Part shown: in pieces, positions 1 through 64,000 of the stretch
Layout of the letters: each line of letters begins with the position of its first letter
Numbering within the stretch: the first letter of the stretch is position 1
Source of the DNA: Candidatus Obscuribacteraceae bacterium
GTDB taxonomy: Bacteria; Cyanobacteriota; Vampirovibrionia; Obscuribacterales; Obscuribacteraceae
Direction: 5' to 3'
Assembly: GCA_044226015.1 (NCBI GenBank)
Contig: JBGAHS010000007.1
Location: forward strand, 288,001-352,000
Length of the DNA: 64,000 nt
The notes under the pieces: generated by a model
The model's database searches: none
What the model was told of the DNA's origin: nothing
The model's input: only the letters and a program-made list of their open reading frames with translations
Translations under genes and position numbers: made by a program

Positions 1-1
1 T

Positions 2-346
2 TGCAGTTTCCTTATCGAGCATTTTACTTTCAATTTCATTTTGAGAAATTTTGCCATCGCCATTGGTATCAATGCTGGAAAAATTCTTTAGTGTCTAGTT
101 TGCCAATTCCTTTACACCTTGTTGGCGATTAGCGAAACCTCTCTCCATAGTTGTAGTAGACGGAGAAGATTTATAAGGGTCAGTGAATTCAAGCTCTTTG
201 GGTTCGGGTTCTTTTGACTTCAAAGAAGATTTACTCTGGCTTTCCCCAGTCGAGTGAAATTCGTCCTGGAATTTCTCGCTGGTTTCGCTTGGGGTGTCGG
301 ACTCCCGAGCCTTGTCGTCCCTAGTTTCTGCATTGTCTGCCATCAT
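2..346 (-). pseudogene. EF-hand protein gene (runs off the window start) interrupted by an in-frame TAG at 95-97
   Basis: 83-aa ORF with RBS (GGTGAGGG); the same frame continues past the TAG as TLKNFSSIDTNGDGKISQNEIE..., a canonical EF-hand loop, with no further stop to the window edge. Confidence 0.65.
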
Positions 347-453
347 CTAAATCCCTCACCTTAGACAATGCTAATAATTCACGCTGGCATTTTCGTAGTT
401 TCTCTCTGTGCTGGGTAAATCAATAAAAGATCCGCATTCGATAGGGTGGAAAA

Positions 454-735
454 ATGAGAAGCGACAGTGAAGTGAAAGCCAAGATTGTTGAGTTGCTTGA
501 ACTAAAGGGTGATGAGCGTTCCGAGTTAATTCAGGCTCTCGATTCTCTTGATTTGAAAGCTCTTCGGAGGGTGAAATCTGATGCTCACTCCGTGAGAGGA
601 ATGCTGTCAGCCCTTTTGTGGGCTGTAGGATATTCTTTTGCCGATATCAGAACCCACGTTGTTGAGCCTTCCCTGACTCGGGAGCTGGCGGCTGTCGAAG
701 AGACTAAGACTGTGGAAGAATCCACCGAGTCCTGA
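454..735 (+). CDS. hypothetical protein (93 aa, helical)
   Basis: ATG with upstream AGGGTGG, plausible composition, divergent from the previous gene. Confidence 0.6.
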   Translation: MRSDSEVKAKIVELLELKGDERSELIQALDSLDLKALRRVKSDAHSVRGMLSALLWAVGYSFADIRTHVVEPSLTRELAAVEETKTVEESTES

Positions 736-744
736 CTATAGTGA

Positions 745-1006
745 GTTTCGGACAGATCCGGGATTGGTGTCAAACTTTGCCCGGGGATTTTCTGAGGGAT
801 CCGGGTTGGTGTCAAACTTTGCCCGGGGATTTTCTGACGGTCCGTGGGCGTGTCAAACTTTGCCCGGGGATTTTCGGACGGATCCGGGTTTGTAGTCAAA
901 CTTTGCCCGGGGATTTTCGGACGGATCCGGGTTTGTAGTCAAACTTTGCCCGGGGATTTTCTGACGGATCCGGGTTTGTTGTCAAACTTTGCCCGGAGAA
1001 TTTCTG
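745..1006. repeat. tandem array of six 41-43 bp units with core GTCAAACTTTGCCCGGGGATTTTC(T/G)GA
   Basis: Core starts at 769, 811, 852, 895, 938 and 981; linkers are variants of CGGATCCGGGTTTGTA. Confidence 0.95.
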
Positions 1007-1243
1007 GCACCCTGCGCTTGACTTCGTGCGCTGATATCCAAAATGACTACAAAGTGAGTCTCTATTTGTATTTCTCGAAGGTTGTCAGTTGCTTATAAAG
1101 ATTTGAAGGTCGCAGTCAAGAACTTCTCGAAGTCCGTCTCCCAACGGTCTTGCCAGGACCTAAAGTGCTGTTCAGACCTGCAAAATGGGGGGATGCATTG
1201 TGCTATAAAGGACATGCTTGATTTCTCTAAAGGGAGTATAAGG

Positions 1244-2557
1244 ATGAAAGTTCTGAACGTCACTCTGCTCGCTGCATCGCTGGTTCTATCCGCGAACAGT
1301 GTTGCTCTGGCACAGTCGATGCTAGATCCTTACGCATACGTCAAAGCTCCGAGCAGCCAGGAGAAAATGCAGCAAGTCGTCAAAAAGCAGAAGAAGATAA
1401 AAGAGCGCAAAGTCGCACGGAATACTGAAAGTGAGCTAGACACTCAGATTCCTAGCGCTAAACCTGCTAAGCCAACTGTGATTATCAGCGAAAATTCGCC
1501 CAAGTTGGAAGAAGATAAGAAAGAAAAGGAGGCTCCGAAAACCGCTAAGAATGACTCTGATGATGGTGGTTTCCTCGGTGGTCTGAAGGAGAGCACTGGT
1601 GGCATAGCGAAAAGCACCAAGGCTGTCGGAAATAGTGTCATAAGCGGTACCAAATCTGTCGGTTCGAAGATCGCTTCAGGTTTCAAGGTCGCAGGCGAAA
1701 AAGTCAAAGACGGCACCGTTGCAGCTGGTGAGAAAATCGGTGAAGGCGCTGGCAAAGTGAAAGATGGTGGCGCAGGTGTCGGCGGGAAGGTTGCGGGCGG
1801 CTTCAAGTCTGCGGGTGGCGCGATCGCCGGTCTACCCAAGGCCGTTGGTGGCAAGCTAGGTGGTAGCGGAGATGGTGCCAAGAAAATCGCTGCTGCACCA
1901 GTTGCTGGAATTGCAGCAATTGGTCACGGCATCGGTAAGATGAATCCGTTCCATAAAGATGAAGCTGGCAAAGCTTCTCCGGAACTAGCCAAAAAGCCTG
2001 AGCCGCAGAAGGAACAAGCAGTTGCTGCTAAGCCTACACAATCATTAGTTCCTGAAACTCAAACCGAAGATCAGGATTTGAAAAATATTGAGCACGAATT
2101 GGCAAAAACCCAAGCTGAAGAGGCTAGCAAGAAAACAGCTGCAGCTCCGAAGAAGGATGAAGCAAAGTCACTAGCTCAAAATGATGCGGTAAAGTCAGCA
2201 CCAAATGCAGTGGCGCCAAAAGATGGAAGAAACTTGAGGCAGAAAATTGCTGGAGCGCCTATGGCTGGGTTGGGTAAGACTAAGCAATTGTTGGGTCATG
2301 GCATGGGAATTGGCAAGCTAAACCCTTTCCATCATGGTAAAGATGATGGAGTGCAGACTGCAGCCAAGCCGAGCATGCAAACTGAAGTAAATAAAGACGA
2401 AACTGCTCCCGCTTCGCAAACCGCAGCAACTCCAGTGCAGGATGAGACGCCAGTTGCGGATCGTGTTACACCTCCCGATGCGGTTCCTGTAGACCCGCAA
2501 GAAGGTATGGACGGAAAAGACAGAATTGCTGCTCCACCAGAAGCGAATCCTCTCTAA
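1244..2557 (+). CDS. secreted low-complexity Gly/Lys/Ala-rich protein
   Basis: Likely start MKVLNVTLLAASLVLSANSVALA (signal peptide, RBS AGGGAG/AAGG); amphipathic G/K repeats; duplicated GIGK(M/L)NPFH motif. Confidence 0.75.
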   Translation: MKVLNVTLLAASLVLSANSVALAQSMLDPYAYVKAPSSQEKMQQVVKKQKKIKERKVARNTESELDTQIPSAKPAKPTVIISENSPKLEEDKKEKEAPKTAKNDSDDGGFLGGLKESTGGIAKSTKAVGNSVISGTKSVGSKIASGFKVAGEKVKDGTVAAGEKIGEGAGKVKDGGAGVGGKVAGGFKSAGGAIAGLPKAVGGKLGGSGDGAKKIAAAPVAGIAAIGHGIGKMNPFHKDEAGKASPELAKKPEPQKEQAVAAKPTQSLVPETQTEDQDLKNIEHELAKTQAEEASKKTAAAPKKDEAKSLAQNDAVKSAPNAVAPKDGRNLRQKIAGAPMAGLGKTKQLLGHGMGIGKLNPFHHGKDDGVQTAAKPSMQTEVNKDETAPASQTAATPVQDETPVADRVTPPDAVPVDPQEGMDGKDRIAAPPEANPL

Positions 2558-2585
2558 ATATCCGCTACTCAATCGTGAAGCAAAG

Positions 2586-2614
2586 AGCCGATGCATTAAC
2601 AGCATCGGCTTTTT
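2586..2614 (+). terminator. intrinsic terminator
   Basis: AGCCGATGC-N7-GCATCGGCT followed by TTTT, after the 2557 stop. Confidence 0.75.
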
Positions 2615-2760
2615 GAATTCTTGGCTGCCTTTCGACACTGAGATTTTAGCGGACGCCAGCTTCGAATTCCTTCGCTCTACGTGCCCTGTCGAGTCGGTTT
2701 GAAAATCGGTGTCAAGTTACAGAAAAAATTCGGCTGAGGGCAAGCACAGGCGTCTGTGGG

Positions 2761-2793
2761 AAGAAAAAGAAAGGGTGGCATTGCTGCCACCCT
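2761..2793 (-). terminator. intrinsic terminator of the speD-like gene
   Basis: AGGGTGGCA-N4-TGCCACCCT followed on the minus strand by TTCTTTTT. Confidence 0.75.
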
Positions 2794-2815
2794 GTATTCT
2801 TTGCGTTGCTATTGC

Positions 2816-3238
2816 TTAAACAGCAGCTACGCGCAAGCGTTCTTGTTCAACAATTTCAGCTGCACGTGGTGCGCTGCGTGGGAATTCACGACCGCGCATG
2901 ATGAGTTGTTGTTCAACTCTTTCTGGCTTGAAGTGTTCGCTGAAGTATGCGATCGCAGCATCTACGTCGAAATCTCTGCAAGAGAAGATATCGAGTGTCA
3001 CAAATCCCTTTTCAGGGAAGGTGTGAATTGAGATGTGTGATTCGGCAATCAGAACTACACCGCTAACGCCCCAATCATCTGGGACAGCTCCTGAGTACCT
3101 GAAAACGTACGGAGGCATAATCTTGGTCATATCGAGTTGAGTTGGATAAGCGTCAAGAACTTCTGCCATTCTTGTCAAATCTCCGAGCAACTCTTTTGGG
3201 CAACCGTAAGCTTCTAGAATTAGATGTGGTCCAAACAT
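2816..3238 (-). CDS. speD: S-adenosylmethionine decarboxylase proenzyme family (short class 1B, pyruvoyl-dependent)
   Basis: MFGPHLILEAYGC...GVSGVVLIAESHISIHTFPE...DIFSC; ESH self-cleavage site; RBS GGGGAAAGGA before the ATG at 3238. Confidence 0.9.
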   Translation of the reverse strand: MFGPHLILEAYGCPKELLGDLTRMAEVLDAYPTQLDMTKIMPPYVFRYSGAVPDDWGVSGVVLIAESHISIHTFPEKGFVTLDIFSCRDFDVDAAIAYFSEHFKPERVEQQLIMRGREFPRSAPRAAEIVEQERLRVAAV

Positions 3239-4054
3239 GTTCCTTTCCCCCTTGCTTTGCCTGCACCTGCAGGCTGAGTGAGTCCGATGAAAGAAGTAGG
3301 GGTACACGAAACGCCTTATCTTTAAACCCAGTCTTGGACTGTCTGCCGTTCTCTGGAAGGGGGCGTTGTTGTGTCTCCTGATTTACCTCCTGTTGTTGTA
3401 ATTTTCCGAAGGACGATTATTCTACAAAAAAATCTCCGCCTGTGTTCATTTTGACTTTCTCTGATCACATTTGTTTCCAAAGCGAAAAAAGTCGCGCTTA
3501 GCTGTTAAGAGTGGCTTCTGAAGCTGTTCTTTGGCTGGTGGCATCGCAAAAAAATCCTTGGATGAAATGTTAAGATTTACCGAAATCTTATCGCTGACTT
3601 TTGGCTCGGGCCAAAAACTGCTAGAGGTATTGCTACTGTATGTGCTATTGCACGTGGTGGCATATGTGTGAGGGGCTTTTCTTGCAACTAGCCGCCCGGA
3701 CAGTGATTCCGCTTGTCGGTAGGAGAAGCATGGAATACTGGCAAAAATCTTTCTCTAGTTAGCTGAAACTGGCGTATAGAGCCGCGATAGTTTTTGAAAC
3801 AGCAAATCATCAAAGATGCCTCTCTCGTGCAAGCCGCATGGAAAGCCACTTCTGTAGTGAAGTCAACAGTATGCCGAATCGGGCAAACAGGTTTTTGCTT
3901 GAAATGAGATACAGCTTTTGGACAGATGCTTGCAATGTCTAACGCTCTTCTATCAGCTGATTGGAATTAGGCTGCAAGAGAGTGACATGAGCTTCGTTTG
4001 TGCGGAGATGAGTGCAGAGTCTTTGAGGAAACCTGGAACTTCCAGGAAAGAAAC

Positions 4055-4696
4055 TCACTGCTTCTTCGATTCTGCTTCGAGTTCTTTTCGTGTTTTTGCG
4101 GCTTCCTCGCGAATCTCCCGAGCATACTCTGCTTCTCCCTGAGTCGGTGGATTAGCTTTTTCAAGTTCTGCTTTTGTTCTAGCTGACTCTTCACGTATTT
4201 CTCTTGCATAGTCTAGTTCCCCTTTTGAAGGCGGATAAGCTCGCTGAAGTTCCTCCTTCACTTTAGTGGGATCTTCTTCACTGGCGGTTTTGTTCACTTC
4301 AGGCTCAATTGAGGCTTTTGTATCTCGTTGTTCAGCAGCTTGCTTTGCATAGTTTGGATAGATCTGGTATCCAATTGTTTTACTTCCGTTCCTCTGTAAC
4401 TCAATTGAGTTGCCGTTTTGCAATTTCGCGGCTTCTTTCACAAAAGCAAAAAGCGCCGTTTCCTTTTCGGATTTTGCCAGCTTGGGAGTCTCGTATATTT
4501 TAGTTGTGCACTCAGCAAGCTGCTTACTCCAGTTTGTGTTGGCTGAGTCAATCAGCGAGGCAAAGGATGCCGCATCGCAGGGTTTTTCGAAGTTGACACC
4601 TTTGAGTTCTGAGAGCACACCGAGTAAGTTCAGCTGTGAATGTGCAGCATCTGACCGAGGCTCAACTACATTTTGGGATTTTTCCAAAGACGTCAT
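4055..4696 (-). CDS. hypothetical protein with a C-terminal 28-aa tandem duplication
   Basis: RBS AGGAG before MTSLEK; PPSKGELDYAREIREESARTKAELEKAN / PPTQGEAEYAREIREEAAKTRKELE. Confidence 0.7.
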   Translation of the reverse strand: MTSLEKSQNVVEPRSDAAHSQLNLLGVLSELKGVNFEKPCDAASFASLIDSANTNWSKQLAECTTKIYETPKLAKSEKETALFAFVKEAAKLQNGNSIELQRNGSKTIGYQIYPNYAKQAAEQRDTKASIEPEVNKTASEEDPTKVKEELQRAYPPSKGELDYAREIREESARTKAELEKANPPTQGEAEYAREIREEAAKTRKELEAESKKQ

Positions 4697-4990
4697 TCTT
4701 CTGCTCCTATTTCTTTCGGGTTTGATCATCGATGAAGAGACGTGAAATCAACCCGAGTGCGTCCCTGTTGATTTGTGCAGGGAATTGGACAGATCTTGGC
4801 ATTGAGTGCAGGAAATCGATATCAACAAGACAGCTCTGGAAATCGTATATAAATGAATTCAATTCGTGAAGTTTCGGTTAAAGGATGCTCATTATTGCAT
4901 TTAAATCATGAGAGTTGTTCCATAATGACTTTCAAGTGCAATTGATTGCCGAAGCCAGGTCCCCCCAACTGGACATGGTACGGAGGTAAT

Positions 4991-6490
4991 ATGAATCAGG
5001 GCTCAAAAACTGCTGCCAATCCAGAAGTGTCGATTCTGGATGAGAGCGATCTTGACACCGAGTTGAAGGAAGCTGTAAAGCAACATCCTCAACTACATTC
5101 TCTGGCGGCGCAAAAAGGGGAGTCCCTCGTCATAAAGCGCTCAAAGTTAGACGTTCTCAAAGTTTTACTTGGCGTTGCTGTTGTTGCAAGCGCAGGTTTT
5201 CTCGCCTACAGTGGCTTTCATAACATTCCCTCGGCATCCTCATCATCCTCCAAAAAGAGTTCTGTGGCACCGCCTGTAGTGACTGTCTCGTTGGTTGAAG
5301 CCAGGCGCATGCCGGTTAATGAAACTATCGGCGTAACTGGAACAATCAGCTCCTGGGACGAATTGAAGGTTGGATGCGAAGTCGGCGGATTGCATGTGAG
5401 TGACATTTTCGTGGAAGAGGGCGAGCGTGTCAAGAAAGGACAAGTGCTTGCTACCTTGCATTCAGAGTTACTGGAAGCTCAATTAGAGCAGGCGGAAGCT
5501 CGCTTGAAGTCAGCTCAAGCAACAATGGTTAAATCAGTTCAGCCAAATCGTCCTGAAGATATTGCAGCGCTAAAAGCTGCTGTGGATCAGGCTGAAAGTA
5601 ATATTCTCCAGGAGAAAGCTCATCTTGGACAGGCAAAAGTTAATTTCGACAGCGCAGAATTAAACGTTCCGCGCTATGAGAATTTAGCGAAACTGGGCGC
5701 TGTGAGTGTGGTTGAAGCCGAAACCAAGCGCTTTGCAAGAGACACTGCTAAGCTCGAAATGGAAAGTGCGACTGAAAAAGTTACTGCAGCTCAGCACGCT
5801 GCTGCTCAAGCCAAACATCGTTATGCGCTTGCTGCTAAAGGTGGACGCAATGAAGATGTCCAAATCACAAAAGCCTCCATTGACGAAATCAAAGCCCAAA
5901 TCAGGCATCTAAAAGAACAGCTCAAGCAAACTAAAATTCTTGCGGAAGATGATGGTCTCATTTTGCAGCGCAATGTGCACATCGGAGATACGAGTGAAAT
6001 CTCTAAACCATTTTTCGTGATGAGTCGTCTAAACAGGCTTGAGTTGAAGGCTCAAGTGAATGACACAGATTTGAAGAAATTCAAGCCGGGTCAGGAAGTA
6101 GTAATTTCTTCCACTGAGAAAGATCAGAGCAAAGTTGTTGGCCATGTTCGTCTTGAAAGTCCAATTGTTGACCCGACTTCTCGCATGGGAACTGTTCGCA
6201 TAGAGCTGCCTTCCAACACTGATTTTAAGCCAGGTATGTTTGTTCGTGGAGAGATATGCGTTTCGAAACACGACGGACTGGTGTTGCCTATTTCCTGCCT
6301 GGTGACAAGAGGTGGCGAGTCAGTAGTGTTTACTCTGGACGGCAAGTTAGCTCAAAGCACCACTGTCAGCACAGGTATGGAAACAAAAGACACAGTTGAA
6401 ATAACGAGCGGGTTGAAAGAAGGGCAGCTTGTGATTGACAAAGGTGCTCGCTTCATTTCCGACCGTGACCTCGTAGAAGTGGCAAAATAG
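4991..6490 (+). CDS. RND efflux periplasmic adaptor (MFP) subunit
   Basis: GGAGG RBS; one N-terminal TM; lipoyl-like motif VEEGERVKKGQVLA; long coiled coil; PGMFV; GLKEGQLVI; adjacent to an RND permease. Confidence 0.92.
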   Translation: MNQGSKTAANPEVSILDESDLDTELKEAVKQHPQLHSLAAQKGESLVIKRSKLDVLKVLLGVAVVASAGFLAYSGFHNIPSASSSSSKKSSVAPPVVTVSLVEARRMPVNETIGVTGTISSWDELKVGCEVGGLHVSDIFVEEGERVKKGQVLATLHSELLEAQLEQAEARLKSAQATMVKSVQPNRPEDIAALKAAVDQAESNILQEKAHLGQAKVNFDSAELNVPRYENLAKLGAVSVVEAETKRFARDTAKLEMESATEKVTAAQHAAAQAKHRYALAAKGGRNEDVQITKASIDEIKAQIRHLKEQLKQTKILAEDDGLILQRNVHIGDTSEISKPFFVMSRLNRLELKAQVNDTDLKKFKPGQEVVISSTEKDQSKVVGHVRLESPIVDPTSRMGTVRIELPSNTDFKPGMFVRGEICVSKHDGLVLPISCLVTRGGESVVFTLDGKLAQSTTVSTGMETKDTVEITSGLKEGQLVIDKGARFISDRDLVEVAK

Positions 6491-6501
6491 GCTCATCTGC
6501 G

Positions 6502-9500
6502 ATGAACTGGAATATTTCAGCCTGGTGCATTCGGAATCCAATTCCTCCAATAGTGCTGTTCTTGCTGCTAACCGTAGCAGGCATCTCGGCGCTCATGAGT
6601 TTGGGAATAGAAAGCAATCCGAACGTGGACATGCCGTCTGTTTCCGTGAATGTTGGACAGAATGGTGCCGCTCCGCTTGAAATAGAAACTCAGATCACCA
6701 GAAAGATCGAAGATGCGGTTGCAGGTATAGCAAATGTCAAACATGTAAATTCGACTATCAATACTGGAATCTCAAGTACTGACATAACCTTCGAATTAGG
6801 AACAAACAGTGACCGTGCTGTCAGCGATGTACGAGAAGCCGTGACGCGCATTCGCGGGCAACTCCCTCGTGGTGTGGATGAGCCTTCCGTAACTCGGCAA
6901 GAGTTCGTGAATGATGGCGGTTTGACTTACACAATTTCTTCTAGCAAGCGAACCGCCATGGAGCTGTGTTCGCTCATTGAAACAACTATAACAAGGTCTA
7001 TGTTAGCAAAGCCGAGCATCGGTCAGGCAAGCCGCTTCGGTGGTGTGTACAGGCAGGTTAATGTAGACCTCGACCCGGTTCGGCTGGAAGCCTTCGGAAT
7101 TACAGCAGATACCGTGAATACGCAGTTAAAAGCTCTGAATGTCAATCTGCCAGGTGGACGCGGTGATGTAGGTGCAGCAGAAGAATCAATAAGAACACTA
7201 GGTAGCGTGTCAACTGTTGAAGAGTTGAAGAAAACACGAATCATCATTCCTGGCAAAAGATGGGTTGAGTTAGGCAGCCTTGGTACCATCACTGATGGAA
7301 CATCTGAAACACGTGCTTTGTTTCTTGTAAATGGAAAACCTCAGATTGGGCTCGATGTTCAGCGTCGCAGGGGCAAAAATGTTGTAGACACCGACAACGA
7401 TGCTGAGACTGTCGTCAAAGACCTGGAAAAGAAATTTCCGGACTTAACCTTTACGAAATTGTGGGGCTCGGCTAAGTACGTCAAAGAGTCATGCTCTGCG
7501 ACTTTTGAAGCAATGATTTTGGGAGCCGTACTTGCAGTAATAGTCATTTTTCTGTTTTTGCGAGACTGGCGGGCTGCACTCATTTCGGCATTCGCGATGC
7601 CATTATCAGTGATACCAACATTCGCCTTTATGCAGGCGATGAATTTTACTTTGAATGATATGTCGCTTCTCGGGCTAGCCCTGGTGATAGGTATTCTTGT
7701 TGATGACGCGATTGTTGAAATCGAGAATATCGTCAGGCACATGAATCTTGGCAAAAAGCCATATGATGCATCCATTGATGCCGCTGACGAGATAGGTCTT
7801 GCGGTCATCGCTACTACTATGGCTGCTGTGGTTGTGTTCTTACCAGTGGCATTCATGGGAGGCATTTCCGGACTGTTCTTCAGGCAGTTTGGATGGACTG
7901 TTTCAGTGGCGGTTTTTTGCTCATTGCTAGTTGCTCGTCTAATCACCCCACTCATGGCGGCTTACATGCTGAAACCGCACAAAGAGCACGACGGTACAGG
8001 TTGGTTTGCTTCTTTCTATGATCGAATTTTGACAATCGCCCTGCGCCATCGATTTGCGACTGTTGTGCTTGGTTCAATCTGCTTTGGTGCCAGTGTCGCT
8101 TTATTTCAAGCCCTACCAACTTCACTTGTTGCAAGAATTGATAACAGTCACTCTTCCGTCAGAGTTGAGCTACCTCCAGGTAGCCAATTGAAGGACACCG
8201 CCAGGGTGATTGAGCACATTTCAGACCTCGCAAGTAAGCGTCCAGAGGTTGAACGTGTCTTCGCCCTTGCTGGGCAGGGAGACACGAGTAAGGGTTTTGT
8301 CAGCATTACGCTTAAGCCAAAGGATAAACGCAAATTGAGCCAGGACGAATTCGAAGATTCGTTTCGTCCTGAAATTGTAAACACGCCCGGAGCCAAAGTG
8401 CTTTTCGGAGGCGGCTGGGGCTCAGGTCGTGTTGAAGTAATGCTGACGAGTTTTGATAGCGGTGCCTTACAGAAAACTGCGCAAGATCTTGAAAATGAAA
8501 TGCGCACATTGCCGCAGCTGACCGATGTAAAATCTAGCGCTCAAACAGCCAAGCCTGAAATCGTAATAGTTCCAGATACCGCAAGAGCCGCAGAGCAGGG
8601 CGTTTCTGTTGAATCAATCGCGCGTACGGCGATTATTGCTACTCTTGGAGATAATGACGCAAACTTACCAAAATTCGATTTGAGCGACCGTCAGATCCCA
8701 ATTGTTGTGCGGTTGGCTCCTGAGTTTCGTGAAAAAATGTCGGTGATCAAAGGCTTGAAAGTCGCTGGAAATGACGGAAAGCTGGTGCCCCTAAGCAGTG
8801 TCGCTGAAGTAAAGCTCGATACTGGAATTTCCTCAATTGAGCGCTATGACAGGGCCCGTCAAATTCACATTAGCGCTAAGTTTGGTGCCAAGACTAGTTT
8901 GAGTGAAGCATTGAACCTCATTCATAACTTGCCTGCTTATAAATTCATGCCTCCTTCCATTTCTGACCATCCAACTGGCGATGTGGAGGAGCAGCAAGAT
9001 ATGTTTGGTGGATTTGGCTATGCCATATTTACAGGCGTTTGCCTGATTTATGGTGTCCTGGTTCTTCTATTTCGTGGCTTTCTGCAGCCTTTCACTATCA
9101 TGATGTCTCTGCCTCTTTCTCTGGGTGGTGCTCTTCTGGGTCTCTGGCTCCTTTCCAAGCCTATTGATATGTATGCCCTCATCGGAATTGTGATGCTTAT
9201 GGGTCTTGTCACCAAAAACGCAATTCTGCTCGTTGAATATTGCCTTGTGCAGATGAATGAAGGACTGAGTAGAAAGGAAGCCATCTACCTGGCCGGACGG
9301 ACTAGAATGCGCCCGATTATTATGACCACAACAGCAATGATTGCAGGTATGATGCCCATCGCTGTTGGCTTTGGTGCTGGAGCTGAAGCACGTGCGCCCA
9401 TGGCGATAGCGGTGGTAGGTGGATTATTTATGTCAACCATTTTGACACTACTTGTAGTGCCAGTTGTTTTCACGTACATGGATGATTTCCAAAATTGGCT

Positions 9501-9573
9501 GAAGTCCTGTGTCAAATCAGGAGAGTCGCAATCTGAAGTCGAAACTCCTGAGAAAGAGCCATCGCTTAAATAG
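6502..9573 (+). CDS. RND efflux permease, AcrB/AcrD/AcrF family
   Basis: 1023 aa; GILVDDAIVEIENI, GLVTKNAILLVE and RMRPIIMTT proton-relay motifs. Confidence 0.96.
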   Translation: MNWNISAWCIRNPIPPIVLFLLLTVAGISALMSLGIESNPNVDMPSVSVNVGQNGAAPLEIETQITRKIEDAVAGIANVKHVNSTINTGISSTDITFELGTNSDRAVSDVREAVTRIRGQLPRGVDEPSVTRQEFVNDGGLTYTISSSKRTAMELCSLIETTITRSMLAKPSIGQASRFGGVYRQVNVDLDPVRLEAFGITADTVNTQLKALNVNLPGGRGDVGAAEESIRTLGSVSTVEELKKTRIIIPGKRWVELGSLGTITDGTSETRALFLVNGKPQIGLDVQRRRGKNVVDTDNDAETVVKDLEKKFPDLTFTKLWGSAKYVKESCSATFEAMILGAVLAVIVIFLFLRDWRAALISAFAMPLSVIPTFAFMQAMNFTLNDMSLLGLALVIGILVDDAIVEIENIVRHMNLGKKPYDASIDAADEIGLAVIATTMAAVVVFLPVAFMGGISGLFFRQFGWTVSVAVFCSLLVARLITPLMAAYMLKPHKEHDGTGWFASFYDRILTIALRHRFATVVLGSICFGASVALFQALPTSLVARIDNSHSSVRVELPPGSQLKDTARVIEHISDLASKRPEVERVFALAGQGDTSKGFVSITLKPKDKRKLSQDEFEDSFRPEIVNTPGAKVLFGGGWGSGRVEVMLTSFDSGALQKTAQDLENEMRTLPQLTDVKSSAQTAKPEIVIVPDTARAAEQGVSVESIARTAIIATLGDNDANLPKFDLSDRQIPIVVRLAPEFREKMSVIKGLKVAGNDGKLVPLSSVAEVKLDTGISSIERYDRARQIHISAKFGAKTSLSEALNLIHNLPAYKFMPPSISDHPTGDVEEQQDMFGGFGYAIFTGVCLIYGVLVLLFRGFLQPFTIMMSLPLSLGGALLGLWLLSKPIDMYALIGIVMLMGLVTKNAILLVEYCLVQMNEGLSRKEAIYLAGRTRMRPIIMTTTAMIAGMMPIAVGFGAGAEARAPMAIAVVGGLFMSTILTLLVVPVVFTYMDDFQNWLKSCVKSGESQSEVETPEKEPSLK

Positions 9574-9661
9574 AATGCTGATGTATGCGGAAATCCAATT
9601 GTAATGTTGGATTTTTTTGAGGCAGTATGGTTCTATCGTCTGCCTTTGACTTCGGTGCGTT

Positions 9662-10063
9662 ATGCCAATTTCCCTCGCGCAGAAAAAAGTCGTAGCCTTT
9701 TCGGTTGCCGGAGCTAGCTCGGCGCTGGGACTGTCTGCGTTGATTTGGTTTGTTGACCCTATGAATTTGTCACCAATAAAAGTGGCTGCGCTTCTACTTG
9801 TCGTAGTGTCTAGCTGGCTTTGTTTCGACAATGGACGAGATACAGGTTTAAGCGATCGAAGCATAAGTGATGACCGCGGGTTCTTGCTTCTCTTGCCCTT
9901 TGTATTGGCATTCACTGCAAGCGTACTTATCTTCGCCTATATGTTCTGCCTTGCAAAACTTATTTTGCTCTGGATTTCAACGATGGGGCTATTCCTCTAC
10001 GGCTATTATCTTGGTCGCTCAGGTTTTGATTTTTGGACGTTCAAAATCACTCGTAAAATCTAA
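9662..10063 (+). CDS. small integral membrane protein (about 4 TM)
   Basis: Four hydrophobic segments; fills the gap between the permease and dnaE. Confidence 0.55.
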   Translation: MPISLAQKKVVAFSVAGASSALGLSALIWFVDPMNLSPIKVAALLLVVVSSWLCFDNGRDTGLSDRSISDDRGFLLLLPFVLAFTASVLIFAYMFCLAKLILLWISTMGLFLYGYYLGRSGFDFWTFKITRKI

Positions 10064-10081
10064 GCTGTCTCGTTTGCACGC

Positions 10082-13000
10082 CTAGACAGCTACCGGATTT
10101 ACCAGAACCTTGGCCGAGTTAACGAAGTTTTTCTGGATGTCGATGCTCAAAGCTTCGCTTGCATTTACCCAGAACTGGCACCCTACGAGAATGGCCTGGC
10201 TTCTCTTTCCTTGAGGGAAATGCAGAAGTACCGGGTCGTCCCCTTTGTGCAAAGTAAGAATATGCTTGAGTTTATGCAGATCAGTAAAGGACTGATCTTG
10301 ATTGAAGAAGATGTTCACCAGGTTTGCGTCCGCTATTCGTCGCACGGAAGTTACTGAGACAGAGGTTGATTCATCGCCCTTGCGAATCTTACCTTTAATA
10401 AGCAAAAGAGATTGTGGCACCAAAATACTGGTGTCGATTTTCTCAAGAATGTCACCGAATGCCACTGCCTCGCAGCGTCCGGTCAAGTCTTCCAGATGGA
10501 TGATAGCAAGCAGCTTGTTGGTCTTTGTGAGTTTGCGTTCGATGCCACCCGCCAAACCACCAATAATTACTGAAGAACCGTCAGATGCCTCTCCGATGTC
10601 TCGGCAGGTATGCGTGGTGAGCCAGCGCAATCGGTTTGCCACGCGTTTTAATGGGTGGCTGGTTACGTAGAATCCCAGCAATTCATGTTCGAGATGCTGT
10701 AGTTCGTGCTCAGAAAATTCCCCGGGGTCTCCTTTGAGAGCAGTAGCTGTTTCAGCCAATGCTTCTGCACCAGCCATACTGAACAGGCTTATTTGGCCGC
10801 TTGCCTGCTGACTTTGTCTGCGGCTGGCTCCTTCAACCATGGAGTCAAGATTGGCAAGTGCCTGCTTTCTCGATACGCCAAGACTTACGCAGGCACCGCA
10901 CTTAATTAGTGCTTCAAGCGCCTTCTTACCAACAACGCGCAAGTCGATTTGTGCAAGCAAATCGGGGAAGGATGCGAACTTACCTTTCAATTCGCGCTTT
11001 GCCACAATTTCTTCAACTGCGGCTTCCCCGCAGTTTCTTACCGCGCCCATTCCGAACCTTATCGAGTTGCCGTCAGCCGTGAAGTCTCTACCAGAAACGT
11101 TAACGTCAGGGGGCAAAATGTCGATGCCCATTTGTTGGCATTCTGCGATATATCCCTGCACCTTATCTTTTTCGCTGGCCACACTTGTAAGCAGTGCAGT
11201 CATGTATTCGACTGGATAGTGTGTTTTTAAGTATGCCGTTTGATAAGTCAGAAAGGCATATGCCTGACTGTGCGACTTGTTGAAGCAGTATTCCGCAAAC
11301 TGTACCATCATGTCAAAGAGTTGGTTTGCAACCTGTTCTTTGATGTTGTTTTTGACGCAGCCTCCCACGAAAATTTCGCGCTGTTTCTCCATTTCGTCGG
11401 GTTTTTTCTTACCCATCGCGCGGCGCAGCAAGTCTGCTTGTCCGAGGCTATACCCTCCGAGGTACTGCGCAATCTGCATAACCTGCTCTTGATACACGAT
11501 TTGACCGTAGGTATCTTTGAGAATCGGAGCGAGCTCAGGAGTCATGTAAGTAATCGGAGTTTTCCCGTTCTTACAGTCGATGAATTTTTCGATCATTCCT
11601 GAATCAAGCGGACCCGGTCTATAGAGCGCGATTAGGGCTGAAAGGTCTTCAATTCCAGTTGGCTTCATGTCTCGAGCCACCTGTTTCATACCTGCGGAAG
11701 TTTCTAACTGGAATATCCCTGCAAGGTCTCCGTTACTGATGGTTCGAAAAGTCGCTTCATCGTCAATTGGTATTTTGAGGGGGTCTATCTCAATGCCGTG
11801 AATATGCTTGATGATTTGAATTGCTCTGTCGATCATCGTCAAGTTACGAAGACCGAGGAAGTCCATTTTCACGAGTCCGACGTATGCGCAATCTTCCATG
11901 TAGAACTGCGCAATGATTGTGCCGTCGTTATTCCTTTGAAGCGGCACTAGTTCTTGCATCGGTACGTCTGAAATGACTACACCAGCTGCGTGCATGCCGA
12001 AGGTTCTGTTGACACCTTCCAGCTTAAGCGCCAGGTCGATTACTTGTCGGGTTTCCTCGTCCGAGTTGTAAGCCTTCTTGAAGTCGGGATGGTCTGTGAC
12101 CATTTCCTCAAGTGGCGTTGGTTTGCCACGAACTACAGGCACCATTTTTGCAAGTTTTGTTGACTCTGAAAGCGGATATTGCAGTACTCTGGCAACGTCT
12201 TTGATAACTGCTTTACTGGTCATACGGTTGAATGTCACAATTTGTGCCACGTGGTCTTCACCGTATTTTTCAGACACGTACTTAATGACGCGGTCGCGCC
12301 GTTCGATACAGAAGTCGGTATCAATATCTGGCATCGACTTTCTTTCGGGATTCAGGAATCTCTCAAAAAGTAGATTGTATTTAATTGGGTCGATATCGGT
12401 AATTCCCAGCGCATATGCAACCAGGCTTCCCGCTGCTGAACCGCGTCCTGGTCCTACTGGAATGCCGTTCTTTCTTGCATAGTTGATGAAATCTTGAACG
12501 ATTAAGAAGTAAGAGCTGAAGTTCAAGTCGATAATAACTTTAAGTTCGATTCGTGCACGCTCTTCAATTTCGGGTGTAAGAACTCCATAACGTTCTTTAA
12601 TTCCCTCGAAGACCAGAAGGTCGAGAAAAGAGTGGTCTGTATGGCCTGCCGGAACTTCGAAAACAGGAAGTCGAGGATCTCCCCCGAGCTTTATGGCTTC
12701 TATTTTATCGGCAATCTCTAATGTGCTTGTGATTGATTCTTCAATGAATTCATCATCAAGGTGGTCTCGGAAAAGCCACCACATTTCATCGCCGTTCTTG
12801 ATGTATTCCCAACCGGTGAATTTCATACGGTTGGTATCCATGACCTGCTTGCCCATCGAGATGCAGAGCATCGCATCGTGCGCCATGGCATCGTCTTTGC
12901 AGGTGAAATGGCTATCGTTGGTGCATGCGAGTTTAATTCCAAGTTCGCGTGCAATTTTGACGAGCGGAATGTTTACTTTGCGATCTTCCCATTGTCCATG

Positions 13001-13531
13001 GTCCTGAATTTCTATGTAGTAGTGTTCGCCAAAGGTCTCTTTGTACCAGCTTGCAATTTTCTTGGCGCCCTCATAATCATCTGCGAGCAAATGTTGGCAA
13101 AGTTCAGCGCCAAGGCAACCAGAGAGAACAATCAAGCCCTCTTTGTGCTCTTCCAGAAGGGCGTGGTTCATTCGTGGCTTATAGTAATAGCCATCAAGAT
13201 GGGCTTGCGAACATAGTTTGATCAGGTTCTTGTAGCCTGCCGGATTCCGGGCAATAAGAGTGATGTGATAGATTGGAACTTTTGTCTTCTTATCTCGGAT
13301 ATCGCCATGGATCATGTATCCTTCCATGCCGAGAATAGGTTTTATGCCACCGATTTCTTTGCAAACCTTGGTCAATTCTATGGCACCATACATGACACCA
13401 TGGTCAGTCATGGCCACGGCAGGCATATTTTCTGCCTTCGCCTTTTTGACCAGGGCTTTCATGGTGGTGGCACCATCTAAAAGGCTGTATTCAGTGTGAA
13501 GATGCAAAGGAACGTATGGACGCGGACTCAT
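10082..13531 (-). CDS. dnaE: DNA polymerase III alpha subunit (unsplit, intein-free)
   Basis: PHP motif LHLHTEYSLLDG; GPGRGSAAGS; PDIDTDF; KMDFLGL; FNKSHS; C-terminal OB fold. Confidence 0.98.
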   Translation of the reverse strand: MSPRPYVPLHLHTEYSLLDGATTMKALVKKAKAENMPAVAMTDHGVMYGAIELTKVCKEIGGIKPILGMEGYMIHGDIRDKKTKVPIYHITLIARNPAGYKNLIKLCSQAHLDGYYYKPRMNHALLEEHKEGLIVLSGCLGAELCQHLLADDYEGAKKIASWYKETFGEHYYIEIQDHGQWEDRKVNIPLVKIARELGIKLACTNDSHFTCKDDAMAHDAMLCISMGKQVMDTNRMKFTGWEYIKNGDEMWWLFRDHLDDEFIEESITSTLEIADKIEAIKLGGDPRLPVFEVPAGHTDHSFLDLLVFEGIKERYGVLTPEIEERARIELKVIIDLNFSSYFLIVQDFINYARKNGIPVGPGRGSAAGSLVAYALGITDIDPIKYNLLFERFLNPERKSMPDIDTDFCIERRDRVIKYVSEKYGEDHVAQIVTFNRMTSKAVIKDVARVLQYPLSESTKLAKMVPVVRGKPTPLEEMVTDHPDFKKAYNSDEETRQVIDLALKLEGVNRTFGMHAAGVVISDVPMQELVPLQRNNDGTIIAQFYMEDCAYVGLVKMDFLGLRNLTMIDRAIQIIKHIHGIEIDPLKIPIDDEATFRTISNGDLAGIFQLETSAGMKQVARDMKPTGIEDLSALIALYRPGPLDSGMIEKFIDCKNGKTPITYMTPELAPILKDTYGQIVYQEQVMQIAQYLGGYSLGQADLLRRAMGKKKPDEMEKQREIFVGGCVKNNIKEQVANQLFDMMVQFAEYCFNKSHSQAYAFLTYQTAYLKTHYPVEYMTALLTSVASEKDKVQGYIAECQQMGIDILPPDVNVSGRDFTADGNSIRFGMGAVRNCGEAAVEEIVAKRELKGKFASFPDLLAQIDLRVVGKKALEALIKCGACVSLGVSRKQALANLDSMVEGASRRQSQQASGQISLFSMAGAEALAETATALKGDPGEFSEHELQHLEHELLGFYVTSHPLKRVANRLRWLTTHTCRDIGEASDGSSVIIGGLAGGIERKLTKTNKLLAIIHLEDLTGRCEAVAFGDILEKIDTSILVPQSLLLIKGKIRKGDESTSVSVTSVRRIADANLVNIFFNQDQSFTDLHKLKHILTLHKGDDPVLLHFPQGKRSQAILVGCQFWVNASEALSIDIQKNFVNSAKVLVNPVAV

Positions 13532-14045
13532 CTCGTACTCCGAATTGCTGCTGACGCTGTCTCGCGCAGGGCGAGATAGCGAGTGTATATATCAGTATGA
13601 CGCTATAGCTATTTTATCGCTCACTAATCTCTATAACGTAAATCGGCAGCAGGAAGTTCAAAATATGCGCATTAATTCTAAATCGATCAGTTTCTAAGTG
13701 GCCGATTTGTCAGATTTCAGCGTCATAAAACGGGTTGTTAAATCTGCTCTGGGGTACCGCAATGGGATGTCAGTTTTTGTGTGGCTGTAAAGGGGCCGAG
13801 TAGTGGTTATCGAACATGACGTGTCGAATGGCACAAAATTTGTATTGATGCTCATGAGGAAAATGAATTCATTGGCATCGTATTTGGTGCCGGCGAGTTT
13901 ATTTGACAGAATTGAGGCGATGACCATCACTTCGTGTGAAGTGCGGTATGGACGCCGCGCGTCGTGCCGGCGCTGGCTGTAGACCCTGCCTGCTGGCGGT
14001 CTCCGGAAGCCTCCTGCGATATTGGGCGAGGTTTTACTCTTGCGG

Positions 14046-14127
14046 AATTATGCAGTTCTAATACGTAATTACCACATCTGAGGACACAAGAATTTCACGA
14101 ATCGCGCTTAACTTGAACTCATTCAAG
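14046..14127 (+). promoter_or_regulatory. conserved upstream element, copy 1
   Basis: TACGTAATT-N14-CACAAGAATTTCACGAAT-N4-CTTAACTTGAACTCAT, closely matching 16397-16461. Confidence 0.6.
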
Positions 14128-14186
14128 AAAACGAAACAGTTTTTTTTGAATTACAGAACTGTTCAAAACACAGTTTCTTCAGAGGA

Positions 14187-14250
14187 TTCGCCCGTTTCAA
14201 AGTTGACCGTTTCTGCTCCCTCCTAAACAGTCAACTTTAAAACAGACGAA
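14187..14250 (-). other. 26-bp hairpin with a 12-nt AGGAGGGAGCAG loop (candidate structured RNA)
   Basis: Arms 14187-14212 and 14225-14250; all 4 mismatches are G-U pairs on the minus strand. Confidence 0.6.
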
Positions 14251-14500
14251 AAAAGGAAACGAGACAATTGCGACCATTTGACAGGTCGTCATTGTAAATC
14301 AGCTAATCATGCTGGTTTTGCTCGTGCATGTACGAAGTAAAAACTGCTTCTGCCAGTGCTTCGTGATTAAGATGATTGAGTAGGTCACCATTTGTGATAC
14401 CAGGGGTCTATTCAATTTCATTAGGTCTCAAATTACTCAAAATTTGCCTCCTCTCAGCTTCATCAATAGCTCGTTCACCTCACTCATCGAACCAAAAAAG

Positions 14501-14690
14501 AGTCCGTCCACCCCAATTCTGTATCTTTCAAGCGTTCGATGTCGGTTTTTCGATCCACCTGAATAGTCCGTCCACCCCCATGTTCGAACCATTCTAATAG
14601 TCCGTCCACCCCACAACGGTCCACCCATTAGTTCGTCCACCCCCATGTTCGAACTGTCCGTTCACCCTAATGTTCGTTCTTCCACCTAAG
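14501..14690. repeat. cluster of degenerate GTCCGTCCACCCC motifs
   Basis: Copies or variants at 14502, 14566, 14600, 14619, 14631, 14656 and 14672; CCCCATGTTCGAAC occurs twice. Confidence 0.8.
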
Positions 14691-14797
14691 ACTTCATGTT
14701 GGATTCGCAGCACCCCCCAAGGTGAATCCATTCCGCCCAATGGCTCATGTACAGCGATAAGGTTCGCGTGTGCAAGGCAGGAACTGGAGAATACAAA

Positions 14798-16204
14798 ATG
14801 ACTCACGAATTTGAAGAAAGCAAAAACGATAACACGCGCCACGCACTGGTCGATTTCCTAGATCAGAAGCCCGACTACTCGCGCTCTTTTGACCCCTATG
14901 ATATGTACAGAGGTATCCAGGCAGTTTCCCAGATAGTGGGACGCTCGGACTCTGGTCGCTCACCATCAGACCCTGCACGCATTCCCGATAATGTTGAATG
15001 CGTGGGTGGACAATGCGTAGCTCTCTCTTTGGATGATGCGGCTAAGGAGATGGCTAAGATTTCTGAATCTGCCAACAGAGTGAGTGTTACAGATCACTCG
15101 AATCTTCCAGACAATGTTGAGTGTGTCGGTAATGAATGCCGCGTTCTCAGCCCAGAAGAATTGGCGCAGGAGAAAGCGAAGCTGGCGGGATATCCAGCCG
15201 TTGAGATAACGCAGAATCCCACGCTTCCAGACAATGTCAAATGTGTAGGCAATGAGTGCCGAGAAATGTCACCGACGGAAGCTGCAGCCGAGCGAGCCAA
15301 GATGCATGCTGCGGGAAACAACTTCGAAGTTTATATGCCTAAGGGACAGATTCCAGACAATGTTGTTTGTATTGGAGGCGAATGCCGAATTCTCACTCCA
15401 GAGGAAATCGCAGACGAGAGAGCCAGGTACGAAAGTGCATCTCATGCAGCTTGCTCTTGTGTCAACTGTCACATCCCTGAAAACGTTAAGTGTATTGGAA
15501 ACGAATGTGTTCAGCTCACTCCTGAACAAGTCGCAGCCGAAAAAGCCGGTCTTCTTTCAAATGGCGATGGCAACGTACATATCTCAAGCTGTTGCAAGAT
15601 ACCTGATAATGTTGTTTGTATTGGCGGCGAGTGCAGAGTCCTAACTCCTGAGGAATTGTCGCAAGAACGTGCAAAAATGAAAGGCGCAAGTGAACATGTT
15701 TGCTCTTGCTGTCGAGTGCCAGACAATGTTGAATGCATTGGCGACCAATGCCGAGTTCTATCGCCAGAAGAAATGCAAGCAGAGAAAGAAAGGCTTCGTG
15801 CTGCTGGCGGTTCCGTCAGTATCAGTTCTTGCAAAATTCCAGATAATGTTGAGTGTGTTGGAAACGAATGTCGAGTTCTTAGCCCAGAAGAAGTTGCTGC
15901 AGAGCGCGCCAAGATTGCTGCTTCTGAAAACAAGTACAACAAAGATGCCTGTGAGACACAAACCCCATCCAACGTGGAGTGTGTCGGAGATGAGTGCCGA
16001 CCACTTTCTCCAAAAGAGGCAGTTTCCGAGCGCTTACGCTTGCGTTCCCTTGGTGGCAAAAAGGTTCAAGTAAATCATGAAGCCATTCCAGAAAATGTTG
16101 AGTGTGTAGGCAATGAGTGCTATGAGCTGACCCCTCCACAGATGGCTGCAGAGCGGGCACGAGTCCATGCTGCTAAAGAAGTCTCCTGGTGGCTGAAACT
16201 ATAG
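14798..16204 (+). CDS. Cys-rich repeat protein, ten ~41-aa repeats (P-D/E-N-V-x-C-V/I-G-x-x-C-x3-S/T-P-E-E)
   Basis: RBS GGAG before MTHEF; ten repeats counted in the translation; about 30 Cys; no signal peptide. Confidence 0.9.
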   Translation: MTHEFEESKNDNTRHALVDFLDQKPDYSRSFDPYDMYRGIQAVSQIVGRSDSGRSPSDPARIPDNVECVGGQCVALSLDDAAKEMAKISESANRVSVTDHSNLPDNVECVGNECRVLSPEELAQEKAKLAGYPAVEITQNPTLPDNVKCVGNECREMSPTEAAAERAKMHAAGNNFEVYMPKGQIPDNVVCIGGECRILTPEEIADERARYESASHAACSCVNCHIPENVKCIGNECVQLTPEQVAAEKAGLLSNGDGNVHISSCCKIPDNVVCIGGECRVLTPEELSQERAKMKGASEHVCSCCRVPDNVECIGDQCRVLSPEEMQAEKERLRAAGGSVSISSCKIPDNVECVGNECRVLSPEEVAAERAKIAASENKYNKDACETQTPSNVECVGDECRPLSPKEAVSERLRLRSLGGKKVQVNHEAIPENVECVGNECYELTPPQMAAERARVHAAKEVSWWLKL

Positions 16205-16268
16205 ATTCTATGCAAATCCGGAAAGCAGGCTGGCTGCCAGTCAAAACATATCCGGAACGCATTGAAAT

Positions 16269-16312
16269 AAGCGGAGGCAGTTGCTCCCCAGTTCTGCCTC
16301 CGCTTTTTGTTT
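16269..16312 (+). terminator. intrinsic terminator
   Basis: AAGCGGAGGCAG-N13-CTGCCTCCGCTT followed by TTTGTTT. Confidence 0.85.
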
Positions 16313-16358
16313 TCGCAGCTTTGCGTGGCATGTATGTCTATGCACTGCAAACTAAACA

Positions 16359-16461
16359 ATTACGCAGTTTAACCCCACATATTTAAGTGAAACGAGTACG
16401 TAATTCCCCCATACGTGTCACAAGAATTCCACAAATAGAACTTAACTTTAACTCATCGAAG
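16359..16461 (+). promoter_or_regulatory. conserved upstream element, copy 2
   Basis: TACGTAATT-N13-CACAAGAATTCCACAAAT-N4-CTTAACTTTAACTCAT, about 95 bp before the thioredoxin start. Confidence 0.6.
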
Positions 16462-16555
16462 GTTGATCGGTGTTCTGGGACTGTCGCTGTTGTTGAGTTG
16501 AGCTGCTTTAAGGGCTCGATTCCCGCTCTCATGCCGGCCTGGAGAAACCTAATAA

Positions 16556-17614
16556 ATGCCACCTGAAGTAGAAGAATCTCGTGCTAAGCCAACGACTCAG
16601 AGCGATGCTCCGCCGAGTTTTGATTTTTTCGGCTTTCACCAGCAAGGAAAAACAATGAGCGACAATAACGCTCTGTCTCAAAAAGATAAGCCTCAGAGTT
16701 CTATCGAAATTACTAATCCATTTTCTTTCAATCAAGGTTTAAGCAAGCAAGAGTCCGGAAGCAAGCAGAACGTTGGACGTGCTAGCGACAACGACAAAGG
16801 AGTTTCGTCCAAGCCGGCAGGAAAAGATGATGTTGGTGCATCGAAAAAGCCAGACAACATGATTTGTGTTGACGGAATTTGTCGCCCGATGACTCCGGCA
16901 GAGATGGAGAGAGAGGCGGCTAAAAGAGCAGGAAAGCATGACGCTACCTTTCCAATTCCACCGTTTGATTTTTCCAAGTATGGCACCGTTGACGGTGGCG
17001 TTAAACAAGCTGGGTATGATGCGCCAGCTGATAAGACAAGCAAACCATCTGACAGTTTAAAAGAACTGCCTAATCTCACACCACCAGGTTCTTCAACAGG
17101 CAGAAGTTCAATTATTGATGCCTATGAGCGTCGGCAAGGAGCACGCCAGGCTGGCGGAGGTGCACTTCCTTCAATAGATGCAATACCAAATAATCCTAAC
17201 CAGAACCCAGGCTCTGACCTGAAACCCTGGACACCTCCTCAAGACAGAAACAATAACAACAATGACAGCATTGACCCATCTGCGAGGGAAGTCCTTCATC
17301 TCTCCAGTAAGGAACAGCTAGATAATGAAATAAAGAACTCAAAAGTACCTGTCATTGTTGATTTTTATGCCACCTGGTGCGGTCCTTGCCAGAGGCTTGG
17401 TCCAAAGCTTGAGTCCTTAGCAAGAGACCAGGGCGGCGCCGTTAAAGTCATTAAGGTTGATGGAGATCAGTTCCCTGAGCTTGTTTCGCAGTACGGGGTT
17501 AGTGGGTACCCAACACTAGTTTCCTTCAAGAATGGTTCTGAGTCCGAAAGAACCAGTGGCGATCAGGCAACCAGCACATTGCAATCGCTTGCTAAAAGGC
17601 TTCGTAATCGTTAG
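16556..17614 (+). CDS. thioredoxin-domain protein with a long disordered N-terminus containing one Cys-pair repeat
   Basis: C-terminal VIVDFYATWCGPC...YGVSGYPTLV; N-terminal PDNMICVDGICRPMTPAE. Confidence 0.92.
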   Translation: MPPEVEESRAKPTTQSDAPPSFDFFGFHQQGKTMSDNNALSQKDKPQSSIEITNPFSFNQGLSKQESGSKQNVGRASDNDKGVSSKPAGKDDVGASKKPDNMICVDGICRPMTPAEMEREAAKRAGKHDATFPIPPFDFSKYGTVDGGVKQAGYDAPADKTSKPSDSLKELPNLTPPGSSTGRSSIIDAYERRQGARQAGGGALPSIDAIPNNPNQNPGSDLKPWTPPQDRNNNNNDSIDPSAREVLHLSSKEQLDNEIKNSKVPVIVDFYATWCGPCQRLGPKLESLARDQGGAVKVIKVDGDQFPELVSQYGVSGYPTLVSFKNGSESERTSGDQATSTLQSLAKRLRNR

Positions 17615-17687
17615 TTCTTAGCTAATAGATCCTCATCAACGGCAGATTTATTGATCTTCCGGAATTGCGGATCTCGACTAAAGCAAA

Positions 17688-17712
17688 AGAGGCAAGCTTA
17701 ACACTTGCCTCT
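17688..17712. terminator. probable bidirectional terminator
   Basis: AGAGGCAAG-N7-CTTGCCTCT between convergent genes, with A/T runs nearby. Confidence 0.6.
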
Positions 17713-17736
17713 CACGTCTTTTTTTGACTGTTGAAA

Positions 17737-17985
17737 CTATACTGTTTCAAGCTGTCCTTGTATGATTTCGGCCAGACGACTGCGGCGCGGGCGACGGGCT
17801 GCGAACTTTTGATGCGAGCCTGTTTTGTTATTCAGAGCCTGCTCTGCAAGCATTGCACGAGTGGCTTCCTGCACTTCGACTTGAGCTATGGCTTGTCTCA
17901 TCCACATCTTGAGACAGTCCATCTCTTCGTTAGTCAAATTCAATTCGTCCATGTGAACCTCCATTAGTTCATTGACCCCGCGCAT
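17737..17985 (-). CDS. small hypothetical protein
   Basis: 82-aa helical ORF ending near a terminator; start uncertain. Confidence 0.55.
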   Translation of the reverse strand: MRGVNELMEVHMDELNLTNEEMDCLKMWMRQAIAQVEVQEATRAMLAEQALNNKTGSHQKFAARRPRRSRLAEIIQGQLETV

Positions 17986-18467
17986 TCTTGGGGAGTCCTC
18001 GGAGAAGTAGGATTGGAAGTCCTCTCCCCGCCCTGCCAGACTTACCAGGCTTATGTGTCAGCCTCTGACATTTGTGACATGAGAGCGTGACGCATCTGTC
18101 GCGTATCCGAGCTGTTCATTCACTTCTCTAGTATTTGCCGGACTAGCCAAGATGTAAATGACTTGACAACTAATAGTTAAATTAGGAAACGCTTATGGGC
18201 AGCGCTTTACAGCGTTTAATCTTTTTCTCGATATAAGCAGAATAGGCTTGAACGTCAGGTTTGAACAATGCAACTTAGATCTAATTTAGAGTTCTAGGCT
18301 TCAAAGAGGGCAGAAGAAGCCCCTTGCGAAAGGCTTTTCACATTTCAAATCTGTTTAAAGATAGTGTCATCGCTGCTGGGGAATTGGTGTTCACAATGAG
18401 TTCTGGATGAGACACCACTTATAGTGCCAGCCACAAACTAAAAGCGCGCCTTCAATAAAGCCCGCAT

Positions 18468-19415
18468 TCAATATACATATGGAATAAGGAGCCAAGAGCG
18501 TTGTTGGTATTCAATGTAAGCTTGGGACAAAGCCTTAATTCGTTGCGTTTCTATTTCTGTAAGTTCCCATTTAAACAGAATAAGCAGTCCAGGAATTGTA
18601 AGCAGAGGCATCCAGGCTGATAGAGCTATTGAAATGCCTATTAGCTCAACTAGAATGGCAAAACGTTCTGGATAGCGCAGCGAGTCCCAAATTCCTGAAG
18701 TTTTGATTGAGGAGCATATCGTATTCTTGTCACGTTCTGTTGAGATTGTGCTGCCACCAGATATGGTGCCTTCCATTTCCGGTTTCTCTGACTCAGCATC
18801 TGGAACGTTTTTGCCAGATGAAGGTTCTAATTCCGTTGGACTCTCCAGGCTGTGCTCTTGCTCAATGTTCTCGCCTACTGATTGTGAATCAGAATTTGCC
18901 GTTTCCTGTTTGCTCTTATTTTTTTCACTCGTATTATCTTCTTGCGCAGAGCTTGCAGCCATCAAAGCGTCCAGAAGTTCTCTGGGTTTTGTCTTTTGTG
19001 CAGACCACGAAAGGTAAATGCCGGCTGCGAGAACTAGAAGACCAGCATCTCGCCACAATTCCGACCTGATGCAAGCTGTGTTCAATTTGTCGCAGAGGGA
19101 AGAACAAGCTACAAAAAGGAAAAATACAAACGGCAAAAAGAACTTCATGAATCGCGTTCGACGCTTATCAGCAAGTTCGTGCACGAATGGATAAGTGTGT
19201 GCTCCTCGAATTAGTCCGTCTGCAAAAAGCAATATCAACATGGCGTATTCTTGCCAGTGCAAGAGCATTTCCTGGAACTGACCAGAAAGATAAACTTGCC
19301 TTCTAACGAACACCAATCCTATTATTGCAATTGTGAGTTCGACAATTCCAAATCTCAAGGCTGCAGCAGTCGAACTCTTTGTCTTTTCCACTTCAGTGAT
19401 CGCCTGCGCCACCAA
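18468..19415 (-). CDS. divergent isoprenylcysteine carboxylmethyltransferase (ICMT/PEMT)-like membrane protein with an acidic insertion
   Basis: Multi-TM; TSGIWDSLRYP resembles TxGxYxxxRHP; C-terminal Y..Y...LIPYVY; overlaps the ruvA stop. Confidence 0.6.
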   Translation of the reverse strand: MVAQAITEVEKTKSSTAAALRFGIVELTIAIIGLVFVRRQVYLSGQFQEMLLHWQEYAMLILLFADGLIRGAHTYPFVHELADKRRTRFMKFFLPFVFFLFVACSSLCDKLNTACIRSELWRDAGLLVLAAGIYLSWSAQKTKPRELLDALMAASSAQEDNTSEKNKSKQETANSDSQSVGENIEQEHSLESPTELEPSSGKNVPDAESEKPEMEGTISGGSTISTERDKNTICSSIKTSGIWDSLRYPERFAILVELIGISIALSAWMPLLTIPGLLILFKWELTEIETQRIKALSQAYIEYQQRSWLLIPYVY

Positions 19416-20019
19416 GCATTTTTAAGCTCTGTCGAATCAATTGCTCAACATCATCTTTCGGTACGTCGTCGCCCATTCTCTTAAATGCTTGATTGATTTC
19501 TGTAAGTGTATAGCCGAGCCCTTCAAGAATCTGTCTAGCTTCATCAAGAGCCATCGATTTACTAACCGGCGCGCTTGCTGTTCCACGTCGCAATTGCCAG
19601 TCTTCTGTTTTTGATTTTAATTCAAGTATGATTCGCTGCGCAACTTTTGGGCCAACGCCTGGTGCCTGGCTGAGTGTTTTCTGATCGTCGCTTGCAATTG
19701 CATCGGCGATTCGATCTGGACCCAGCGTACCCACTAATGAAAGCGCCATCTTCGGTCCCACGCCGCTCACTGTTTGAAGTATATTGAATATTTCCTTTTC
19801 CTCAGAGCTTGCAAATCCAAAAATCTGCCACTCATTTTCGCGAATGGAAAGAGATGTGTATATGCTGACCTCTTCGCCTGGCTGACCTACTTGCGTGCTT
19901 GTTACTTTAGATACAAGCGCTTCAAAACCTACTCCACCAACGTCAATAATAAGCTTGTCGGCTGGTCCGCCGGAAATTTCGCGTGAATGCAGTGTCCCTC
20001 GGAGAAAAGCAATTACCAT
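19393..20019 (-). CDS. ruvA: Holliday junction branch migration protein RuvA
   Basis: IAFLRGTL, IDVGGVGFE, VSGVGPKMAL, PGVGPKVAQRIILELK; C-terminal domain III. Confidence 0.96.
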   Translation of the reverse strand: MVIAFLRGTLHSREISGGPADKLIIDVGGVGFEALVSKVTSTQVGQPGEEVSIYTSLSIRENEWQIFGFASSEEKEIFNILQTVSGVGPKMALSLVGTLGPDRIADAIASDDQKTLSQAPGVGPKVAQRIILELKSKTEDWQLRRGTASAPVSKSMALDEARQILEGLGYTLTEINQAFKRMGDDVPKDDVEQLIRQSLKMLGGAGDH

Positions 20020-20100
20020 AGCAATGTTCCTAAAAAGGAAATGACAGGTTGTGGCTAGTCTTGCACAACCTATTGATACCATTAGGTGCTGAAATGGAAA

Positions 20101-20174
20101 TCGGGGCGAGAGGATTTGAACCTCCGGCCTTCCGCACCCGAAACGGACACGCTACCAAGCTGCGCTACGCCCCG
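20101..20174 (-). tRNA. tRNA-Pro (anticodon CGG), CCA not encoded
   Basis: CGGGGCGTAGCGCAGCTTGGTAGCG...TCCGT-TTCGGGT-GCGGA...GGTTCAAATCC...CGCCCCGA cloverleaf. Confidence 0.96.
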
Positions 20175-20239
20175 ACAGCTTTATGTTAGCATGCTCATCC
20201 CCTTGAAAATTGCCAAATTTTCAAGGATTTTATATTCCG

Positions 20240-21151
20240 TTATTCAGCCATGAATGTCTGGTTTCCGCCCGCATCCTTGGCTTGAGCAAGGGCGGCTCTG
20301 GCATATGAAAGAAGCATGGTTCCTTCAGTGTCCATATCAGAGCGATACTGGCAAACACCAATACTTACCGTAGCTTGACCGGTTTTGTCGCCAAAAGTGA
20401 AGGTGCTAGATGCCACGTTACTTCGGATTCTTTCTGCTACTTCGACGGCTCCATCTGCATTAGTGAACGGAAGCGCCAGCACGAATTCATAGGGGGCCGT
20501 CCGTGCCAGCAAATCAGCCTTTCTCAGTCCTCTTGCCAGAACCACTGCTAGTTGGGAAAGAAGGGAGTCAACGCCCTTGGCCCCGAACTGTTTGACCAGA
20601 TCCTTCGGATTGTCAACTTCAATGCTCAAAGTAGATAACTTGTTTTGATAGCGTGAGCATTGGCTCAGCTCAGTATGGAGAAATTCAAAGAGGTAGCGAG
20701 CGTTTCTCAGAGAGGTAAGCGTATCGGTCAATGAAAGCTCCCTTACCTGAGAGTCTTTCTTTCTGAGTTCGTCCTTAAGCGCTTTTTCGCGTAGCGCAGT
20801 TTTCACCGTCGACAAAACATCTTGCGGCTCAAGGGGTTTCACGAGAATGGGGCTGTCTTCGGCATCATTTAAGGCGGGAAGAGGCTGTTCTTGTGAGCGC
20901 AAGAAAATAATTGGTATAAATTTGGTCTTCTCGTCTGAAGCCAAGCGGTTGAATACATCGATACCGCTCATTAGTGGCATATGGAGGTCTAGCAAAATCA
21001 CGTCTGGTGAGCGGACTTTGCAGGCTGCCAGAGCTTTGAATCCGTCAGTAGCAGTCGTCACAGTAAAACCTGAATTCTTCAAGAATTCAGAGACGAGTGT
21101 TAGCTCTGCCTGTTGGTCATCAACTATGAGCACGCACTGGCTTTCTTTCAC
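20240..21151 (-). CDS. REC + degenerate GGDEF response regulator (PleD/WspR-like)
   Basis: LIVDD, DVILLDLHMP and KP receiver motifs; TDTLT linker; RKADLLARTAPYEF in place of RxxDxxARYGGEEF. Confidence 0.88.
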   Translation of the reverse strand: MKESQCVLIVDDQQAELTLVSEFLKNSGFTVTTATDGFKALAACKVRSPDVILLDLHMPLMSGIDVFNRLASDEKTKFIPIIFLRSQEQPLPALNDAEDSPILVKPLEPQDVLSTVKTALREKALKDELRKKDSQVRELSLTDTLTSLRNARYLFEFLHTELSQCSRYQNKLSTLSIEVDNPKDLVKQFGAKGVDSLLSQLAVVLARGLRKADLLARTAPYEFVLALPFTNADGAVEVAERIRSNVASSTFTFGDKTGQATVSIGVCQYRSDMDTEGTMLLSYARAALAQAKDAGGNQTFMAE

Positions 21152-21273
21152 TTGGCCACCGCTTTCAAATTTGGATAGTAAGAAGGCTGGAATTCCTATT
21201 CTATCTCATTTTGCCCAGATGGCGGGTTCGCGCTAACTCAAGAAATTGATCAGTAAACTAAATTATTACCTTG

Positions 21274-22014
21274 CTAACTATTCTTGGTTTTTGCCTTCTC
21301 TTCTTTCTTGATTATCTTGTATGCGTTGCGACGCAATTTATCGAGAGTGAACGCGTCCTGCTGAATGTTTTTGCAAACTCCGGCAATGGCTACGTTGTCA
21401 TAGCTAGGACCTTTTGTTAGCGGTTCGAGCTTGGCGAGGTTTCCGGCAATGTTGTCGGCAGATTCGACCCACGATTTGACTATGGGACGCAACTTTTCTC
21501 TAGAGTCATCAGAGACGTCTAAAACCTTGTGCTGTGCAACGAAGTCATCGGCATTTTGCTTTAAGGTCGTAATGATTGGGCGCATGATATTCATCGCCTG
21601 TTCAACTCGGCGTGGGTTGGGCGGTGCCGGCGGACCGGCAGGTGAAGTACTTACCGGAATGTAAATGATGGTTCCGCGTCCTACAACTTCCGGCATTGTG
21701 TTTAACGAAACTGGCTGAATACTGACCTCATCGAATAAATGTCTGGCTGAGGTCGAGACTTGCTTGAGGTCGAGCCCCAGATCGCGCAGCTTCTCCAGAG
21801 AAAGGTCAACCTTTTCTACTCCAGCTTGAAGTGCTGTTCCGCTTGATGCTGGCGTAGATGGCGCCGGCGTGCTGACTTTTGAATCTGTGTCTGCTGCAGA
21901 TACAGAACTTATGAATTTGTTTGCCGATTTAGAACTGAAGAGCTCGTCAATTGAATAGATACCACCTGTGATGGCACCAGCGCATAGGAGCGCAATCATT
22001 TTATTGTTCTTCAT
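21274..22014 (-). CDS. exported hypothetical protein
   Basis: N-terminal signal-like segment, RBS AAAGGA, helical C-terminus. Confidence 0.75.
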   Translation of the reverse strand: MKNNKMIALLCAGAITGGIYSIDELFSSKSANKFISSVSAADTDSKVSTPAPSTPASSGTALQAGVEKVDLSLEKLRDLGLDLKQVSTSARHLFDEVSIQPVSLNTMPEVVGRGTIIYIPVSTSPAGPPAPPNPRRVEQAMNIMRPIITTLKQNADDFVAQHKVLDVSDDSREKLRPIVKSWVESADNIAGNLAKLEPLTKGPSYDNVAIAGVCKNIQQDAFTLDKLRRNAYKIIKKEEKAKTKNS

Positions 22015-22350
22015 TTGGCAAATTCCTTTCTGGTATTCGGTGACTTATTATCCTACTGATTAATACTTGACTTTCTCTTTGCTGGGACTGTTTGAGAATA
22101 ATTCACTCCCCTATAGAAGGTTTATCGGTCCTTAGTCCCAGGATTAAGTTCTGCAAAGCATTACAGCCAATGGAAAGAGCACGTCTTTATCGGAAGGGCC
22201 ATTATTGGCGCCTTGCTTGGTCGACTGGTTCCCGCATATTTTGAGCTCGACTTGCAGTTTTAATGTCTTTTTTCAAAAAAGATCTGACATTTTGTGTATA
22301 TGGTCGACGTGTTTGGGCATCCTCCATTTGTGGGGGCGCGGATTTAATCC

Positions 22351-23931
22351 TTGGTCGGAAAAGAAGAACAACCCAGTAAATTCAGGTGGGTGAGCGGTAA
22401 GTTTTTAGAAACCGCTTTCTATGTTTTGTTGCTTTTCTCTTCCCTGGCCTTTTTTGGTCAGACAATTGCAGATAACGATTTATGGGGTCACATCAAGTTT
22501 GGATCTGATTTCATCAAAGCGGGCGCCATCCTTAAGGAAGATCCCTATTCGTATCTGACCATTGGCACCCCGTGGATTGATCATGAATGGCTCAGTGAAA
22601 TTATTTTTGCCTACGCCTACCAGTTTGGTGGTGTTCAAGGTATCTCGCTGTTACGGGTTTGCATTGTTTCACTAATACTTCTGATAATTATTTTGGCGTT
22701 TAAGCGAAATAAGCTTCCTATCGTGTTGCAAGGTTCGTTTCTTGCTGTGGTTCTTTTGCAGCTTTCAGCCGGGCTAGGAACTTTGCGTCCCCAGCTCTTC
22801 ACCTATCTGATCTTCGCAATTGAACTTGTATTGCTTCAAGCTGCCACACTAAATGAAAAACGAGCCCTACTTTGGTTTTTGCCCCTCTTGTTTATGCTTT
22901 GGATAAACCTTCATGGTGGCATTCTGGCTGGGTTGATTATTTTGCTCTTCTGGGCGGGGCTGCAAATTCTCAACAAAACGGAATTTAAGGACGGGCGCCT
23001 TCTATTTGACTATAAGAAGTATTGGATATGGCTGCTAGTCCCTATTTTATGCTTACTTGCCACTTGTGTAACTCCCTATGGAGCCTCAATGTTGCCCTTT
23101 CTGTTAATGACGGCAACCGTACCGCGACCAGAAATAATGGAATGGCATTCCATTGCTGGTCAGCTAACAAATGTTGATGGCATTTGTTATGTAGCCAGTG
23201 CATTATTCGCTGGTTTTATATCCTGGCGAATGATGTGGAAACGAGAACCTGTGCCCATGCTGGTAATGCTTGTTTGTACAACTCTGCCATTACTGGCCAC
23301 AAGGCATTTGCCACTATGCGTGATGGCTATATCAATTTTGTCGTTGCCATCACTTTCGGCTCTGGTGACACCAAAGTGGAGCGAGTGGAGACAGTTCTGG
23401 GTTAATCACGAACTCGCTATTTTGCGCATAGCCCTGGCTTCTCTCATCTTTTTCGGCACCGCTTCTATGATTGCAGCCTCAGCCCCCAAGCAAAGTCGTA
23501 TACCAGCCGGTGAGTTTATGCCCGTTCGAGCTGTAACTTTGCTGAAACTCAGCGGAGTGAAGGCGAATCTTGCTTGCTTTTTTGACTGGGGTGAATACTG
23601 TATTTGGCACCTGGATCCCGATATTAAAGTGTCAATCGACGGACGCAGAGAAACCGTCTATAACGAGAGTGCCTATCGGAAAAATGTCGAATTCACAAAT
23701 GGGCATCCTCAGAACTGGCATAAATTGGTTTCGACTGAACGCACCGACCTGGTTCTTGCTCATAAGCAAACTAACTGCTACCAAATTTTAAAGAATGATC
23801 CACATGTTGAGTTGATATTTGAGGACGACGGCTCTGCTCTGTTTGCGCCATGCGGTTCACCTTACAGCGCAAAAATAATAGAAGCCGCAAAACAGATGCC
23901 ACCACCGGTGAAGGAGCAAATCTTTCCCTAG
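22351..23931 (+). CDS. polytopic membrane protein, probable GT-C-like glycosyltransferase
   Basis: About 12 TM; DNDLWGHIKFG...DPYSY...WIDHEWLSE first loop; LRPQ, WINLHGG and IDGR motifs; start uncertain. Confidence 0.65.
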   Translation: MVGKEEQPSKFRWVSGKFLETAFYVLLLFSSLAFFGQTIADNDLWGHIKFGSDFIKAGAILKEDPYSYLTIGTPWIDHEWLSEIIFAYAYQFGGVQGISLLRVCIVSLILLIIILAFKRNKLPIVLQGSFLAVVLLQLSAGLGTLRPQLFTYLIFAIELVLLQAATLNEKRALLWFLPLLFMLWINLHGGILAGLIILLFWAGLQILNKTEFKDGRLLFDYKKYWIWLLVPILCLLATCVTPYGASMLPFLLMTATVPRPEIMEWHSIAGQLTNVDGICYVASALFAGFISWRMMWKREPVPMLVMLVCTTLPLLATRHLPLCVMAISILSLPSLSALVTPKWSEWRQFWVNHELAILRIALASLIFFGTASMIAASAPKQSRIPAGEFMPVRAVTLLKLSGVKANLACFFDWGEYCIWHLDPDIKVSIDGRRETVYNESAYRKNVEFTNGHPQNWHKLVSTERTDLVLAHKQTNCYQILKNDPHVELIFEDDGSALFAPCGSPYSAKIIEAAKQMPPPVKEQIFP

Positions 23932-23959
23932 CCCTGATCGAGTAGTTCATTTTGCTCAT

Positions 23960-24805
23960 CTAGAGGGCGAGCATTTTATAACCATCTACTGGTGGCAGGG
24001 GCGGTCTCTCGGGAATCAGCTCGTCCATTTTATTTTGCTTCAGGTATTTATCAAATGATGCTCTGAGATCAATCAATGTAGGTTGAGAGCCAGGCACCGG
24101 CAGATATGGAGTCTCTCTGTATCCACCTTTCCGCTTAGTTTGGCTGAGAACATTGCTTTCATACCGAGCATAGCCGTTATCATCGTAAAACTTCATTGAT
24201 GCTTGAACTAGAACCTTGCCTCGGTCTATGGGGCGGTAGGTTTGAAGCGATTCTCTCTGTGTTACACTGCGAATTTTGTTCGTATTGCTGTCAACCATCA
24301 GAGTGGTTGCAAGAAATCTGATTAGCACTTCGTTTTCACTTACTATCTCAGCTTTCACATTGTGAATTATGCTTAGATTTACGAAGTTTGACTGCAAGGT
24401 TCTACCAACGTAGGGGACTGGAACGCAGGTCCAGACTGACTCAGCGCGATCCTTTTGGTAACCGATGATTTCAAGATCTGGATAATTGATGTCTACAGCA
24501 CCAAAGCCTTGTTGTACAGAACCTTCTGCATCTTTAAGGCTTAGTCTCTTCACTTTGCCTTCTGTGCGCCAGGTTCCAACCAACCATTCGGGGACTTTCC
24601 ACCAGGTTAAATAGCCTGTACCAGTAGCGGGCAGCAAGCGAGGGTCAAATATTGTTCCAGGTTTCCACTGCGGTGCCACTGGCGGCAGTGAGCCCGAATG
24701 TTCTATTTTTCCTTCCAAAATGAAAGGCTCACTAGCATTCGCTGGTATCGAATATAGTGCAAGGGTCGAGAACACTATGCTCAATCCAAAGCGAACAAAT
24801 TTCAT
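23960..24805 (-). CDS. secreted hypothetical protein
   Basis: MKFVRFGLSIVFSTLALYSIPANA signal peptide; ATGA overlap with the kinase stop. Confidence 0.75.
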   Translation of the reverse strand: MKFVRFGLSIVFSTLALYSIPANASEPFILEGKIEHSGSLPPVAPQWKPGTIFDPRLLPATGTGYLTWWKVPEWLVGTWRTEGKVKRLSLKDAEGSVQQGFGAVDINYPDLEIIGYQKDRAESVWTCVPVPYVGRTLQSNFVNLSIIHNVKAEIVSENEVLIRFLATTLMVDSNTNKIRSVTQRESLQTYRPIDRGKVLVQASMKFYDDNGYARYESNVLSQTKRKGGYRETPYLPVPGSQPTLIDLRASFDKYLKQNKMDELIPERPPLPPVDGYKMLAL

Positions 24806-26265
24806 GCCGTCTCGCTTACAGTCTTGATGCGGAACCAGAAGCAACTACCAGCGCTCTTATTGTTTTTCACGCCTATAGTTCCACCGTGACCCTCAATGAT
24901 GGCTTTGCAGATGGCCAGACCTAAACCTGTACCTTCCTTTGCTTTTTCGCTCGTTGAAGGTGCCTGGTGAAACCTTTCGAATACAAGATTCTGGTGGTCT
25001 TCGGGAATTCCAGGACCCTGGTCCATAACTTTTACCATCAAGAATCCACTTTCCGTTTGATCGAGCCCAATATTAACCTCACTGGAAGGCGGCGCAAACT
25101 TTATAGCATTTCCTAGCAGATTGATAAGAACCTGTGTCAACCTAAATTCATCCGCTTCTATCGCCACATCCTCTTCTTCAATTACAAATACATCAATCGA
25201 TTTCTTTTCGGCGAGCTGAAAAATAGCATCAATAGCGCGTTGAAGGAGTTTCTGTATATGGGTATTTTGCAACTCTAAAACCAGTGTACCTGACTCCATC
25301 TTTTCCAGGTCGAGTAAATTGTTGATGAGTTGCATCGAATGTCGCAAGCTTGTTTCCGCCATTCTAACCTTGGCTTGCCCGGTGTCGTTCAGCTGTCCCC
25401 AGGCATTAACTCCTAGAAGTTCCAGGGTGGATGTCACTGAGCTGATGGGGGTTCTCAAATCGTGGCTGATCATCGCTACGAATTGCTTTTTGATTTTCTC
25501 AAGTTCGGCTCTCTTCAGGGCTGCTTGTTCCAACGCATCTGCAGCGTCGTGGAATGTTCTGTCGATTCTTGCAATTTCATCCTGCCCTTCAAGAAGTGGC
25601 TTTAGCTCTCGCCCCTGCCCCAGTCGAACACTGTTTGCCATAAGTGCTTGCAGGCGCTTTGTTGTGCTCTGGTGAAACACAATCACCAGTAGCAGAGCAA
25701 TCCCGATGCTCATAGGTATTCCCGAGATGAGTACTAATTTCAATACATTTTTCAAGTTTTCAGCGGCTTGTGGATTTTTCCGCTGTTCACGTTTCTCGTC
25801 TTTGATAATTACGCCTAGTTCGTCAACAATATTGTCTAATCGGCGCCGCATAGTAAAAGCTTCGGTGATATTCAGTTTTTCCCCGGCTTTAGATTTTTCA
25901 GCCGCCTGTCTGATCCACACAAAAGCACTTTGTGTGTCTATAGATACGCGCCTGACTATCTCTAAGTGTTTTGGATCGTCTTTGACCATCTCTTTCAGCT
26001 TTTCCATGTTTGCTGGAGTTTTGTCGAGTAGCTCATCCAGTCGTTTCTCGAAAAATCCCAAGTTTTTTGCATCAAAAGCCAAAAAGGTAAAACTCACATC
26101 AAAAAGCAGTTGAATAGTGGAGGTAGTTCCAGCGATGATGTTTTTTGCCCGCTCTTCAGCTTTTGTCTGCACTTCTGATTCATAAAGCAACCATGCGAGA
26201 GTTCCAAGCAATGCGAGTTCAAAAGCAAGAGGAACAGCGATCAATACCAGAGCCTTTTGCATCAA
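24802..26265 (-). CDS. sensor histidine kinase (2 TM, CHASE3-like sensor, HAMP, HisKA, HATPase)
   Basis: SHDLRTP H-box; NLLGNAIKF N-box; DQGPG; FERF; GTGLGL. Confidence 0.95.
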   Translation of the reverse strand: MMQKALVLIAVPLAFELALLGTLAWLLYESEVQTKAEERAKNIIAGTTSTIQLLFDVSFTFLAFDAKNLGFFEKRLDELLDKTPANMEKLKEMVKDDPKHLEIVRRVSIDTQSAFVWIRQAAEKSKAGEKLNITEAFTMRRRLDNIVDELGVIIKDEKREQRKNPQAAENLKNVLKLVLISGIPMSIGIALLLVIVFHQSTTKRLQALMANSVRLGQGRELKPLLEGQDEIARIDRTFHDAADALEQAALKRAELEKIKKQFVAMISHDLRTPISSVTSTLELLGVNAWGQLNDTGQAKVRMAETSLRHSMQLINNLLDLEKMESGTLVLELQNTHIQKLLQRAIDAIFQLAEKKSIDVFVIEEEDVAIEADEFRLTQVLINLLGNAIKFAPPSSEVNIGLDQTESGFLMVKVMDQGPGIPEDHQNLVFERFHQAPSTSEKAKEGTGLGLAICKAIIEGHGGTIGVKNNKSAGSCFWFRIKTVSETA

Positions 26266-26403
26266 AGAGAGGTGAATTCGTTTTTTCGCGCTAATGAGCT
26301 ATACCTCTGTAAGGTGGGACAGATTTCCGTGATTGCTGGTAAACTACAACTCGGCTTATTGTAAGCGCTTTAAATCCCCAATACTTTATATCCCATAAAA
26401 CTT

Positions 26404-27084
26404 ATGGCAAAGATTCTAGTCGTCGACGACAACATCGACCTCGCTGACAACGTTAAGACATGGCTTCAGATGGAGCAACATACTGTCGATGTATGCAACG
26501 ACGGGCTGGCTGGTCTCGAGTATCTTCGCACCTATCAATATGATGTGATCATTTTAGACTGGGCGATGCCGAAAATGACTGGTATTGAGGTGCTTAAGCA
26601 GTATCGCTCGTTGAAAGGTGTTACTCCCGTTTTGATGCTGACCGGTAGGCGTAGCATCGACGACAAAGAGGAAGGACTCGATGCCGGAGCCGATGACTAC
26701 CTGACAAAACCATTTGAAATGCGCGAAGTGTCTGCACGTGTCAGAGCATTGCTCCGTCGTCCGCAAGCTCAGCCTAGCAATACTTTGACAGTCGCCAACG
26801 TCACTCTGGACAAAGAGATTCGTAAAGTCAGCAAAAATGGCAGCGAATTGAGGCTAATGCCCAAAGATTTTGCAATTCTTGAACTCTTAATGACCTATCC
26901 GAACAAGGTGTTTTCGGCGGAGAGCTTGATAGAGCGAATCTGGTCCAGCGATACTGATGCGTCCCCCGAGGTAGTGCGCAAGCACATTAATAGAATTCGG
27001 ACTCAAATCGACACAGAAGGCAAGCCCTCGCTGATACGCACAGTTCATGGCGTTGGCTATGCTCTTGAACCTCCCCAATCCTAG
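26404..27084 (+). CDS. OmpR/PhoB-family response regulator
   Basis: LVVDD, DVIILDWAMP, GADDYLTKPF; winged helix ending IRTVHGVGY. Confidence 0.96.
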   Translation: MAKILVVDDNIDLADNVKTWLQMEQHTVDVCNDGLAGLEYLRTYQYDVIILDWAMPKMTGIEVLKQYRSLKGVTPVLMLTGRRSIDDKEEGLDAGADDYLTKPFEMREVSARVRALLRRPQAQPSNTLTVANVTLDKEIRKVSKNGSELRLMPKDFAILELLMTYPNKVFSAESLIERIWSSDTDASPEVVRKHINRIRTQIDTEGKPSLIRTVHGVGYALEPPQS

Positions 27085-27178
27085 CTCTAGAGACATCCAG
27101 ACCTGCGATCGCATGATTCTGCGCTTAACTTGATAGAAAAGCCTTCCTAACTTTTCTGTCATTTCAGTGCTTTCTATG

Positions 27179-27222
27179 GAGACAATTCGGGGACAAATTC
27201 AGGACAGAACTGAGACGCTTTC
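27179..27222 (+). promoter_or_regulatory. four direct repeats with exact 11-bp period (OmpR/PhoB-type operator candidate)
   Basis: GAC at 27181, 27192, 27203 and 27214 (gaGACAATTCG, ggGACAAATTC, agGACAGAACT, gaGACGCTTTC). Confidence 0.55.
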
Positions 27223-27276
27223 AAAATATCATGATTGCATGGTTGATGAACAAGAGAGCGATTGAGGTCGAGAGTA

Positions 27277-27675
27277 ATGAACAAGTCAGGCAAGAAGTGT
27301 TCGGAAATGAAGAGAGTTTTCAGCAAAAGAGAAGCCAGTTCTATATTAATCGCGCTTATGATGATGCCAGCAGCGATGGCGCAGTCTGAAGTGAATACAG
27401 ACAGTCAGCGCATAACTGCAGCTACTGTTATGGGTCAAGAAATAAGAATAATCGCTTCAAGCATCATTAGCTGCATGGCTGAAAATCCTCGCAAACTAAA
27501 TGCTCCAGTCCCTACAGTGAAAGTTCCTTCGAAATCATATGTACTTGTTCTGCAGGAAATGCAAAATCAGCATGCTCGCTTCTTGCTTCCTGGCAGTCCC
27601 ATTCCGCTTAACGCCAGAGTTGTGTTTCAACTTGAATCTGAAGATGGCTTGAGCCAAACTGTTTACTTCATTTAG
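27277..27675 (+). CDS. secreted hypothetical protein
   Basis: Hydrophobic segment ending PAAMA-Q (signal peptide); start could be the later Met (MKRVF). Confidence 0.6.
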   Translation: MNKSGKKCSEMKRVFSKREASSILIALMMMPAAMAQSEVNTDSQRITAATVMGQEIRIIASSIISCMAENPRKLNAPVPTVKVPSKSYVLVLQEMQNQHARFLLPGSPIPLNARVVFQLESEDGLSQTVYFI

Positions 27676-27688
27676 TTGCTGAGCCAGT

Positions 27689-27821
27689 TTTCATAGCTCC
27701 CGCTTTCATTGAACCACCAGTTTTATGGCTCCAGCTTATCTCCAGCGTTAGTAGCTCCAGCTTTTATAGATCCTGCTTTCATAGCTCCGCCTTTTTTATC
27801 TCCAGCTTTCATCGCTCCGGC
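27689..27821. repeat. degenerate 15-bp tandem repeat (minus strand GCTGGAGCTATGAAA-like)
   Basis: TCC at 27741, 27756, 27771, 27786, 27801 and 27816 (exact 15-bp period), plus 27698 and 27730. Confidence 0.85.
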
Positions 27822-27838
27822 TGAGGCAGCTATTCGAA

Positions 27839-28780
27839 CTAGTTGCAAATTTTCTTGAGCGCAGTATACGCCTCTACCGTCAGATGTTCCGGTACATCAT
27901 TATGTCCGCAATCATCAAGTAACGCTAGCGTTTTATTGTTTCCACTCGCCGCTTCGAAGAGGTCTTTGGCATTGTGCGGAGGAATGAGGGCGTCATTTTT
28001 GCCATGGAGAATAAGTAGTTTTGGATGTTCTCCCTTCACGTAGCTGAGAGTGTCGAGATTGTTGAATGGATAGAACGAGTTGGGATATACGGAAAAGAGC
28101 GGAAATTTTTCTTTTGCAAATAGCGGTATGGAAAGGAATGCTGACTGCAAGATAACGCCGGCACATTTGCGCTTGCTCGATATCTGCCCACTGATTCCAG
28201 TTCCAAGTGATTCGCCATACAGGACGATCGAACTTGCCGGAATTCTCAACTCTTTAACCAGGTAATCAAAAGCAGCTATTCCATCTTCGCAACTGCCGTT
28301 AACATCGACAGCCCCGCGGCTTAAGCCAAAGCCTCTATAGTCATAAATAAATACCGATGCACCTGTAGCCAGTAGCATTTTGATGACGCCCTTTCTCTGG
28401 GTCAGGTTTCCTGCATTTCCGTGGCTGAGCAGAACTGTTTTTTTTGAGTTCGCTTGTGGAAAATACCAGCCATGTAACCTCGTGCCATCAGCACTTTTGA
28501 AGAAAGTATTTTTTCCAATAATGCCATCAACATCGGTGTCATTAAAGCTGCCCAGGACACAAGGGTGAAAAATGGCAGTGTTGTAGAATGGCATCGAGAC
28601 TAGTGGACAGAAAAAAATATAGTACAGCGCCAATTTCGACAAAATCTGAAGCGAAATTTGCTTCTTGCTCTGTTTGACCTTTGGCTCTGCTACCTTCCAG
28701 CTGGAAGGGAGAAAAGTTGAAGTGAGGAAGTGCATGAATCCTGCTTTTTGATTCGTTGCTATTGCAGCTTGTGTGCTCAT
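27839..28780 (-). CDS. alpha/beta hydrolase (ABHD13/YfhR-like)
   Basis: HGNAGN, DYRGFG, GESLG nucleophile, HGKND, GHND. Confidence 0.92.
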   Translation of the reverse strand: MSTQAAIATNQKAGFMHFLTSTFLPSSWKVAEPKVKQSKKQISLQILSKLALYYIFFCPLVSMPFYNTAIFHPCVLGSFNDTDVDGIIGKNTFFKSADGTRLHGWYFPQANSKKTVLLSHGNAGNLTQRKGVIKMLLATGASVFIYDYRGFGLSRGAVDVNGSCEDGIAAFDYLVKELRIPASSIVLYGESLGTGISGQISSKRKCAGVILQSAFLSIPLFAKEKFPLFSVYPNSFYPFNNLDTLSYVKGEHPKLLILHGKNDALIPPHNAKDLFEAASGNNKTLALLDDCGHNDVPEHLTVEAYTALKKICN

Positions 28781-29078
28781 GCTTGTATCTCCGCTTTCTA
28801 GAGGTGTTTTTCGATTCTATTGGTCTGCCATATGTTCCAGCATTTTTCAAAACAGTTCAGAAACTGATCGCTTGTTTTTTTAGAGCTTAAAGTGACCGTA
28901 AACAGTTGGAACCAGAACATAATGGGATTAATAGATGACTCCATTAAAGCTCGGGATGATTGTCTGAGCTATGCCGTTTAATCTCGCGCGTATGAGGACG
29001 AACCCTGAATGCAATTAGGTATTCACCTATTTCAGGAAATCAAAAGATGCGATAGCGGATTGTTGTTCTGTTAGACTT

Positions 29079-29642
29079 ATGAGCATGAATAGGATCAAGA
29101 AATTAGAGCATTTGAGCAAATTCCTTTCTTTTGTTCTGAGGCATGACCCCGCTTCAATAGACCTTTCTTTAGATGAGGCAGGCTGGGCTAACATAGAACA
29201 ACTTCTTAAATCTGCTGGAGCTCACGGCACGGAAATCTCAAGGGAAGACTTGTTTGAGATCGTGGAGACGAGCGATAAGCAGCGATTCTCTTTAAGCGCA
29301 GACAACTGTTCAATTCGTGCCAATCAAGGACATAGCATAAAAGTCTCGTTGGGTTATGAAGCTTGTTTGCCTCCACAATTCTTGTTGCATGGAACAGCGA
29401 AGAGATTTTGCGCCGCAATAATGAATGAGGGACTCAAAAAGATGGACCGCCATCATGTCCATTTGACTGAGTCGGTTCAAACTGCAAAAGCTGTTGGAAC
29501 GAGATATGGTGAATTGCGGTTATTGAGAGTGCGAAGCCGCGACATGTATGATCGAGGGTACAAGTTTTTCCTCAGCGATAACAATGTCTGGCTTACTGAC
29601 CATGTGCCTGCGGAATTTCTAGAGTATTTTGAGGGCGATTGA
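29079..29642 (+). CDS. kptA: RNA 2'-phosphotransferase (KptA/Tpt1)
   Basis: SKFLSFVLRH, KQRF, IRANQGHS, HGT, RHHVHL, NNVWLTDHVP. Confidence 0.95.
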   Translation: MSMNRIKKLEHLSKFLSFVLRHDPASIDLSLDEAGWANIEQLLKSAGAHGTEISREDLFEIVETSDKQRFSLSADNCSIRANQGHSIKVSLGYEACLPPQFLLHGTAKRFCAAIMNEGLKKMDRHHVHLTESVQTAKAVGTRYGELRLLRVRSRDMYDRGYKFFLSDNNVWLTDHVPAEFLEYFEGD

Positions 29643-29690
29643 GCCGATTTATTGCTTGCTGCAATACCTTGTGAGTGCTAGAGTAAGAAT

Positions 29691-29945
29691 ATGAGATTAA
29701 GAGAATTCCTTAATAAGAAAGTTCGCATACGCAACTGGTACCTTTCGCTTCTGAAGTGGTCCTGCTTCTTGTTTGGGATTATTTTTGGTTCTTTGTTTGG
29801 ATGGCTACTGGCTCCTTTTATGCTGCACATCTTAGTGGCGGCAATTGTTCTAAGCCTGGCTTTCATGTATGTATGGATTAGAGCACTCAAAAGAGCATGT
29901 GCAGAAGACAAAGTCGCTGAGATGAATGACTCCGACTTCTTTTAA
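29691..29945 (+). CDS. small membrane protein (2 TM)
   Basis: Two hydrophobic helices; follows kptA. Confidence 0.6.
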   Translation: MRLREFLNKKVRIRNWYLSLLKWSCFLFGIIFGSLFGWLLAPFMLHILVAAIVLSLAFMYVWIRALKRACAEDKVAEMNDSDFF

Positions 29946-29996
29946 TTGACCTTGCCACCACCCATAGTGTCTTGGCATGTCACAGGATTGTTGCTG

Positions 29997-30494
29997 TTAC
30001 CGTCTGTATTTTGGAACAAATTTGCGGGGATCAGGCGCTTCCGCTGGAGTGTTTCTGACCAGCCTCATCAGCTTTGTGACCTCTTGTGGATCCATCCAGC
30101 TTTCAGTCGTCATCAAGCTGTTCTTGATGTTTTCTTTTGAAAGGCGCAAGCTGTGTTCGTTTTCGGCGTGACTGAGTGCCGCCTCGATGAGAAGATTGAA
30201 TTTTGCATCAAGCTGCTGTAACTGTTCTGGGCTTGCTGCTTCCATGTCCAGGAGTAAATTGCGATTATCGCTAACTACTCTGATGAAGGTGGCTTTTTTC
30301 TCTTCTAATCCGAGAACACTTTGTTTGGTTTGAATAGTGAAAAACTTTGAGTCGAGATATTTGTTTTGATCGAACTTCCCAGATTTGAGAACCACATCAC
30401 TACCGTTCCAAAGGTAGCTAGCAGGTTTTCGGATGCTTCCAAGCACCCGATTCAATCCGCTGAAGCCTGGTGGACGTACCGAGAAGTCGGACAT
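29997..30494 (-). CDS. hypothetical protein
   Basis: 165-aa ORF with GAGG RBS. Confidence 0.7.
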   Translation of the reverse strand: MSDFSVRPPGFSGLNRVLGSIRKPASYLWNGSDVVLKSGKFDQNKYLDSKFFTIQTKQSVLGLEEKKATFIRVVSDNRNLLLDMEAASPEQLQQLDAKFNLLIEAALSHAENEHSLRLSKENIKNSLMTTESWMDPQEVTKLMRLVRNTPAEAPDPRKFVPKYRR

Positions 30495-30694
30495 AAGCCA
30501 ATCCTCAAAATTGCCAACTATCCGTTACTAACTATATATTGATGTACAACTAAGCACAAGCAAGCTCAAAACTTGCTAATGCTTGTGCATCAGGGAGTTT
30601 CAATTGGTCTCTTAGCTTTAGCTGCTTGTCCGTCAAAGAGTTTCGAGATTGTGCCGCTGCAGTCTCGACTCTGCTTTACAACAAATTTATGGAC

Positions 30695-31465
30695 CTACTT
30701 CTTCTCTTCGTCGGCCGACTTAACTTCCTCGACGTCGACGATCATAGGGAGGTTCGCATCAACCTGGGTTTTTGCCGGTGCTTCGCTTGCGGCGATTAGC
30801 CGAGGACCAGAGCTACCTGCCACATTAGCCTTCAATTTCAATAACTCGTCTTCTAGACCTGCTTGCTTATCCCATTCTTTGAAGTCTGTTTCTGTTTTAG
30901 ACATTCCTGACATTTCTCTGACAGCCTGGCTCATGGCTTCTTTCTCGGCAATCTTCTGTTCAAGCTTGTCCATGCTGGACATACCTGCGCTACCGCCAGT
31001 TCCAAGCAACTTGTTTGCTTCGGTGATGGTGTCACTGGCCTTCGCTCTTGCCAGTATCTCGCTCTTCTTTGACCTGAATTCTTGCAGCTTCTTTTGAATC
31101 TCAGCGAAGCGCTCTTTGGTCATTGCAATGGTGTTTCTTTGTTCAGTTAGCTGCGCTTCAAGCGAACTCAGCGTCTGGGCTAATTCCTGTTTCTTGCTCA
31201 GGCATTGGCGTGCAATCTCATCATTGTTTTGTTGAACTGCTTGCATTGCACGCTTTTCCCAGAGAGCAAGTTCTTCCTGGGCCTTTTGTACTTTCTTATC
31301 CAGCATTTTTTCATTAGCCATGCTGGTTGTTAGCGATTCGCTGATTTTTTTGAAATTCGATTCCAACTCCATTTCCGCTTGCTCTGCAAGAACTTCTGGC
31401 GTCTCCATCTTAGCCATGCCTTTGTTAAACATGGACTTGAAAATACTCATTAGGCGCTCGAACAT
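30695..31465 (-). CDS. pspA: PspA/IM30 (Vipp1) family protein
   Basis: MFERLMSIFKS amphipathic N-helix, ETPEVLAEQ, long coiled coil, EDELLKLK; RBS AGGAG. Confidence 0.92.
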   Translation of the reverse strand: MFERLMSIFKSMFNKGMAKMETPEVLAEQAEMELESNFKKISESLTTSMANEKMLDKKVQKAQEELALWEKRAMQAVQQNNDEIARQCLSKKQELAQTLSSLEAQLTEQRNTIAMTKERFAEIQKKLQEFRSKKSEILARAKASDTITEANKLLGTGGSAGMSSMDKLEQKIAEKEAMSQAVREMSGMSKTETDFKEWDKQAGLEDELLKLKANVAGSSGPRLIAASEAPAKTQVDANLPMIVDVEEVKSADEEKK

Positions 31466-31529
31466 CTGCAATCTCCTGGCAAGGGAATCGGTCGACAACT
31501 GTCTCTATAATAATAGCAATTTCACACAG

Positions 31530-31567
31530 AAACAAATAGGAGCAGGGCGCTTGGCCTACTGCTCCTA
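31530..31567 (-). terminator. intrinsic terminator of the M4 peptidase gene
   Basis: TAGGAGCAG...CTGCTCCTA stem followed by TTTGTTT on the minus strand. Confidence 0.7.
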
Positions 31568-31591
31568 GAAAATAGCTGTGACCGGAATCAA

Positions 31592-32830
31592 CTATGCTGC
31601 CGGCTTTTTCGGTTTTACCTCTTGTTTATCGGTTTCAGTTTGGGGCACTGGATGTGTTGTTCTTGGCTTGAACGGTGTTGAGCTATCAGTTCCGTTTAGA
31701 GCTGGTTTTACTCCAACTGTATCCCAGGCTTTTTCTAGCTTCGCGACTACATCTGCTCCATAGCCCAGTTTCTTTGCCTGGTCAATGGTGTGGTAGGCAA
31801 AAGAGGCAAAGCTTGGCTCATTGCCACAAACCTTTCTAGCCGCATACCAGATTTTTGCTGGTGTTTCCCAAGCGTTGCCTTCAACATCAATTGCAAATGT
31901 TGCGAACGCTCTGTTCGGAATTCCAGAGTTATAGTGCACACCACCATTGTCACCGCTCATGACCTTGTAGCTATTCATGTGGTCAGGTTGTGGATCCTTT
32001 CCAACTTTAGGGTCATCATATGCGGTGCCTGGATGCAACATGTCGCGCAACCCCCTTCCTTTGACGGTGTCTTTCCAGATGCCATCACCAACGACCCAGT
32101 CCGCGTCTTTGGCTGCGGTCTTGTTTGCTCGCTGCTGAATCAATTCTCCGAAAATGTCTGAAAAGCTTTCATTTAGTGCGCCCGATTGTCCGTAGTATCT
32201 CAACCCGGCTTCTTTTTCAGTGACACCATGGGTGATTTCATGACCACATATATCCAAGAGGACAAAAGTCTTGAAGGGGCTGTCTGGGCCCGGCTTACCA
32301 TAAGTCATTTGTTTGCCATTCCAAAAGGCATTCTCATAGTTTGAACCATAGTTCACTGTGGAGATAAATTTCATGCCTTTATCGTCGATCGAATTGCGAT
32401 TAAACACGTCTTTGTAAAAGCTGCGGACTTGTCCCGTGAAATCGTAAGCTTCATCTACTTCAACATTTCCAGTTGCCTTGTCTCCTTCAAACCTGGCTTT
32501 TGTTCCTGGGCTAGAAGTTTTGCCTTTAGCGTCATAAACTTCACGTTCGCCGTTCGTTGGTTTGGGTGAGGGGAACGGCCACCACCAGACTTGATTGTCG
32601 ATGTGTCGCAGTGTACTGATGTGATCATTGACTCCGGGGTTGCGCTTGGCTAACTCTTGAAGCATGTACGGAGGAACGACTCCCTTGGCGGTCTCATCAT
32701 CGTCAACTTTTATGGAGGCAGCAACATTCTGTTGGCGTTTTGAAATCAGTTCATCCAACAATCTGTTAGTAGCTTGTGGTTCTTGTCCAGCTGCTTCGTT
32801 TCCCTTTTGGCTATTCTTTAAGTCGTCCAT
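31592..32830 (-). CDS. M4 family metallopeptidase, protealysin-like
   Basis: VPPYML propeptide motif; NAFWNG; HEITH; GALNESFSD; DNGGVHYNSG; no signal peptide. Confidence 0.93.
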   Translation of the reverse strand: MDDLKNSQKGNEAAGQEPQATNRLLDELISKRQQNVAASIKVDDDETAKGVVPPYMLQELAKRNPGVNDHISTLRHIDNQVWWWPFPSPKPTNGEREVYDAKGKTSSPGTKARFEGDKATGNVEVDEAYDFTGQVRSFYKDVFNRNSIDDKGMKFISTVNYGSNYENAFWNGKQMTYGKPGPDSPFKTFVLLDICGHEITHGVTEKEAGLRYYGQSGALNESFSDIFGELIQQRANKTAAKDADWVVGDGIWKDTVKGRGLRDMLHPGTAYDDPKVGKDPQPDHMNSYKVMSGDNGGVHYNSGIPNRAFATFAIDVEGNAWETPAKIWYAARKVCGNEPSFASFAYHTIDQAKKLGYGADVVAKLEKAWDTVGVKPALNGTDSSTPFKPRTTHPVPQTETDKQEVKPKKPAA

Positions 32831-33074
32831 GGATGTTCTCACCTCTTTCCAAACAGTTATCCCCAGCTTTGAGCCCCGTCTGAAATTTAAGTCGGCGTAC
32901 TTTTATCTACAATCGTAAGTTCCCCCCTAATGAGGTTCTTCGAGCTAAGCTCTATGTAATGTGTCCACAATTTCTACGCGTCAAAAACTCTTCAAAGCCA
33001 TTATTCGTAAGCTTTATGCTCTACTGGATTTTCCTAAAACTGCAAGATAATATGAGACTTAACTTGTGCCAATA

Positions 33075-34988
33075 TCAATGATGCTGAGACTCTTCGACTT
33101 TGTTTGCCTCTCGAGTCGCATTGAGTACTGGCCGGACCATATCTTTCCATTTCTCTTTCTTCAATCTTTCGTCCATCGCTTTGAGCATAAGTTCATTCAT
33201 TTCGGTAGTGGTAATACCCAATGAATTACGTGTCGCCAATCCAGAAAATGTACCGGGTGAATCTATTGGCTGCTCTAGAAGTTTGAGTATTTGGCGGATG
33301 CTTTCGTTCATCTCTTTGTCGTCGTATAGAATCTCTGATTGCTCAATCATCTCAACAAGAAAATTGACTCTGTCTCTCTCATCGCTAATGTTTGACATTG
33401 CGAATTTCTGCGCGGCTCTCAATTGAGATCTGGCTTCATCAGTATCTCCCTCGGACATTGAAAAGACCATGCTAATTTGCTGAATTCGTAGTTTGGAGTT
33501 AGGGGTTAGGTCGCTTTGAGGATATTTGTTGATCTCTGTCATTACCTCTAAGAGGAGTTTCTTATCGTGAAGTTGCCTTGCATTACTCGCAACTGAAAAC
33601 ATCAAGCTATTGGCTGGATAGTTGTAATCACCGTATGCCGCCGATATTTTCGCGGTGTTAAGTTCAATAGGTAGGAAGTTCTTATCGCTGCTTTGCAGAT
33701 GTGAAAGGTTTCGGTCTAGAGACGGAACTATCGAAATCTTTTTTGGATTTTGCAAAGCAATAGCAATTGGTGTCAGCACCTCTAGTATTCTTCTATATTT
33801 GGTACTTTCTTCTAAACTGAATATGCTCTTTTGGCGTGAACCAGCCGTTTCAAGGGACAGACGCAAGTATTTATCCGCAGCAATGGCTTCGTTCTCATTC
33901 AAGGCTTTTTGTGCTAAGTACGCGATTTGCAATGCCTTGTCCAATTTGTTTTCAATGATGATTGCTGACGCTCTGCGCTCCTTTCGTTTAGCTGATTCAT
34001 TGGCGAAAAGAAAAACAAATGCTAGCAGCGCAGCCATCACACTAGCGATTGCAACAACATTTCTTTTTTGCGTGTCCTTTTTGCGTTTGCTTGGAATTTT
34101 ATCGAGAGTAATTTCGTCGAGTACAGCCGCCAGCTTTGTTGCAAACTCTCGAGCTGATATCGGGCGAGCCTCAGGATCAATATCGAGAGCCATCAGAATG
34201 CTGGCTGCTAGGCGCTTTGGAATGTGGTGCTCCTTACTCAATTCGTCGGCTTTTGGTCGAGCCGCCGTACAATGTTTGTTGATGGTTTCGAAAGCGCTGT
34301 CTCCCTCAAAAGGAATGCGACCGCAGAGACTTTCGAACATGATGCAGGCGATAGAGTAGATGTCTGATCTCGGGTCAATCTCTTTATGCATGCCCTGCTC
34401 AGGGCTCATGTAATTGGGAGTTCCAATGATTACTCCTGTTTGAGTGAGCTTGGTATTTTCAGCTTGTTCAGACTCAAGATATTTTGCAAGTCCAAAGTCT
34501 GATAGTTTTGCAAGAGCCAAACTGTCAGCTTCTTTAGGCAATAAGATATTGCTTGGCTTGATATCTCGATGTACCACTCCCATTTCGTGTGCATATTGAA
34601 GCGCATCGAGCAAAGGAAGAAACAAATCTCTAAACTCTTTGAACTGGAGTATCTGTTTTTTCTTAAGAAGGCTGCTCAGGTTTTCGCCTTCGACATATTC
34701 CATCACTATGAACGGCACGCCTTCGCTATTTGTGTTGGATGAGTAGGTCTCTACAATGTTCGTGTGTTTCAATTGAAGCGATATTCTTGCTTCTTGATTG
34801 AATCTTTCAATCTTCTGTGGAGTTGAGACATTTGTTTTCAGGCACTTTACTGCTACCGTGCGGTCTAGTTGCAGCTGTCTTGCCCTGTATACGGTTGACA
34901 CTCCGCCTTCGCCAATGAGTTCCATAACTTCGATGTTCTCAAGCCGAGGGGCTCGTTTAAGTTCTTTACTCTCATTCGAACCGTGCAT
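33075..34988 (-). CDS. Hanks-type Ser/Thr protein kinase with TM and helical (TPR-like) C-terminus
   Basis: IGEGG, VAVK, HRDIKPSN, DFG, GTPNYMSPEQ, DIYS. Confidence 0.95.
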   Translation of the reverse strand: MHGSNESKELKRAPRLENIEVMELIGEGGVSTVYRARQLQLDRTVAVKCLKTNVSTPQKIERFNQEARISLQLKHTNIVETYSSNTNSEGVPFIVMEYVEGENLSSLLKKKQILQFKEFRDLFLPLLDALQYAHEMGVVHRDIKPSNILLPKEADSLALAKLSDFGLAKYLESEQAENTKLTQTGVIIGTPNYMSPEQGMHKEIDPRSDIYSIACIMFESLCGRIPFEGDSAFETINKHCTAARPKADELSKEHHIPKRLAASILMALDIDPEARPISAREFATKLAAVLDEITLDKIPSKRKKDTQKRNVVAIASVMAALLAFVFLFANESAKRKERRASAIIIENKLDKALQIAYLAQKALNENEAIAADKYLRLSLETAGSRQKSIFSLEESTKYRRILEVLTPIAIALQNPKKISIVPSLDRNLSHLQSSDKNFLPIELNTAKISAAYGDYNYPANSLMFSVASNARQLHDKKLLLEVMTEINKYPQSDLTPNSKLRIQQISMVFSMSEGDTDEARSQLRAAQKFAMSNISDERDRVNFLVEMIEQSEILYDDKEMNESIRQILKLLEQPIDSPGTFSGLATRNSLGITTTEMNELMLKAMDERLKKEKWKDMVRPVLNATREANKVEESQHH

Positions 34989-35182
34989 TGAAAGACTCTT
35001 CTTGGAATGTCTTGTCTATTATTCCCCGCTTGCACGAACTTACGTGCCCTTAACAAATCGAATGGGAACAGTCTCGGACCCCTGTCGTCAAAATTTTCTG
35101 TGAGCCTGCAAATTGAATAAAGCATCTTCCTGGCAGCAAGCGGTGCTACTGCTGTCGTCTCTTTCGTTATTGAGGTTGAACC

Positions 35183-36433
35183 ATGATTTCTTTCAAGCAT
35201 ATTCCGGGCATCAAGAAGTCCCTAACGTATTTACTCGCCGCAAGTCAGCTCTCATTGCTTGCCCTGGCACCCGTGAGTGCTTCTGATAATCTGGTTCGCA
35301 TCGCCGGAAACGGCATTTTTTCGGTCAAGGGTGAAAATGCATCTGATAGAGCTTCAAAAATTCAACGAAATATCGACAATTCTCTGGTGGCGTCATCAAA
35401 CCACGGGCCAGCAGCTGTGAAAATCACATACGTGAAAGGGCAACCCGTTATTACCCTGGGAGGTTACTATGTTGCTACTGTGGACAATGCAGCAGCTAAG
35501 TCTGCTGCTACCACCCCTGCTATTCTTGCTCAAAAATGGGCTTCGTCGATGAAGTCTGCTTTAGCCAATAAAAATAGTGTTGATGCCTACATCTCTCAGT
35601 TAACTGGTCATTCGGGAGGTCCATCTTCTGCTTCGATCGCTAGTTCCAGTTCCAACAGTTCTTCAAAACCGAAGTCATCGTCCTCATCCTCATCCTCTTC
35701 CTCTTCCTCTTACGGCACTATATCTGATACCGCAATGGATTCAACTAGTGGTGCTGGAACCGGCTGGCAGTCCATGCCAATTGTCGGAAAAGGAAATCCC
35801 GTTTCGAAGCCGCCAGCGTATAGTGTGCAAGCTCCTATTTCAGGTCATCTTACATACATTCCTGCTGGAATGATGATTCCTGTAAAGCTTCAAACTTCAA
35901 TAAGCAGCTCTGTAGCAAAGGCTGGCGATGTGGTTTTGGCGAAGACGACCGAGGACATGAATCTTGGCGACAGCATAGTTCCTGCCAACACAACTCTAAT
36001 TGGTCACATAACAGATGCGGCTGATGGGGCGTGGATGGGTAAATCGGGAAGCATCACGATCAAATTCACAAGTATTCGAGCAGCTAATGGGGTTGAAACC
36101 CCGATCATGGCGCACATTAGTGGAAGTGTTGGAAAATATGAAGATAGAGGAAATAGCACTTTTAGAGGTGAGAACAGCAGTTCAAAAATCAAAAAGGCTG
36201 CAATTGCCACCGGTGTTGGTGCGGGGCTGGGAACTGTAACTGGTATCGCCATTGGTGCAATTGCCGGAGGAGGTCACGGTGTTGGTCGTGGTGCCCTCAC
36301 CGGTGCGGCCATCGGCAGTGGCCTTGGTCTTGCGCAAGCTTTGCTCTTGCGCAAAGGTAGTGAGGTTAATCTGACACAGGGGCAGACTTTCAACCTGCAA
36401 CTCGACGCTCCTGTCACAGTCGCAATGAACTGA
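35183..36433 (+). CDS. secreted protein with a poly-Ser linker and C-terminal beta domain plus glycine zipper
   Basis: Signal peptide; Ser run; IPAGMMIPVKL; GAGLG..GIAIGAIAGG..GAAIG. Confidence 0.8.
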   Translation: MISFKHIPGIKKSLTYLLAASQLSLLALAPVSASDNLVRIAGNGIFSVKGENASDRASKIQRNIDNSLVASSNHGPAAVKITYVKGQPVITLGGYYVATVDNAAAKSAATTPAILAQKWASSMKSALANKNSVDAYISQLTGHSGGPSSASIASSSSNSSSKPKSSSSSSSSSSSSYGTISDTAMDSTSGAGTGWQSMPIVGKGNPVSKPPAYSVQAPISGHLTYIPAGMMIPVKLQTSISSSVAKAGDVVLAKTTEDMNLGDSIVPANTTLIGHITDAADGAWMGKSGSITIKFTSIRAANGVETPIMAHISGSVGKYEDRGNSTFRGENSSSKIKKAAIATGVGAGLGTVTGIAIGAIAGGGHGVGRGALTGAAIGSGLGLAQALLLRKGSEVNLTQGQTFNLQLDAPVTVAMN

Positions 36434-36463
36434 TACCGCTATACAGTTATTTTGTGCACTGCG

Positions 36464-36505
36464 CTGCGCTCATGGTCAGACTTCGCCATGAGCGCAGGTT
36501 TTTTC
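36464..36505 (+). terminator. intrinsic terminator
   Basis: CTGCGCTCATGG-N10-CCATGAGCGCAG followed by GTTTTTT. Confidence 0.85.
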
Positions 36506-36631
36506 TCGAAAAATGTTGCCAAGTTCGTAATAACCGCAAGAATTGCAGCCTAATTACCACTTTCGCCCATTGACTCTGGCTGCTTCAATCCATACGATCG
36601 TGCTGGAGAGTGTCAGTAGGCGTAGAGAGAG

Positions 36632-37234
36632 TTGAATTTGCGATTAGGACCTTTTATCTTGTTTGTCGGGCTGTCTTTATTCGTTCAGCCAGTCAGCGTT
36701 TTTGCTCAAGAATATTCCTCGGATGATTCGGAGCCGCGCTACACCGCAGAAGATCCAGATAATTCTTCTCAGATCGATATAACCCACGGTATGGCTGAAC
36801 AAAATGGGCTTTACGCTATCAGGCAGGGGCGACCGTTACAGGGTCAAGCTCAAGTTCAAAATCAACAGAGCTTTATGCAAAACAATTCTGGCATGTATGG
36901 AGAGCCGCAGATTGGCATGCAGTCAAACAACATGGGTTGCAACGGGTTCAATCAGATGAATCAGATTGACCCGAACAATCAAATGAATCAAAACCATAAT
37001 TGCATGAACTCTGGAATGGGTAATCCACCTGCAAACCAAGGATTATCTGGACTTTTAGGAGGCGCTATAACACCTGGCTTGACCAAGCAGGTTGCTGGCG
37101 CTGTTGGTGCAGCCTTGATGTTCAATTACATGACGCAGGGGGGCGCTCAATCGCTTGTTAATTCTATGTCTGCAAAAGGATGGAGAGGCGGTCGCCGTAC
37201 TCTGGGTTCAGGTGGTGTCGTCTACACACATTAA
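36632..37234 (+). CDS. secreted Asn/Gln/Met-rich hypothetical protein
   Basis: TTG start, signal peptide ending VFA-Q, N/Q/M/G low-complexity core. Confidence 0.7.
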   Translation: MNLRLGPFILFVGLSLFVQPVSVFAQEYSSDDSEPRYTAEDPDNSSQIDITHGMAEQNGLYAIRQGRPLQGQAQVQNQQSFMQNNSGMYGEPQIGMQSNNMGCNGFNQMNQIDPNNQMNQNHNCMNSGMGNPPANQGLSGLLGGAITPGLTKQVAGAVGAALMFNYMTQGGAQSLVNSMSAKGWRGGRRTLGSGGVVYTH

Positions 37235-37450
37235 GTGCTGCGAACTATTGAAGTGCAGTCATCCAAACTGAGTACTCTTCATCTGTGACGATTTTGTGTT
37301 TCGGAGCCTGAGTTTTGGCTCCGTCACTTTTGTCTTTTGAGTTTTTCATTTACCCTTATTCAGCGCTCTGCCTTAGTCCAGATTACCATGTCTGGAAATT
37401 AGGATTAAGGCATTTAATGCGCTACTGGTTTGAAAGGTTCGTGGTGCTCC

Positions 37451-40400
37451 TTATTTGTACCGTGCTGGATAGGGGATGCTGTAGAAGTTCTGTTGTGGAG
37501 CATTCTTTCTCCACAACTCTTCCCAGCTTGAGCTGTTCTTTTGATCTCTTTGCTTTTCTCTAGCCAACTGTGCGTTGGTGCGAGGATGCAGGTAGCGTTC
37601 CATGCCTACTAGCAAACCAAGCTGAACCTTACCGACCTCATAAGGGTCTAAGGCTTTCTGCTGGTCACCAGCTTTTGTGGTTAGAAGTTCGTTTAGAATC
37701 ATATTTCCTTGACGTACAACATTTTGTACACCGCTTCCTTGCTCGCGAAGTGGTTTGGCATGTATTCCGGCCACTTCTCCCTTGCCAGAGTTAACCAGTG
37801 CCCCTAATTTGTGGCTCTGTGAACTTACTAGCGTCAGTGTGCCGGTCGACATCGGACCATTGTAATCATCCATGTGGTTTGAAATGATTACATCTGCCTT
37901 TGTATCTTTCAATGCGTGAGCCAGTCCGACCATGCCCTGTGCTGAGGGGTTGGTTCGGTAGAGTTCATCTTGATTTACGTGTATTGGAACGCCTCCAGCG
38001 TACTCCACCATCGACGCCAGAATTGCACTACTTTGTTTGTTGAAGTCGTACTCTCGCATACCATTTTTGTTTTGCTCAGTCTTAGACCAGTCTGGTGCGG
38101 AGAAACCAGGAGTTCTTGAGCCATGGAATGGGTCATGCCCTCCGTTTATTGCAATTCGCTTGCCTTCCAGTGCACCACGTCCGGTGCCTCCACTAGCCAA
38201 GTCAGGGTTTGCTGCCATCACGGCTGCTGCCGCTGCTTTTGAAGCAAATCTATGTTGCAAAAGCTGTTGCGCCATAGGGTGGCTTGCATCATCGATGATT
38301 CTCTGTTGTAGATTTGCTTTTTCATCGGACAGTCGAGTATGCAATTGGGCGCGCTCTAGGGCTCTAGCCTCTTGCATCTTGTAATAACGTTCGGCTGTTT
38401 TCACATTCTCCGTGAGCTTTTCTGTTTGTGTGCCAAATGGATTGTAGGAGAAATCATTTATTGCATCTGAGTTCAGTTTATAGGCATTGCGATTATATCT
38501 AGCAAGATTTAAGTCTCGTGAAATGTCTGCAGGAAGTCCTTTCAATAGTCTCTCCGGAATATCTGTTGCTGGGGTGCCTTTGCGAAGTAGGGATTCAATG
38601 CGTTGCAATTGCTGCTTCTCTTGCTCGATACTCTTCTTTTCAGCTGTGGCGTCCTTCAGTGTTTTATCAATTATTGCCTGCGCATCTGATGAACGAGTTC
38701 CATCAGCTGAAGGCTTTACGCGTTGAGCGAGATCGAAGTACTTAGCTGCATCCTGAGTCAGATTCTGTTTGATTTTTCCAAGTTCAGCTTCGCTTCGCTC
38801 GGTTCTTCGATAACCGAAGTTGTCGTCAGGTTTAGGTATGTATGCTTTGTCTTTGATCTCTCGACCTTCACGAACTTCATTTGCTCTCTCAAGAACATCT
38901 TTTTGTGAGGCGATTGACTTTATTTTGTCCTCTACCTCTTGTTTGAACGAGGGCAAATCTTTTGATTTCGTTTTGTCATTGAGTGCAATTGCGTCGAGCC
39001 TAAAGTTGCCTTTGTTTGGCTCTATTCCAAGTGCAGCAGCTGCTGCTGGGTTAAGACCAATGTCCTCTTTTGTGATCTTACCGTTTGGTAGTTGACCTGC
39101 AACAAATGGAACGCCTTTTATGTTTCCGTCGTTGTCTCGTCCTACCAGAACGCCCATTGTACCCGGTGTCATACCTGGCACTACTGCGACTGGCGTGTCT
39201 TTTGCAAGACCTGCAGGTGCTTTCACTTCAGTGTTATTTAGAACTCTGGCGCCGTTGATATAACGAGCACCATATTTTTTTGCATCTTCTGCTAAGCGAA
39301 TGATGTTTACGTTCTGGTCTAGTGAACCTGGTTGAAGCTTAGGCATCTCCTGGTCTTCATCCGGGTTCGATTGTGGCTCGGGTAGCTCTTTCTTCTGCTC
39401 CTGGTTTGGAGCTTCGGGAGTTGGATCTTTCTTCTGCTCCTGGTTTGGGGCTTCTGGAGTTGGGTCTTTCTTCTGCTCCTGGTTTGGAGCTTCGGGCGTT
39501 GGATCTTTCTTCTGCTCCTGGTTTGGGGCTTCGGGAGTTGGGTCTTTCTTCTGCTCCTGGTTTGGAGCTTCGGGAGTTGGGTCTTTCTTCTGCTCCTGGT
39601 TTGGAGCTTCTGGAGTTGGGTCTTTCTTCTGCTCCTGGTTTGGAGCTTCGGGAGCTGGGTCTTTCTTCTGCTCCTGGTTTGGAGCTTCTGGAGCTGGGTC
39701 TTTCTTCTGCTCCTGGTTTTGGGCTTCGCCTTTTGGAGGCACTTTTTCTCCGGTGAATGCGTACGGATCATCTCCGGGCTTGAATCCGTCAACCGGTGCC
39801 GGTTTTACATCTGGACTTGCTTCTCTAGGCGCATCTTTAGGTCTATTGTTTTGAGAGTTATCGATAGGTTTAGTGTCAACTTTCGGTTCGGGCTGGCGGG
39901 GTTCTGGTGTTATTGCGGCTTTGAATTTAGTGTTAAATTCCTCTTTGAGCTTCTCAGTCTGAGCTTTGCTTAAATGGCTTCCAAACCGGCGATTGCCAAT
40001 ATTATCAACGAATGTTTTTAGCTCCTTCTCGTTTCTTGGAGCCAAAATATCGTCTTTGCTAAGCGTATTTATTGGGCGACCTTGTTCCTTGCGTAGAGCG
40101 CGGGCTCCAGCTACTAGCCCTCTTATCTCATTATGATTGAGCTCTCTTCCCATAAGTTCTGAACTCATATTTGACAGAGTTTGGTAGTACCCATCTCCTT
40201 TTTCGGGGCGAGAATTCTCCAATAGTTTCTCTGACATTTTGAAAGTTCCGTCAGATGGTTTTTCAGGTTGAACAGGCTGAGCAGGTTGTTCCTTCTGCTC
40301 AGGTTGAGCTGGCTGATCTTTCTTCTCAGGCTGAGCAGGTTGTTCCTTCTGCTCAGGTTGAGCAGGCTGATCTTTCTTCTCAGGCTGAGCAGGTTGTTCC

Positions 40401-41377
40401 TTCTTCTCAGGCTGAGCAGGCTGATCTTTCTTCTCAGGCTGAGCAGGCTGATCTTTCTTCTCGGGTTCGATGGCGTCGTCTTTTTTCGGCTTGTTATCTG
40501 CGGACTTAGCCCGTTCATCCTTTGTTTCTTCATCCCATTTTCGAACTCTGTCAGCTACATTTTGAATGTAGCGAGATTCTTTGTTTGCGCCGTCACCGTT
40601 CGGTGCGTAGTAACAAATTTCCTGATTTAAGCTTTTGACACCGAGTCCGCCATTCTCTCTATCTTTCCCGTATACATCACGCATGTGGTAGGACCATGCA
40701 AGAATGCCATCTTTCCAGTTGTCGAACTTTCTGAAAATGTTCTTTTGTTGACCTGAATTTGCCTTTTCGTTTGCCATCGCATCATGGTCTTTCATGTTTC
40801 CGATGCTATGGTTTTGTGGACCGTGTCCTGCTTTTCCGAGACTAGACTCTTCATAAAAATGAGCCAGCGCGTATGCAGCATTCACCCCAGTTTCTTTTGC
40901 GGCATCCATGAAATCTTTTGCCATGCTGACTGGTAGCTGTCTGTTTGCAGGTCTATCGCCTTGCGAATTTGCCCAGTTGATGAGCTTCTCTATTCTTGCC
41001 TGAGTGATGGTAGATTCTCCGAACATATGTGGCACGTTTTTGCCAAAAACATATCCGCTGTCTTTCTGTGCATCACATTTTGGTCGAGCATAATCCGCAC
41101 CGCGGATAGTGGCAAGGAGGTCTGGGCGTGAATCATTCTTCCCTCCCCGACCAGAATTATCTTCCAGAGTGAGCTTGCCCACTTTATTGTCAGTTGCTAG
41201 TTGTGAACTTTCTCGCGCACTGTTGTCTGCACGGTTTCTTCCCAGGTCTGCTCCTGTCTGCGACTTTGTGTCGTCAAGCAGCCGCCGAGAGGAGTTTTCA
41301 ACGTTTCCAGGCTCTGATGCTTCGTGTTTCTTTTCTGTGCGCTCAGCTTTGTTCGTGCTAGGTGTATCACCTGACAT
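37451..41377 (-). CDS. large multi-domain peptidoglycan hydrolase: glucosaminidase/lysozyme-like domain, repeat linkers and C-terminal Amidase_3-like domain
   Basis: DAAKETGVNAAYALAHFYEESSLG...FRKFDNWKDGI; LEGKRIAINGGH...REYDFN...ADVIISNHMD...ILNE; RBS GGAGG. Confidence 0.8.
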   Translation of the reverse strand: MSGDTPSTNKAERTEKKHEASEPGNVENSSRRLLDDTKSQTGADLGRNRADNSARESSQLATDNKVGKLTLEDNSGRGGKNDSRPDLLATIRGADYARPKCDAQKDSGYVFGKNVPHMFGESTITQARIEKLINWANSQGDRPANRQLPVSMAKDFMDAAKETGVNAAYALAHFYEESSLGKAGHGPQNHSIGNMKDHDAMANEKANSGQQKNIFRKFDNWKDGILAWSYHMRDVYGKDRENGGLGVKSLNQEICYYAPNGDGANKESRYIQNVADRVRKWDEETKDERAKSADNKPKKDDAIEPEKKDQPAQPEKKDQPAQPEKKEQPAQPEKKDQPAQPEQKEQPAQPEKKDQPAQPEQKEQPAQPVQPEKPSDGTFKMSEKLLENSRPEKGDGYYQTLSNMSSELMGRELNHNEIRGLVAGARALRKEQGRPINTLSKDDILAPRNEKELKTFVDNIGNRRFGSHLSKAQTEKLKEEFNTKFKAAITPEPRQPEPKVDTKPIDNSQNNRPKDAPREASPDVKPAPVDGFKPGDDPYAFTGEKVPPKGEAQNQEQKKDPAPEAPNQEQKKDPAPEAPNQEQKKDPTPEAPNQEQKKDPTPEAPNQEQKKDPTPEAPNQEQKKDPTPEAPNQEQKKDPTPEAPNQEQKKDPTPEAPNQEQKKELPEPQSNPDEDQEMPKLQPGSLDQNVNIIRLAEDAKKYGARYINGARVLNNTEVKAPAGLAKDTPVAVVPGMTPGTMGVLVGRDNDGNIKGVPFVAGQLPNGKITKEDIGLNPAAAAALGIEPNKGNFRLDAIALNDKTKSKDLPSFKQEVEDKIKSIASQKDVLERANEVREGREIKDKAYIPKPDDNFGYRRTERSEAELGKIKQNLTQDAAKYFDLAQRVKPSADGTRSSDAQAIIDKTLKDATAEKKSIEQEKQQLQRIESLLRKGTPATDIPERLLKGLPADISRDLNLARYNRNAYKLNSDAINDFSYNPFGTQTEKLTENVKTAERYYKMQEARALERAQLHTRLSDEKANLQQRIIDDASHPMAQQLLQHRFASKAAAAAVMAANPDLASGGTGRGALEGKRIAINGGHDPFHGSRTPGFSAPDWSKTEQNKNGMREYDFNKQSSAILASMVEYAGGVPIHVNQDELYRTNPSAQGMVGLAHALKDTKADVIISNHMDDYNGPMSTGTLTLVSSQSHKLGALVNSGKGEVAGIHAKPLREQGSGVQNVVRQGNMILNELLTTKAGDQQKALDPYEVGKVQLGLLVGMERYLHPRTNAQLAREKQRDQKNSSSWEELWRKNAPQQNFYSIPYPARYK
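39388..39728 (-). repeat. 39-bp coding tandem repeat x9 (PEAPNQEQKKDPT)
   Basis: TTCTGCTCCTGGTTT every 39 bp from 39393 to 39705. Confidence 0.97.
40274..40468 (-). repeat. 27-bp coding tandem repeat x7 (QPEKKDQPA)
   Basis: Seven near-identical units in DNA and translation. Confidence 0.95.
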
Positions 41378-41796
41378 AAATTAGGTCCCTCCGGAAATGC
41401 AGAGGAATACTTCAGATCGTGGTCGCGCTGAAATGCAGAGAGCTTTTGAGCTCTCACATTTGTCTGGACGGCTCTAAAAAATCGTCTAGACAGCTGACTG
41501 CTCAAAAGAGTGCATAAGGGGGGCTCACTCTGCAAAGCAATCGCTTTTCATGTAGTAATTTCTTTCGCGTGTTGCTGAGGATTCGGTGTCTCCTCAGATC
41601 CAATTACGCGACAAATAAAGTTTTCAGCTGACTGAAATCTGGCAGTCTCCTCTTGTTCGTTTTATTAATCAGAAAGGACCTCTGCCTATAGATCAATTCT
41701 GAATCCCGATCCATCACACAAACAATCCCAAGATATGACGGTAGGAGGACGATACATTTAATTTGTGAAACTTATGTGGAAAATACGATGTGCAAA

Positions 41797-42219
41797 TTAC
41801 TTGTCCATTCTGCGCAATTTGATGCTCGCATTATCGTGACATTCGTTGGAGGAATACTTTCCTATTAATTGCATACCGTCTTGCATCAAACTCAGCTCGT
41901 AGTCTTCGATTTTGCAAAATCTCCAATCGGAGTTTGGATGGTATGAAATGATATCTACATCCTTTAAGTGGCAGATTTTTGTCTGGGGATCGTAAGTCCC
42001 TTCAAGAACACGTTTGCAATTTCCACTGGAATCCGAAATCCAGACAAATGTGCCCTTAACTTTTGTGCCGCTCTGTTTGAGTTCGAAAATCGCTCCAACA
42101 TGCGGATCGTTGCCTGCTACGTTTCCTACCCATTTGCCAGTAAGTCCGTTTTGGGCCGCTATTGTTGACGTTGCTATCATCGAAAGAGCCAAAGCAAGCG
42201 GTAAGCTGAGCTTATGCAT
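41797..42219 (-). CDS. secreted small beta-rich hypothetical protein
   Basis: Signal peptide; LTGKWVG...FELKQSGTKVKGTF; 4 Cys. Confidence 0.7.
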   Translation of the reverse strand: MHKLSLPLALALSMIATSTIAAQNGLTGKWVGNVAGNDPHVGAIFELKQSGTKVKGTFVWISDSSGNCKRVLEGTYDPQTKICHLKDVDIISYHPNSDWRFCKIEDYELSLMQDGMQLIGKYSSNECHDNASIKLRRMDK

Positions 42220-42349
42220 AATGCGCTACTCCAAGGATTTCAAGCTGATCTTATCTCATTCGCTCAGACAGTGCAAATTTTGATTGAGTCGGTATGCTCA
42301 GTATCAATTCGGGTGTTATAGTTTCTCTCTGACGAAAAGAGAGCTATTC

Positions 42350-42922
42350 ATGAAAACCGCCATTATTGTTCACGGAGCGCCCAGCAGAGAAGAATATTAT
42401 GATGCGAATGTACCTTCGGCTAGCAACCACCACTGGCTTCCGTGGCTACAGCGTCATTTGCAGGTAAATGGATACGCTGCACACACACCGGAAATTCCAG
42501 ATTGTTGGGATCCTCAATACAATGTATGGCGAAGAGAATTTGAACGTTTCGACATCAATAATCAAACACTTCTTGTAGGACATAGCTGTGGCGGAGGATT
42601 TTTAGTTCGCTGGCTAAGCGAGAACCCCGGCACGATAGTGAATAAAGTTGTTCTTGTCGCTCCATGGCTGGACCCCTGGCGTGTACGCACCAGTGATTTT
42701 TTCAACTTTGAGATTGCAACTGATCTGGTTACTCGAACTCGCCATGGCATTGTTATTTTTAATTCTGATACTGATATTCCAGACGTCAAAGAGAGTGCGT
42801 ACAAACTTCGCGACACGATAACAAATTGTGAGTTCAGAGAGTTCCACAATTATGGACATTTTTGTTTGGAAGATCTGCATGGACAGGCATTTCCTGAACT
42901 GCTGCATACACTATTGAATTAG
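42350..42922 (+). CDS. RBBP9/YdeN-family alpha/beta hydrolase
   Basis: IIVHG, HWLPWL, VGHSCGGG, LVAP, GHF. Confidence 0.9.
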   Translation: MKTAIIVHGAPSREEYYDANVPSASNHHWLPWLQRHLQVNGYAAHTPEIPDCWDPQYNVWRREFERFDINNQTLLVGHSCGGGFLVRWLSENPGTIVNKVVLVAPWLDPWRVRTSDFFNFEIATDLVTRTRHGIVIFNSDTDIPDVKESAYKLRDTITNCEFREFHNYGHFCLEDLHGQAFPELLHTLLN

Positions 42923-42993
42923 CTATTCCTTTTGTCAGGTTCTTCTATTGGTTCGTTAGTCGCGGTATAGATTTCTTTCGCGTCTCGCTAATA

Positions 42994-44556
42994 TCAGAGC
43001 TGCTCGATCTTTGTGTAGTGCTCTCTGTCAAACCGAAACTCAAGGGATGGAGCCAGAAAGCAGAGGGCTTCTGCATCACCAACAATGCTTTCTATTGTGC
43101 TGGAACTCACTTCTCCATCCAGTAATTTGCATTTATCTAGTGGTATGTCTAACCGAATTTCCTGAAAGCAAATGCGGTTAAGGAAAGGTTGGCTTGAGAT
43201 AGCTCTTTCTTGAGGTACGCAGTAAGAAAGAACGTCGGCGAAGTCGTTGAAGCATTCAGTCCATGGTGCTGCTAACTTAAGGTTTTGATTGTCGGCAACT
43301 TTCAAGCGAGCTGAAAGTTGTGGTGCTGTTCCGCCATCGGGTCCAAACGAAATGTCGAGCTCATCTCCGCTTAAAGTTCTGGTTTTCACTGAAGCAACTT
43401 GCATCGGCATTCCTTCACTAAAGGTACGGGCACACAAGGACATGATGAGGTTGTCGGTCGCATTGCTGAGAAAGTAAATTCCTTTGAGTCCTGAGCTGCG
43501 GTCTACGACATGAATTCGCCAATTAGAAACCAGCCCGCTTAGTTTGAGTTGCTTTCTCAGAAATGGAGGATTCTGTGGTCCAAAGTTCGAGTGAATAAAA
43601 GTAAGCACGCTGAAAACACCATACTCTTTTGAGCCTCTTCCAAGCTTCTGCAGTTCTAATCCCTCTGGAACTAAAGGCAGTAGCCGTTCAGCGGGAACAA
43701 GGTAATTTATGTAGACCACCTCACTTATATCACTTGCTAGTGGCACAGGTGGTATCAATTCGAAGATTCGTCGTGCAATAAGATTGTCACCGACTATTTG
43801 CAGAAGACCTTTCAATTGTGTTGAATTTGGCAACGACCAAGCCGCGTATCGCCCCCATGAGCTTCTTGTTCGTTGAGCTTTGATTAGATAATCAACTACC
43901 CAGCCAAACCACAGTATCAATAATGGAAAGAATATTGCGTTTGCTGTTGCAAGAACTAAGAATGGTATGACGATTTTAGATGATGCAACAAACAAAACTG
44001 AGCACAGGAAGGACAAAATCCAGATGGACCAGGAAAAAGAGAAGAATGCTCTGCTTACTTTCACGACATACTTGAGAGAAATTGTCCAAAAAATGGCAAG
44101 CACCGAATATAGCATTGCAGCCCAGCCGCAAATGTCCATGTAAATTGGAGCCTCGAATTGCAAATACTTATTCAGGTCGCCGCTTTCTAGCGACGATTTT
44201 GCAATTGCTGAACCATCACGAACCCAGCGGAACTGCCCCGTCTGATCTGGAATTATTGAAATAACTGTGATTGCTAGAACTAAAATTCTGAGGTAAAGAG
44301 GGATTTTTTTTGCAGATAGAAATGCCATCGCGATAAAGAAATCAGACAGTGCGGATAACTGCCAGGGTAACCAACCTGCTTGCCATAAAGCAGAATTCTC
44401 TGCGATGTATTTTATTCTTGTAGGGTCGGGAATTAGTCCACCAGGCATGCCTGGCATCAATAGTAGTGCCATGGAAAACAAGCCGACAGCATGTGTAATG
44501 AGGGCAAACCAAAACGTGAGTTCGAGTAATTTTATTGAATCACGGGGTATCTTCAT
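42994..44556 (-). CDS. membrane domain fused to a DUF2071/YqjF-like (acetoacetate decarboxylase-like fold) domain
   Basis: About 6 N-terminal TM; VVYINYLVPAERLLPLVPEGLE...NWRIHV...GIYFLS; overlaps the upstream gene by 17 bp. Confidence 0.7.
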   Translation of the reverse strand: MKIPRDSIKLLELTFWFALITHAVGLFSMALLLMPGMPGGLIPDPTRIKYIAENSALWQAGWLPWQLSALSDFFIAMAFLSAKKIPLYLRILVLAITVISIIPDQTGQFRWVRDGSAIAKSSLESGDLNKYLQFEAPIYMDICGWAAMLYSVLAIFWTISLKYVVKVSRAFFSFSWSIWILSFLCSVLFVASSKIVIPFLVLATANAIFFPLLILWFGWVVDYLIKAQRTRSSWGRYAAWSLPNSTQLKGLLQIVGDNLIARRIFELIPPVPLASDISEVVYINYLVPAERLLPLVPEGLELQKLGRGSKEYGVFSVLTFIHSNFGPQNPPFLRKQLKLSGLVSNWRIHVVDRSSGLKGIYFLSNATDNLIMSLCARTFSEGMPMQVASVKTRTLSGDELDISFGPDGGTAPQLSARLKVADNQNLKLAAPWTECFNDFADVLSYCVPQERAISSQPFLNRICFQEIRLDIPLDKCKLLDGEVSSSTIESIVGDAEALCFLAPSLEFRFDREHYTKIEQL

Positions 44557-46108
44557 TTTGTTCGCTGCTGGTTAAAGGATTGCTCCTCTTAATTCTGCCA
44601 TCAACTTTAGGAGCTATTACACCCTGGCTCAATGCTTCAAGCAAAATCACGGATTCCGATCTTCCTTCTTCTGGTTTTGTTAGGTACTTGTGCCCTTTTA
44701 GCATGAGGTAGCCGTCACCACCTGAGGTCACGTAATCATTACCAGCTAATGTATAAGTCTTCTCCATTTCAATCGGTGAACCATTGATCATAATCGACCC
44801 TACTCTTGAGCCCGGCGCTTTTGTAGTATCATAAGCAAACGTTATTCCAGAAACCTGTGGAAACCTGCCATCTGCTTCGGCTGCGCGACTTACTCCATGT
44901 TCCAGCGCTGCTTTAATTGTGGAACCTTTCACCTCAATTTTTACGATTGGATTTTCGAATGGAAGAATTGCCAGAGCATCACGGCGTCTAATCTCGCCTA
45001 CGGGATAAACTTGATTTGAACGCACGCTTCCACCGTTTACAATAGCTACGTCTGCGCCGGTCGCTTTTCTAAATGCATCCGCTATGAAATCGCCTAGATT
45101 AGTCTCGCGGCGCTCATTGTTCGCCTGAACAGCGTCCAAATCTACACTAGTTTCTCCTGCATGCTTGTCCAATTCTTGGGCAAGTTTATCATCATAGGAG
45201 TGTATTGCTTTTATCATTTCGGCATCATCTCTGAGTTCTGACGTTACAGGCATGATTTCCCATGTAATATCATCAATCTTCTTGTTCTTACTGGAATAAT
45301 CAATTTCTATTTTTCCTAGAAAACGTGCGTCGGAACCCATTTTCAGAATTGGTGCATGCCCTGCGTATGCGTTGATCAGATAATGTTCGTGTCCACCTAG
45401 AATCAAATCGATAGGTACAGCTTTTGCTAGTTCTTTATCTTGCGAAATGGTCAAGTGTGTTACAGCAACTATGACTTCAGCTCCATCTGCTTTCATTTTA
45501 GGAATGATCTTTTTTGCTGTTTCAATCGGGTCGAGAATTTGAACTCGGGGTCCTGGCCTTGATTGTTTTTCCGTGTCTGGCGTCAGGAAACCGACAATTC
45601 CTACTTTGACTCCATCGATGTCGCGAATTGCATAAGGCTTTGCGTTTCCAAAATACTCACCGGTGTCTTTGTCTTTTACGTTTGCGCAGATCCAGCTGAA
45701 TTTTGAATCTTTCATTCGTTCAAGAAATTCAAACGGGCCAAAATCAAATTCGTGATTTCCAAAAGTCGCGTAGTCGAGATTAAGAGCGTTCCAGGCAGCA
45801 ATCATTTGTTGCCCTTTAAAGAGTTGTGACGCTACCGATGGTGACAGCGTATCTCCCGCAAGTACGAAAATGGCATCGGGAACGGCTGCCATAATATGTT
45901 TTTTTAGTGTTGCTACACGCGCTAAACCACCGTGTGCGTTGCGGTCGACTGGCGAGGTCTGGTAGACATCATTTAATTGCAGGAAGGTGATTTTGACCTT
46001 GTCTGCCCCCTCTTTCATTGCCGAAACCGGAGTCACTGGGAAAGACAGAAAAAGGCTTATTGCTGAACATGACAATAGCGCCTTTAGTATTCGATAGTTT
46101 CGCATCAT
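44540..46108 (-). CDS. secreted 5'-nucleotidase / bifunctional metallophosphatase
   Basis: QLNDVY, AGD, FGNHEFD, VTH, GGHEH; C-terminal ETNLGD, NGGSVR, LPFEN, GGDGY. Confidence 0.93.
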   Translation of the reverse strand: MMRNYRILKALLSCSAISLFLSFPVTPVSAMKEGADKVKITFLQLNDVYQTSPVDRNAHGGLARVATLKKHIMAAVPDAIFVLAGDTLSPSVASQLFKGQQMIAAWNALNLDYATFGNHEFDFGPFEFLERMKDSKFSWICANVKDKDTGEYFGNAKPYAIRDIDGVKVGIVGFLTPDTEKQSRPGPRVQILDPIETAKKIIPKMKADGAEVIVAVTHLTISQDKELAKAVPIDLILGGHEHYLINAYAGHAPILKMGSDARFLGKIEIDYSSKNKKIDDITWEIMPVTSELRDDAEMIKAIHSYDDKLAQELDKHAGETSVDLDAVQANNERRETNLGDFIADAFRKATGADVAIVNGGSVRSNQVYPVGEIRRRDALAILPFENPIVKIEVKGSTIKAALEHGVSRAAEADGRFPQVSGITFAYDTTKAPGSRVGSIMINGSPIEMEKTYTLAGNDYVTSGGDGYLMLKGHKYLTKPEEGRSESVILLEALSQGVIAPKVDGRIKRSNPLTSSEQNEDTP

Positions 46109-46208
46109 TGAGTCACCAGGTAATTACGCGCCTTAGCATAGGATCAAGTCACGTTAAGTTCAAGAATGATTCTTCAGAACATTCGCACTTGAAATCGAAT
46201 TGGCATGT

Positions 46209-47141
46209 TCAGGCACGAACGACGCCTTTTTGTTTCATGCTATTCAAGACTTCACAAGGTTTGATTTGGGCCATGCAATTGTCACTTGTTGGAAGGGGGC
46301 ATTCTTTGCGGTCGTATTTTATCTCAACGCTCAGTTTGGAAGCCGCCATAAAGCCCGGTTTCAATGTTGCATCACGATTGCAGCTCGAGGGACAATCAAT
46401 GGCTTCGAAATTGACACAATGAGAAGCTGATCTGTGGTGGAAGTTTGAAGGATGAACTAGCGCGAACGTTTTAACACCTTGTTGTACAGCCAGGTGCATA
46501 AGTCCCGTGTCTACCGACACTACAGCCTTGCAAGCTGAGATTGCATCAACAGCTTCAGCAACGTTGTTGGTCTCATGCCAGTGCATATTTTCGTCAATCA
46601 GTCGTGCCACCGCGGGCGATTCTGAAGGCTTACCTAAAAGAAAACAATCTTGACCGGCATTCTCGAGTGTTTTCCACAGCCAGAGCCAGTATTCGTGCGG
46701 CCAGTGTTTGTAAAAACCGTCAGAACCAGGTACAAACGCGATTCTGTTTTGTAAACTTGCAACAGGCTTGTTCATGAGCGGTTTCAATGATTGATAATCT
46801 GCTATTGCATCAAAGTCCTTTGCAATTTTTGTTATTATTGACTCAATTCTGGTTTTACCGAAGAGTGCTTCGAACTCAGGTGAGCCCCAGCAGTAGTCGG
46901 TTTGAAGTGGATGATCGCGTAGGTTGATGTATCTATATTTCGCCTTTTTTTCTTTGGCGTTGAAATCTTGCTCGGAGATTTCCCCTGCAAGTTCTTCGAT
47001 ACGTTCTGCAAAGCCGTTTTGACGATGCGAACGAGTAACCAGGTAAACTTCTTGTCCCTGGTCTAGAAAAAACTGGACAACTGGCAAGGATATCAACACG
47101 TCGCCGAAGCCGGTGCCTATTGGGGCCACAAAGACTTGCAT
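46209..47141 (-). CDS. glycosyltransferase family 9 (heptosyltransferase-like)
   Basis: GFGDVLISLP; PGS...KHWP; VSVDTGLMHLA; C-terminal Cys cluster. Confidence 0.88.
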   Translation of the reverse strand: MQVFVAPIGTGFGDVLISLPVVQFFLDQGQEVYLVTRSHRQNGFAERIEELAGEISEQDFNAKEKKAKYRYINLRDHPLQTDYCWGSPEFEALFGKTRIESIITKIAKDFDAIADYQSLKPLMNKPVASLQNRIAFVPGSDGFYKHWPHEYWLWLWKTLENAGQDCFLLGKPSESPAVARLIDENMHWHETNNVAEAVDAISACKAVVSVDTGLMHLAVQQGVKTFALVHPSNFHHRSASHCVNFEAIDCPSSCNRDATLKPGFMAASKLSVEIKYDRKECPLPTSDNCMAQIKPCEVLNSMKQKGVVRA

Positions 47142-47152
47142 TAATTGTCTTT

Positions 47153-47815
47153 TTACAGAAGTGTAAGTAGATCGTCGTCTCTTACAACCGTTTCTGGCCC
47201 GACTGGTTTGTCGACTTCACCTGTTATCAACATTTGGAAATACCAGCTTGGTAGGTACATTTTGCTTGTCGCTAGAGAGATGAAGAGCGGTGCTATTTCT
47301 AGTTTTGGGAAAAGTCGGCGTAGGCGGAAAAACTCATTTTTCAATGAATCGATTTCATCGGTAATTGCATATCTAGACGCATTCACCGTCACGTAATCTT
47401 CGGCCCGATCTTTGTACCATCCCTGTTCAACAAGTGCGTTAATCATTGCTTGTTTGTTTTCAGCAACCTTCGTCATTCCGCAATCATTATGTCCTACTAG
47501 CGCAAGGTGCTTCACTCCCTTGGACATTGTGTAAGCCAGGCTAAACTCAGATCCATTCAATCTTCCGCTTGCCCGTCGCATAATGTACGCAAATTCAGAA
47601 GGGACTCTGGGTTGATATCGAAACTCGATACAAGTGGCAATTACCAATTCGGGAAATCCAGATGGCGTAATCTCAGCACCAAAGTTCTGCGAGAGAATTA
47701 GCGTTTCGACAGGTGTTCCCTGCCATCGCTCTGGGATGTCGGATGGTGCTTCGATTGGGGACAATCGACCTGCTAAACGTGGGTCGCGTGTAACTCTAAG
47801 ATTTTCTTTGCTCAT
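47153..47815 (-). CDS. beta-carbonic anhydrase-like protein
   Basis: CIEFR (CxDxR-like) and GHNDCGM (HxxC) zinc ligands. Confidence 0.8.
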   Translation of the reverse strand: MSKENLRVTRDPRLAGRLSPIEAPSDIPERWQGTPVETLILSQNFGAEITPSGFPELVIATCIEFRYQPRVPSEFAYIMRRASGRLNGSEFSLAYTMSKGVKHLALVGHNDCGMTKVAENKQAMINALVEQGWYKDRAEDYVTVNASRYAITDEIDSLKNEFFRLRRLFPKLEIAPLFISLATSKMYLPSWYFQMLITGEVDKPVGPETVVRDDDLLTLL

Positions 47816-48226
47816 TTTTCGCAGTCTTGAATTGGGAGTAAACGTGAAATTGGATGTTCATATATTCTATTGGGTGCAGCGCCATTTGATGGGGTTGATT
47901 CAGTGTGTTAAGTGATTATGTGTGATTTCTCAGGCTATCGGCAATGGTGACCATTCGACTCTGTTCGACGTGTCAAGTTTGAGCTAATCTTGCAAGCGGT
48001 ATCGCAGGCGGTGGCGTTTCTCTGGGTCCCAGATTTCCCTGGTTTAATGCTTACCTGTGGGGAATTTTTGCCTATTAGTGCTGAAAACTGCCGAAAGAAT
48101 TGATTTCTGTTATCTGGGTATAATCAATGAGGCGCAGAGAATCTGCTAGTTCAGAGTAGCTCAGTGGGTACCCCGAAAATCTTGGAGGGAGATCCTGAAA
48201 AGCCTTTAGTACCATGTTAAAGCCAG

Positions 48227-49330
48227 ATGAATAAAGCTCAGCCATCAGAAATTAGTGCTCAGGAACGGTTTATAATCGCGATTCGCGATTGCGCCTGTCG
48301 TCTTGCCGCAAGGCAGGAAAGAGAGAAGATTCTGAATGAAACCGCCTCTTGTTTCGCGGAGTTTAGTTCTGCCAGTGATGCTTTGATTATCGACATTTCT
48401 AGAGACAGTTTAGAGCTCTACCGCAGTTCGGAGAACGGTGAAGAGCCCGAGACAACCGTTGTTTTAGAAGAGTCAGTGGCGCCATTGCTTGATCTTCTGC
48501 GCGACCGATACCTTACCGAGCTCGGAATCAGGGTCTTTAATCTTCGCATTGTCGACCCACCTGACGGAATTCCCGACGATTTTATCGCCGAGGCGCTTGA
48601 GGAACTCGGTGTCAACCAGGGGTTCATTCTTCCGTTAACCGTTGCCAGGCACTATTTTGCGGAAAATGTTCAGGGCTTCCTCCTGCTCAAGAATGTGCCA
48701 AGTCACAAATTTGCTGACCCTGGGCACCTCGCGCTGCTGCGAATGGCTACGGATCTTTTGTCACTTACTGGTGATAACACTGAGCTAGGATATGCTCTGG
48801 CACGGCTGCGACCCACCGATCAGACTACAGGACTGGCAAGCAATCACAAACTGATGTCACAGTTGCTGGAAGAAGTCGAACGCGCCAAATATCTCAACAG
48901 GAGTTTCGCACTTGTTCTTGCGGACATAGACAATTTCAAGTCTTTCAACCTTCGACAGGGTTATCGATTTGGAGATCTTGTTGTAAAAACTGTCGCTGAT
49001 GACCTTTTGCTAGAGTCTCGCCCGATCGACATGGTGTCTCGTTGGGGATCAGAAGAATATCTAGTCTTGCTGCCTGAAGTGGGTCCCGCCGAAGCGATGG
49101 ATTTCGCCGAACGCTGTCGTAAAAGAGTGGCTGAACATCCCATTACTCCCAATGATTATTTAGAAGAGATATTCGTCTCGTTGAGCTTCGGGATTTCTTT
49201 GTTTCCTGAGCACGGAAACAGCGCTGAGCATCTACTGCGAAACGTTGAATTGGCTTTGCTCCAATCGAAACTGAGCGGACGAAATCGAAGCACAGTTTGG
49301 TCTGAAGAATTCCTGTTGGCGGACGTTTAA
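48227..49330 (+). CDS. GAF-like + GGDEF-domain protein (variant active site GSEEY)
   Basis: TDQTTGL, DIDNFKSFN, GD, RPIDMVSRWGSEEY, SFGIS, GRN. Confidence 0.88.
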   Translation: MNKAQPSEISAQERFIIAIRDCACRLAARQEREKILNETASCFAEFSSASDALIIDISRDSLELYRSSENGEEPETTVVLEESVAPLLDLLRDRYLTELGIRVFNLRIVDPPDGIPDDFIAEALEELGVNQGFILPLTVARHYFAENVQGFLLLKNVPSHKFADPGHLALLRMATDLLSLTGDNTELGYALARLRPTDQTTGLASNHKLMSQLLEEVERAKYLNRSFALVLADIDNFKSFNLRQGYRFGDLVVKTVADDLLLESRPIDMVSRWGSEEYLVLLPEVGPAEAMDFAERCRKRVAEHPITPNDYLEEIFVSLSFGISLFPEHGNSAEHLLRNVELALLQSKLSGRNRSTVWSEEFLLADV

Positions 49331-49593
49331 CGGCAGAGTTGTTGTTGCTTTTTTTTGTGTGGACCGTTAATCTCCTGTTTTGTCTTCTCTTCTTTATCCT
49401 CTCGTTTTGTCCTCGCGTTTTATCCTCTCGTTTCATTTTTCATTTTTTGTTTGGGATTGCTTCCGCGTTGGTAGGTCCTGTCTTCCTCTTCGCTGATTCT
49501 GGAATTCCACCTGGCTTCTGGAAAGCTACACTTTGCGGCCGATAAGACGCTCTGCTCATGATCTCTTGTGGTCATGGCTGGGGATTCTCTTTG

Positions 49594-49689
49594 TGTCGTA
49601 TGCTTTACGATATAGTTGCACTTGAATTTAGGGGTGCTTGACAGTGCTTTGTTGATAGGTTTATGATAGTAAACGTAAAAACTACGATA
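49594..49689 (+). promoter_or_regulatory. sigma70-type promoter flanked by two GT-N7-AC operator-like sites
   Basis: TTGACA 49638-49643, TATGAT 49662-49667 (18-bp spacer); sites TGTCGTATGCTTTACGATA 49594-49612 and AAACGTAAAAACTACGATA 49671-49689. Confidence 0.7.
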
Positions 49690-49704
49690 AAGACGGGGGC
49701 GGAT

Positions 49705-50778
49705 ATGCGTAAATTAGATGGACTCTCCGCAGATAAGATTCTTGCTGTCGAAGAACCTGAATTGCTTTTCTCGAGGTTTTCAGATGAAGCCAAGCAAGAA
49801 TACAGGGCGCTAGCTTTAATTTGGCATCCAGATAACTATCGAGAGCCCATAGGCGCTTCTGTTTTTTCTCACATCAACTCACTGTACCGAAGCGGGCTTG
49901 CAAAAATGCAGGACGGCACATGGACAGAGCCTGCTGAAAAAATCGAAGAGCAAGTAGATGGTCGCAAGAAGTTCGTTCTGGAAAACAATCTGGTCAAATA
50001 CTTTGACTACATCAAAGCTCGAAAATTTGAACTAGGAAAAATGTATGTAGGCGAGCACTCAGTTGCGTTCGAGCTGAAACTTGAATATACAGATCTTTTT
50101 CACAATGCTCGAAGAATAATCGGAAAATTAGGCTACAAGGACGAAGTGATGGCGGTTGAGATGGCTAAATATCTCCCTCAAGTTGTGGATGCCTTTCGGT
50201 GCAAGAATTCGAATGTTCTGGTTTTTCGAAAAACCCCCGACCAGGTTTTGCTTTCAGATGTATTGGAGACTTTTGAAAAAGGTGTAGAGCCAATCGAGCA
50301 CGTGGGATGGATTTTGAATGTTCTGTATAACATTGCTTGCTATCTTGATTGGAGCAAGGTCTCGCACAACTCGATTTCTGCAGAAACGTTTTTCATTTCT
50401 CCTTTGCGGCACAGCGGAATGCTGCTAGGAGGCTGGTGGTACTCAACAGAGCGAGATGCCGCACTAATCGCCTTGCCTGCCAGCACTATAAATGCACTTT
50501 CGCCAGATGTAGTAGATCAAAAATCTGCGTTAGCTGAAATAGATCTTGAATGTGTAAAAGCTGTGGGACGAGAGGTGTTGGGTGACGGCGCTGGTGCTAG
50601 TTTGAGATTTGACAAACGAATACCACAACGTCTGGCAGATGCGCTGCTTATGCCGACTCGAGGAAACGCACTGCAGGACTATCGTGAGTGGAAGCATGAA
50701 GTTTTAGAAGATTGTTTTGGGCGACCTAAGTTCATTCCTATGAACATTAGTAGCAAAAAATTGTATAAGGAGATATAA
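49705..50778 (+). CDS. J-domain protein with a C-terminal degenerate kinase-like fold
   Basis: EYRALALIWHPD (HPD motif); HVGWILNVLYNIACYLDWSKVSHNSISAETFFI resembles a kinase alphaE/catalytic-loop segment lacking the Asp. Confidence 0.75.
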   Translation: MRKLDGLSADKILAVEEPELLFSRFSDEAKQEYRALALIWHPDNYREPIGASVFSHINSLYRSGLAKMQDGTWTEPAEKIEEQVDGRKKFVLENNLVKYFDYIKARKFELGKMYVGEHSVAFELKLEYTDLFHNARRIIGKLGYKDEVMAVEMAKYLPQVVDAFRCKNSNVLVFRKTPDQVLLSDVLETFEKGVEPIEHVGWILNVLYNIACYLDWSKVSHNSISAETFFISPLRHSGMLLGGWWYSTERDAALIALPASTINALSPDVVDQKSALAEIDLECVKAVGREVLGDGAGASLRFDKRIPQRLADALLMPTRGNALQDYREWKHEVLEDCFGRPKFIPMNISSKKLYKEI

Positions 50779-50780
50779 CC

Positions 50781-51698
50781 ATGGGTGGTGCTAGATGGAA
50801 TCCCGATGATTGGGATAGTTACGTATCGAAAACAGCATCTGTATCGACCGCAAGCTTGTTTGGGCGGTCCATGCATAAGGACCTCGATCCTCGGAAAATA
50901 AAACTGAGAGAGTCGTGCGACTCTGATGAAAATCCTAATTCAACTCCGATTATCATTGCAGTTGATGACACAGGCTCAATGGGTTTTCTTGCAGAGACTC
51001 TAATTCGAAAGGGTTTAGGTGTTCTGATAGAAGAAATCTACCTGCGCAAACCAGTAAGCGATCCTCACATCATGTGTATGGCTGTGGGTGATGCATACTG
51101 TGATCAGGCGCCATTGCAAGTGACTCAGTTTGAAGTAGATATGCGCCTGGTAGAGCAACTCTCTAATTTCTTCATTGAAGGAGGGGGTGGTGGCAATAGC
51201 TTTGAGAGCTATAACTTGCCCTGGTACTTTGCAGCTACGCGAACCAAATGTGATGCAATGTTGAAGCGTAATAGGAAGGGGTATTTGTTTACCGTTGGGG
51301 ACGAACCACCGCCGCCTAAGTTGCTGGCTGCGCATGTCGAAAAGTTCTTGGGCACGAAGTTAGAGCGTGATATGGACTCGGCTGAATTATTTAGAATGGC
51401 TTCCCGTCACTGGGAGATATTTCACATAATTATTGAAGAAGGCGATTTCTATCGCAGTAATCCTAGAAAGGTTCTTGCCGATTGGCGGAAGCTCGTAGGT
51501 CAAAGAGCTATCTGTCTTGCAGATCACAAAGAGCTTGCTGAGCTGATTGTCTCGACAATACAGGTAAATGAAGGAAGTTCAATTGAGGAGGTTGCTGCAT
51601 CGTGGTCGGGAAGTACCGCCCTGGCTGTATGCGATTCCTTGAAAAGCTTGCAACCGGTGGGTGCAAACAGCAAGTCAAAAGGTGTGACCAGGTTTTAG
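50781..51698 (+). CDS. vWA-like (MIDAS) domain protein
   Basis: PIIIAVDDTGSMG, AVGD, EGGGGGNSFESY, FTVGDE; RBS AAGGAG inside the previous gene's end. Confidence 0.8.
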   Translation: MGGARWNPDDWDSYVSKTASVSTASLFGRSMHKDLDPRKIKLRESCDSDENPNSTPIIIAVDDTGSMGFLAETLIRKGLGVLIEEIYLRKPVSDPHIMCMAVGDAYCDQAPLQVTQFEVDMRLVEQLSNFFIEGGGGGNSFESYNLPWYFAATRTKCDAMLKRNRKGYLFTVGDEPPPPKLLAAHVEKFLGTKLERDMDSAELFRMASRHWEIFHIIIEEGDFYRSNPRKVLADWRKLVGQRAICLADHKELAELIVSTIQVNEGSSIEEVAASWSGSTALAVCDSLKSLQPVGANSKSKGVTRF

Positions 51699-51708
51699 GC
51701 GCGGGAAG

Positions 51709-51736
51709 AAGCTGGGCTCATCATTGAGCCCAGCTT
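51709..51736 (+). other. perfect 12-bp intergenic hairpin inside the operon
   Basis: AAGCTGGGCTCA-TCAT-TGAGCCCAGCTT; only a short T run follows. Confidence 0.65.
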
Positions 51737-51762
51737 TCGACTTTCACTCTGAGGAGAAAATC

Positions 51763-52947
51763 ATGAATACTGCAAAAGTCGTGATTGGGGCGAATTTTGG
51801 TGATGAAGGGAAAGGACTGATGACCGACTACTTCGCAAGTAAAAATGCGAAGAATTCTATTGTGGTGCGCTTTAACGGAGGCTGCCAGGCTGGGCACACC
51901 GTTCAAACACCAGAGGGCAAACGTCATGTCTTTAGCCACTTTTCCTCTGCTACATTGGTGAATTGTCCAACATTCTTGTCTCGTTTCTTCATTGTCAACC
52001 CGATGTTCTTTGTCAAAGAGCTCGCATCTCTCAGGCTGCTGGGAGTTGACCCTACTGTGTTTGTTGACCCGCGTGCTATCGTGAGCACACCTTTCGACGT
52101 TTTTTTGAATCAGTTGCTTGAGACTAAGAGAGGCACTAAGCGGCATGGAAGTTGTGGACTAGGCATAAACGAAACTGTCAGTCGCTGCTACCGTGAAATT
52201 TCTTTCAAGACGACTGTAGCTGAGCTCTTTGATCTTGAAAGCTTTAAGCGTAAGCTTCGACACATTCAAGCAAACTGGCTTCCCTTGCGGTTAAAAGAAC
52301 TTGGTATCGCCGAGCAAGATAGTATGGTGCTTTCGTTTTTGAGCATGAGCGAACAAATTATTGATCGCTTTTTGTCGGATGTATCTGAATTTCTGCTTGA
52401 AACTGTTTGTTCGGAAAAGATTCCAGGGAAAAGAGAGATCATCTTTGAGGGTGCTCAGGGGTTGCTTCTTGATGAATTCAGAATTGATAACTTTCCGCAT
52501 TTAACAAGGTCACGGACAGGGCTAAGCAATGTAATTGTGCTTGCCCGGGAAATGCAAGTTGAGCATCTCGAAGTGACTTATGTAAGCCGTACTTATTTGA
52601 CTCGGCACGGAGCCGGACCATTAAAGAACGAGGCACAATGGTCTTTGCGGGATGACACCAATGTTCCAAATCAGTTTCAGGGCAGTCTGCGATTTGCAGA
52701 TCTTGATCTTGATCAACTTCGGTATGCCGTCAGTCTCGACTTGAATGCAGCACGCTATCAATTTCCGAATATAACAGCGCATATGGCATTGACTTGTGCC
52801 GATCAGCTTGCATTGCCCGAGTCGACAAGCCTCCCGTTGCCTTTGAAGTATGTGGCTTTCGGACCAACACGTGTCGACGTAAGAATGATAGAAAAAGAAT
52901 TTGACAGTCCCCGCGAAAGAGCTTTAGCATCAACTGCTGTCGTTTGA
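51763..52947 (+). CDS. adenylosuccinate synthetase-like paralogue (divergent PurA family)
   Basis: GANFGDEGKG, RFNGGCQAGHT, FEGAQGLLLD, TRHGAGP; lacks the GATTGRxR loop; RBS GAGGAG. Confidence 0.9.
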   Translation: MNTAKVVIGANFGDEGKGLMTDYFASKNAKNSIVVRFNGGCQAGHTVQTPEGKRHVFSHFSSATLVNCPTFLSRFFIVNPMFFVKELASLRLLGVDPTVFVDPRAIVSTPFDVFLNQLLETKRGTKRHGSCGLGINETVSRCYREISFKTTVAELFDLESFKRKLRHIQANWLPLRLKELGIAEQDSMVLSFLSMSEQIIDRFLSDVSEFLLETVCSEKIPGKREIIFEGAQGLLLDEFRIDNFPHLTRSRTGLSNVIVLAREMQVEHLEVTYVSRTYLTRHGAGPLKNEAQWSLRDDTNVPNQFQGSLRFADLDLDQLRYAVSLDLNAARYQFPNITAHMALTCADQLALPESTSLPLPLKYVAFGPTRVDVRMIEKEFDSPRERALASTAVV

Positions 52948-53936
52948 GATATTTGGGGGCATGCTTGAAAACTCGTTTGTTGGTCGCAGCATCAGCTGCA
53001 CTCACGTTGATGACCAGTCTGTCTCCGAGTTCTTTTTCATCTGAGCGCATCAAACTTTTAGGCACGAGCGGTCATAGCGAGTATGCTCTTTCCAACCTCA
53101 AGAATTCCGCATCTAATTCTAAAGGTGAACTATCGCCGCTTGGTCTACAGTTCGCGACTAAGTTGGGACTACTTCCAAAGATTCAACGTCTGCAAGCCTT
53201 GCGTTCTCAACCTAACCTGGATGCATCAGGAAACGTCGAAATGCTTATGGTCAAGCAAGATTTGCTCGAATCAATTGTCATAGCAGCGGAAGAATTACGT
53301 ACTGTTGTTGCTCGAGTAAGTAGTGAGATTGCTGATACGTCTGAAGTTCATGCGCACTTATCTGAGAGAAGAGACAGAGCCGTCCGAATCAATACTTATG
53401 CTAACCTTGTCAGCGGTGGCATTACTGGTATGGTCGGAGGTGGGCTCAAGTTGGGTGATGTTAATCACATAAGTCCTGATTTGATTGATACCACCGAAGG
53501 TGTCATCCAGACAGCCTTAGCTACGTGGGCGCTTGCTCAGCAAAGAGGAGAAGAGCGCTACATGCGCAAAACCCCTAGCTTATTAGCTCATTTGATGAAC
53601 AGTAGCTCCGAGTTGTCGTCTGACTTTCCCACTAGTGTCTGGGCGTACCTCAATCTTCCTGCAAGAAATAACAATGACACCATCGTCAAAAGTTTAGTTG
53701 ATCGATGGTTTACATTGAATCTCTGTCTGAAACACTCAGGTCATCGTGAATCAAGAGCTTCCAGGCAGTTGCGCATTTCCAATGATGAGAAGAAGAATTC
53801 TAAGGTGACGATAGACGTGCTTGAAGACAGAATGGCAATGCTTTCCGACCTTCGAGCCTGCATTGAGCAGATGGACTTTCTCATTTTAGAATTGATGCAA
53901 TCTGTTAGAGGCAATCGCACCGTGCCGACTAACTAG
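52944..53936 (+). CDS. exported hypothetical helical protein
   Basis: Signal-like N-terminus; internal Gly-rich hydrophobic hairpin; start uncertain. Confidence 0.7.
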   Translation: MRYLGACLKTRLLVAASAALTLMTSLSPSSFSSERIKLLGTSGHSEYALSNLKNSASNSKGELSPLGLQFATKLGLLPKIQRLQALRSQPNLDASGNVEMLMVKQDLLESIVIAAEELRTVVARVSSEIADTSEVHAHLSERRDRAVRINTYANLVSGGITGMVGGGLKLGDVNHISPDLIDTTEGVIQTALATWALAQQRGEERYMRKTPSLLAHLMNSSSELSSDFPTSVWAYLNLPARNNNDTIVKSLVDRWFTLNLCLKHSGHRESRASRQLRISNDEKKNSKVTIDVLEDRMAMLSDLRACIEQMDFLILELMQSVRGNRTVPTN

Positions 53937-55275
53937 TTGAAGTGTTTCGTGCTTTTCGTTTAAATAGTTTTCTCATTCTCACCACTGCGCGAGCGCCGCG
54001 TTTTGAATTAGTTGTGCGCAGTTCTTTCGCCCGTTCTCTGTTCGCTGCTGCAAGCCGCTGAACCGGTTTTACAAGGCGCAAGAGCGGACTTTCACAGAAG
54101 TGTTCTCCATGAACATTTACGGTTCCGCTGAATTCTGCCTTGATCAACTTCTGAACTATTTCCATAGCGGCATTTGGATGACCCATAGCAAGCGAATTCT
54201 CCTGCATCTGGAGAAACTTTTCCTTGTCATCGAGAAGTCGGTCAATTTTGAAAGCTAGCGCAGGCAAATTATTGCAGCGAATAGCCACGCCTTCCTCCAG
54301 TAAATGATCTGAATTGCGTTCCTCTTGTCCGGGAATCGGATTTACTATTGTAAAAACAAGACCTTTTGCTAGAGCTTCAGAACTGGTTAAGCCGCCTGGT
54401 TTGCCGAGCAGGATATCTGATGCAGACATTAACTCGTCCATTTTGTCTGTGTAGCCAACTGGCTTGATAATAACATTGCTGTCTGCGAAATCTCGCTGTG
54501 ATACATAGTCAAGCTTCTCCTTCAGCTCAGGATTACGTCCGCATAGAGCTAGAACCTGACATTTATTGTGCATGTCTTTGAGCGAATAAAGTATGTCTTG
54601 GACAGGTCCGACCCCAAAGCCACCTGCAGAAAGGAGGATGGTCGGCAGCTCTTGCTTCAGTCCGTATTTCGCTCGCATTTCTGCTTTGCCTTTTCGTTCG
54701 GCAAAAACAGGGTCGATTGGAATACCTGAAACTGTCACTCTTTCGGGAGCCACACCTAGCTTGCGTAAATGTTCTCTTGTTTCATCGAGAGCTACAAAAT
54801 ACTCATCAAAGTGCCTGCACAACCACATTGCATGCATATCAAAATCTGTCACAACGACAGCCTGTCGGGAGTCGATTTTCTTTTTGCAGAGAAGCCATGA
54901 AATAATTTCTGCTGGTAAAAAATGCGTGCACACGACCAGGTCTGCATCATAATCGCGAAGGAGTTTTGCTAAAGGCATAGTATTCAATCTGTCGAAGGCT
55001 AATCTTTGTCCTTCATCTTTCCATGGAACATCTGCCGTGTCATACAAAATTCCAAGAACAGTGGGTGCTTTGTTCACCATGTCTATGTAGCCACGTGAGT
55101 AAATATTTCTCAGAACTGGATTTGTGTATTCCAGTGCATCCACGTGCTGAACTTCTTTTGCGGTGCCGCTAAGCTTGAACGCTTTTTCCATTGCTTGACC
55201 AGCTCGTACGTGCCCTGCTCCGGCAGAAGCGGAGAGTATTAGTACGCGATTGAGCAATGGTTGTGAAGTTTCCAT
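53929..55275 (-). CDS. UgtP/MGDG-synthase-family glycosyltransferase (GT28)
   Basis: SASAGAGHVRA, VCTHF, VVTDF..H..W, GIPI, KPGGLT, PIPGQEERN. Confidence 0.92.
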   Translation of the reverse strand: METSQPLLNRVLILSASAGAGHVRAGQAMEKAFKLSGTAKEVQHVDALEYTNPVLRNIYSRGYIDMVNKAPTVLGILYDTADVPWKDEGQRLAFDRLNTMPLAKLLRDYDADLVVCTHFLPAEIISWLLCKKKIDSRQAVVVTDFDMHAMWLCRHFDEYFVALDETREHLRKLGVAPERVTVSGIPIDPVFAERKGKAEMRAKYGLKQELPTILLSAGGFGVGPVQDILYSLKDMHNKCQVLALCGRNPELKEKLDYVSQRDFADSNVIIKPVGYTDKMDELMSASDILLGKPGGLTSSEALAKGLVFTIVNPIPGQEERNSDHLLEEGVAIRCNNLPALAFKIDRLLDDKEKFLQMQENSLAMGHPNAAMEIVQKLIKAEFSGTVNVHGEHFCESPLLRLVKPVQRLAAANRERAKELRTTNSKRGARAVVRMRKLFKRKARNTSTS

Positions 55276-55409
55276 AGGTTTCCTTTGATATTCGAGACTC
55301 ACATACGACTGTCTCAGATTTCCTAAATGAACTGTTCCCCACCCTCACAGTTCATTTAATGTTCTTTCGTCTTCACTTATGATTCCCTTTATTCATTATA
55401 ACGAACTGC

Positions 55410-56813
55410 TCAGGGTGAAATCATTTTTTCTGCACGAACAAAACGGTCAAAGTCCTCAGCAGAGAGGAATCCCAGCTTTGTACATGCTTCCCTGAGGCTG
55501 CTGTTGTCTACATAGGCTTGATGCGCGACTTGCGCGGATTTGTCATAGCCGATGTGTGGCGTCAACGCTGTTACGAGCATGAGTGAGCTATCGACATAAG
55601 TTTTGATTTTGGCTTCATTCGCCTCTATTCCCGTCACAAGATATTTTACGAAAAGAGGCATGGCATCTGATAAAAGTCGAATCGAATGAAGAAAATTGTG
55701 GATGATTACAGGCTTGAATACGTTTAGCTCAAAGTTGCCCTGGCTGCCGGCAATGCCAATTGCTGCGTCGTTTCCCATTACCTGCACCGCAATCATTGTC
55801 ATAGCTTCGCACTGAGTAGGATTTACTTTGCCTGGCATAATCGATGAGCCGGGCTCATTTTCAGGCAATTGAAGCTCTGCCAGTCCGCATCTAGGACCCG
55901 AACCCAGCCATCTTAAATCGTTTGAGATTTTCATTAGACTGCACGCCAGCGTCTTCAGTGCTCCACTTGCGAAAACAAGTGCATCATGTGCCGCGAGTGC
56001 TGCAAACTTGTTTTGCGCTGAAGTGAAGGGCTGCCCTGTTTCTTTTGCAATCTGCCGCGCTGCCATTTCAGCAAACAGAGGGTGGGTGTTGAGTCCCGTG
56101 CCTACTGCTGTTCCACCAATCGCCAGCTCACATAGCCCCGGTACAGCAAGTTCAATCCTCTTCACATTGTCATCCAATTGGCAGATATAGCCGGAGAATT
56201 CCTGTTCCAACGTCATCGGTACCGCATCCATGAGATGTGTTCTTCCAATTTTCACGATCTCTTTAAATCGTGATGCTTTATCTTTCAACGCAGCACTAAG
56301 TGCCTTCAGTGCCGGGAGTAGGCGCTTGTTTATTTGTTCGACTGCTGCAATGTGCATTGCTGTTGGAAAAGTATCGTTTGATGATTGCGACCTGTTGACG
56401 TGATCGTTTGGGTGCACAGGGGTTTTGCTGCCCATGATACCGCCGCTGATTTCTATAGCTCGATTTGAAATTACTTCATTGGCATTCATATTGCTCTGCG
56501 TTCCGCTGCCGGTTTGCCATATGCGCAGAGGAAACTCCTCATCGAGTTTTCCTTCAATAACTTCATCGGCTGCTTCTGTGATCAATTTGGCAATATCTTT
56601 GGAGAGAAGCCCTAGCTCTGCATTCACAAGTGCTGCACTTTTTTTGAGAATTCCAATTGCGCGAATCATTTCTCTCGGCAAAACATCGTTTCCAATCGCA
56701 AAGTGAATCAGCGAGCGCTGCGTCTGAGCTCCCCAGTATCTGTCAGCTGGTACTTCGATTTTTCCCATGCTATCTGATTCAGTTCTCATAAGACTTTCGT
56801 TTGCATCAGACAT
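55410..56813 (-). CDS. fumC: class II fumarate hydratase
   Basis: [27 protein letters not shown] signature; RBS AGGAG before the ATG at 56813. Confidence 0.97.
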
Positions 56814-56951
56814 GGCAGCTCTCCTGTTGTTTTGAGCGAGTATAGCCGAAGACCATGCTTGCGGGTGCTTGACATAACTGCATCCAATCACGGAGAGATC
56901 TTGTATACTGTGAGCCGAGCAAGGTAGAACGTATCGGCAAAGGAGTTTCCA

Positions 56952-58040
56952 GTGCGTATTGTAGTTTTTGGCGGCGGGATGCAAGGATGTGTAATCGCGA
57001 AGAATCTCGCAGATCGCCCTGAGAAGCCTGAGGTTATCGTCGCTGACCTGGTCAAGCCCGTTGCCCTTCCGTCCGGTGTTAGTTCTGTCATAGCTGATGT
57101 TACTGACCCGGCACAGGCTAAGAAAATTGCAGATGGCGCTGACGTTGCGGTATTGGCTGTGCCGAGTAGAATTGCGCATCAAGCTTTGCTGAATCTCATT
57201 CAAGCTGGCGTTGCTGTTGCAGATGTTTGCTTCACCCCTGACCCTCCGCTTGATCTGGCAGACTTAGCAAAGAAAAATGGTTCTTGTTGCGTTATTGACT
57301 GCGGAGTTGCCCCAGGACTCAGTCACCTTCTTGTTGGTAGCGCTTATCATAAGCTTGGTGGATTAGATAGTGTGAAGATTTACGTTGGCGGTGTGCCCCA
57401 AAATCCTCCAGCAGCGTTCAGGCATGCGGTTTATTTCAATCCGCACGATTTGATGTCGGAATACATCAGACCAGCTCGCGCTCGGCATGAAGGGCAAAAT
57501 ATTGAACCGCATCCGATGGCTGCACCTTTTGAAAAATTCATGGACAGTGAACTCGGCGAAATGCAGTCTTTCTTGAGTGATGGTTTAAGAACTTTGCTAA
57601 CAAGCTATCCCGAAATTCCATTTATGGAAGAACGCACTTTGCGCTGGCCTGGACACCTCGACACAATGAAGACACTCCATACAATGGGCTTCCTTGACGA
57701 TCCAGTTGCGTGTCCTGCGATTACCAACACGCTCGGGGCAAATTATCCTGCTGAGAGATTTCAGGACGTTTTGCTAATGAAAGTTGAAGCGCATAAAGGT
57801 AAGGACAAGCTAGAGTGGCGATTAATTGATCGCTTCCATGACGGAATGACTGCCATGAGCAGAACTACGGCATTCACTACTGCCGCCACAGCGATGGTTC
57901 TGGCAAGAAAGCAATTTACTGAGCCGGGTATTCATCCTCCCGAGCACCTTGGACACAAGGACGATGTCACTCAAGCGATGTTGAAAGACTTGCATGAGCA
58001 TGGTGTTATCGTGAAGGATTTGACCCCCAGTAAGGCTTAA
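56952..58040 (+). CDS. saccharopine dehydrogenase / lysine 6-dehydrogenase family
   Basis: GGGMQG Rossmann motif; [33 protein letters not shown]. Confidence 0.88.
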
Positions 58041-58930
58041 AGTTTGCTCGGGTCTTTCAGTTTGACCAGTTGTTCGCCTCTTAGGATGCGTTCAGCGAAT
58101 TCTTTTACTGAAGATTGCTCACGAGAACAGCCTTGAGAGCGAACTACCTGAGCGTCGTCGTTTAAGAGCGATTGCAGTTTTGCTTTGCTGGCGTCTGGGT
58201 CCATCTGTTTCAGCAAAATTGCCCCATAGAGACGAGCCGCAGCTGACTGCGATTTGAACAAAGCTTGAGCTTCAGAATTAGCAGCCTTGCCCTCGCTCAA
58301 AAGAGTTTGAAATGCCTGCCAGATTGGTGATGGTTTGTTCGTGTCACCTTGCTGAAAATCAACCAGCACGCTTGCATTTTGAAGCACTTGAAACGCTTTC
58401 TCTTTGTCTATAATGGGAGTTTTATACTTGCAAAATTGTGAGTACGCGAAGTTCAGATATTTGCCTGTGTCATTCAGGCTTCTTGCGATTTCGCCTACGG
58501 TGCTGCTAGTGCCCTTGCATCCACTGTGATACTCAACTTTTGCATTGTCGTTTAGTAGTTTTTCAAAGGTCAGATTCTTTCCTACTCTGCCTTGTTCTGT
58601 GAGCAGGACTGCTGCATACAATCGCCCAGCGGGGCTGCCCTGGCTCATCACTATGTTGAGGTCGTCTATCGTTAGTTCGTTCAACATGGCGCTAGCTTGT
58701 TGATAAGCTACATAGTTTTCGCTTGGATGAGGGCTTTCGCCTCGCATACCGTCATCAAAAGAACTCGCTTTCATAAGCGTTTTCAAACAGTTGGGCCTAG
58801 AATTACTCATTTTCGTTTTCTCAATTGCCTTTGCTGCAGGCATATCGGTACTGAATGTCTGAGCCAATGGAATTGTTGTCAGAAGCAGAATTAGAATCAA
58901 TCTTCGTTTATTGTGCATTTTGGGAACCAC
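58037..58930 (-). CDS. secreted hypothetical protein made of two tandem homologous domains
   Basis: Signal peptide; SPAGRLYAAVLL...LLNDNAKV...GC repeated as SAAARLYGAILL...LLNDDAQV...GC. Confidence 0.75.
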   Translation of the reverse strand: MVPKMHNKRRLILILLLTTIPLAQTFSTDMPAAKAIEKTKMSNSRPNCLKTLMKASSFDDGMRGESPHPSENYVAYQQASAMLNELTIDDLNIVMSQGSPAGRLYAAVLLTEQGRVGKNLTFEKLLNDNAKVEYHSGCKGTSSTVGEIARSLNDTGKYLNFAYSQFCKYKTPIIDKEKAFQVLQNASVLVDFQQGDTNKPSPIWQAFQTLLSEGKAANSEAQALFKSQSAAARLYGAILLKQMDPDASKAKLQSLLNDDAQVVRSQGCSREQSSVKEFAERILRGEQLVKLKDPSKL

Positions 58931-59077
58931 AGGCTGTTAAACTCGTTGCATGTCTTATTCCCCAATGTGCGTTTCTAGAAAGGTCTCTGAGTTCAAACAA
59001 AAAAATCTTATGTTGCGTCTCAATTGTTTACCCAGGCGCTAAGTAAGCTCATAATTAGAGCGGAGGAATGCAGGGTC

Positions 59078-59905
59078 ATGAATGATCTACCCGGTCTAGT
59101 AATCGTTGTCGCTGGAGTTGCGATTGCCGCCATAGCATTTTTTGTGGTTCAGCGTCTAGCTAAGCCGATTGATATGGAACAGCATCAGAGTTTTCTTGAT
59201 GCAATGTTGAATATCGTAGGGACTCTCGTTTCTATTTTGCTTGGGCTGCTAGTGGCAGCAGCATTAGATCACTATCAAACTTTGGAGCAGAACATTGATG
59301 CAGAGGCAGCCAATGTTTTTCATCTCTGTCGATTGTCTCTAGGATTGCCTCCTGAAAGAGCAACGAAGATACGGCAGTTGGCAGCTCAGTATTGCGACGA
59401 AGTCGTGAATGACGAATGGCCAGCAATGGCAGATGGTAAGGGTAGCGAAAAGGTATCGCTGACGCTTGTGAAAATCGTCGGAGAAGTTGTTCAGTTTCAT
59501 CCAATCAATGATGGTCAGTCGAATTTACACAATGCCATGCTCGCTTCTATGCAACAGATTAGTGATTCTCGTCGGCAGCGCTTACTTGTCTTGCATAGCA
59601 GTTGGTCGCGTCATTTGCTACCTATCTTGTTGATGTGCGCTCTCATAGTTTTGGTATTTGCATTCCTGTATATGAGACGAGGAGCACGGCTTCATGGTGT
59701 CTTGATTTGTTTTGTCGCCCTTGCTCTCGGTGGAAATATCGGATTAGTTTATGTGCTAAGCAATCCATTTAATGGGGATTGGAAAATTGAACCGAAAGGG
59801 TTTGAGATGAATCAGGAAATAATCCGAGAGATAAAAGCGAACCCGGCACTCTTCAAGATTCTGTCTCCAACCGTGCCTGTTGGAACCAGTGTTGAGCCTA
59901 AGTAG
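59078..59905 (+). CDS. DUF4239 / bestrophin-like membrane protein
   Basis: VGTLVSILLGLLV, EA, EWPAM, RRQR, NPFNG..IEP pattern; RBS GGAGG. Confidence 0.8.
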   Translation: MNDLPGLVIVVAGVAIAAIAFFVVQRLAKPIDMEQHQSFLDAMLNIVGTLVSILLGLLVAAALDHYQTLEQNIDAEAANVFHLCRLSLGLPPERATKIRQLAAQYCDEVVNDEWPAMADGKGSEKVSLTLVKIVGEVVQFHPINDGQSNLHNAMLASMQQISDSRRQRLLVLHSSWSRHLLPILLMCALIVLVFAFLYMRRGARLHGVLICFVALALGGNIGLVYVLSNPFNGDWKIEPKGFEMNQEIIREIKANPALFKILSPTVPVGTSVEPK

Positions 59906-59910
59906 GAGCT

Positions 59911-61119
59911 TTAGCTGGATTTCTTTTTTTCCTTTTTCTGTTTGCTTTTCGTCTTCGTCATTCTTGTGACACCAAATATAGTGGCGATTATTGTGAGGAG
60001 CAGAAAGAGATAACTTGCCGTGTCCTTCCTGAGCAGTAGGTCGAGAACTTGCCCTGTAAGCGGAATCGGTTCCTCGTAAACTTTGAGAAGTGTGTTCCTG
60101 TCTCTAGTCGTTATCGTTTTTATTGGGTCAGAAATTGGTGTGGAAAAGTACATCAGATCCTTTGGCTCAACGCTGTGTCCGGCAAGCCCCAGTGCGTGAC
60201 CAACCTCATGTCTGCATGTTGTCGTTACCGTATTGCTGGTTAGAGGAAAGCTGCCTTGGGATTCTCTACAGCGCAGAGCGATTTTGGCGTGCGTTAAAGC
60301 ACCCTGCCTTATTAGGGTTTGCGTATTCCCGTTTTCAGTGCCGTTGCCCAGTTCGGAGGGGTCATTAGTCCACCGGCAATCGATGTCAGAATCTTGAAGT
60401 GAGTCAACGAATCGAAAAGTAATTCGTTTGTTTGAGGACTTTTCCCAATCAATGAAAGCTTGCCTTAAGAACGTATCGTAGTCGGACTTGTAACCTTCTA
60501 CGTCGCTGTCTGGAATCGCGATAAAGACTTTCAGCGGCATGTGCCAATCTGACCAGCGCGCTCGATGTTCTCCAATTACGTCTCTAAAGTAATCTGCTTC
60601 TGCAACCTTAGAGCCAGCTTTGCTACGCCTCTTTTGCTCTTTTTCAAGTAACTCCAATGTCGAGTTGCTTATTGAGGATCCTTCGTCATTACGTGCTATA
60701 TAAAGCTTCATCGTTTTTATAGCGTTATTCAGATCGCCTGTTGTTTGATAAAACGAGGCAAGATTCAGTAAAGCAGTGGGCGGGCAATCGTCTGCCTCTG
60801 CGCTGGCCTTCAGATGAACCAGTGCTTCCTTGTCATTGCCTATGCGAGCAAGAACAATTCCCAGATTTGCATGAGCCAGCGAATAGTGTGGATCATAAGT
60901 CAACGCTCTCTTAAGCCGAGAAATCGCCAGCTCCAGGTTGTTTTCTTTTATTAGTGAGCAAGCTTCACGAACCTGAAGAGCTGCGTTGTAAACATTTCTT
61001 GGTACGTTTTTTCCATTGACCCTATATAGTTCATCGGAAAAACAACTGCAGCTAAAAAGCAAATTGGTCAGAACCAAAAACGCAGTACCAGCAAAATATT
61101 TCGATAAGTTCTTGAGCAT
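59911..61119 (-). CDS. TPR + matrixin (M10-like) zinc metalloprotease with C-terminal TM anchor
   Basis: TPR repeats; HEVGHALGLAGHS...DLMY Met-turn; C-terminal TM followed by a basic tail. Confidence 0.9.
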   Translation of the reverse strand: MLKNLSKYFAGTAFLVLTNLLFSCSCFSDELYRVNGKNVPRNVYNAALQVREACSLIKENNLELAISRLKRALTYDPHYSLAHANLGIVLARIGNDKEALVHLKASAEADDCPPTALLNLASFYQTTGDLNNAIKTMKLYIARNDEGSSISNSTLELLEKEQKRRSKAGSKVAEADYFRDVIGEHRARWSDWHMPLKVFIAIPDSDVEGYKSDYDTFLRQAFIDWEKSSNKRITFRFVDSLQDSDIDCRWTNDPSELGNGTENGNTQTLIRQGALTHAKIALRCRESQGSFPLTSNTVTTTCRHEVGHALGLAGHSVEPKDLMYFSTPISDPIKTITTRDRNTLLKVYEEPIPLTGQVLDLLLRKDTASYLFLLLTIIATIFGVTRMTKTKSKQKKEKKKSS

Positions 61120-61492
61120 AATTTGAATGCAATCAGTTACGGAGATGATATACCCAAAGTTATAGAGGAAAGCTAGCTGGCCAGTGCTCCTGTTCGAATT
61201 GGTCAGTTTCAGATTTTCAAATTCTCCACAATTCTGCTAATTAGGTTAGCGTGCTGGGTTTCAGCAACAGTCTGAAAGCTTGGTTTCATCTAATCTGTTC
61301 CCATTTAGTTTTTGCAACATTGCTTTGCAAAGTGGAATTCTCTTTATTCTGGTCAGAATCTCTAAAAGCCTCGGCCGCAAGTCTTTGTGTGGTTGTCATC
61401 CGGTTCTTCCAAAAGGATTAATACCTGCCAGGCACCATCAGGGACGCTCAAGGTGTAGGATTCATCAAGGTTCTATCTTAGGAGTTGTAGGC

Positions 61493-63352
61493 ATGACCGC
61501 GACAATGGAGAAAACTCAGCCTCCAGTAGAGGCTAGTTACGAAGTTAAACACCGCAGATTGCTCGACCTGGTGAACGAAGCCGCCAAGTTGTGCAATCCA
61601 GATCGCATTTATTGGTGCGATGGATCAGAAGAAGAATACAACAAGCTGTGTGAGCAGATGGTTGAGAGCGGAACATTTATCCGCCTGAATCAAAAACTGC
61701 GTCCAGGCAGCTTCCTGGCTCGTTCAGCCCCCTCCGATGTTGCAAGAGTCGAAGATAGAACTTTTGTATGCACCACTAAGAAAGACGACAGTGGCCCGAA
61801 CAATAACTGGATGGAGCCTGAGACTGCCAAAATAATTCTCAAAGACTTTTTCAAGAATTGTATGCGTGGCAGAACCATGTATGTTGTTCCATTCAGCATG
61901 GGACCTCTGGGTTCACCACTTTCCTACATCGGAGTTGAAATCACCGACTCACCGTATGTAGTTGTGAACATGAAGCATATGACCCGTATGGGCAAGCCGG
62001 TTATTGATGTTCTGGGTGATGATGGAAGATTCGTTCCTTGCTATCATTCAGTCGGACATCCGCTATCAGCAGGCGAACAAGATGTGCCATGGCCTTGTGA
62101 TGCTGAACATAAATACATTTGCCATTTCCCCGAAACCAAAGAGATCTGGTCCTATGGTTCAGGTTATGGTGGCAACGCGCTTCTAGGTAAGAAATGTTTG
62201 GCTCTCAGAATTGCGTCCACAATCGGTCGTGAAGAAGGTTGGCTGGCAGAGCACATGTTGATTCTCGGTGTTGAATCACCGAAGGGTGAAAAGTCTTACG
62301 TAGCAGCTGCTTTCCCGAGCGCTTGCGGGAAGACTAATTTCGCAATGTTAATTCCCCCGAAAGGATTTGATGGCTGGAAAGTCACCACTGTTGGTGACGA
62401 CATCGCCTGGATTCGTCCGGGTAAAGATGGAAAATTACATGCTATCAACCCTGAAGCGGGTTATTTCGGTGTAGCACCCGGAACGTCAGCTAAGACAAAT
62501 CCAAATGCATTGGCGACATTGAGCAAGAATTGCATATTCACCAACGTTGCCTTGACACCAGATGGTGATGTCTGGTGGGAAGGTCTTACAGACCAAGCTC
62601 CTGCTGAGTTAACAGATTGGCAAGGACGCAAGTGGACACCAGATTGCGGACGTAAGGCTGCGCATCCGAATAGCCGATTCACCGTATCCTCGACTCAGTG
62701 CCCATCAATTGACCCAGAATGGAACAATCCAGAAGGTGTTCCAATCGATGCATTTGTATTCGGTGGACGTCGCGCTACAGCGATCCCGCTGGTTGTAGAA
62801 GCATTCAACTGGAATTTCGGTGTGTATTTTGCTGCCATGTTAGGTTCTGAAACCACCGCAGCTGCTGAAGGCAAAGTCGGTCAGGTAAGACGCGATCCAA
62901 TGGCTATGTTGCCTTTCTGTGGATATCACATGGGTGATTACTTCAACCACTGGTTGAAAGTTGGTCATATGGTCAAGAATCCACCGCCGATTTTCTGTGT
63001 CAACTGGTTCCGCACAGATAAAGATGGCAACATCATGTGGCCTGGTTTCGGTGAAAACATGCGTGTTCTGAAGTGGTTCTCTGACCGTATTCATGGACGT
63101 GCAGGCGCCGTGCAAACCAACCTCGGTTGGATGCCGCGCTACGAAGACATCGATTGGCGTGGTCTTGAGCAATTCACTCGTGATCAATTCGCTGAGTTGA
63201 TGGAAATTGACACCAAGGTCTGGCAAAGTGAACTCGACTCTCATGAAGAGCTAGTCGACAAGTTGAAAGAGCGCATGCCAGAAGAACTTCTTCTAGCAAG
63301 ACAGATGCTTCAACTCGCTTTCGGTCGTTCACGACTGGTCAAGAAAGGCTAG
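61493..63352 (+). CDS. pckG: phosphoenolpyruvate carboxykinase (GTP)
   Basis: [57 protein letters not shown]. Confidence 0.97.
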
Positions 63353-63375
63353 TTCGTAATACTCGAAGTGATATT

Positions 63376-63434
63376 AAGGGCGGTGCAGGTCACCGCCCTT
63401 TTGCTTACGAAAAAAGGGACCTCAGGGTCCCTTT
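63376..63434. terminator. two back-to-back terminator hairpins between convergent genes
   Basis: AAGGGCGGTG-N5-CACCGCCCTT-TT (plus) and AAAGGGACC-N4-GGTCCCTTT preceded by an A run (minus). Confidence 0.8.
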
Positions 63435-63470
63435 CTATAACCGTGTTGTCGCAAGCGATGCAGGTCGTTC

Positions 63471-63998
63471 TTACTTCAGCTGATTATTTTTTACTGCAGC
63501 CTTCTCTATACCTTCGGTCAAGATGCTTGGAGAGTATTTGCTTTGACTGTCCATCCCCTTTCTCTTTTCAGACTCGATTCCACCCGTCTTCGGTAGCAAT
63601 TTGTTGACCAGTGACAGTATCTCGCGAGTTGGACCTGGAAAAACCGTGTTTATAACAGAGGCAACAGCCGCCGGGAATGAAATAATCAATTCAGCTTCGC
63701 CTGTTCTGCATGCTTCGATGATTTGTTTAGCTGCATCTTCTGCTGCTGTCGATATTATTGGCAGCGCATTCAGATTGCTAAATAGCGCATATTCTAGCTC
63801 GTTTTGTCCTTTAAATTCTGCGTGAAGATGGCTGCCCGTGCGCATCAAACCGGGACACACTGAAGTCACGTAGATTCCGTCTTTCCAGAGCTCAACACGC
63901 AAGCCTTCTGAAAAACCGGCTAGAGCAAACTTGCTTGTGCAATAAGGAAGAAGGTGTGGAACACTGATCTTTCCGCCAATTGACGAGATGTTGACAAT
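63471..63998 (-). CDS. short-chain dehydrogenase/reductase (3' part; start outside the window)
   Basis: Frame open to the window edge: IVNISSIGG...PYCTSKFA (YxxxK)...VCPG. Confidence 0.92.
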   Translation of the reverse strand: MVNISSIGGKISVPHLLPYCTSKFALAGFSEGLRVELWKDGIYVTSVCPGLMRTGSHLHAEFKGQNELEYALFSNLNALPIISTAAEDAAKQIIEACRTGEAELIISFPAAVASVINTVFPGPTREILSLVNKLLPKTGGIESEKRKGMDSQSKYSPSILTEGIEKAAVKNNQLK

Positions 63999-64000
63999 GC

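Follow-up and report, generated by a model that had tools for sequence, protein, structure and literature searches.

The window, a stretch of 64,000 nucleotides from Candidatus Obscuribacteraceae bacterium (contig JBGAHS010000007.1), encodes a protein of ten Cys-X4-Cys units (gene 1), followed by a thioredoxin carrying a single such unit (gene 2). Their sequences show that gene 1 arose by duplication of the 5′ part of gene 2, the leader, first unit and promoter-like element of the two being homologous, and the unit matches a previously uncatalogued tail of plant and algal nucleoredoxins for which there is no Pfam model. It is tentatively proposed that the gene 1 protein acts as a cytoplasmic multivalent dithiol/disulfide reservoir, in electron exchange with the active sites of thioredoxins. 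The Cys-X4-Cys shuttle tails known so far occur singly, each appended to an enzyme; if the proposal is true, a protein consisting of nothing but such tails would represent a novel means of storing reducing power. The features of gene 1 are as follows.

14798..16204, + strand: gene 1, a 468-aa acidic protein with ten Cys-X4-Cys units (predicted hairpin-helix), without a catalytic domain
14798..14944, + strand: gene 1 leader, homologous to that of the thioredoxin gene (gene 2)
14981..16168, + strand: ten-unit array (PDNVxCxGxxC-x2-L[ST]PEE-helix) with variable linkers, several with extra Cys/His
16178..16201, + strand: C-terminal Trp-Trp motif, kept in most repeat proteins

The ATG start codon of gene 1 at 14798 is preceded by GGAG. 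Its units begin at residues 62, 103, 143, 185, 226, 268, 307, 347, 389 and 430, a spacing of 39-42 aa, which confirms the original prediction of ten units of about 41 aa; the single unit predicted for the neighbouring WCGPC thioredoxin is confirmed as well. The repeat had been described there as CxGxxC; since the thioredoxin copy reads C-V-D-G-I-C, the motif common to the 11 units is Cys-X4-Cys, and in an alignment of 14 units neither Cys varies. Searched with a profile of the 11 units, the six-frame translation of the 8.2-Mb genome gave these 11 copies only (next ORF E 0.55). Among the 45 pairs of gene 1 units the mean pS is 0.75 and the mean pN 0.30, with a mean DNA identity of 59%, pointing to units that are old and conserved at the protein level; they were not detected by Tandem Repeats Finder. 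Structure prediction, named beforehand as a check, gave a hairpin-helix for all ten units (pTM 0.29, independent beads on a string), each predicted to fold on its own as a two-stranded hairpin plus a helix, with its two Cys opposed across the hairpin. Using the predicted model of these very small units, Foldseek returned no solved-fold match at E<=0.001 and the best Z in a VIA fold search was 3.4; these missing matches do not speak for a new fold.

No Pfam or NCBIfam family lies above cut-off for gene 1 (matches to WCX and FANCL_d3 were sub-cutoff and were discarded), the best hit of the unit profile among solved sequences had an E of 0.25, and ESM Atlas yielded no usable feature match for the gene 1 protein or for an algal tail. 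No described family therefore matches the gene 1 protein in Pfam, NCBIfam, solved sequences, fold searches or ESM Atlas, in agreement with the first impression of this locus. The absence of a Sec signal also held, with no hydrophobic signal or membrane stretch found in either gene 1 (maximum 19-residue KD 0.71) or gene 2 (0.64). No RNA runs were listed among the sequencing runs looked up.

16556..17614, + strand: gene 2, 352 aa, a C-terminal thioredoxin preceded by a long N-terminal region of low complexity
16556..16759, + strand: leader of gene 2, containing DFFGFHQ and NPFSFNQG motifs
16847..16933, + strand: single Cys-X4-Cys unit (aa 98-126), of all units the form nearest to nucleoredoxin tails
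17096..17209, + strand: YERRQGAR...LPxIDAIP motif, kept in all gene 2 orthologs and unique in the genome
17303..17593, + strand: thioredoxin domain of canonical TrxA type, with WCGPC at 17375-17389

The unit of gene 2 sits 145 aa ahead of the thioredoxin domain within low-complexity sequence that, from its composition, is probably disordered. Like TrxA, the domain possesses WCGPC and lies above the Pfam cut-off (PF00085, aa 250-346, E 1.7e-26, 92.7 bits against 23.5); unlike TrxA, the protein has a 240-aa N-terminal extension and misses the TIGR01068 equivalog (91.3 bits, cut-off 96.8). The domain shares 47% identity with the TrxA-like protein of this genome, and no DSBA match was obtained for gene 1 or gene 2 at E<=1. 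Six gene 2 orthologs carry another thioredoxin subtype at the same place; comparison of a single with a multiple origin of the three canonical-domain fusions gave a p-AU of 0.30. With the unit excluded, the leaders of gene 1 and gene 2 remain homologous and align colinearly (hhalign 97.6%, E 5e-12). The unit that the two genes have in common is explained by duplication and so reflects common descent; in gene 1 the Cys-X4-Cys tail has grown to ten copies and the catalytic domain has gone.

14062..14114, + strand: promoter-like element before gene 1 (TACGT box, GGACAC-N5-TTTCAC direct repeat, spacer, TAACTT)
14502..14668, + strand: five GTCCGTCCACCCC-like direct repeats between this element and the gene 1 start codon
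16269..16313, + strand: terminator-like GC hairpin and U tract between the genes (-24.4 kcal/mol, z -4.5, 0/200 shuffles)
16397..16448, + strand: second promoter-like element, before gene 2 (TACGT, TGTCAC-N5-TTCCAC, N10, TAACTT)

At all 11 loci examined, the same promoter-like element stands ahead of both genes. Using a matrix built from the sites of nine relatives only, the gene 2 site ranks first in the genome (39.1 bits) and the gene 1 site second (29.6 bits). The element of gene 1 has a repeat period of 11 bp, a spacer of 10 bp and a -10-like TAACTT. It has been described that PhoB/OmpR-type activated sigma-70 promoters possess tandem repeats of 11-bp period located 10 bp upstream of TAN3T (PMC1906773). 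This architecture occurs at 11 of 11 homologous sites and at three of three further sites, the latter found with a matrix that itself covers the columns concerned, and promoter function of the elements is considered probable. A sigma-54 reading was set aside because RpoN (PF04552) was not found in the 92%-complete genome, and a plain sigma-70 scan found no site. The hairpin between the genes is not listed by a simple terminator scan with a loop limit of 8. For the GTCCGTCCACCCC-like repeats, five matches stand against 0.41 expected, and none were seen upstream of the relatives' genes.

A single genus of Obscuribacterales was found to carry the pair, and 5/104 genomes of the family the unit, so that the finding is limited in breadth to this one uncultured genus. 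It had been suggested that the two genes form a dedicated two-component system. An obligate two-gene operon was rejected: the thioredoxin gene occurs without the repeat gene in two of six genomes (G003, G004), and a hairpin and a second promoter-like element separate the genes. Furthermore, duplication explains their common unit, the thioredoxin that accompanies the repeat gene in G006 has no unit, the two genes lie 6 kb apart in G002, and an unrelated gene follows the repeat gene at locus L108. Co-occurrence stood in one direction, as the repeat gene is accompanied by the thioredoxin gene in all four genomes carrying it. The repeat gene is best regarded as an accessory, co-regulated gene rather than an obligate partner. 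Conserved neighbours of the locus are dnaE and ruvA.

A search of the unit profile against 1.84 billion representative proteins gave 15 matches: five repeat proteins, five thioredoxin-type relatives (one a fragment), one algal nucleoredoxin (E 6e-5) and four partial matches (P0012, P0014, P0016, P0018), which match part of the unit only and were dropped as unrelated repeats. Among the best 120 nucleoredoxin matches listed, the tail is N-terminal in 15 (P0072 being left out of this count) and C-terminal in 38; green algae bear it at the N-terminus, seed plants at the C-terminus. Using a bacteria-only profile, five algal tails score 29-42 bits, as opposed to at most 8.4 bits for 1,059 background Cys-X4-Cys windows of the genome. 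Up to 16 of 22 residues are identical between unit and chlorophyte tails. With 22-28 residues, unit and tail are too short for a tree that would weigh common ancestry against convergence, and their flanking domains belong to different thioredoxin subtypes. NRX1-type tails share with the unit the KPxxVxCxGxVCR motif, the TPEE helix (in chlorophytes) and a flexible linker to thioredoxin folds. They differ in being present as one copy per protein, as against ten in gene 1 on a protein without a thioredoxin domain, and the bacterial thioredoxins are single-domain TrxA-type or Thioredoxin_7-like rather than multi-domain WCPPC proteins. NRX1 is defined by two to three tandem Thioredoxin_8 domains; gene 1 has none, gene 2 has one below cut-off (18 bits, cut-off 27), and P0015 has two with strong scores. 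Two units in tandem were also seen on thioredoxins (P0144, P0146 and locus L138), one on a viral contig. Outside the repeat proteins, the unit is thus found almost only on thioredoxin folds, which is consistent with the earlier suggestion of a thioredoxin-associated dithiol shuttle. Metagenome matches L109-L111 (E 4e-4; L109 checked, in one frame) look like chance; the viral match L139 is chance, as it lies in a phage capsid-like gene that has only one Cys; the profile scan of genome contigs was swamped by ordinary thioredoxins.

The literature searched, which includes few subscription journals, contained no description of the repeat family or of a function for the nucleoredoxin tail, and for this reason the analogy behind the proposed reservoir rests on FrnE and ribonucleotide reductase tails. 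FrnE of Deinococcus radiodurans (DsbA family) bears a flexible C-terminal CXXXXC tail on a thioredoxin-fold enzyme; this tail binds another molecule's active site in crystals, forms a mixed disulfide with it and has been proposed to regenerate it (PMC8945050). FrnE and gene 2 share a Cys-X4-Cys on a flexible arm tied to a thiol oxidoreductase, whereas FrnE has a DsbA fold, a single C-terminal tail and no sequence match to the unit, and the portion of its description available mentions no free-standing tail polymer (PMC8945050). The C-terminal CX4C of class I/II ribonucleotide reductases exchanges disulfides with a redoxin pair (PMC11067019); that tail serves the active site of its own protein, whereas gene 1 lacks a catalytic domain and does not match that tail in sequence. 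By analogy, each unit of the gene 1 protein would cycle between dithiol and disulfide, one chain holding up to 20 electrons. The reservoir would be charged from NADPH via thioredoxin reductase, which is present in the genome, and then thioredoxin, and could in turn recharge the co-regulated thioredoxin in trans, as proposed for the FrnE tail; electron flow may run in reverse, from tail to thioredoxin. A complex prediction of the thioredoxin domain with one unit gave a median of 0.27 (mark 0.32). WCGPC thioredoxins can normally be reduced directly by thioredoxin reductase, so that a relay may not be needed. The reservoir model also does not account for the clusters of Cys in linkers, for the Trp-Trp end or for the leader, and the loose pairing of the genes speaks against it. 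The bacterial polymer and its single-unit parent offer a simple system in which to test the role of the nucleoredoxin tail, a conserved, position-switching tail exposed by the unit search, and one which bears on the recharging of NRX1, a stress-response enzyme of crops.

That the repeat protein is mainly a store or detoxifier of metal (Cu, Zn, Cd), its thioredoxin keeping unit and linker Cys reduced, is considered unlikely. Metallothioneins and other Cys-rich metal stores contain CC and CxC clusters, as do the linkers of some repeat proteins (CxCxxCH, CC, CSCC); gene 1 encodes 30 Cys (10 of them in linkers), 10 His and a net charge of -26, and extra Cys reach 18 in P0003 and 16 in P0004. However, the repeat proteins (337-468 aa, about 6% Cys) are much longer than metallothioneins and have no Pfam match to them, there are only two Cys per unit, the other homes of the unit are single tails on oxidoreductases, and no conserved metal-resistance gene was seen beside the repeat gene. 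The metal sponge of the original prediction is weakened because G006 retains 8 units with only 2 extra Cys (P0006 has 4), and metal binding is probably secondary. It is distinctly improbable that the units are instead a multivalent decoy or scaffold on thioredoxin or thioredoxin-reductase sites, regulating rather than buffering, or, as a variant, clustering thioredoxins at the membrane through the Trp-Trp end. This would suit the docking of the FrnE tail in another molecule's active site in crystals (PMC8945050), the bead-like independence of the units and the conserved, amphipathic-looking Trp-Trp end, but the strict conservation of both Cys suits exchange chemistry better than plain binding. 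The further suggestion that gene 1 is a multi-core precursor cut into disulfide-hairpin peptides found no support and is exceedingly unlikely. A leader does precede near-identical cores, yet in the alignment the linkers vary freely and contain no conserved cleavage motif, no conserved protease, modifying enzyme or exporter was recognised in five loci, of whose neighbouring ORFs a part was compared with families, and leader and unit both derive from a thioredoxin gene.

Both proteins could alternatively belong to a class exported without signal peptides, acting outside the cell and possibly on algal prey or hosts through tail mimicry. The similarity to chlorophyte tails is in line with this, as are the occurrence of the promoter-like element before three other proteins, all large and acidic (one has an RHS match below cut-off), a DP[YF]x[YF][HN]Q-type motif of the leader that occurs nine times against 0-2 in shuffles, and the predation of the class relative Vampirovibrio on Chlorella (PMC4451040). 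This reading is nevertheless held to be decidedly improbable: the 92%-complete genome yielded no FlhA, VipB, WXG100 or VirB4 family member and just four sub-cutoff TrbI-like matches, the bacterial thioredoxin domains are not nucleoredoxin-type, and no evidence was found on the lifestyle of the genus. As a genome-wide export signal, the leader has few and weak matches in the genome, where LPxL is barely enriched at N-termini. It is very doubtful, too, that an Obscuribacterales lineage captured a green-algal nucleoredoxin tail, grafted it onto its own thioredoxin and spun off a ten-copy, enzyme-free "disulfide capacitor", deployed with a signal-less regulon against or alongside algae so as to drain or hijack host NTR/nucleoredoxin. 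Finally, the repeat gene could have little function and be a dispensable product of duplication and slippage, since G003 and G004 lack it, a frame change splits it in G007 and its number of units is 5-10 elsewhere. This is highly improbable given the excess of pS over pN among the units and the intact 468-codon frame, and the promoter-like element and the C-terminus are conserved across genomes in which the repeat protein is only about 50% identical.

Two adjoining genes of the window encode proteins sharing a Cys-X4-Cys unit, in agreement with the original description of a ten-unit repeat gene beside a WCGPC thioredoxin carrying one copy:

14798-16204, +, gene 1, repeat protein of 468 aa, ten units 39-42 aa apart
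16556-17614, +, gene 2, protein of 352 aa, C-terminal WCGPC thioredoxin domain (Pfam, E 1.7e-26), one unit (aa 98-126)

A six-frame search of the genome with a profile of these 11 units identified no further copies. Cys-X4-Cys is common to all 11, and the narrower CxGxxC proposed originally has to be relaxed, as the Gly of gene 1 is replaced by Asp in the thioredoxin copy. Among the units of gene 1, synonymous sites are saturated while the protein sequence is conserved (pS 0.75 versus pN 0.30, 45 pairs). No hydrophobic signal was identified in either protein, in line with the predicted lack of a Sec signal. Pfam and NCBIfam scans of gene 1 returned no family above cut-off, and the literature searched (few subscription journals covered) held no description of the repeat family or of the role of the nucleoredoxin tail discussed below. 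The repeat protein is real, undescribed, as first supposed, and restricted to one genus. A YERRQGAR...LPxIDAIP block (17096-17209) is kept in 6/6 orthologs and occurs once in the genome.

AlphaFold2 models of nine sequences (mean pLDDT 66, pTM 0.29) show every unit as a hairpin with a two-residue turn followed by a helix, the linkers and the N-terminal stretch (leader) being of low confidence. By strand register, the two cysteines of each unit are predicted to lie opposite one another across the hairpin; cross-strand disulfides of this kind are often redox-active. Searches of solved structures by sequence and by fold, to which units this small are poorly suited, matched neither the unit nor gene 1.

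With the unit excluded, the first 50-70 residues of both proteins are homologous (profile-profile comparison, 97.6%, E 5e-12). Since the leader and first unit are colinear between the two proteins and the DNA upstream of both genes is also homologous, gene 1 arose by duplication of the thioredoxin gene's promoter and 5' half, and its unit was afterwards expanded. Gene 2 is presumably the parent copy, on grounds of its wider distribution. The shared repeat shows descent and is not by itself a sign of interaction.

All 11 genes examined (six thioredoxin, five repeat) possess a direct repeat of 11-bp period exactly 10 bp before TAN3T, preceded in ten of them by a TACGT-like box. Using a matrix built from nine relatives' sites alone (none >22 bits in shuffles), the two best-scoring sites of the whole 8.2 Mb are those of the window (39.1 and 29.6 bits). 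The spacing from repeat to TAN3T is that reported for PhoB-activated promoters (PMC1906773, in excerpt). A hairpin (-24.4 kcal/mol, z -4.5) and U tract follow gene 1; the two genes are likely co-regulated yet transcribed separately. Three further copies of the element (C11:499638, C11:502267 and C11:1031327; loci L112, L113) precede genes whose products are large (716-1318 aa) and acidic, lack a signal and carry RHS-like repeats, and a small regulon is possible. Five GTCCGTCCACCCC-like repeats (14502-14668) lie within a leader region that spans 700 bp here and far less in relatives.

Of the family's 104 genomes, five were found to carry the unit, and all five belong to one genus (the window's own and 4 of 7 others; relatives carry the source label Candidatus Obscuribacterales). 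The N-terminal part of the thioredoxin gene was found beside dnaE, at the same locus, in 6 of 8 genus genomes, but not in G001 and G005 (91% and 70% complete). Four of these six also possess the repeat gene, which when unsplit holds 5 to 10 units. It adjoins the thioredoxin gene in the window's genome, in G006, whose thioredoxin has lost its unit, and in G007, where it is broken by a frame change (L011:8382-9397, two overlapping frames of 187 and 164 aa; either a pseudogene or a fault of the assembly); in G002, 6 kb and other genes separate the two. The single unit of G004 is on its thioredoxin, and G003 lacks the repeat gene, its thioredoxin bearing only a diverged Cys-X4-Cys. At metagenome locus L108 the repeat gene lies beside dnaE and is followed by an unrelated gene, the contig ending 950 bp away. 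The expected co-occurrence therefore holds in one direction: the repeat gene is always in a genome with the thioredoxin (4/4, these genomes being kin and not independent), whereas the thioredoxin occurs alone in G003 and G004. The pairing is loose, as G002 and G006 show, and the dedicated two-component system originally proposed is not borne out.

The thioredoxin domain of the window (17303-17593) shares 47% identity with a TrxA-like protein of the same genome and 25-37%, over partial alignments, with the domains of five orthologs (L009, L010, L011, L012, L018), which share 44-72% among themselves. A single clade of nine fused domains was rejected in a 22-domain tree (p-AU 0.003; long branches present). 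These comparisons indicate that the domain was swapped for a different subtype beneath a conserved N-terminal region. WCxxC is kept in both types, which suggests that it is dithiol activity, rather than one particular surface, that has been preserved.

When 1.84 billion representatives were searched with the unit profile, 15 sequences matched. Five of them are repeat proteins and five are thioredoxin-type relatives; four are unrelated repeats that align with part of the unit, and the last match is to the N-terminus of a nucleoredoxin-like protein of the alga Edaphochlamys debaryana (E 6e-5). Among the best 120 of 3,266 homologs of this algal protein, the motif is N-terminal in 15 (10/10 with named species being volvocine or related green algae) and at the extreme C-terminus in 38 (species-named ones being seed plants); examples are P0015 and P0023-P0045 for the former and P0035-P0139 for the latter. 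No Pfam family covers the tail of P0015. A bacteria-only profile scored five algal tails at 29-42 bits, with none of the genome's 1,059 other Cys-X4-Cys windows exceeding 8.4, and one bacterial and one algal tail share 16 of 22 residues. A mixed profile, which included the five algal tails and is circular for those, returned 26 matches: four repeat proteins, six bacterial orthologs, 11 nucleoredoxins, two small double-unit thioredoxins, one fragment, one protein without Pfam match and one chance match. In P0144, P0146 and a relative on a viral contig (L138:2980-3621), all of them small thioredoxins, the C-terminus bears the unit twice in tandem. P0147 (139 aa, no Pfam match) bears the tail and is presumably similar to the N-terminal part of animal UBXN4. 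These matches identify the motif as a mobile tail of thioredoxin-fold proteins. The bacterial-algal likeness over ~25 residues may reflect uptake from algae or convergence; only a fragment could have moved, as the catalytic domains of the bacterial proteins are of a type other than that of nucleoredoxins. The Cys-X4-Cys tail is already known as a kind of element; the free-standing polymer is new.

Analogous tails have been described: in excerpts of a review (PMC8945050), the CXXXXC tail of FrnE touches a second molecule at its active site, to which it becomes linked by a mixed disulfide, and full thioredoxin-reductase-driven activity depends on this tail; the CX4C tail of ribonucleotide reductase exchanges with a redoxin pair (PMC11067019, in excerpt). 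By analogy, the single unit of gene 2 is likely a relay of this kind, and the gene 1 protein likely a free-standing chain of ten relays. As a reservoir it would hold up to 20 electrons, being charged via thioredoxin reductase (present in the genome) and discharged via thioredoxins. We tentatively favour such an electron reservoir serving thioredoxins, its direction, partner and trigger being inferred; the loose pairing counts against it, and it leaves the linker cysteines, the Trp-Trp end and the leader unaccounted for.

Storage of metal by the repeat protein would suit those members whose linkers are rich in Cys, but is unlikely, the G006 form keeping eight units yet only two extra cysteines. 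That the units act as decoy or scaffold is improbable, and an exported, alga-facing role about equally so. In favour of the latter, the unit resembles algal tails, the three further promoter sites precede large acidic signal-less proteins, and a short leader motif is common to several proteins (9 versus 0-2 in shuffles); against it, searches of the genome detected no FlhA, VipB, WXG100 or VirB4. Least likely are a near-neutral by-product, which we consider very improbable, and a peptide precursor, more so still.

Several unannotated proteins of the genome (C1:666313, C1:167102, C8:110836, C9:307629, C10:571921, C6:150129) share a short motif of the DP[YF]x[YF][HN]Q type within N-terminal regions of low complexity; it may serve in binding or sorting and be specific to the lineage. 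A 1171-aa protein (L114:583-4095, contig C9) combines a thioredoxin-like FCGNC domain with RHS repeats; its gene is close to a sub-cutoff TrbI/VirB10-like gene, one of four such TrbI-like matches in the genome, in which no VirB4 was found. Elsewhere in the window, a divergent histidine kinase and an OmpR-family response regulator (24802-27084) lie 7-9 kb downstream, 43-bp and 15-bp tandem arrays occur at 746-1006 and 27684-27822, and a 1308-aa ORF without Pfam match (37451-41377, -) holds 39-bp and 27/54-bp tandem arrays.

Follow-up and report, generated by a model that had tools for sequence, protein, structure and literature searches.

What would a PurA-like ligase do in an operon with a J-domain protein and a vWA protein? 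The question is raised by three genes in the window, a 64,000-nt stretch of DNA from a Candidatus Obscuribacteraceae bacterium. An initial annotation described three co-oriented genes, the first two lying 2 bp apart, which were confirmed as ORFs (Table 1), and interpreted them as a stress- or phage-responsive module in which the J-domain and vWA proteins sense or scaffold while the ligase makes or consumes a modified purine nucleotide. The start of gene 1 was placed at 49705 rather than 49663, because the ATG at 49663 sits within the -10 hexamer and homologues are approximately 357 aa long. In line with the absence of nearby purine biosynthesis genes stated in that annotation, inspection of the ORFs at 42-60 kb identified none, and five flanking ORFs were run against Pfam. 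An ORF at 52944-53936, which overlaps the ligase gene by 4 bp, was rejected as a fourth member, since the orthologues of both this ORF and the GGDEF gene upstream are found on contigs other than that of the triad (in same-genus carriers where found). RNA data from one run comprised two 151-nt contigs within gene 3.

Table 1. Features of the three-gene locus, in window positions.
Feature	Position	Strand	Remark
Sigma-70-type promoter-like site, TTGACA-18-TATGAT	49638..49667	+	
21-bp GT-N7-AC palindrome, just behind the -10 box	49670..49690	.	Predicted NrtR operator
Gene 1, J-domain (HPD)/pseudokinase, 357 aa	49705..50778	+	Replaceable third member
Gene 2, MIDAS vWA protein, integrin betaI-like, 305 aa, N-terminal Met-Gly arm	50781..51698	+	Predicted acceptor
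Gly2 codon of vWA	50784..50786	+	Predicted free alpha-amine once Met is removed
Gene 3, PurA-like GTP-dependent C-N ligase, 394 aa, rebuilt amino-acid loop	51763..52947	+	

The proposed fusion of an HPD J-domain to a kinase-like fold in gene 1 was borne out by motif conservation and by an AlphaFold model. The HPD motif is retained in nearly all of 83 homologues (H in 81, P in 82, D in 83), and the DnaJ Pfam match lies under its cut-off (19.8 vs 27.8 bits). With this motif between helices, the product can be classed from its sequence as a J-domain co-chaperone, with stimulation of DnaK predicted. The model (pLDDT 95) fits the protein-kinase fold (Z 19.4, rmsd 3.1, 222 residues aligned), with DnaJ-PKA chimeras as the top Foldseek matches. 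When kinase positions were assigned by motif, under the usual kinase numbering, the catalytic-Asp position carried Asp in just 14/83 homologues, DFG had become GGW-W with Gly at the DFG-Asp position in 81/83, and the family alignment held no conserved beta3 Lys. The gene 1 product appears, then, to have a kinase fold and not to be an active Hanks-type protein kinase. Gene 2 has no Pfam match and hits phrog_2971 (E 1e-47); its model (pLDDT 95) fits the vWA/integrin betaI fold (Z 15.4, rmsd 2.9, 196 aligned), and the DxTGS MIDAS is conserved (D62, S66 and E142 in 131/131; D174 in 128/131), in agreement with its earlier description as a MIDAS vWA protein.

The promoter-like site matches 11/12 positions, is by count not above chance (3 found, 4.3 expected) and has a conserved position in 4/9 relatives' upstream regions, with the same layout in L007, L016, L025 and L027. 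Scored with a matrix derived solely from four relatives, the adjoining palindrome ranks first in the genome (22.1 bits), and three shuffled genomes yielded one equal or better site; the palindrome is missing from 5/9 relatives' upstream regions as extracted. The published NrtR operator consensus is a 21-bp GT-N7-AC (PMC2330246). A like box precedes nrtR in this genome and in 2/5 relatives, and another precedes a Dsr1 gene in this genome, whose single nrtR lies approximately 4.5 kb from nadC-nadA. Two other high-scoring palindromes (C8:198323 and C10:260316) were set aside, as they adjoin no NAD-related gene and score within the shuffle range. The box at the operon's promoter, the presence of an nrtR gene and the same box at nrtR are features of an NrtR regulon; they support the Nudix-regulator link that the annotation had mentioned, and point to NrtR/ADP-ribose control of the operon via a predicted operator, with binding likewise predicted.

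The annotation's mention of similar triads in other bacteria and phages also held, as a neighbourhood search found that the three genes co-occur widely. The module is scattered among bacteria, is carried by many large phages and occurs in 200 Mycobacterium phage records; its frequency in large phages exceeds what would be expected were it simply a host defence system. The PurA-like gene was found within all 74 vWA loci having at least 5 kb on each side (50/50 viral, 19/19 metagenome and 5/5 genome loci, not de-duplicated). Conversely, vWA is present in 75/78 viral loci anchored on the PurA-like gene; one of the remaining three has a vWA gene approximately 6 kb away, and two are fragments 7% and 16% complete. 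The vWA and PurA-like proteins are near-obligate partners. The first gene, by comparison, is dispensable or replaceable, since among 169 loci 104 encode only the pseudokinase, 30 only an unrelated Met-rich protein, none both and 35 neither. Inter-protein mutual information over 216 pairs (Neff 166) reached a top z of 6.2 versus 5.1-5.3 in five re-paired controls, and its top pairs fall off the vWA N-terminal arm.

Some loci have NAD-salvage neighbours (NAMPT in 14/182, NADAR in 10/182), and RNA-repair and ADP-ribose genes recur near the module in phages. None of 17 neighbour types run against Pfam was datZ, mazZ, dpoZ or dutZ. The three genes had no meaningful match in PADLOC 2.0 (library dated 2023), a single-protein viral scan gave no match, the ESM Atlas returned just 'hypothetical protein' clusters and our literature searches yielded no description of the triad.

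Gene 3, annotated as an adenylosuccinate-synthetase-like ligase, indeed matches PF00709 (E 3e-43), and only this family, with no QueC PP-loop match. It scores far under the PurA equivalog cut-offs (115.7 vs 402; 110.9 vs 395.55) and is approximately 30% identical to the genome's own canonical purA; such a separate purA, whose existence the annotation had left to be checked, is also present in 5/5 other genomes tested. The family keeps the GDEGKG P-loop and the GTP determinants. Among 123 homologues, D14, K17 and H45 are invariant, Q232 and T248 are found in 122 and D347 in 116, equivalent to E. coli D13, K16, H41, Q224, T239 and D333. V273, T300, T301, T129, N38 and D333 are taken here in their usual PurA roles. 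Around the amino-acid site, the aspartate-binding loop GATTGRxR has become TNxxNxxQGxLR, V273 an invariant His, the R303 position is variable and R310 corresponds to R305 or R306 (one-residue gap). In PurA, R303 contacts both aspartate and the IMP 2'-OH (PMC8342488). The residues for the IMP phosphate are altered as well (T129 to Cys/Val in 121/123, N38 to Gln, no clear R143), which makes the nucleotide uncertain. Judged by these residues, the product seems to keep the GTP/IMP catalytic core with a rebuilt aspartate loop. The suggested analogy with PurZ fails: a 2026 survey gives Ser at Asp13 in 147/147 phage PurZ sequences (PMC12884076), whereas the PurA-like family has Asp in 123/123 and gene 3 scores 42 on NF038379 against a cut-off of 300. 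By the same two measures, the phrog_1211 label '2-aminooxy adenylosuccinate synthetase' is misleading.

The N-terminus of the vWA protein suggests what may replace aspartate. It starts exactly Met-Gly in 264/274 non-redundant homologues and in 82/82 further complete sequences; Gly2 is encoded by all four Gly codons, and residue 3 of the 264 is any of 17 amino acids and never Lys. As controls, residue 2 is Gly in 3/120 PurA-like and 1/118 pseudokinase homologues. The ten sequences that do not start Met-Gly include two whose start was miscalled (P0472, which carries Met-Gly internally, and P0491, a variant of the Met-Gly protein P0509), seven with Lys at the position-3 equivalent and one with Lys two places earlier. 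When the N-terminus was left out of tree building, the eight genuine exceptions fell on seven separate branches and the strict Lys3 type on six, implying at least six independent origins. The Lys3 side-chain amine lies five bonds from CA3 and the Gly2 amine four, making Lys3 a geometric mimic. A primary amine is thus conserved at the vWA start, by Gly2 in most homologues and Lys3 in seven of the eight genuine exceptions, and is very probably functional. This Met-Gly/Lys3 pattern is new here.

The Lys3 case comprises seven sequences, six of which are single predicted proteins without DNA context and only one of which, L096 (repeated in L365), lies beside a ligase gene; no further Lys3 vWA came from two additional viral scans, from the 82 new complete sequences or from searches with the Lys3 alignment, P0464 or L096 as query. 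Start choice in our loci favoured starts followed by Gly; the chosen start was the first possible one in 111/162 and 67/82 cases, and database-called starts are Met-Gly in 132/150 and 115/120. Two artefacts were considered and rejected: Lys3 as a translated ribosome-binding site, as it lies downstream of the usual start position, and a one-base start-codon error in L103, whose codon is AAA.

Taken together, these observations suggest that the vWA protein is the ligase's acceptor substrate and more than a sensor or scaffold, so that a nucleotide-protein conjugate is a more likely product than a free modified purine. The stress- or phage-module interpretation stands in its co-occurrence and Nudix link and falls in its PurZ analogy. 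On balance, we favour a mechanism in which the ligase uses GTP to join an IMP-type nucleotide to the vWA Gly2 amine, in an operon predicted to be freed from NrtR repression as NAD breakdown raises ADP-ribose. Cleavage of Met1 would expose Gly2; O6 of a hypoxanthine nucleotide would be phosphorylated with GTP, PurA-style; and the vWA amine, replacing aspartate, would attack C6 to leave an N6-linked adenylate on vWA. This tag may alter binding by the MIDAS domain or may take a deaminated purine nucleotide from the pool, while the J-pseudokinase would be a non-catalytic adaptor recruiting DnaK to the complex. Within this mechanism, use of the vWA amine by the PurA-like enzyme is probable, an IMP/dIMP-like nucleotide is reasonably likely, and a role on either side of a phage-host conflict that involves NAD depletion is slightly favoured. 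More tentatively, the whole may be a new PTM, in which an ADP-ribose-induced PurA-fold enzyme uses GTP to place an N6-linked adenylate on the N-terminus of a MIDAS-domain protein, and by which bacteria and large phages sense or covalently remove deaminated purine nucleotides in NAD-depleting immunity.

The amine might instead be a non-covalent anchor (a salt bridge or metal ligand) that folds vWA or docks and activates the ligase, with the latter joining IMP to some small amine, though not aspartate, to give a free modified purine. Lys3 could equally replace a charged amine, the conserved acids E44, D47, E118 and D120 are available, the first ten vWA residues are fairly ordered in the model (pLDDT 87) and the rebuilt aspartate loop centres on invariant N300 and Q306. 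However, the strict Gly, which tolerates no side chain, fits a narrow active site that takes in an unbranched arm, small-molecule synthetases do not usually have a stoichiometric partner, here seen in 74/74 loci, and the recurrent neighbours include no conserved lyase or amine-supplying gene, leaving this alternative rather unlikely.

Less probable still is that something else modifies the vWA amine or reacts with it, such as a host enzyme or a ligase-activated target protein or nucleic acid (a cross-link) in place of a free mononucleotide. The altered 5'-phosphate pocket (T129, N38, R143) could admit a longer substrate, for instance ADP-ribose-like or nucleic-acid-linked inosine, and the RNA-repair and ADP-ribose neighbours in phages would fit, but T239 and the base-reading residues are retained and the ligase is the only enzyme always present with vWA. 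A plain PurA reading of gene 3 was rejected on its lost aspartate loop, low score and the canonical purA elsewhere. Its extended form, an auxiliary adenylosuccinate synthetase that, chaperoned by vWA and J-pseudokinase, raises the supply of AMP during infection or while NAD recovers, can appeal to the retained Asp13, His41, Gln224 and GTP determinants, the NAMPT and NADAR neighbours and database labels of adenylosuccinate synthetase; it is very improbable given the loss of the aspartate loop and R303, a score of 116 against 402 and a canonical purA in 6/6 genomes tested, and it leaves the Gly2/Lys3 pattern unexplained.

N-terminal nucleotide attachment to vWA would be an undescribed protein modification and, if true, a second and independent means of conjugating a nucleotide to a protein through its N-terminal glycine, with chemistry distinct from deazaguanylation. 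It would also provide a function for a group of phage PurA homologues that belong to neither the PurA nor the PurZ family: the 2026 survey counts 481 viral PF00709 proteins, of which 147 are PurZ, and leaves the rest undiscussed in the section giving these counts (PMC12884076). Genetics are easy in the Mycobacterium phage carriers.

Among known systems, the locus resembles NrtR regulons in its predicted 21-bp GT-N7-AC operator and in the genome's single nrtR, and differs from those of PMC2330246 in its predicted targets, the triad operon and the Dsr1 gene; 'adenylosuccinate' and 'purA' are absent from the main text of that paper. The ligase shares with PurA (PF00709, TIGR00184) the fold, P-loop and equivalents of Asp13, His41, Gln224, Thr239 and Asp333, but has a shortened C-terminal region and a fixed vWA partner; like PurZ/PurZ0 (NF038379), it is a phage-borne PurA paralogue with changed specificity. 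The TerY-P triad consists of vWA, PP2C and kinase. As in TerY-P, a vWA protein and a kinase-fold partner occur in a stress/conflict operon, here with a dead kinase, no phosphatase and a PurA-like enzyme. Closest are Cap9-CdnD of type IV CBASS and QatC-QatB of qatABCD: Cap9 conjugates a nucleobase to CdnD Gly2, and the essential Gly2 of QatB lies in the active site of QatC (PMC13279940, PMC13376578). In each, a C-N ligase from nucleotide biosynthesis has been turned to a new use, with Gly2 of a co-encoded partner in place of the small amine substrate, and the enzyme-partner pair is the core with other genes accessory. By this analogy, on which the conjugation reading draws, our module likely works like QueC-family N-terminal deazaguanylation. 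The tails of QatB and CdnD are long and loose, whereas the vWA arm is modelled as fairly ordered. Unlike the QueC-family systems, with which it shares no protein family, our module would use a PurA fold, GTP and a phosphoryl intermediate rather than PP-loop QueC, ATP and AMPylation, and it has a predicted vWA acceptor, a natural Gly2-to-Lys3 swap, frequent carriage by phages and predicted NrtR control.

The three co-oriented genes proposed in the initial annotation are present at 49705-52947, and its description of each product is borne out: an HPD-bearing J-domain fused to a protein-kinase fold (gene 1), a vWA protein with an intact MIDAS (gene 2) and an adenylosuccinate-synthetase-like ligase (gene 3). 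A longer gene 1 ORF opens at 49663, its start falling within the -10 hexamer of a TTGACA-18-TATGAT site; gene 1 homologues are about 357 aa long. The GC content of the triad resembles that of the remaining window, and its nearest named homologues come from Obscuribacterales. Between a GGDEF gene and the promoter lies a long pyrimidine-rich tract (49340-49450). Downstream, the ORF at 52944-53936 (330 aa) shares 4 bp with the end of the ligase gene and begins with a signal-peptide-like segment; it has no family match and no linkage to the triad in relatives.

Features of the triad, its predicted operator and the gene 1 substitute (bare coordinates refer to the window; L061 and L003 are collected loci)
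Feature	Position	Placement	Description
Predicted NrtR operator	49670-49690	after -10 box	21-bp palindrome, GT-N7-AC core
Gene 1	49705-50778	co-oriented with genes 2 and 3	357 aa, J-domain/pseudokinase
Gene 2	50781-51698	co-oriented with genes 1 and 3	305 aa, vWA
Gene 3	51763-52947	co-oriented with genes 1 and 2	394 aa, PurA-like ligase
Met/Gly-rich substitute protein	L061:6252-6980, L003:8222-8932		alignment A8

In PurA, GTP phosphorylates O6 of IMP, and an amine then attacks C6. Gene 3 belongs to PF00709 and, across 123 homologues, retains the equivalents of E. coli D13, K16, H41, Q224, T239 and D333. In the same homologues, TNxxNxxQGxLR stands where PurA has its GATTGRxR loop, an invariant His occupies the V273 equivalent, and the T129 equivalent is Cys or Val. 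With the roles of the compared residues other than R303 and Asp13 presumed, the ligase shares with PurA the residues of nucleotide and GTP chemistry, whereas its aspartate pocket has been rebuilt; the phosphate pocket also departs from PurA. According to one study, PurA R303 contacts both aspartate and the 2'-OH of IMP (PMC8342488). A plain PurA identity was rejected, as gene 3 scores far under the PurA cut-off and its GATTGRxR loop is replaced; the separate canonical purA that the initial annotation had asked about lies on a different contig of the same genome (E 8.5e-178), and one is also present in 5/5 other carriers tested. The suggested analogy with PurZ does not hold either: the score is far below the PurZ cut-off, and the ligase keeps Asp at the Asp13 equivalent, whereas phage PurZ is reported always to have Ser there (PMC12884076). 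The label phrog_1211 implies PurZ, and the members seen here retain Asp13; phage gene annotation under this label is probably wrong.

The vWA gene was found in 9/60 relatives, in 3/400, 8/400 and 1/400 genomes sampled from three phyla (centres left out of the counts), in 21 plasmid records and in 219 phage records (200 of them Mycobacterium phages). It also turned up in 560 viral stretches and at least 542 from metagenomes, of which the best 80 in each set were examined. Among vWA loci flanked by 5 kb or more on both sides, which were not de-duplicated, a PurA-like gene is present in 50/50 viral, 19/19 metagenome and 5/5 genome loci, and the pseudokinase in 36/50, 15/19 and 4/5, respectively. 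Ligase-anchored viral loci contain the vWA in 75 of 78 cases, the other three being explained by distance or short fragments, and three of four vWA loci with no visible ligase carry one elsewhere on the record. The co-occurrence of vWA and ligase is thus widespread. In same-genus carriers, the genes flanking the triad are found on other contigs, which indicates that the cassette is mobile. One phage group (loci L042, L045, L049 and L198-L203) has a T4-like tail-sheath-stabiliser and neighbouring structural genes between vWA and ligase.

The gene 1 model (pLDDT 95) matches the kinase fold with Z 19.4, and its top Foldseek matches are DnaJ-PKA chimeras. Because the motif alignment reveals no beta3 lysine, Asp at the catalytic position in only 14/83 sequences, and GGW-W in place of DFG, we classify it as a pseudokinase. 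A mycobacteriophage gene 1 (L005:7892-8962) appears to keep the beta3 Lys, the catalytic-loop Asn and the DFG Asp, not the catalytic Asp, and may still bind ATP. Among 169 loci, 104 carry the pseudokinase versus 30 with an unrelated, unnamed protein rich in Met and Gly (about 230 aa), which sits upstream of the vWA in the J-pseudokinase's place and has no Pfam or PHROG match; none carries both, and 35 carry neither. Given this interchangeability and the steady vWA-ligase pairing, the core of the module is vWA plus ligase.

Gene 2 has no Pfam match and matches phrog_2971; its model (pLDDT 95) is a vWA fold nearest to integrin betaI domains (Z 15.4). After 14 of 448 sequences were left out as incomplete before clustering, 264 of 274 homologues (<70% identity) start exactly Met-Gly; start choice in the loci favoured Gly, and database-called starts agree. 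So do all 82 complete sequences of a further set (6/88 were incomplete or frameshifted), while Gly2 occurs in only 3/120 and 1/118 partner proteins used as a control. All four Gly codons are used, so selection acts on the residue itself; residue 3 takes 17 different amino acids, Lys in none of the Met-Gly starters. The ten exceptions comprise two start miscalls, seven proteins with Lys at the position-3 equivalent (Lys3) and one with Lys two places earlier; the eight Lys-bearing proteins fall on seven branches of a tree made without the N-terminus. In the seven Lys3 proteins, six of them single predicted proteins and only that of locus L096 having DNA context, Gly2 is substituted or a short extension abolishes the free alpha-amine. 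The Gly2/Lys3 association has a Fisher p of 4e-13, overstated owing to kinship among sequences. As the Lys3 side-chain amine would sit almost at the position of the Gly2 amine, we infer from these sequences that this spot needs an unbranched primary amine. For two sister Lys3-type proteins with short N-terminal extensions, P0464 and P0496, the listed contig has 550,165 bases in each case; they are possibly paralogues within one replicon. At L103:6945-9153, the vWA has a longer N-terminal extension with Lys at the Met1 position; of the conserved sites, 23 are non-consensus in the ligase of this locus, where the median is near 7.

The palindrome behind the -10 box also occurs in 4/9 relatives, and a matrix built from those four was used to scan the window's genome. 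The window palindrome is the top site (22.1 bits); the second (20.4 bits) lies behind a TTGACA box and ahead of a Dsr1/SIR2 gene encoding 1199 aa, and one of 15.5 bits precedes the genome's single nrtR, near nadC and nadA. Three runs on shuffled genomes gave one site of at least 22.1 bits, and 19-20-bit sites arise by chance, so the Dsr1 and nrtR sites rest on position. The same box precedes nrtR in 2/5 relatives (22.0 and 19.8 bits), and GT-N7-AC is matched weakly once more around window position 49593. The NrtR core is GT-N7-AC and ADP-ribose the releasing ligand, as stated in PMC2330246. The Nudix regulator mentioned in the initial annotation was also recovered on plasmids: an nrtR lies divergent to one cassette, and a second cassette carries a perfect box with a Nudix gene downstream. 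In the window's genome, the box directly behind the promoter of the Dsr1/SIR2 defence gene (G000:C1:562393-566026, L369; PADLOC E 2.8e-159) suggests ADP-ribose feedback control of this NADase, and some 4.5 kb separate nrtR with its own box (G000:C7:700001-708330, L370) from a nadC-nadA cluster, after which comes a nadB-like ORF. Neighbours of the triad include NAMPT (14/182 loci), NADAR (10/182 loci) and recurrent RNA-repair genes. Together with the predicted NrtR box, these NAD-salvage and RNA-repair neighbours make a role in NAD-depleting conflicts, whether defence, counter-defence or repair, likely. More speculatively, the module might remove deaminated purines, which serve RADAR and Kongming as signals or toxins.

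The triad is a real, mobile and undescribed module that is neither PurA nor PurZ. No description of it appeared in the full-text literature searched, although subscription papers and most supplements lie outside that search and may list the neighbourhood; adenylosuccinate synthetase is unmentioned in the available portions of PMC7824862 and PMC9503650. The retained chemistry, the rebuilt aspartate pocket and an inseparable, amine-conserving partner are most simply read together if the ligase keeps its nucleotide and GTP chemistry and the vWA N-terminus serves as the amine substrate. The product would be an N6-linked adenylate on that N-terminus, the nucleotide being putative as the phosphate pocket differs. 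GTP-driven conjugation of an IMP-type nucleotide to the vWA Gly2 amine, from an operon under predicted NrtR repression that ADP-ribose would relieve, is the best joint explanation and one that we hold to be somewhat probable. Precedent for such logic, with Gly2 of a co-encoded partner as the amine, comes from the QueC conjugation systems: according to two reports, Cap9 attaches deazaguanine to Gly2 of CdnD, and QatB has an essential Gly2 that sits in the active site of QatC (PMC13279940, PMC13376578). Although these systems have no protein family in common with the vWA-ligase module, by analogy it likely works as they do.
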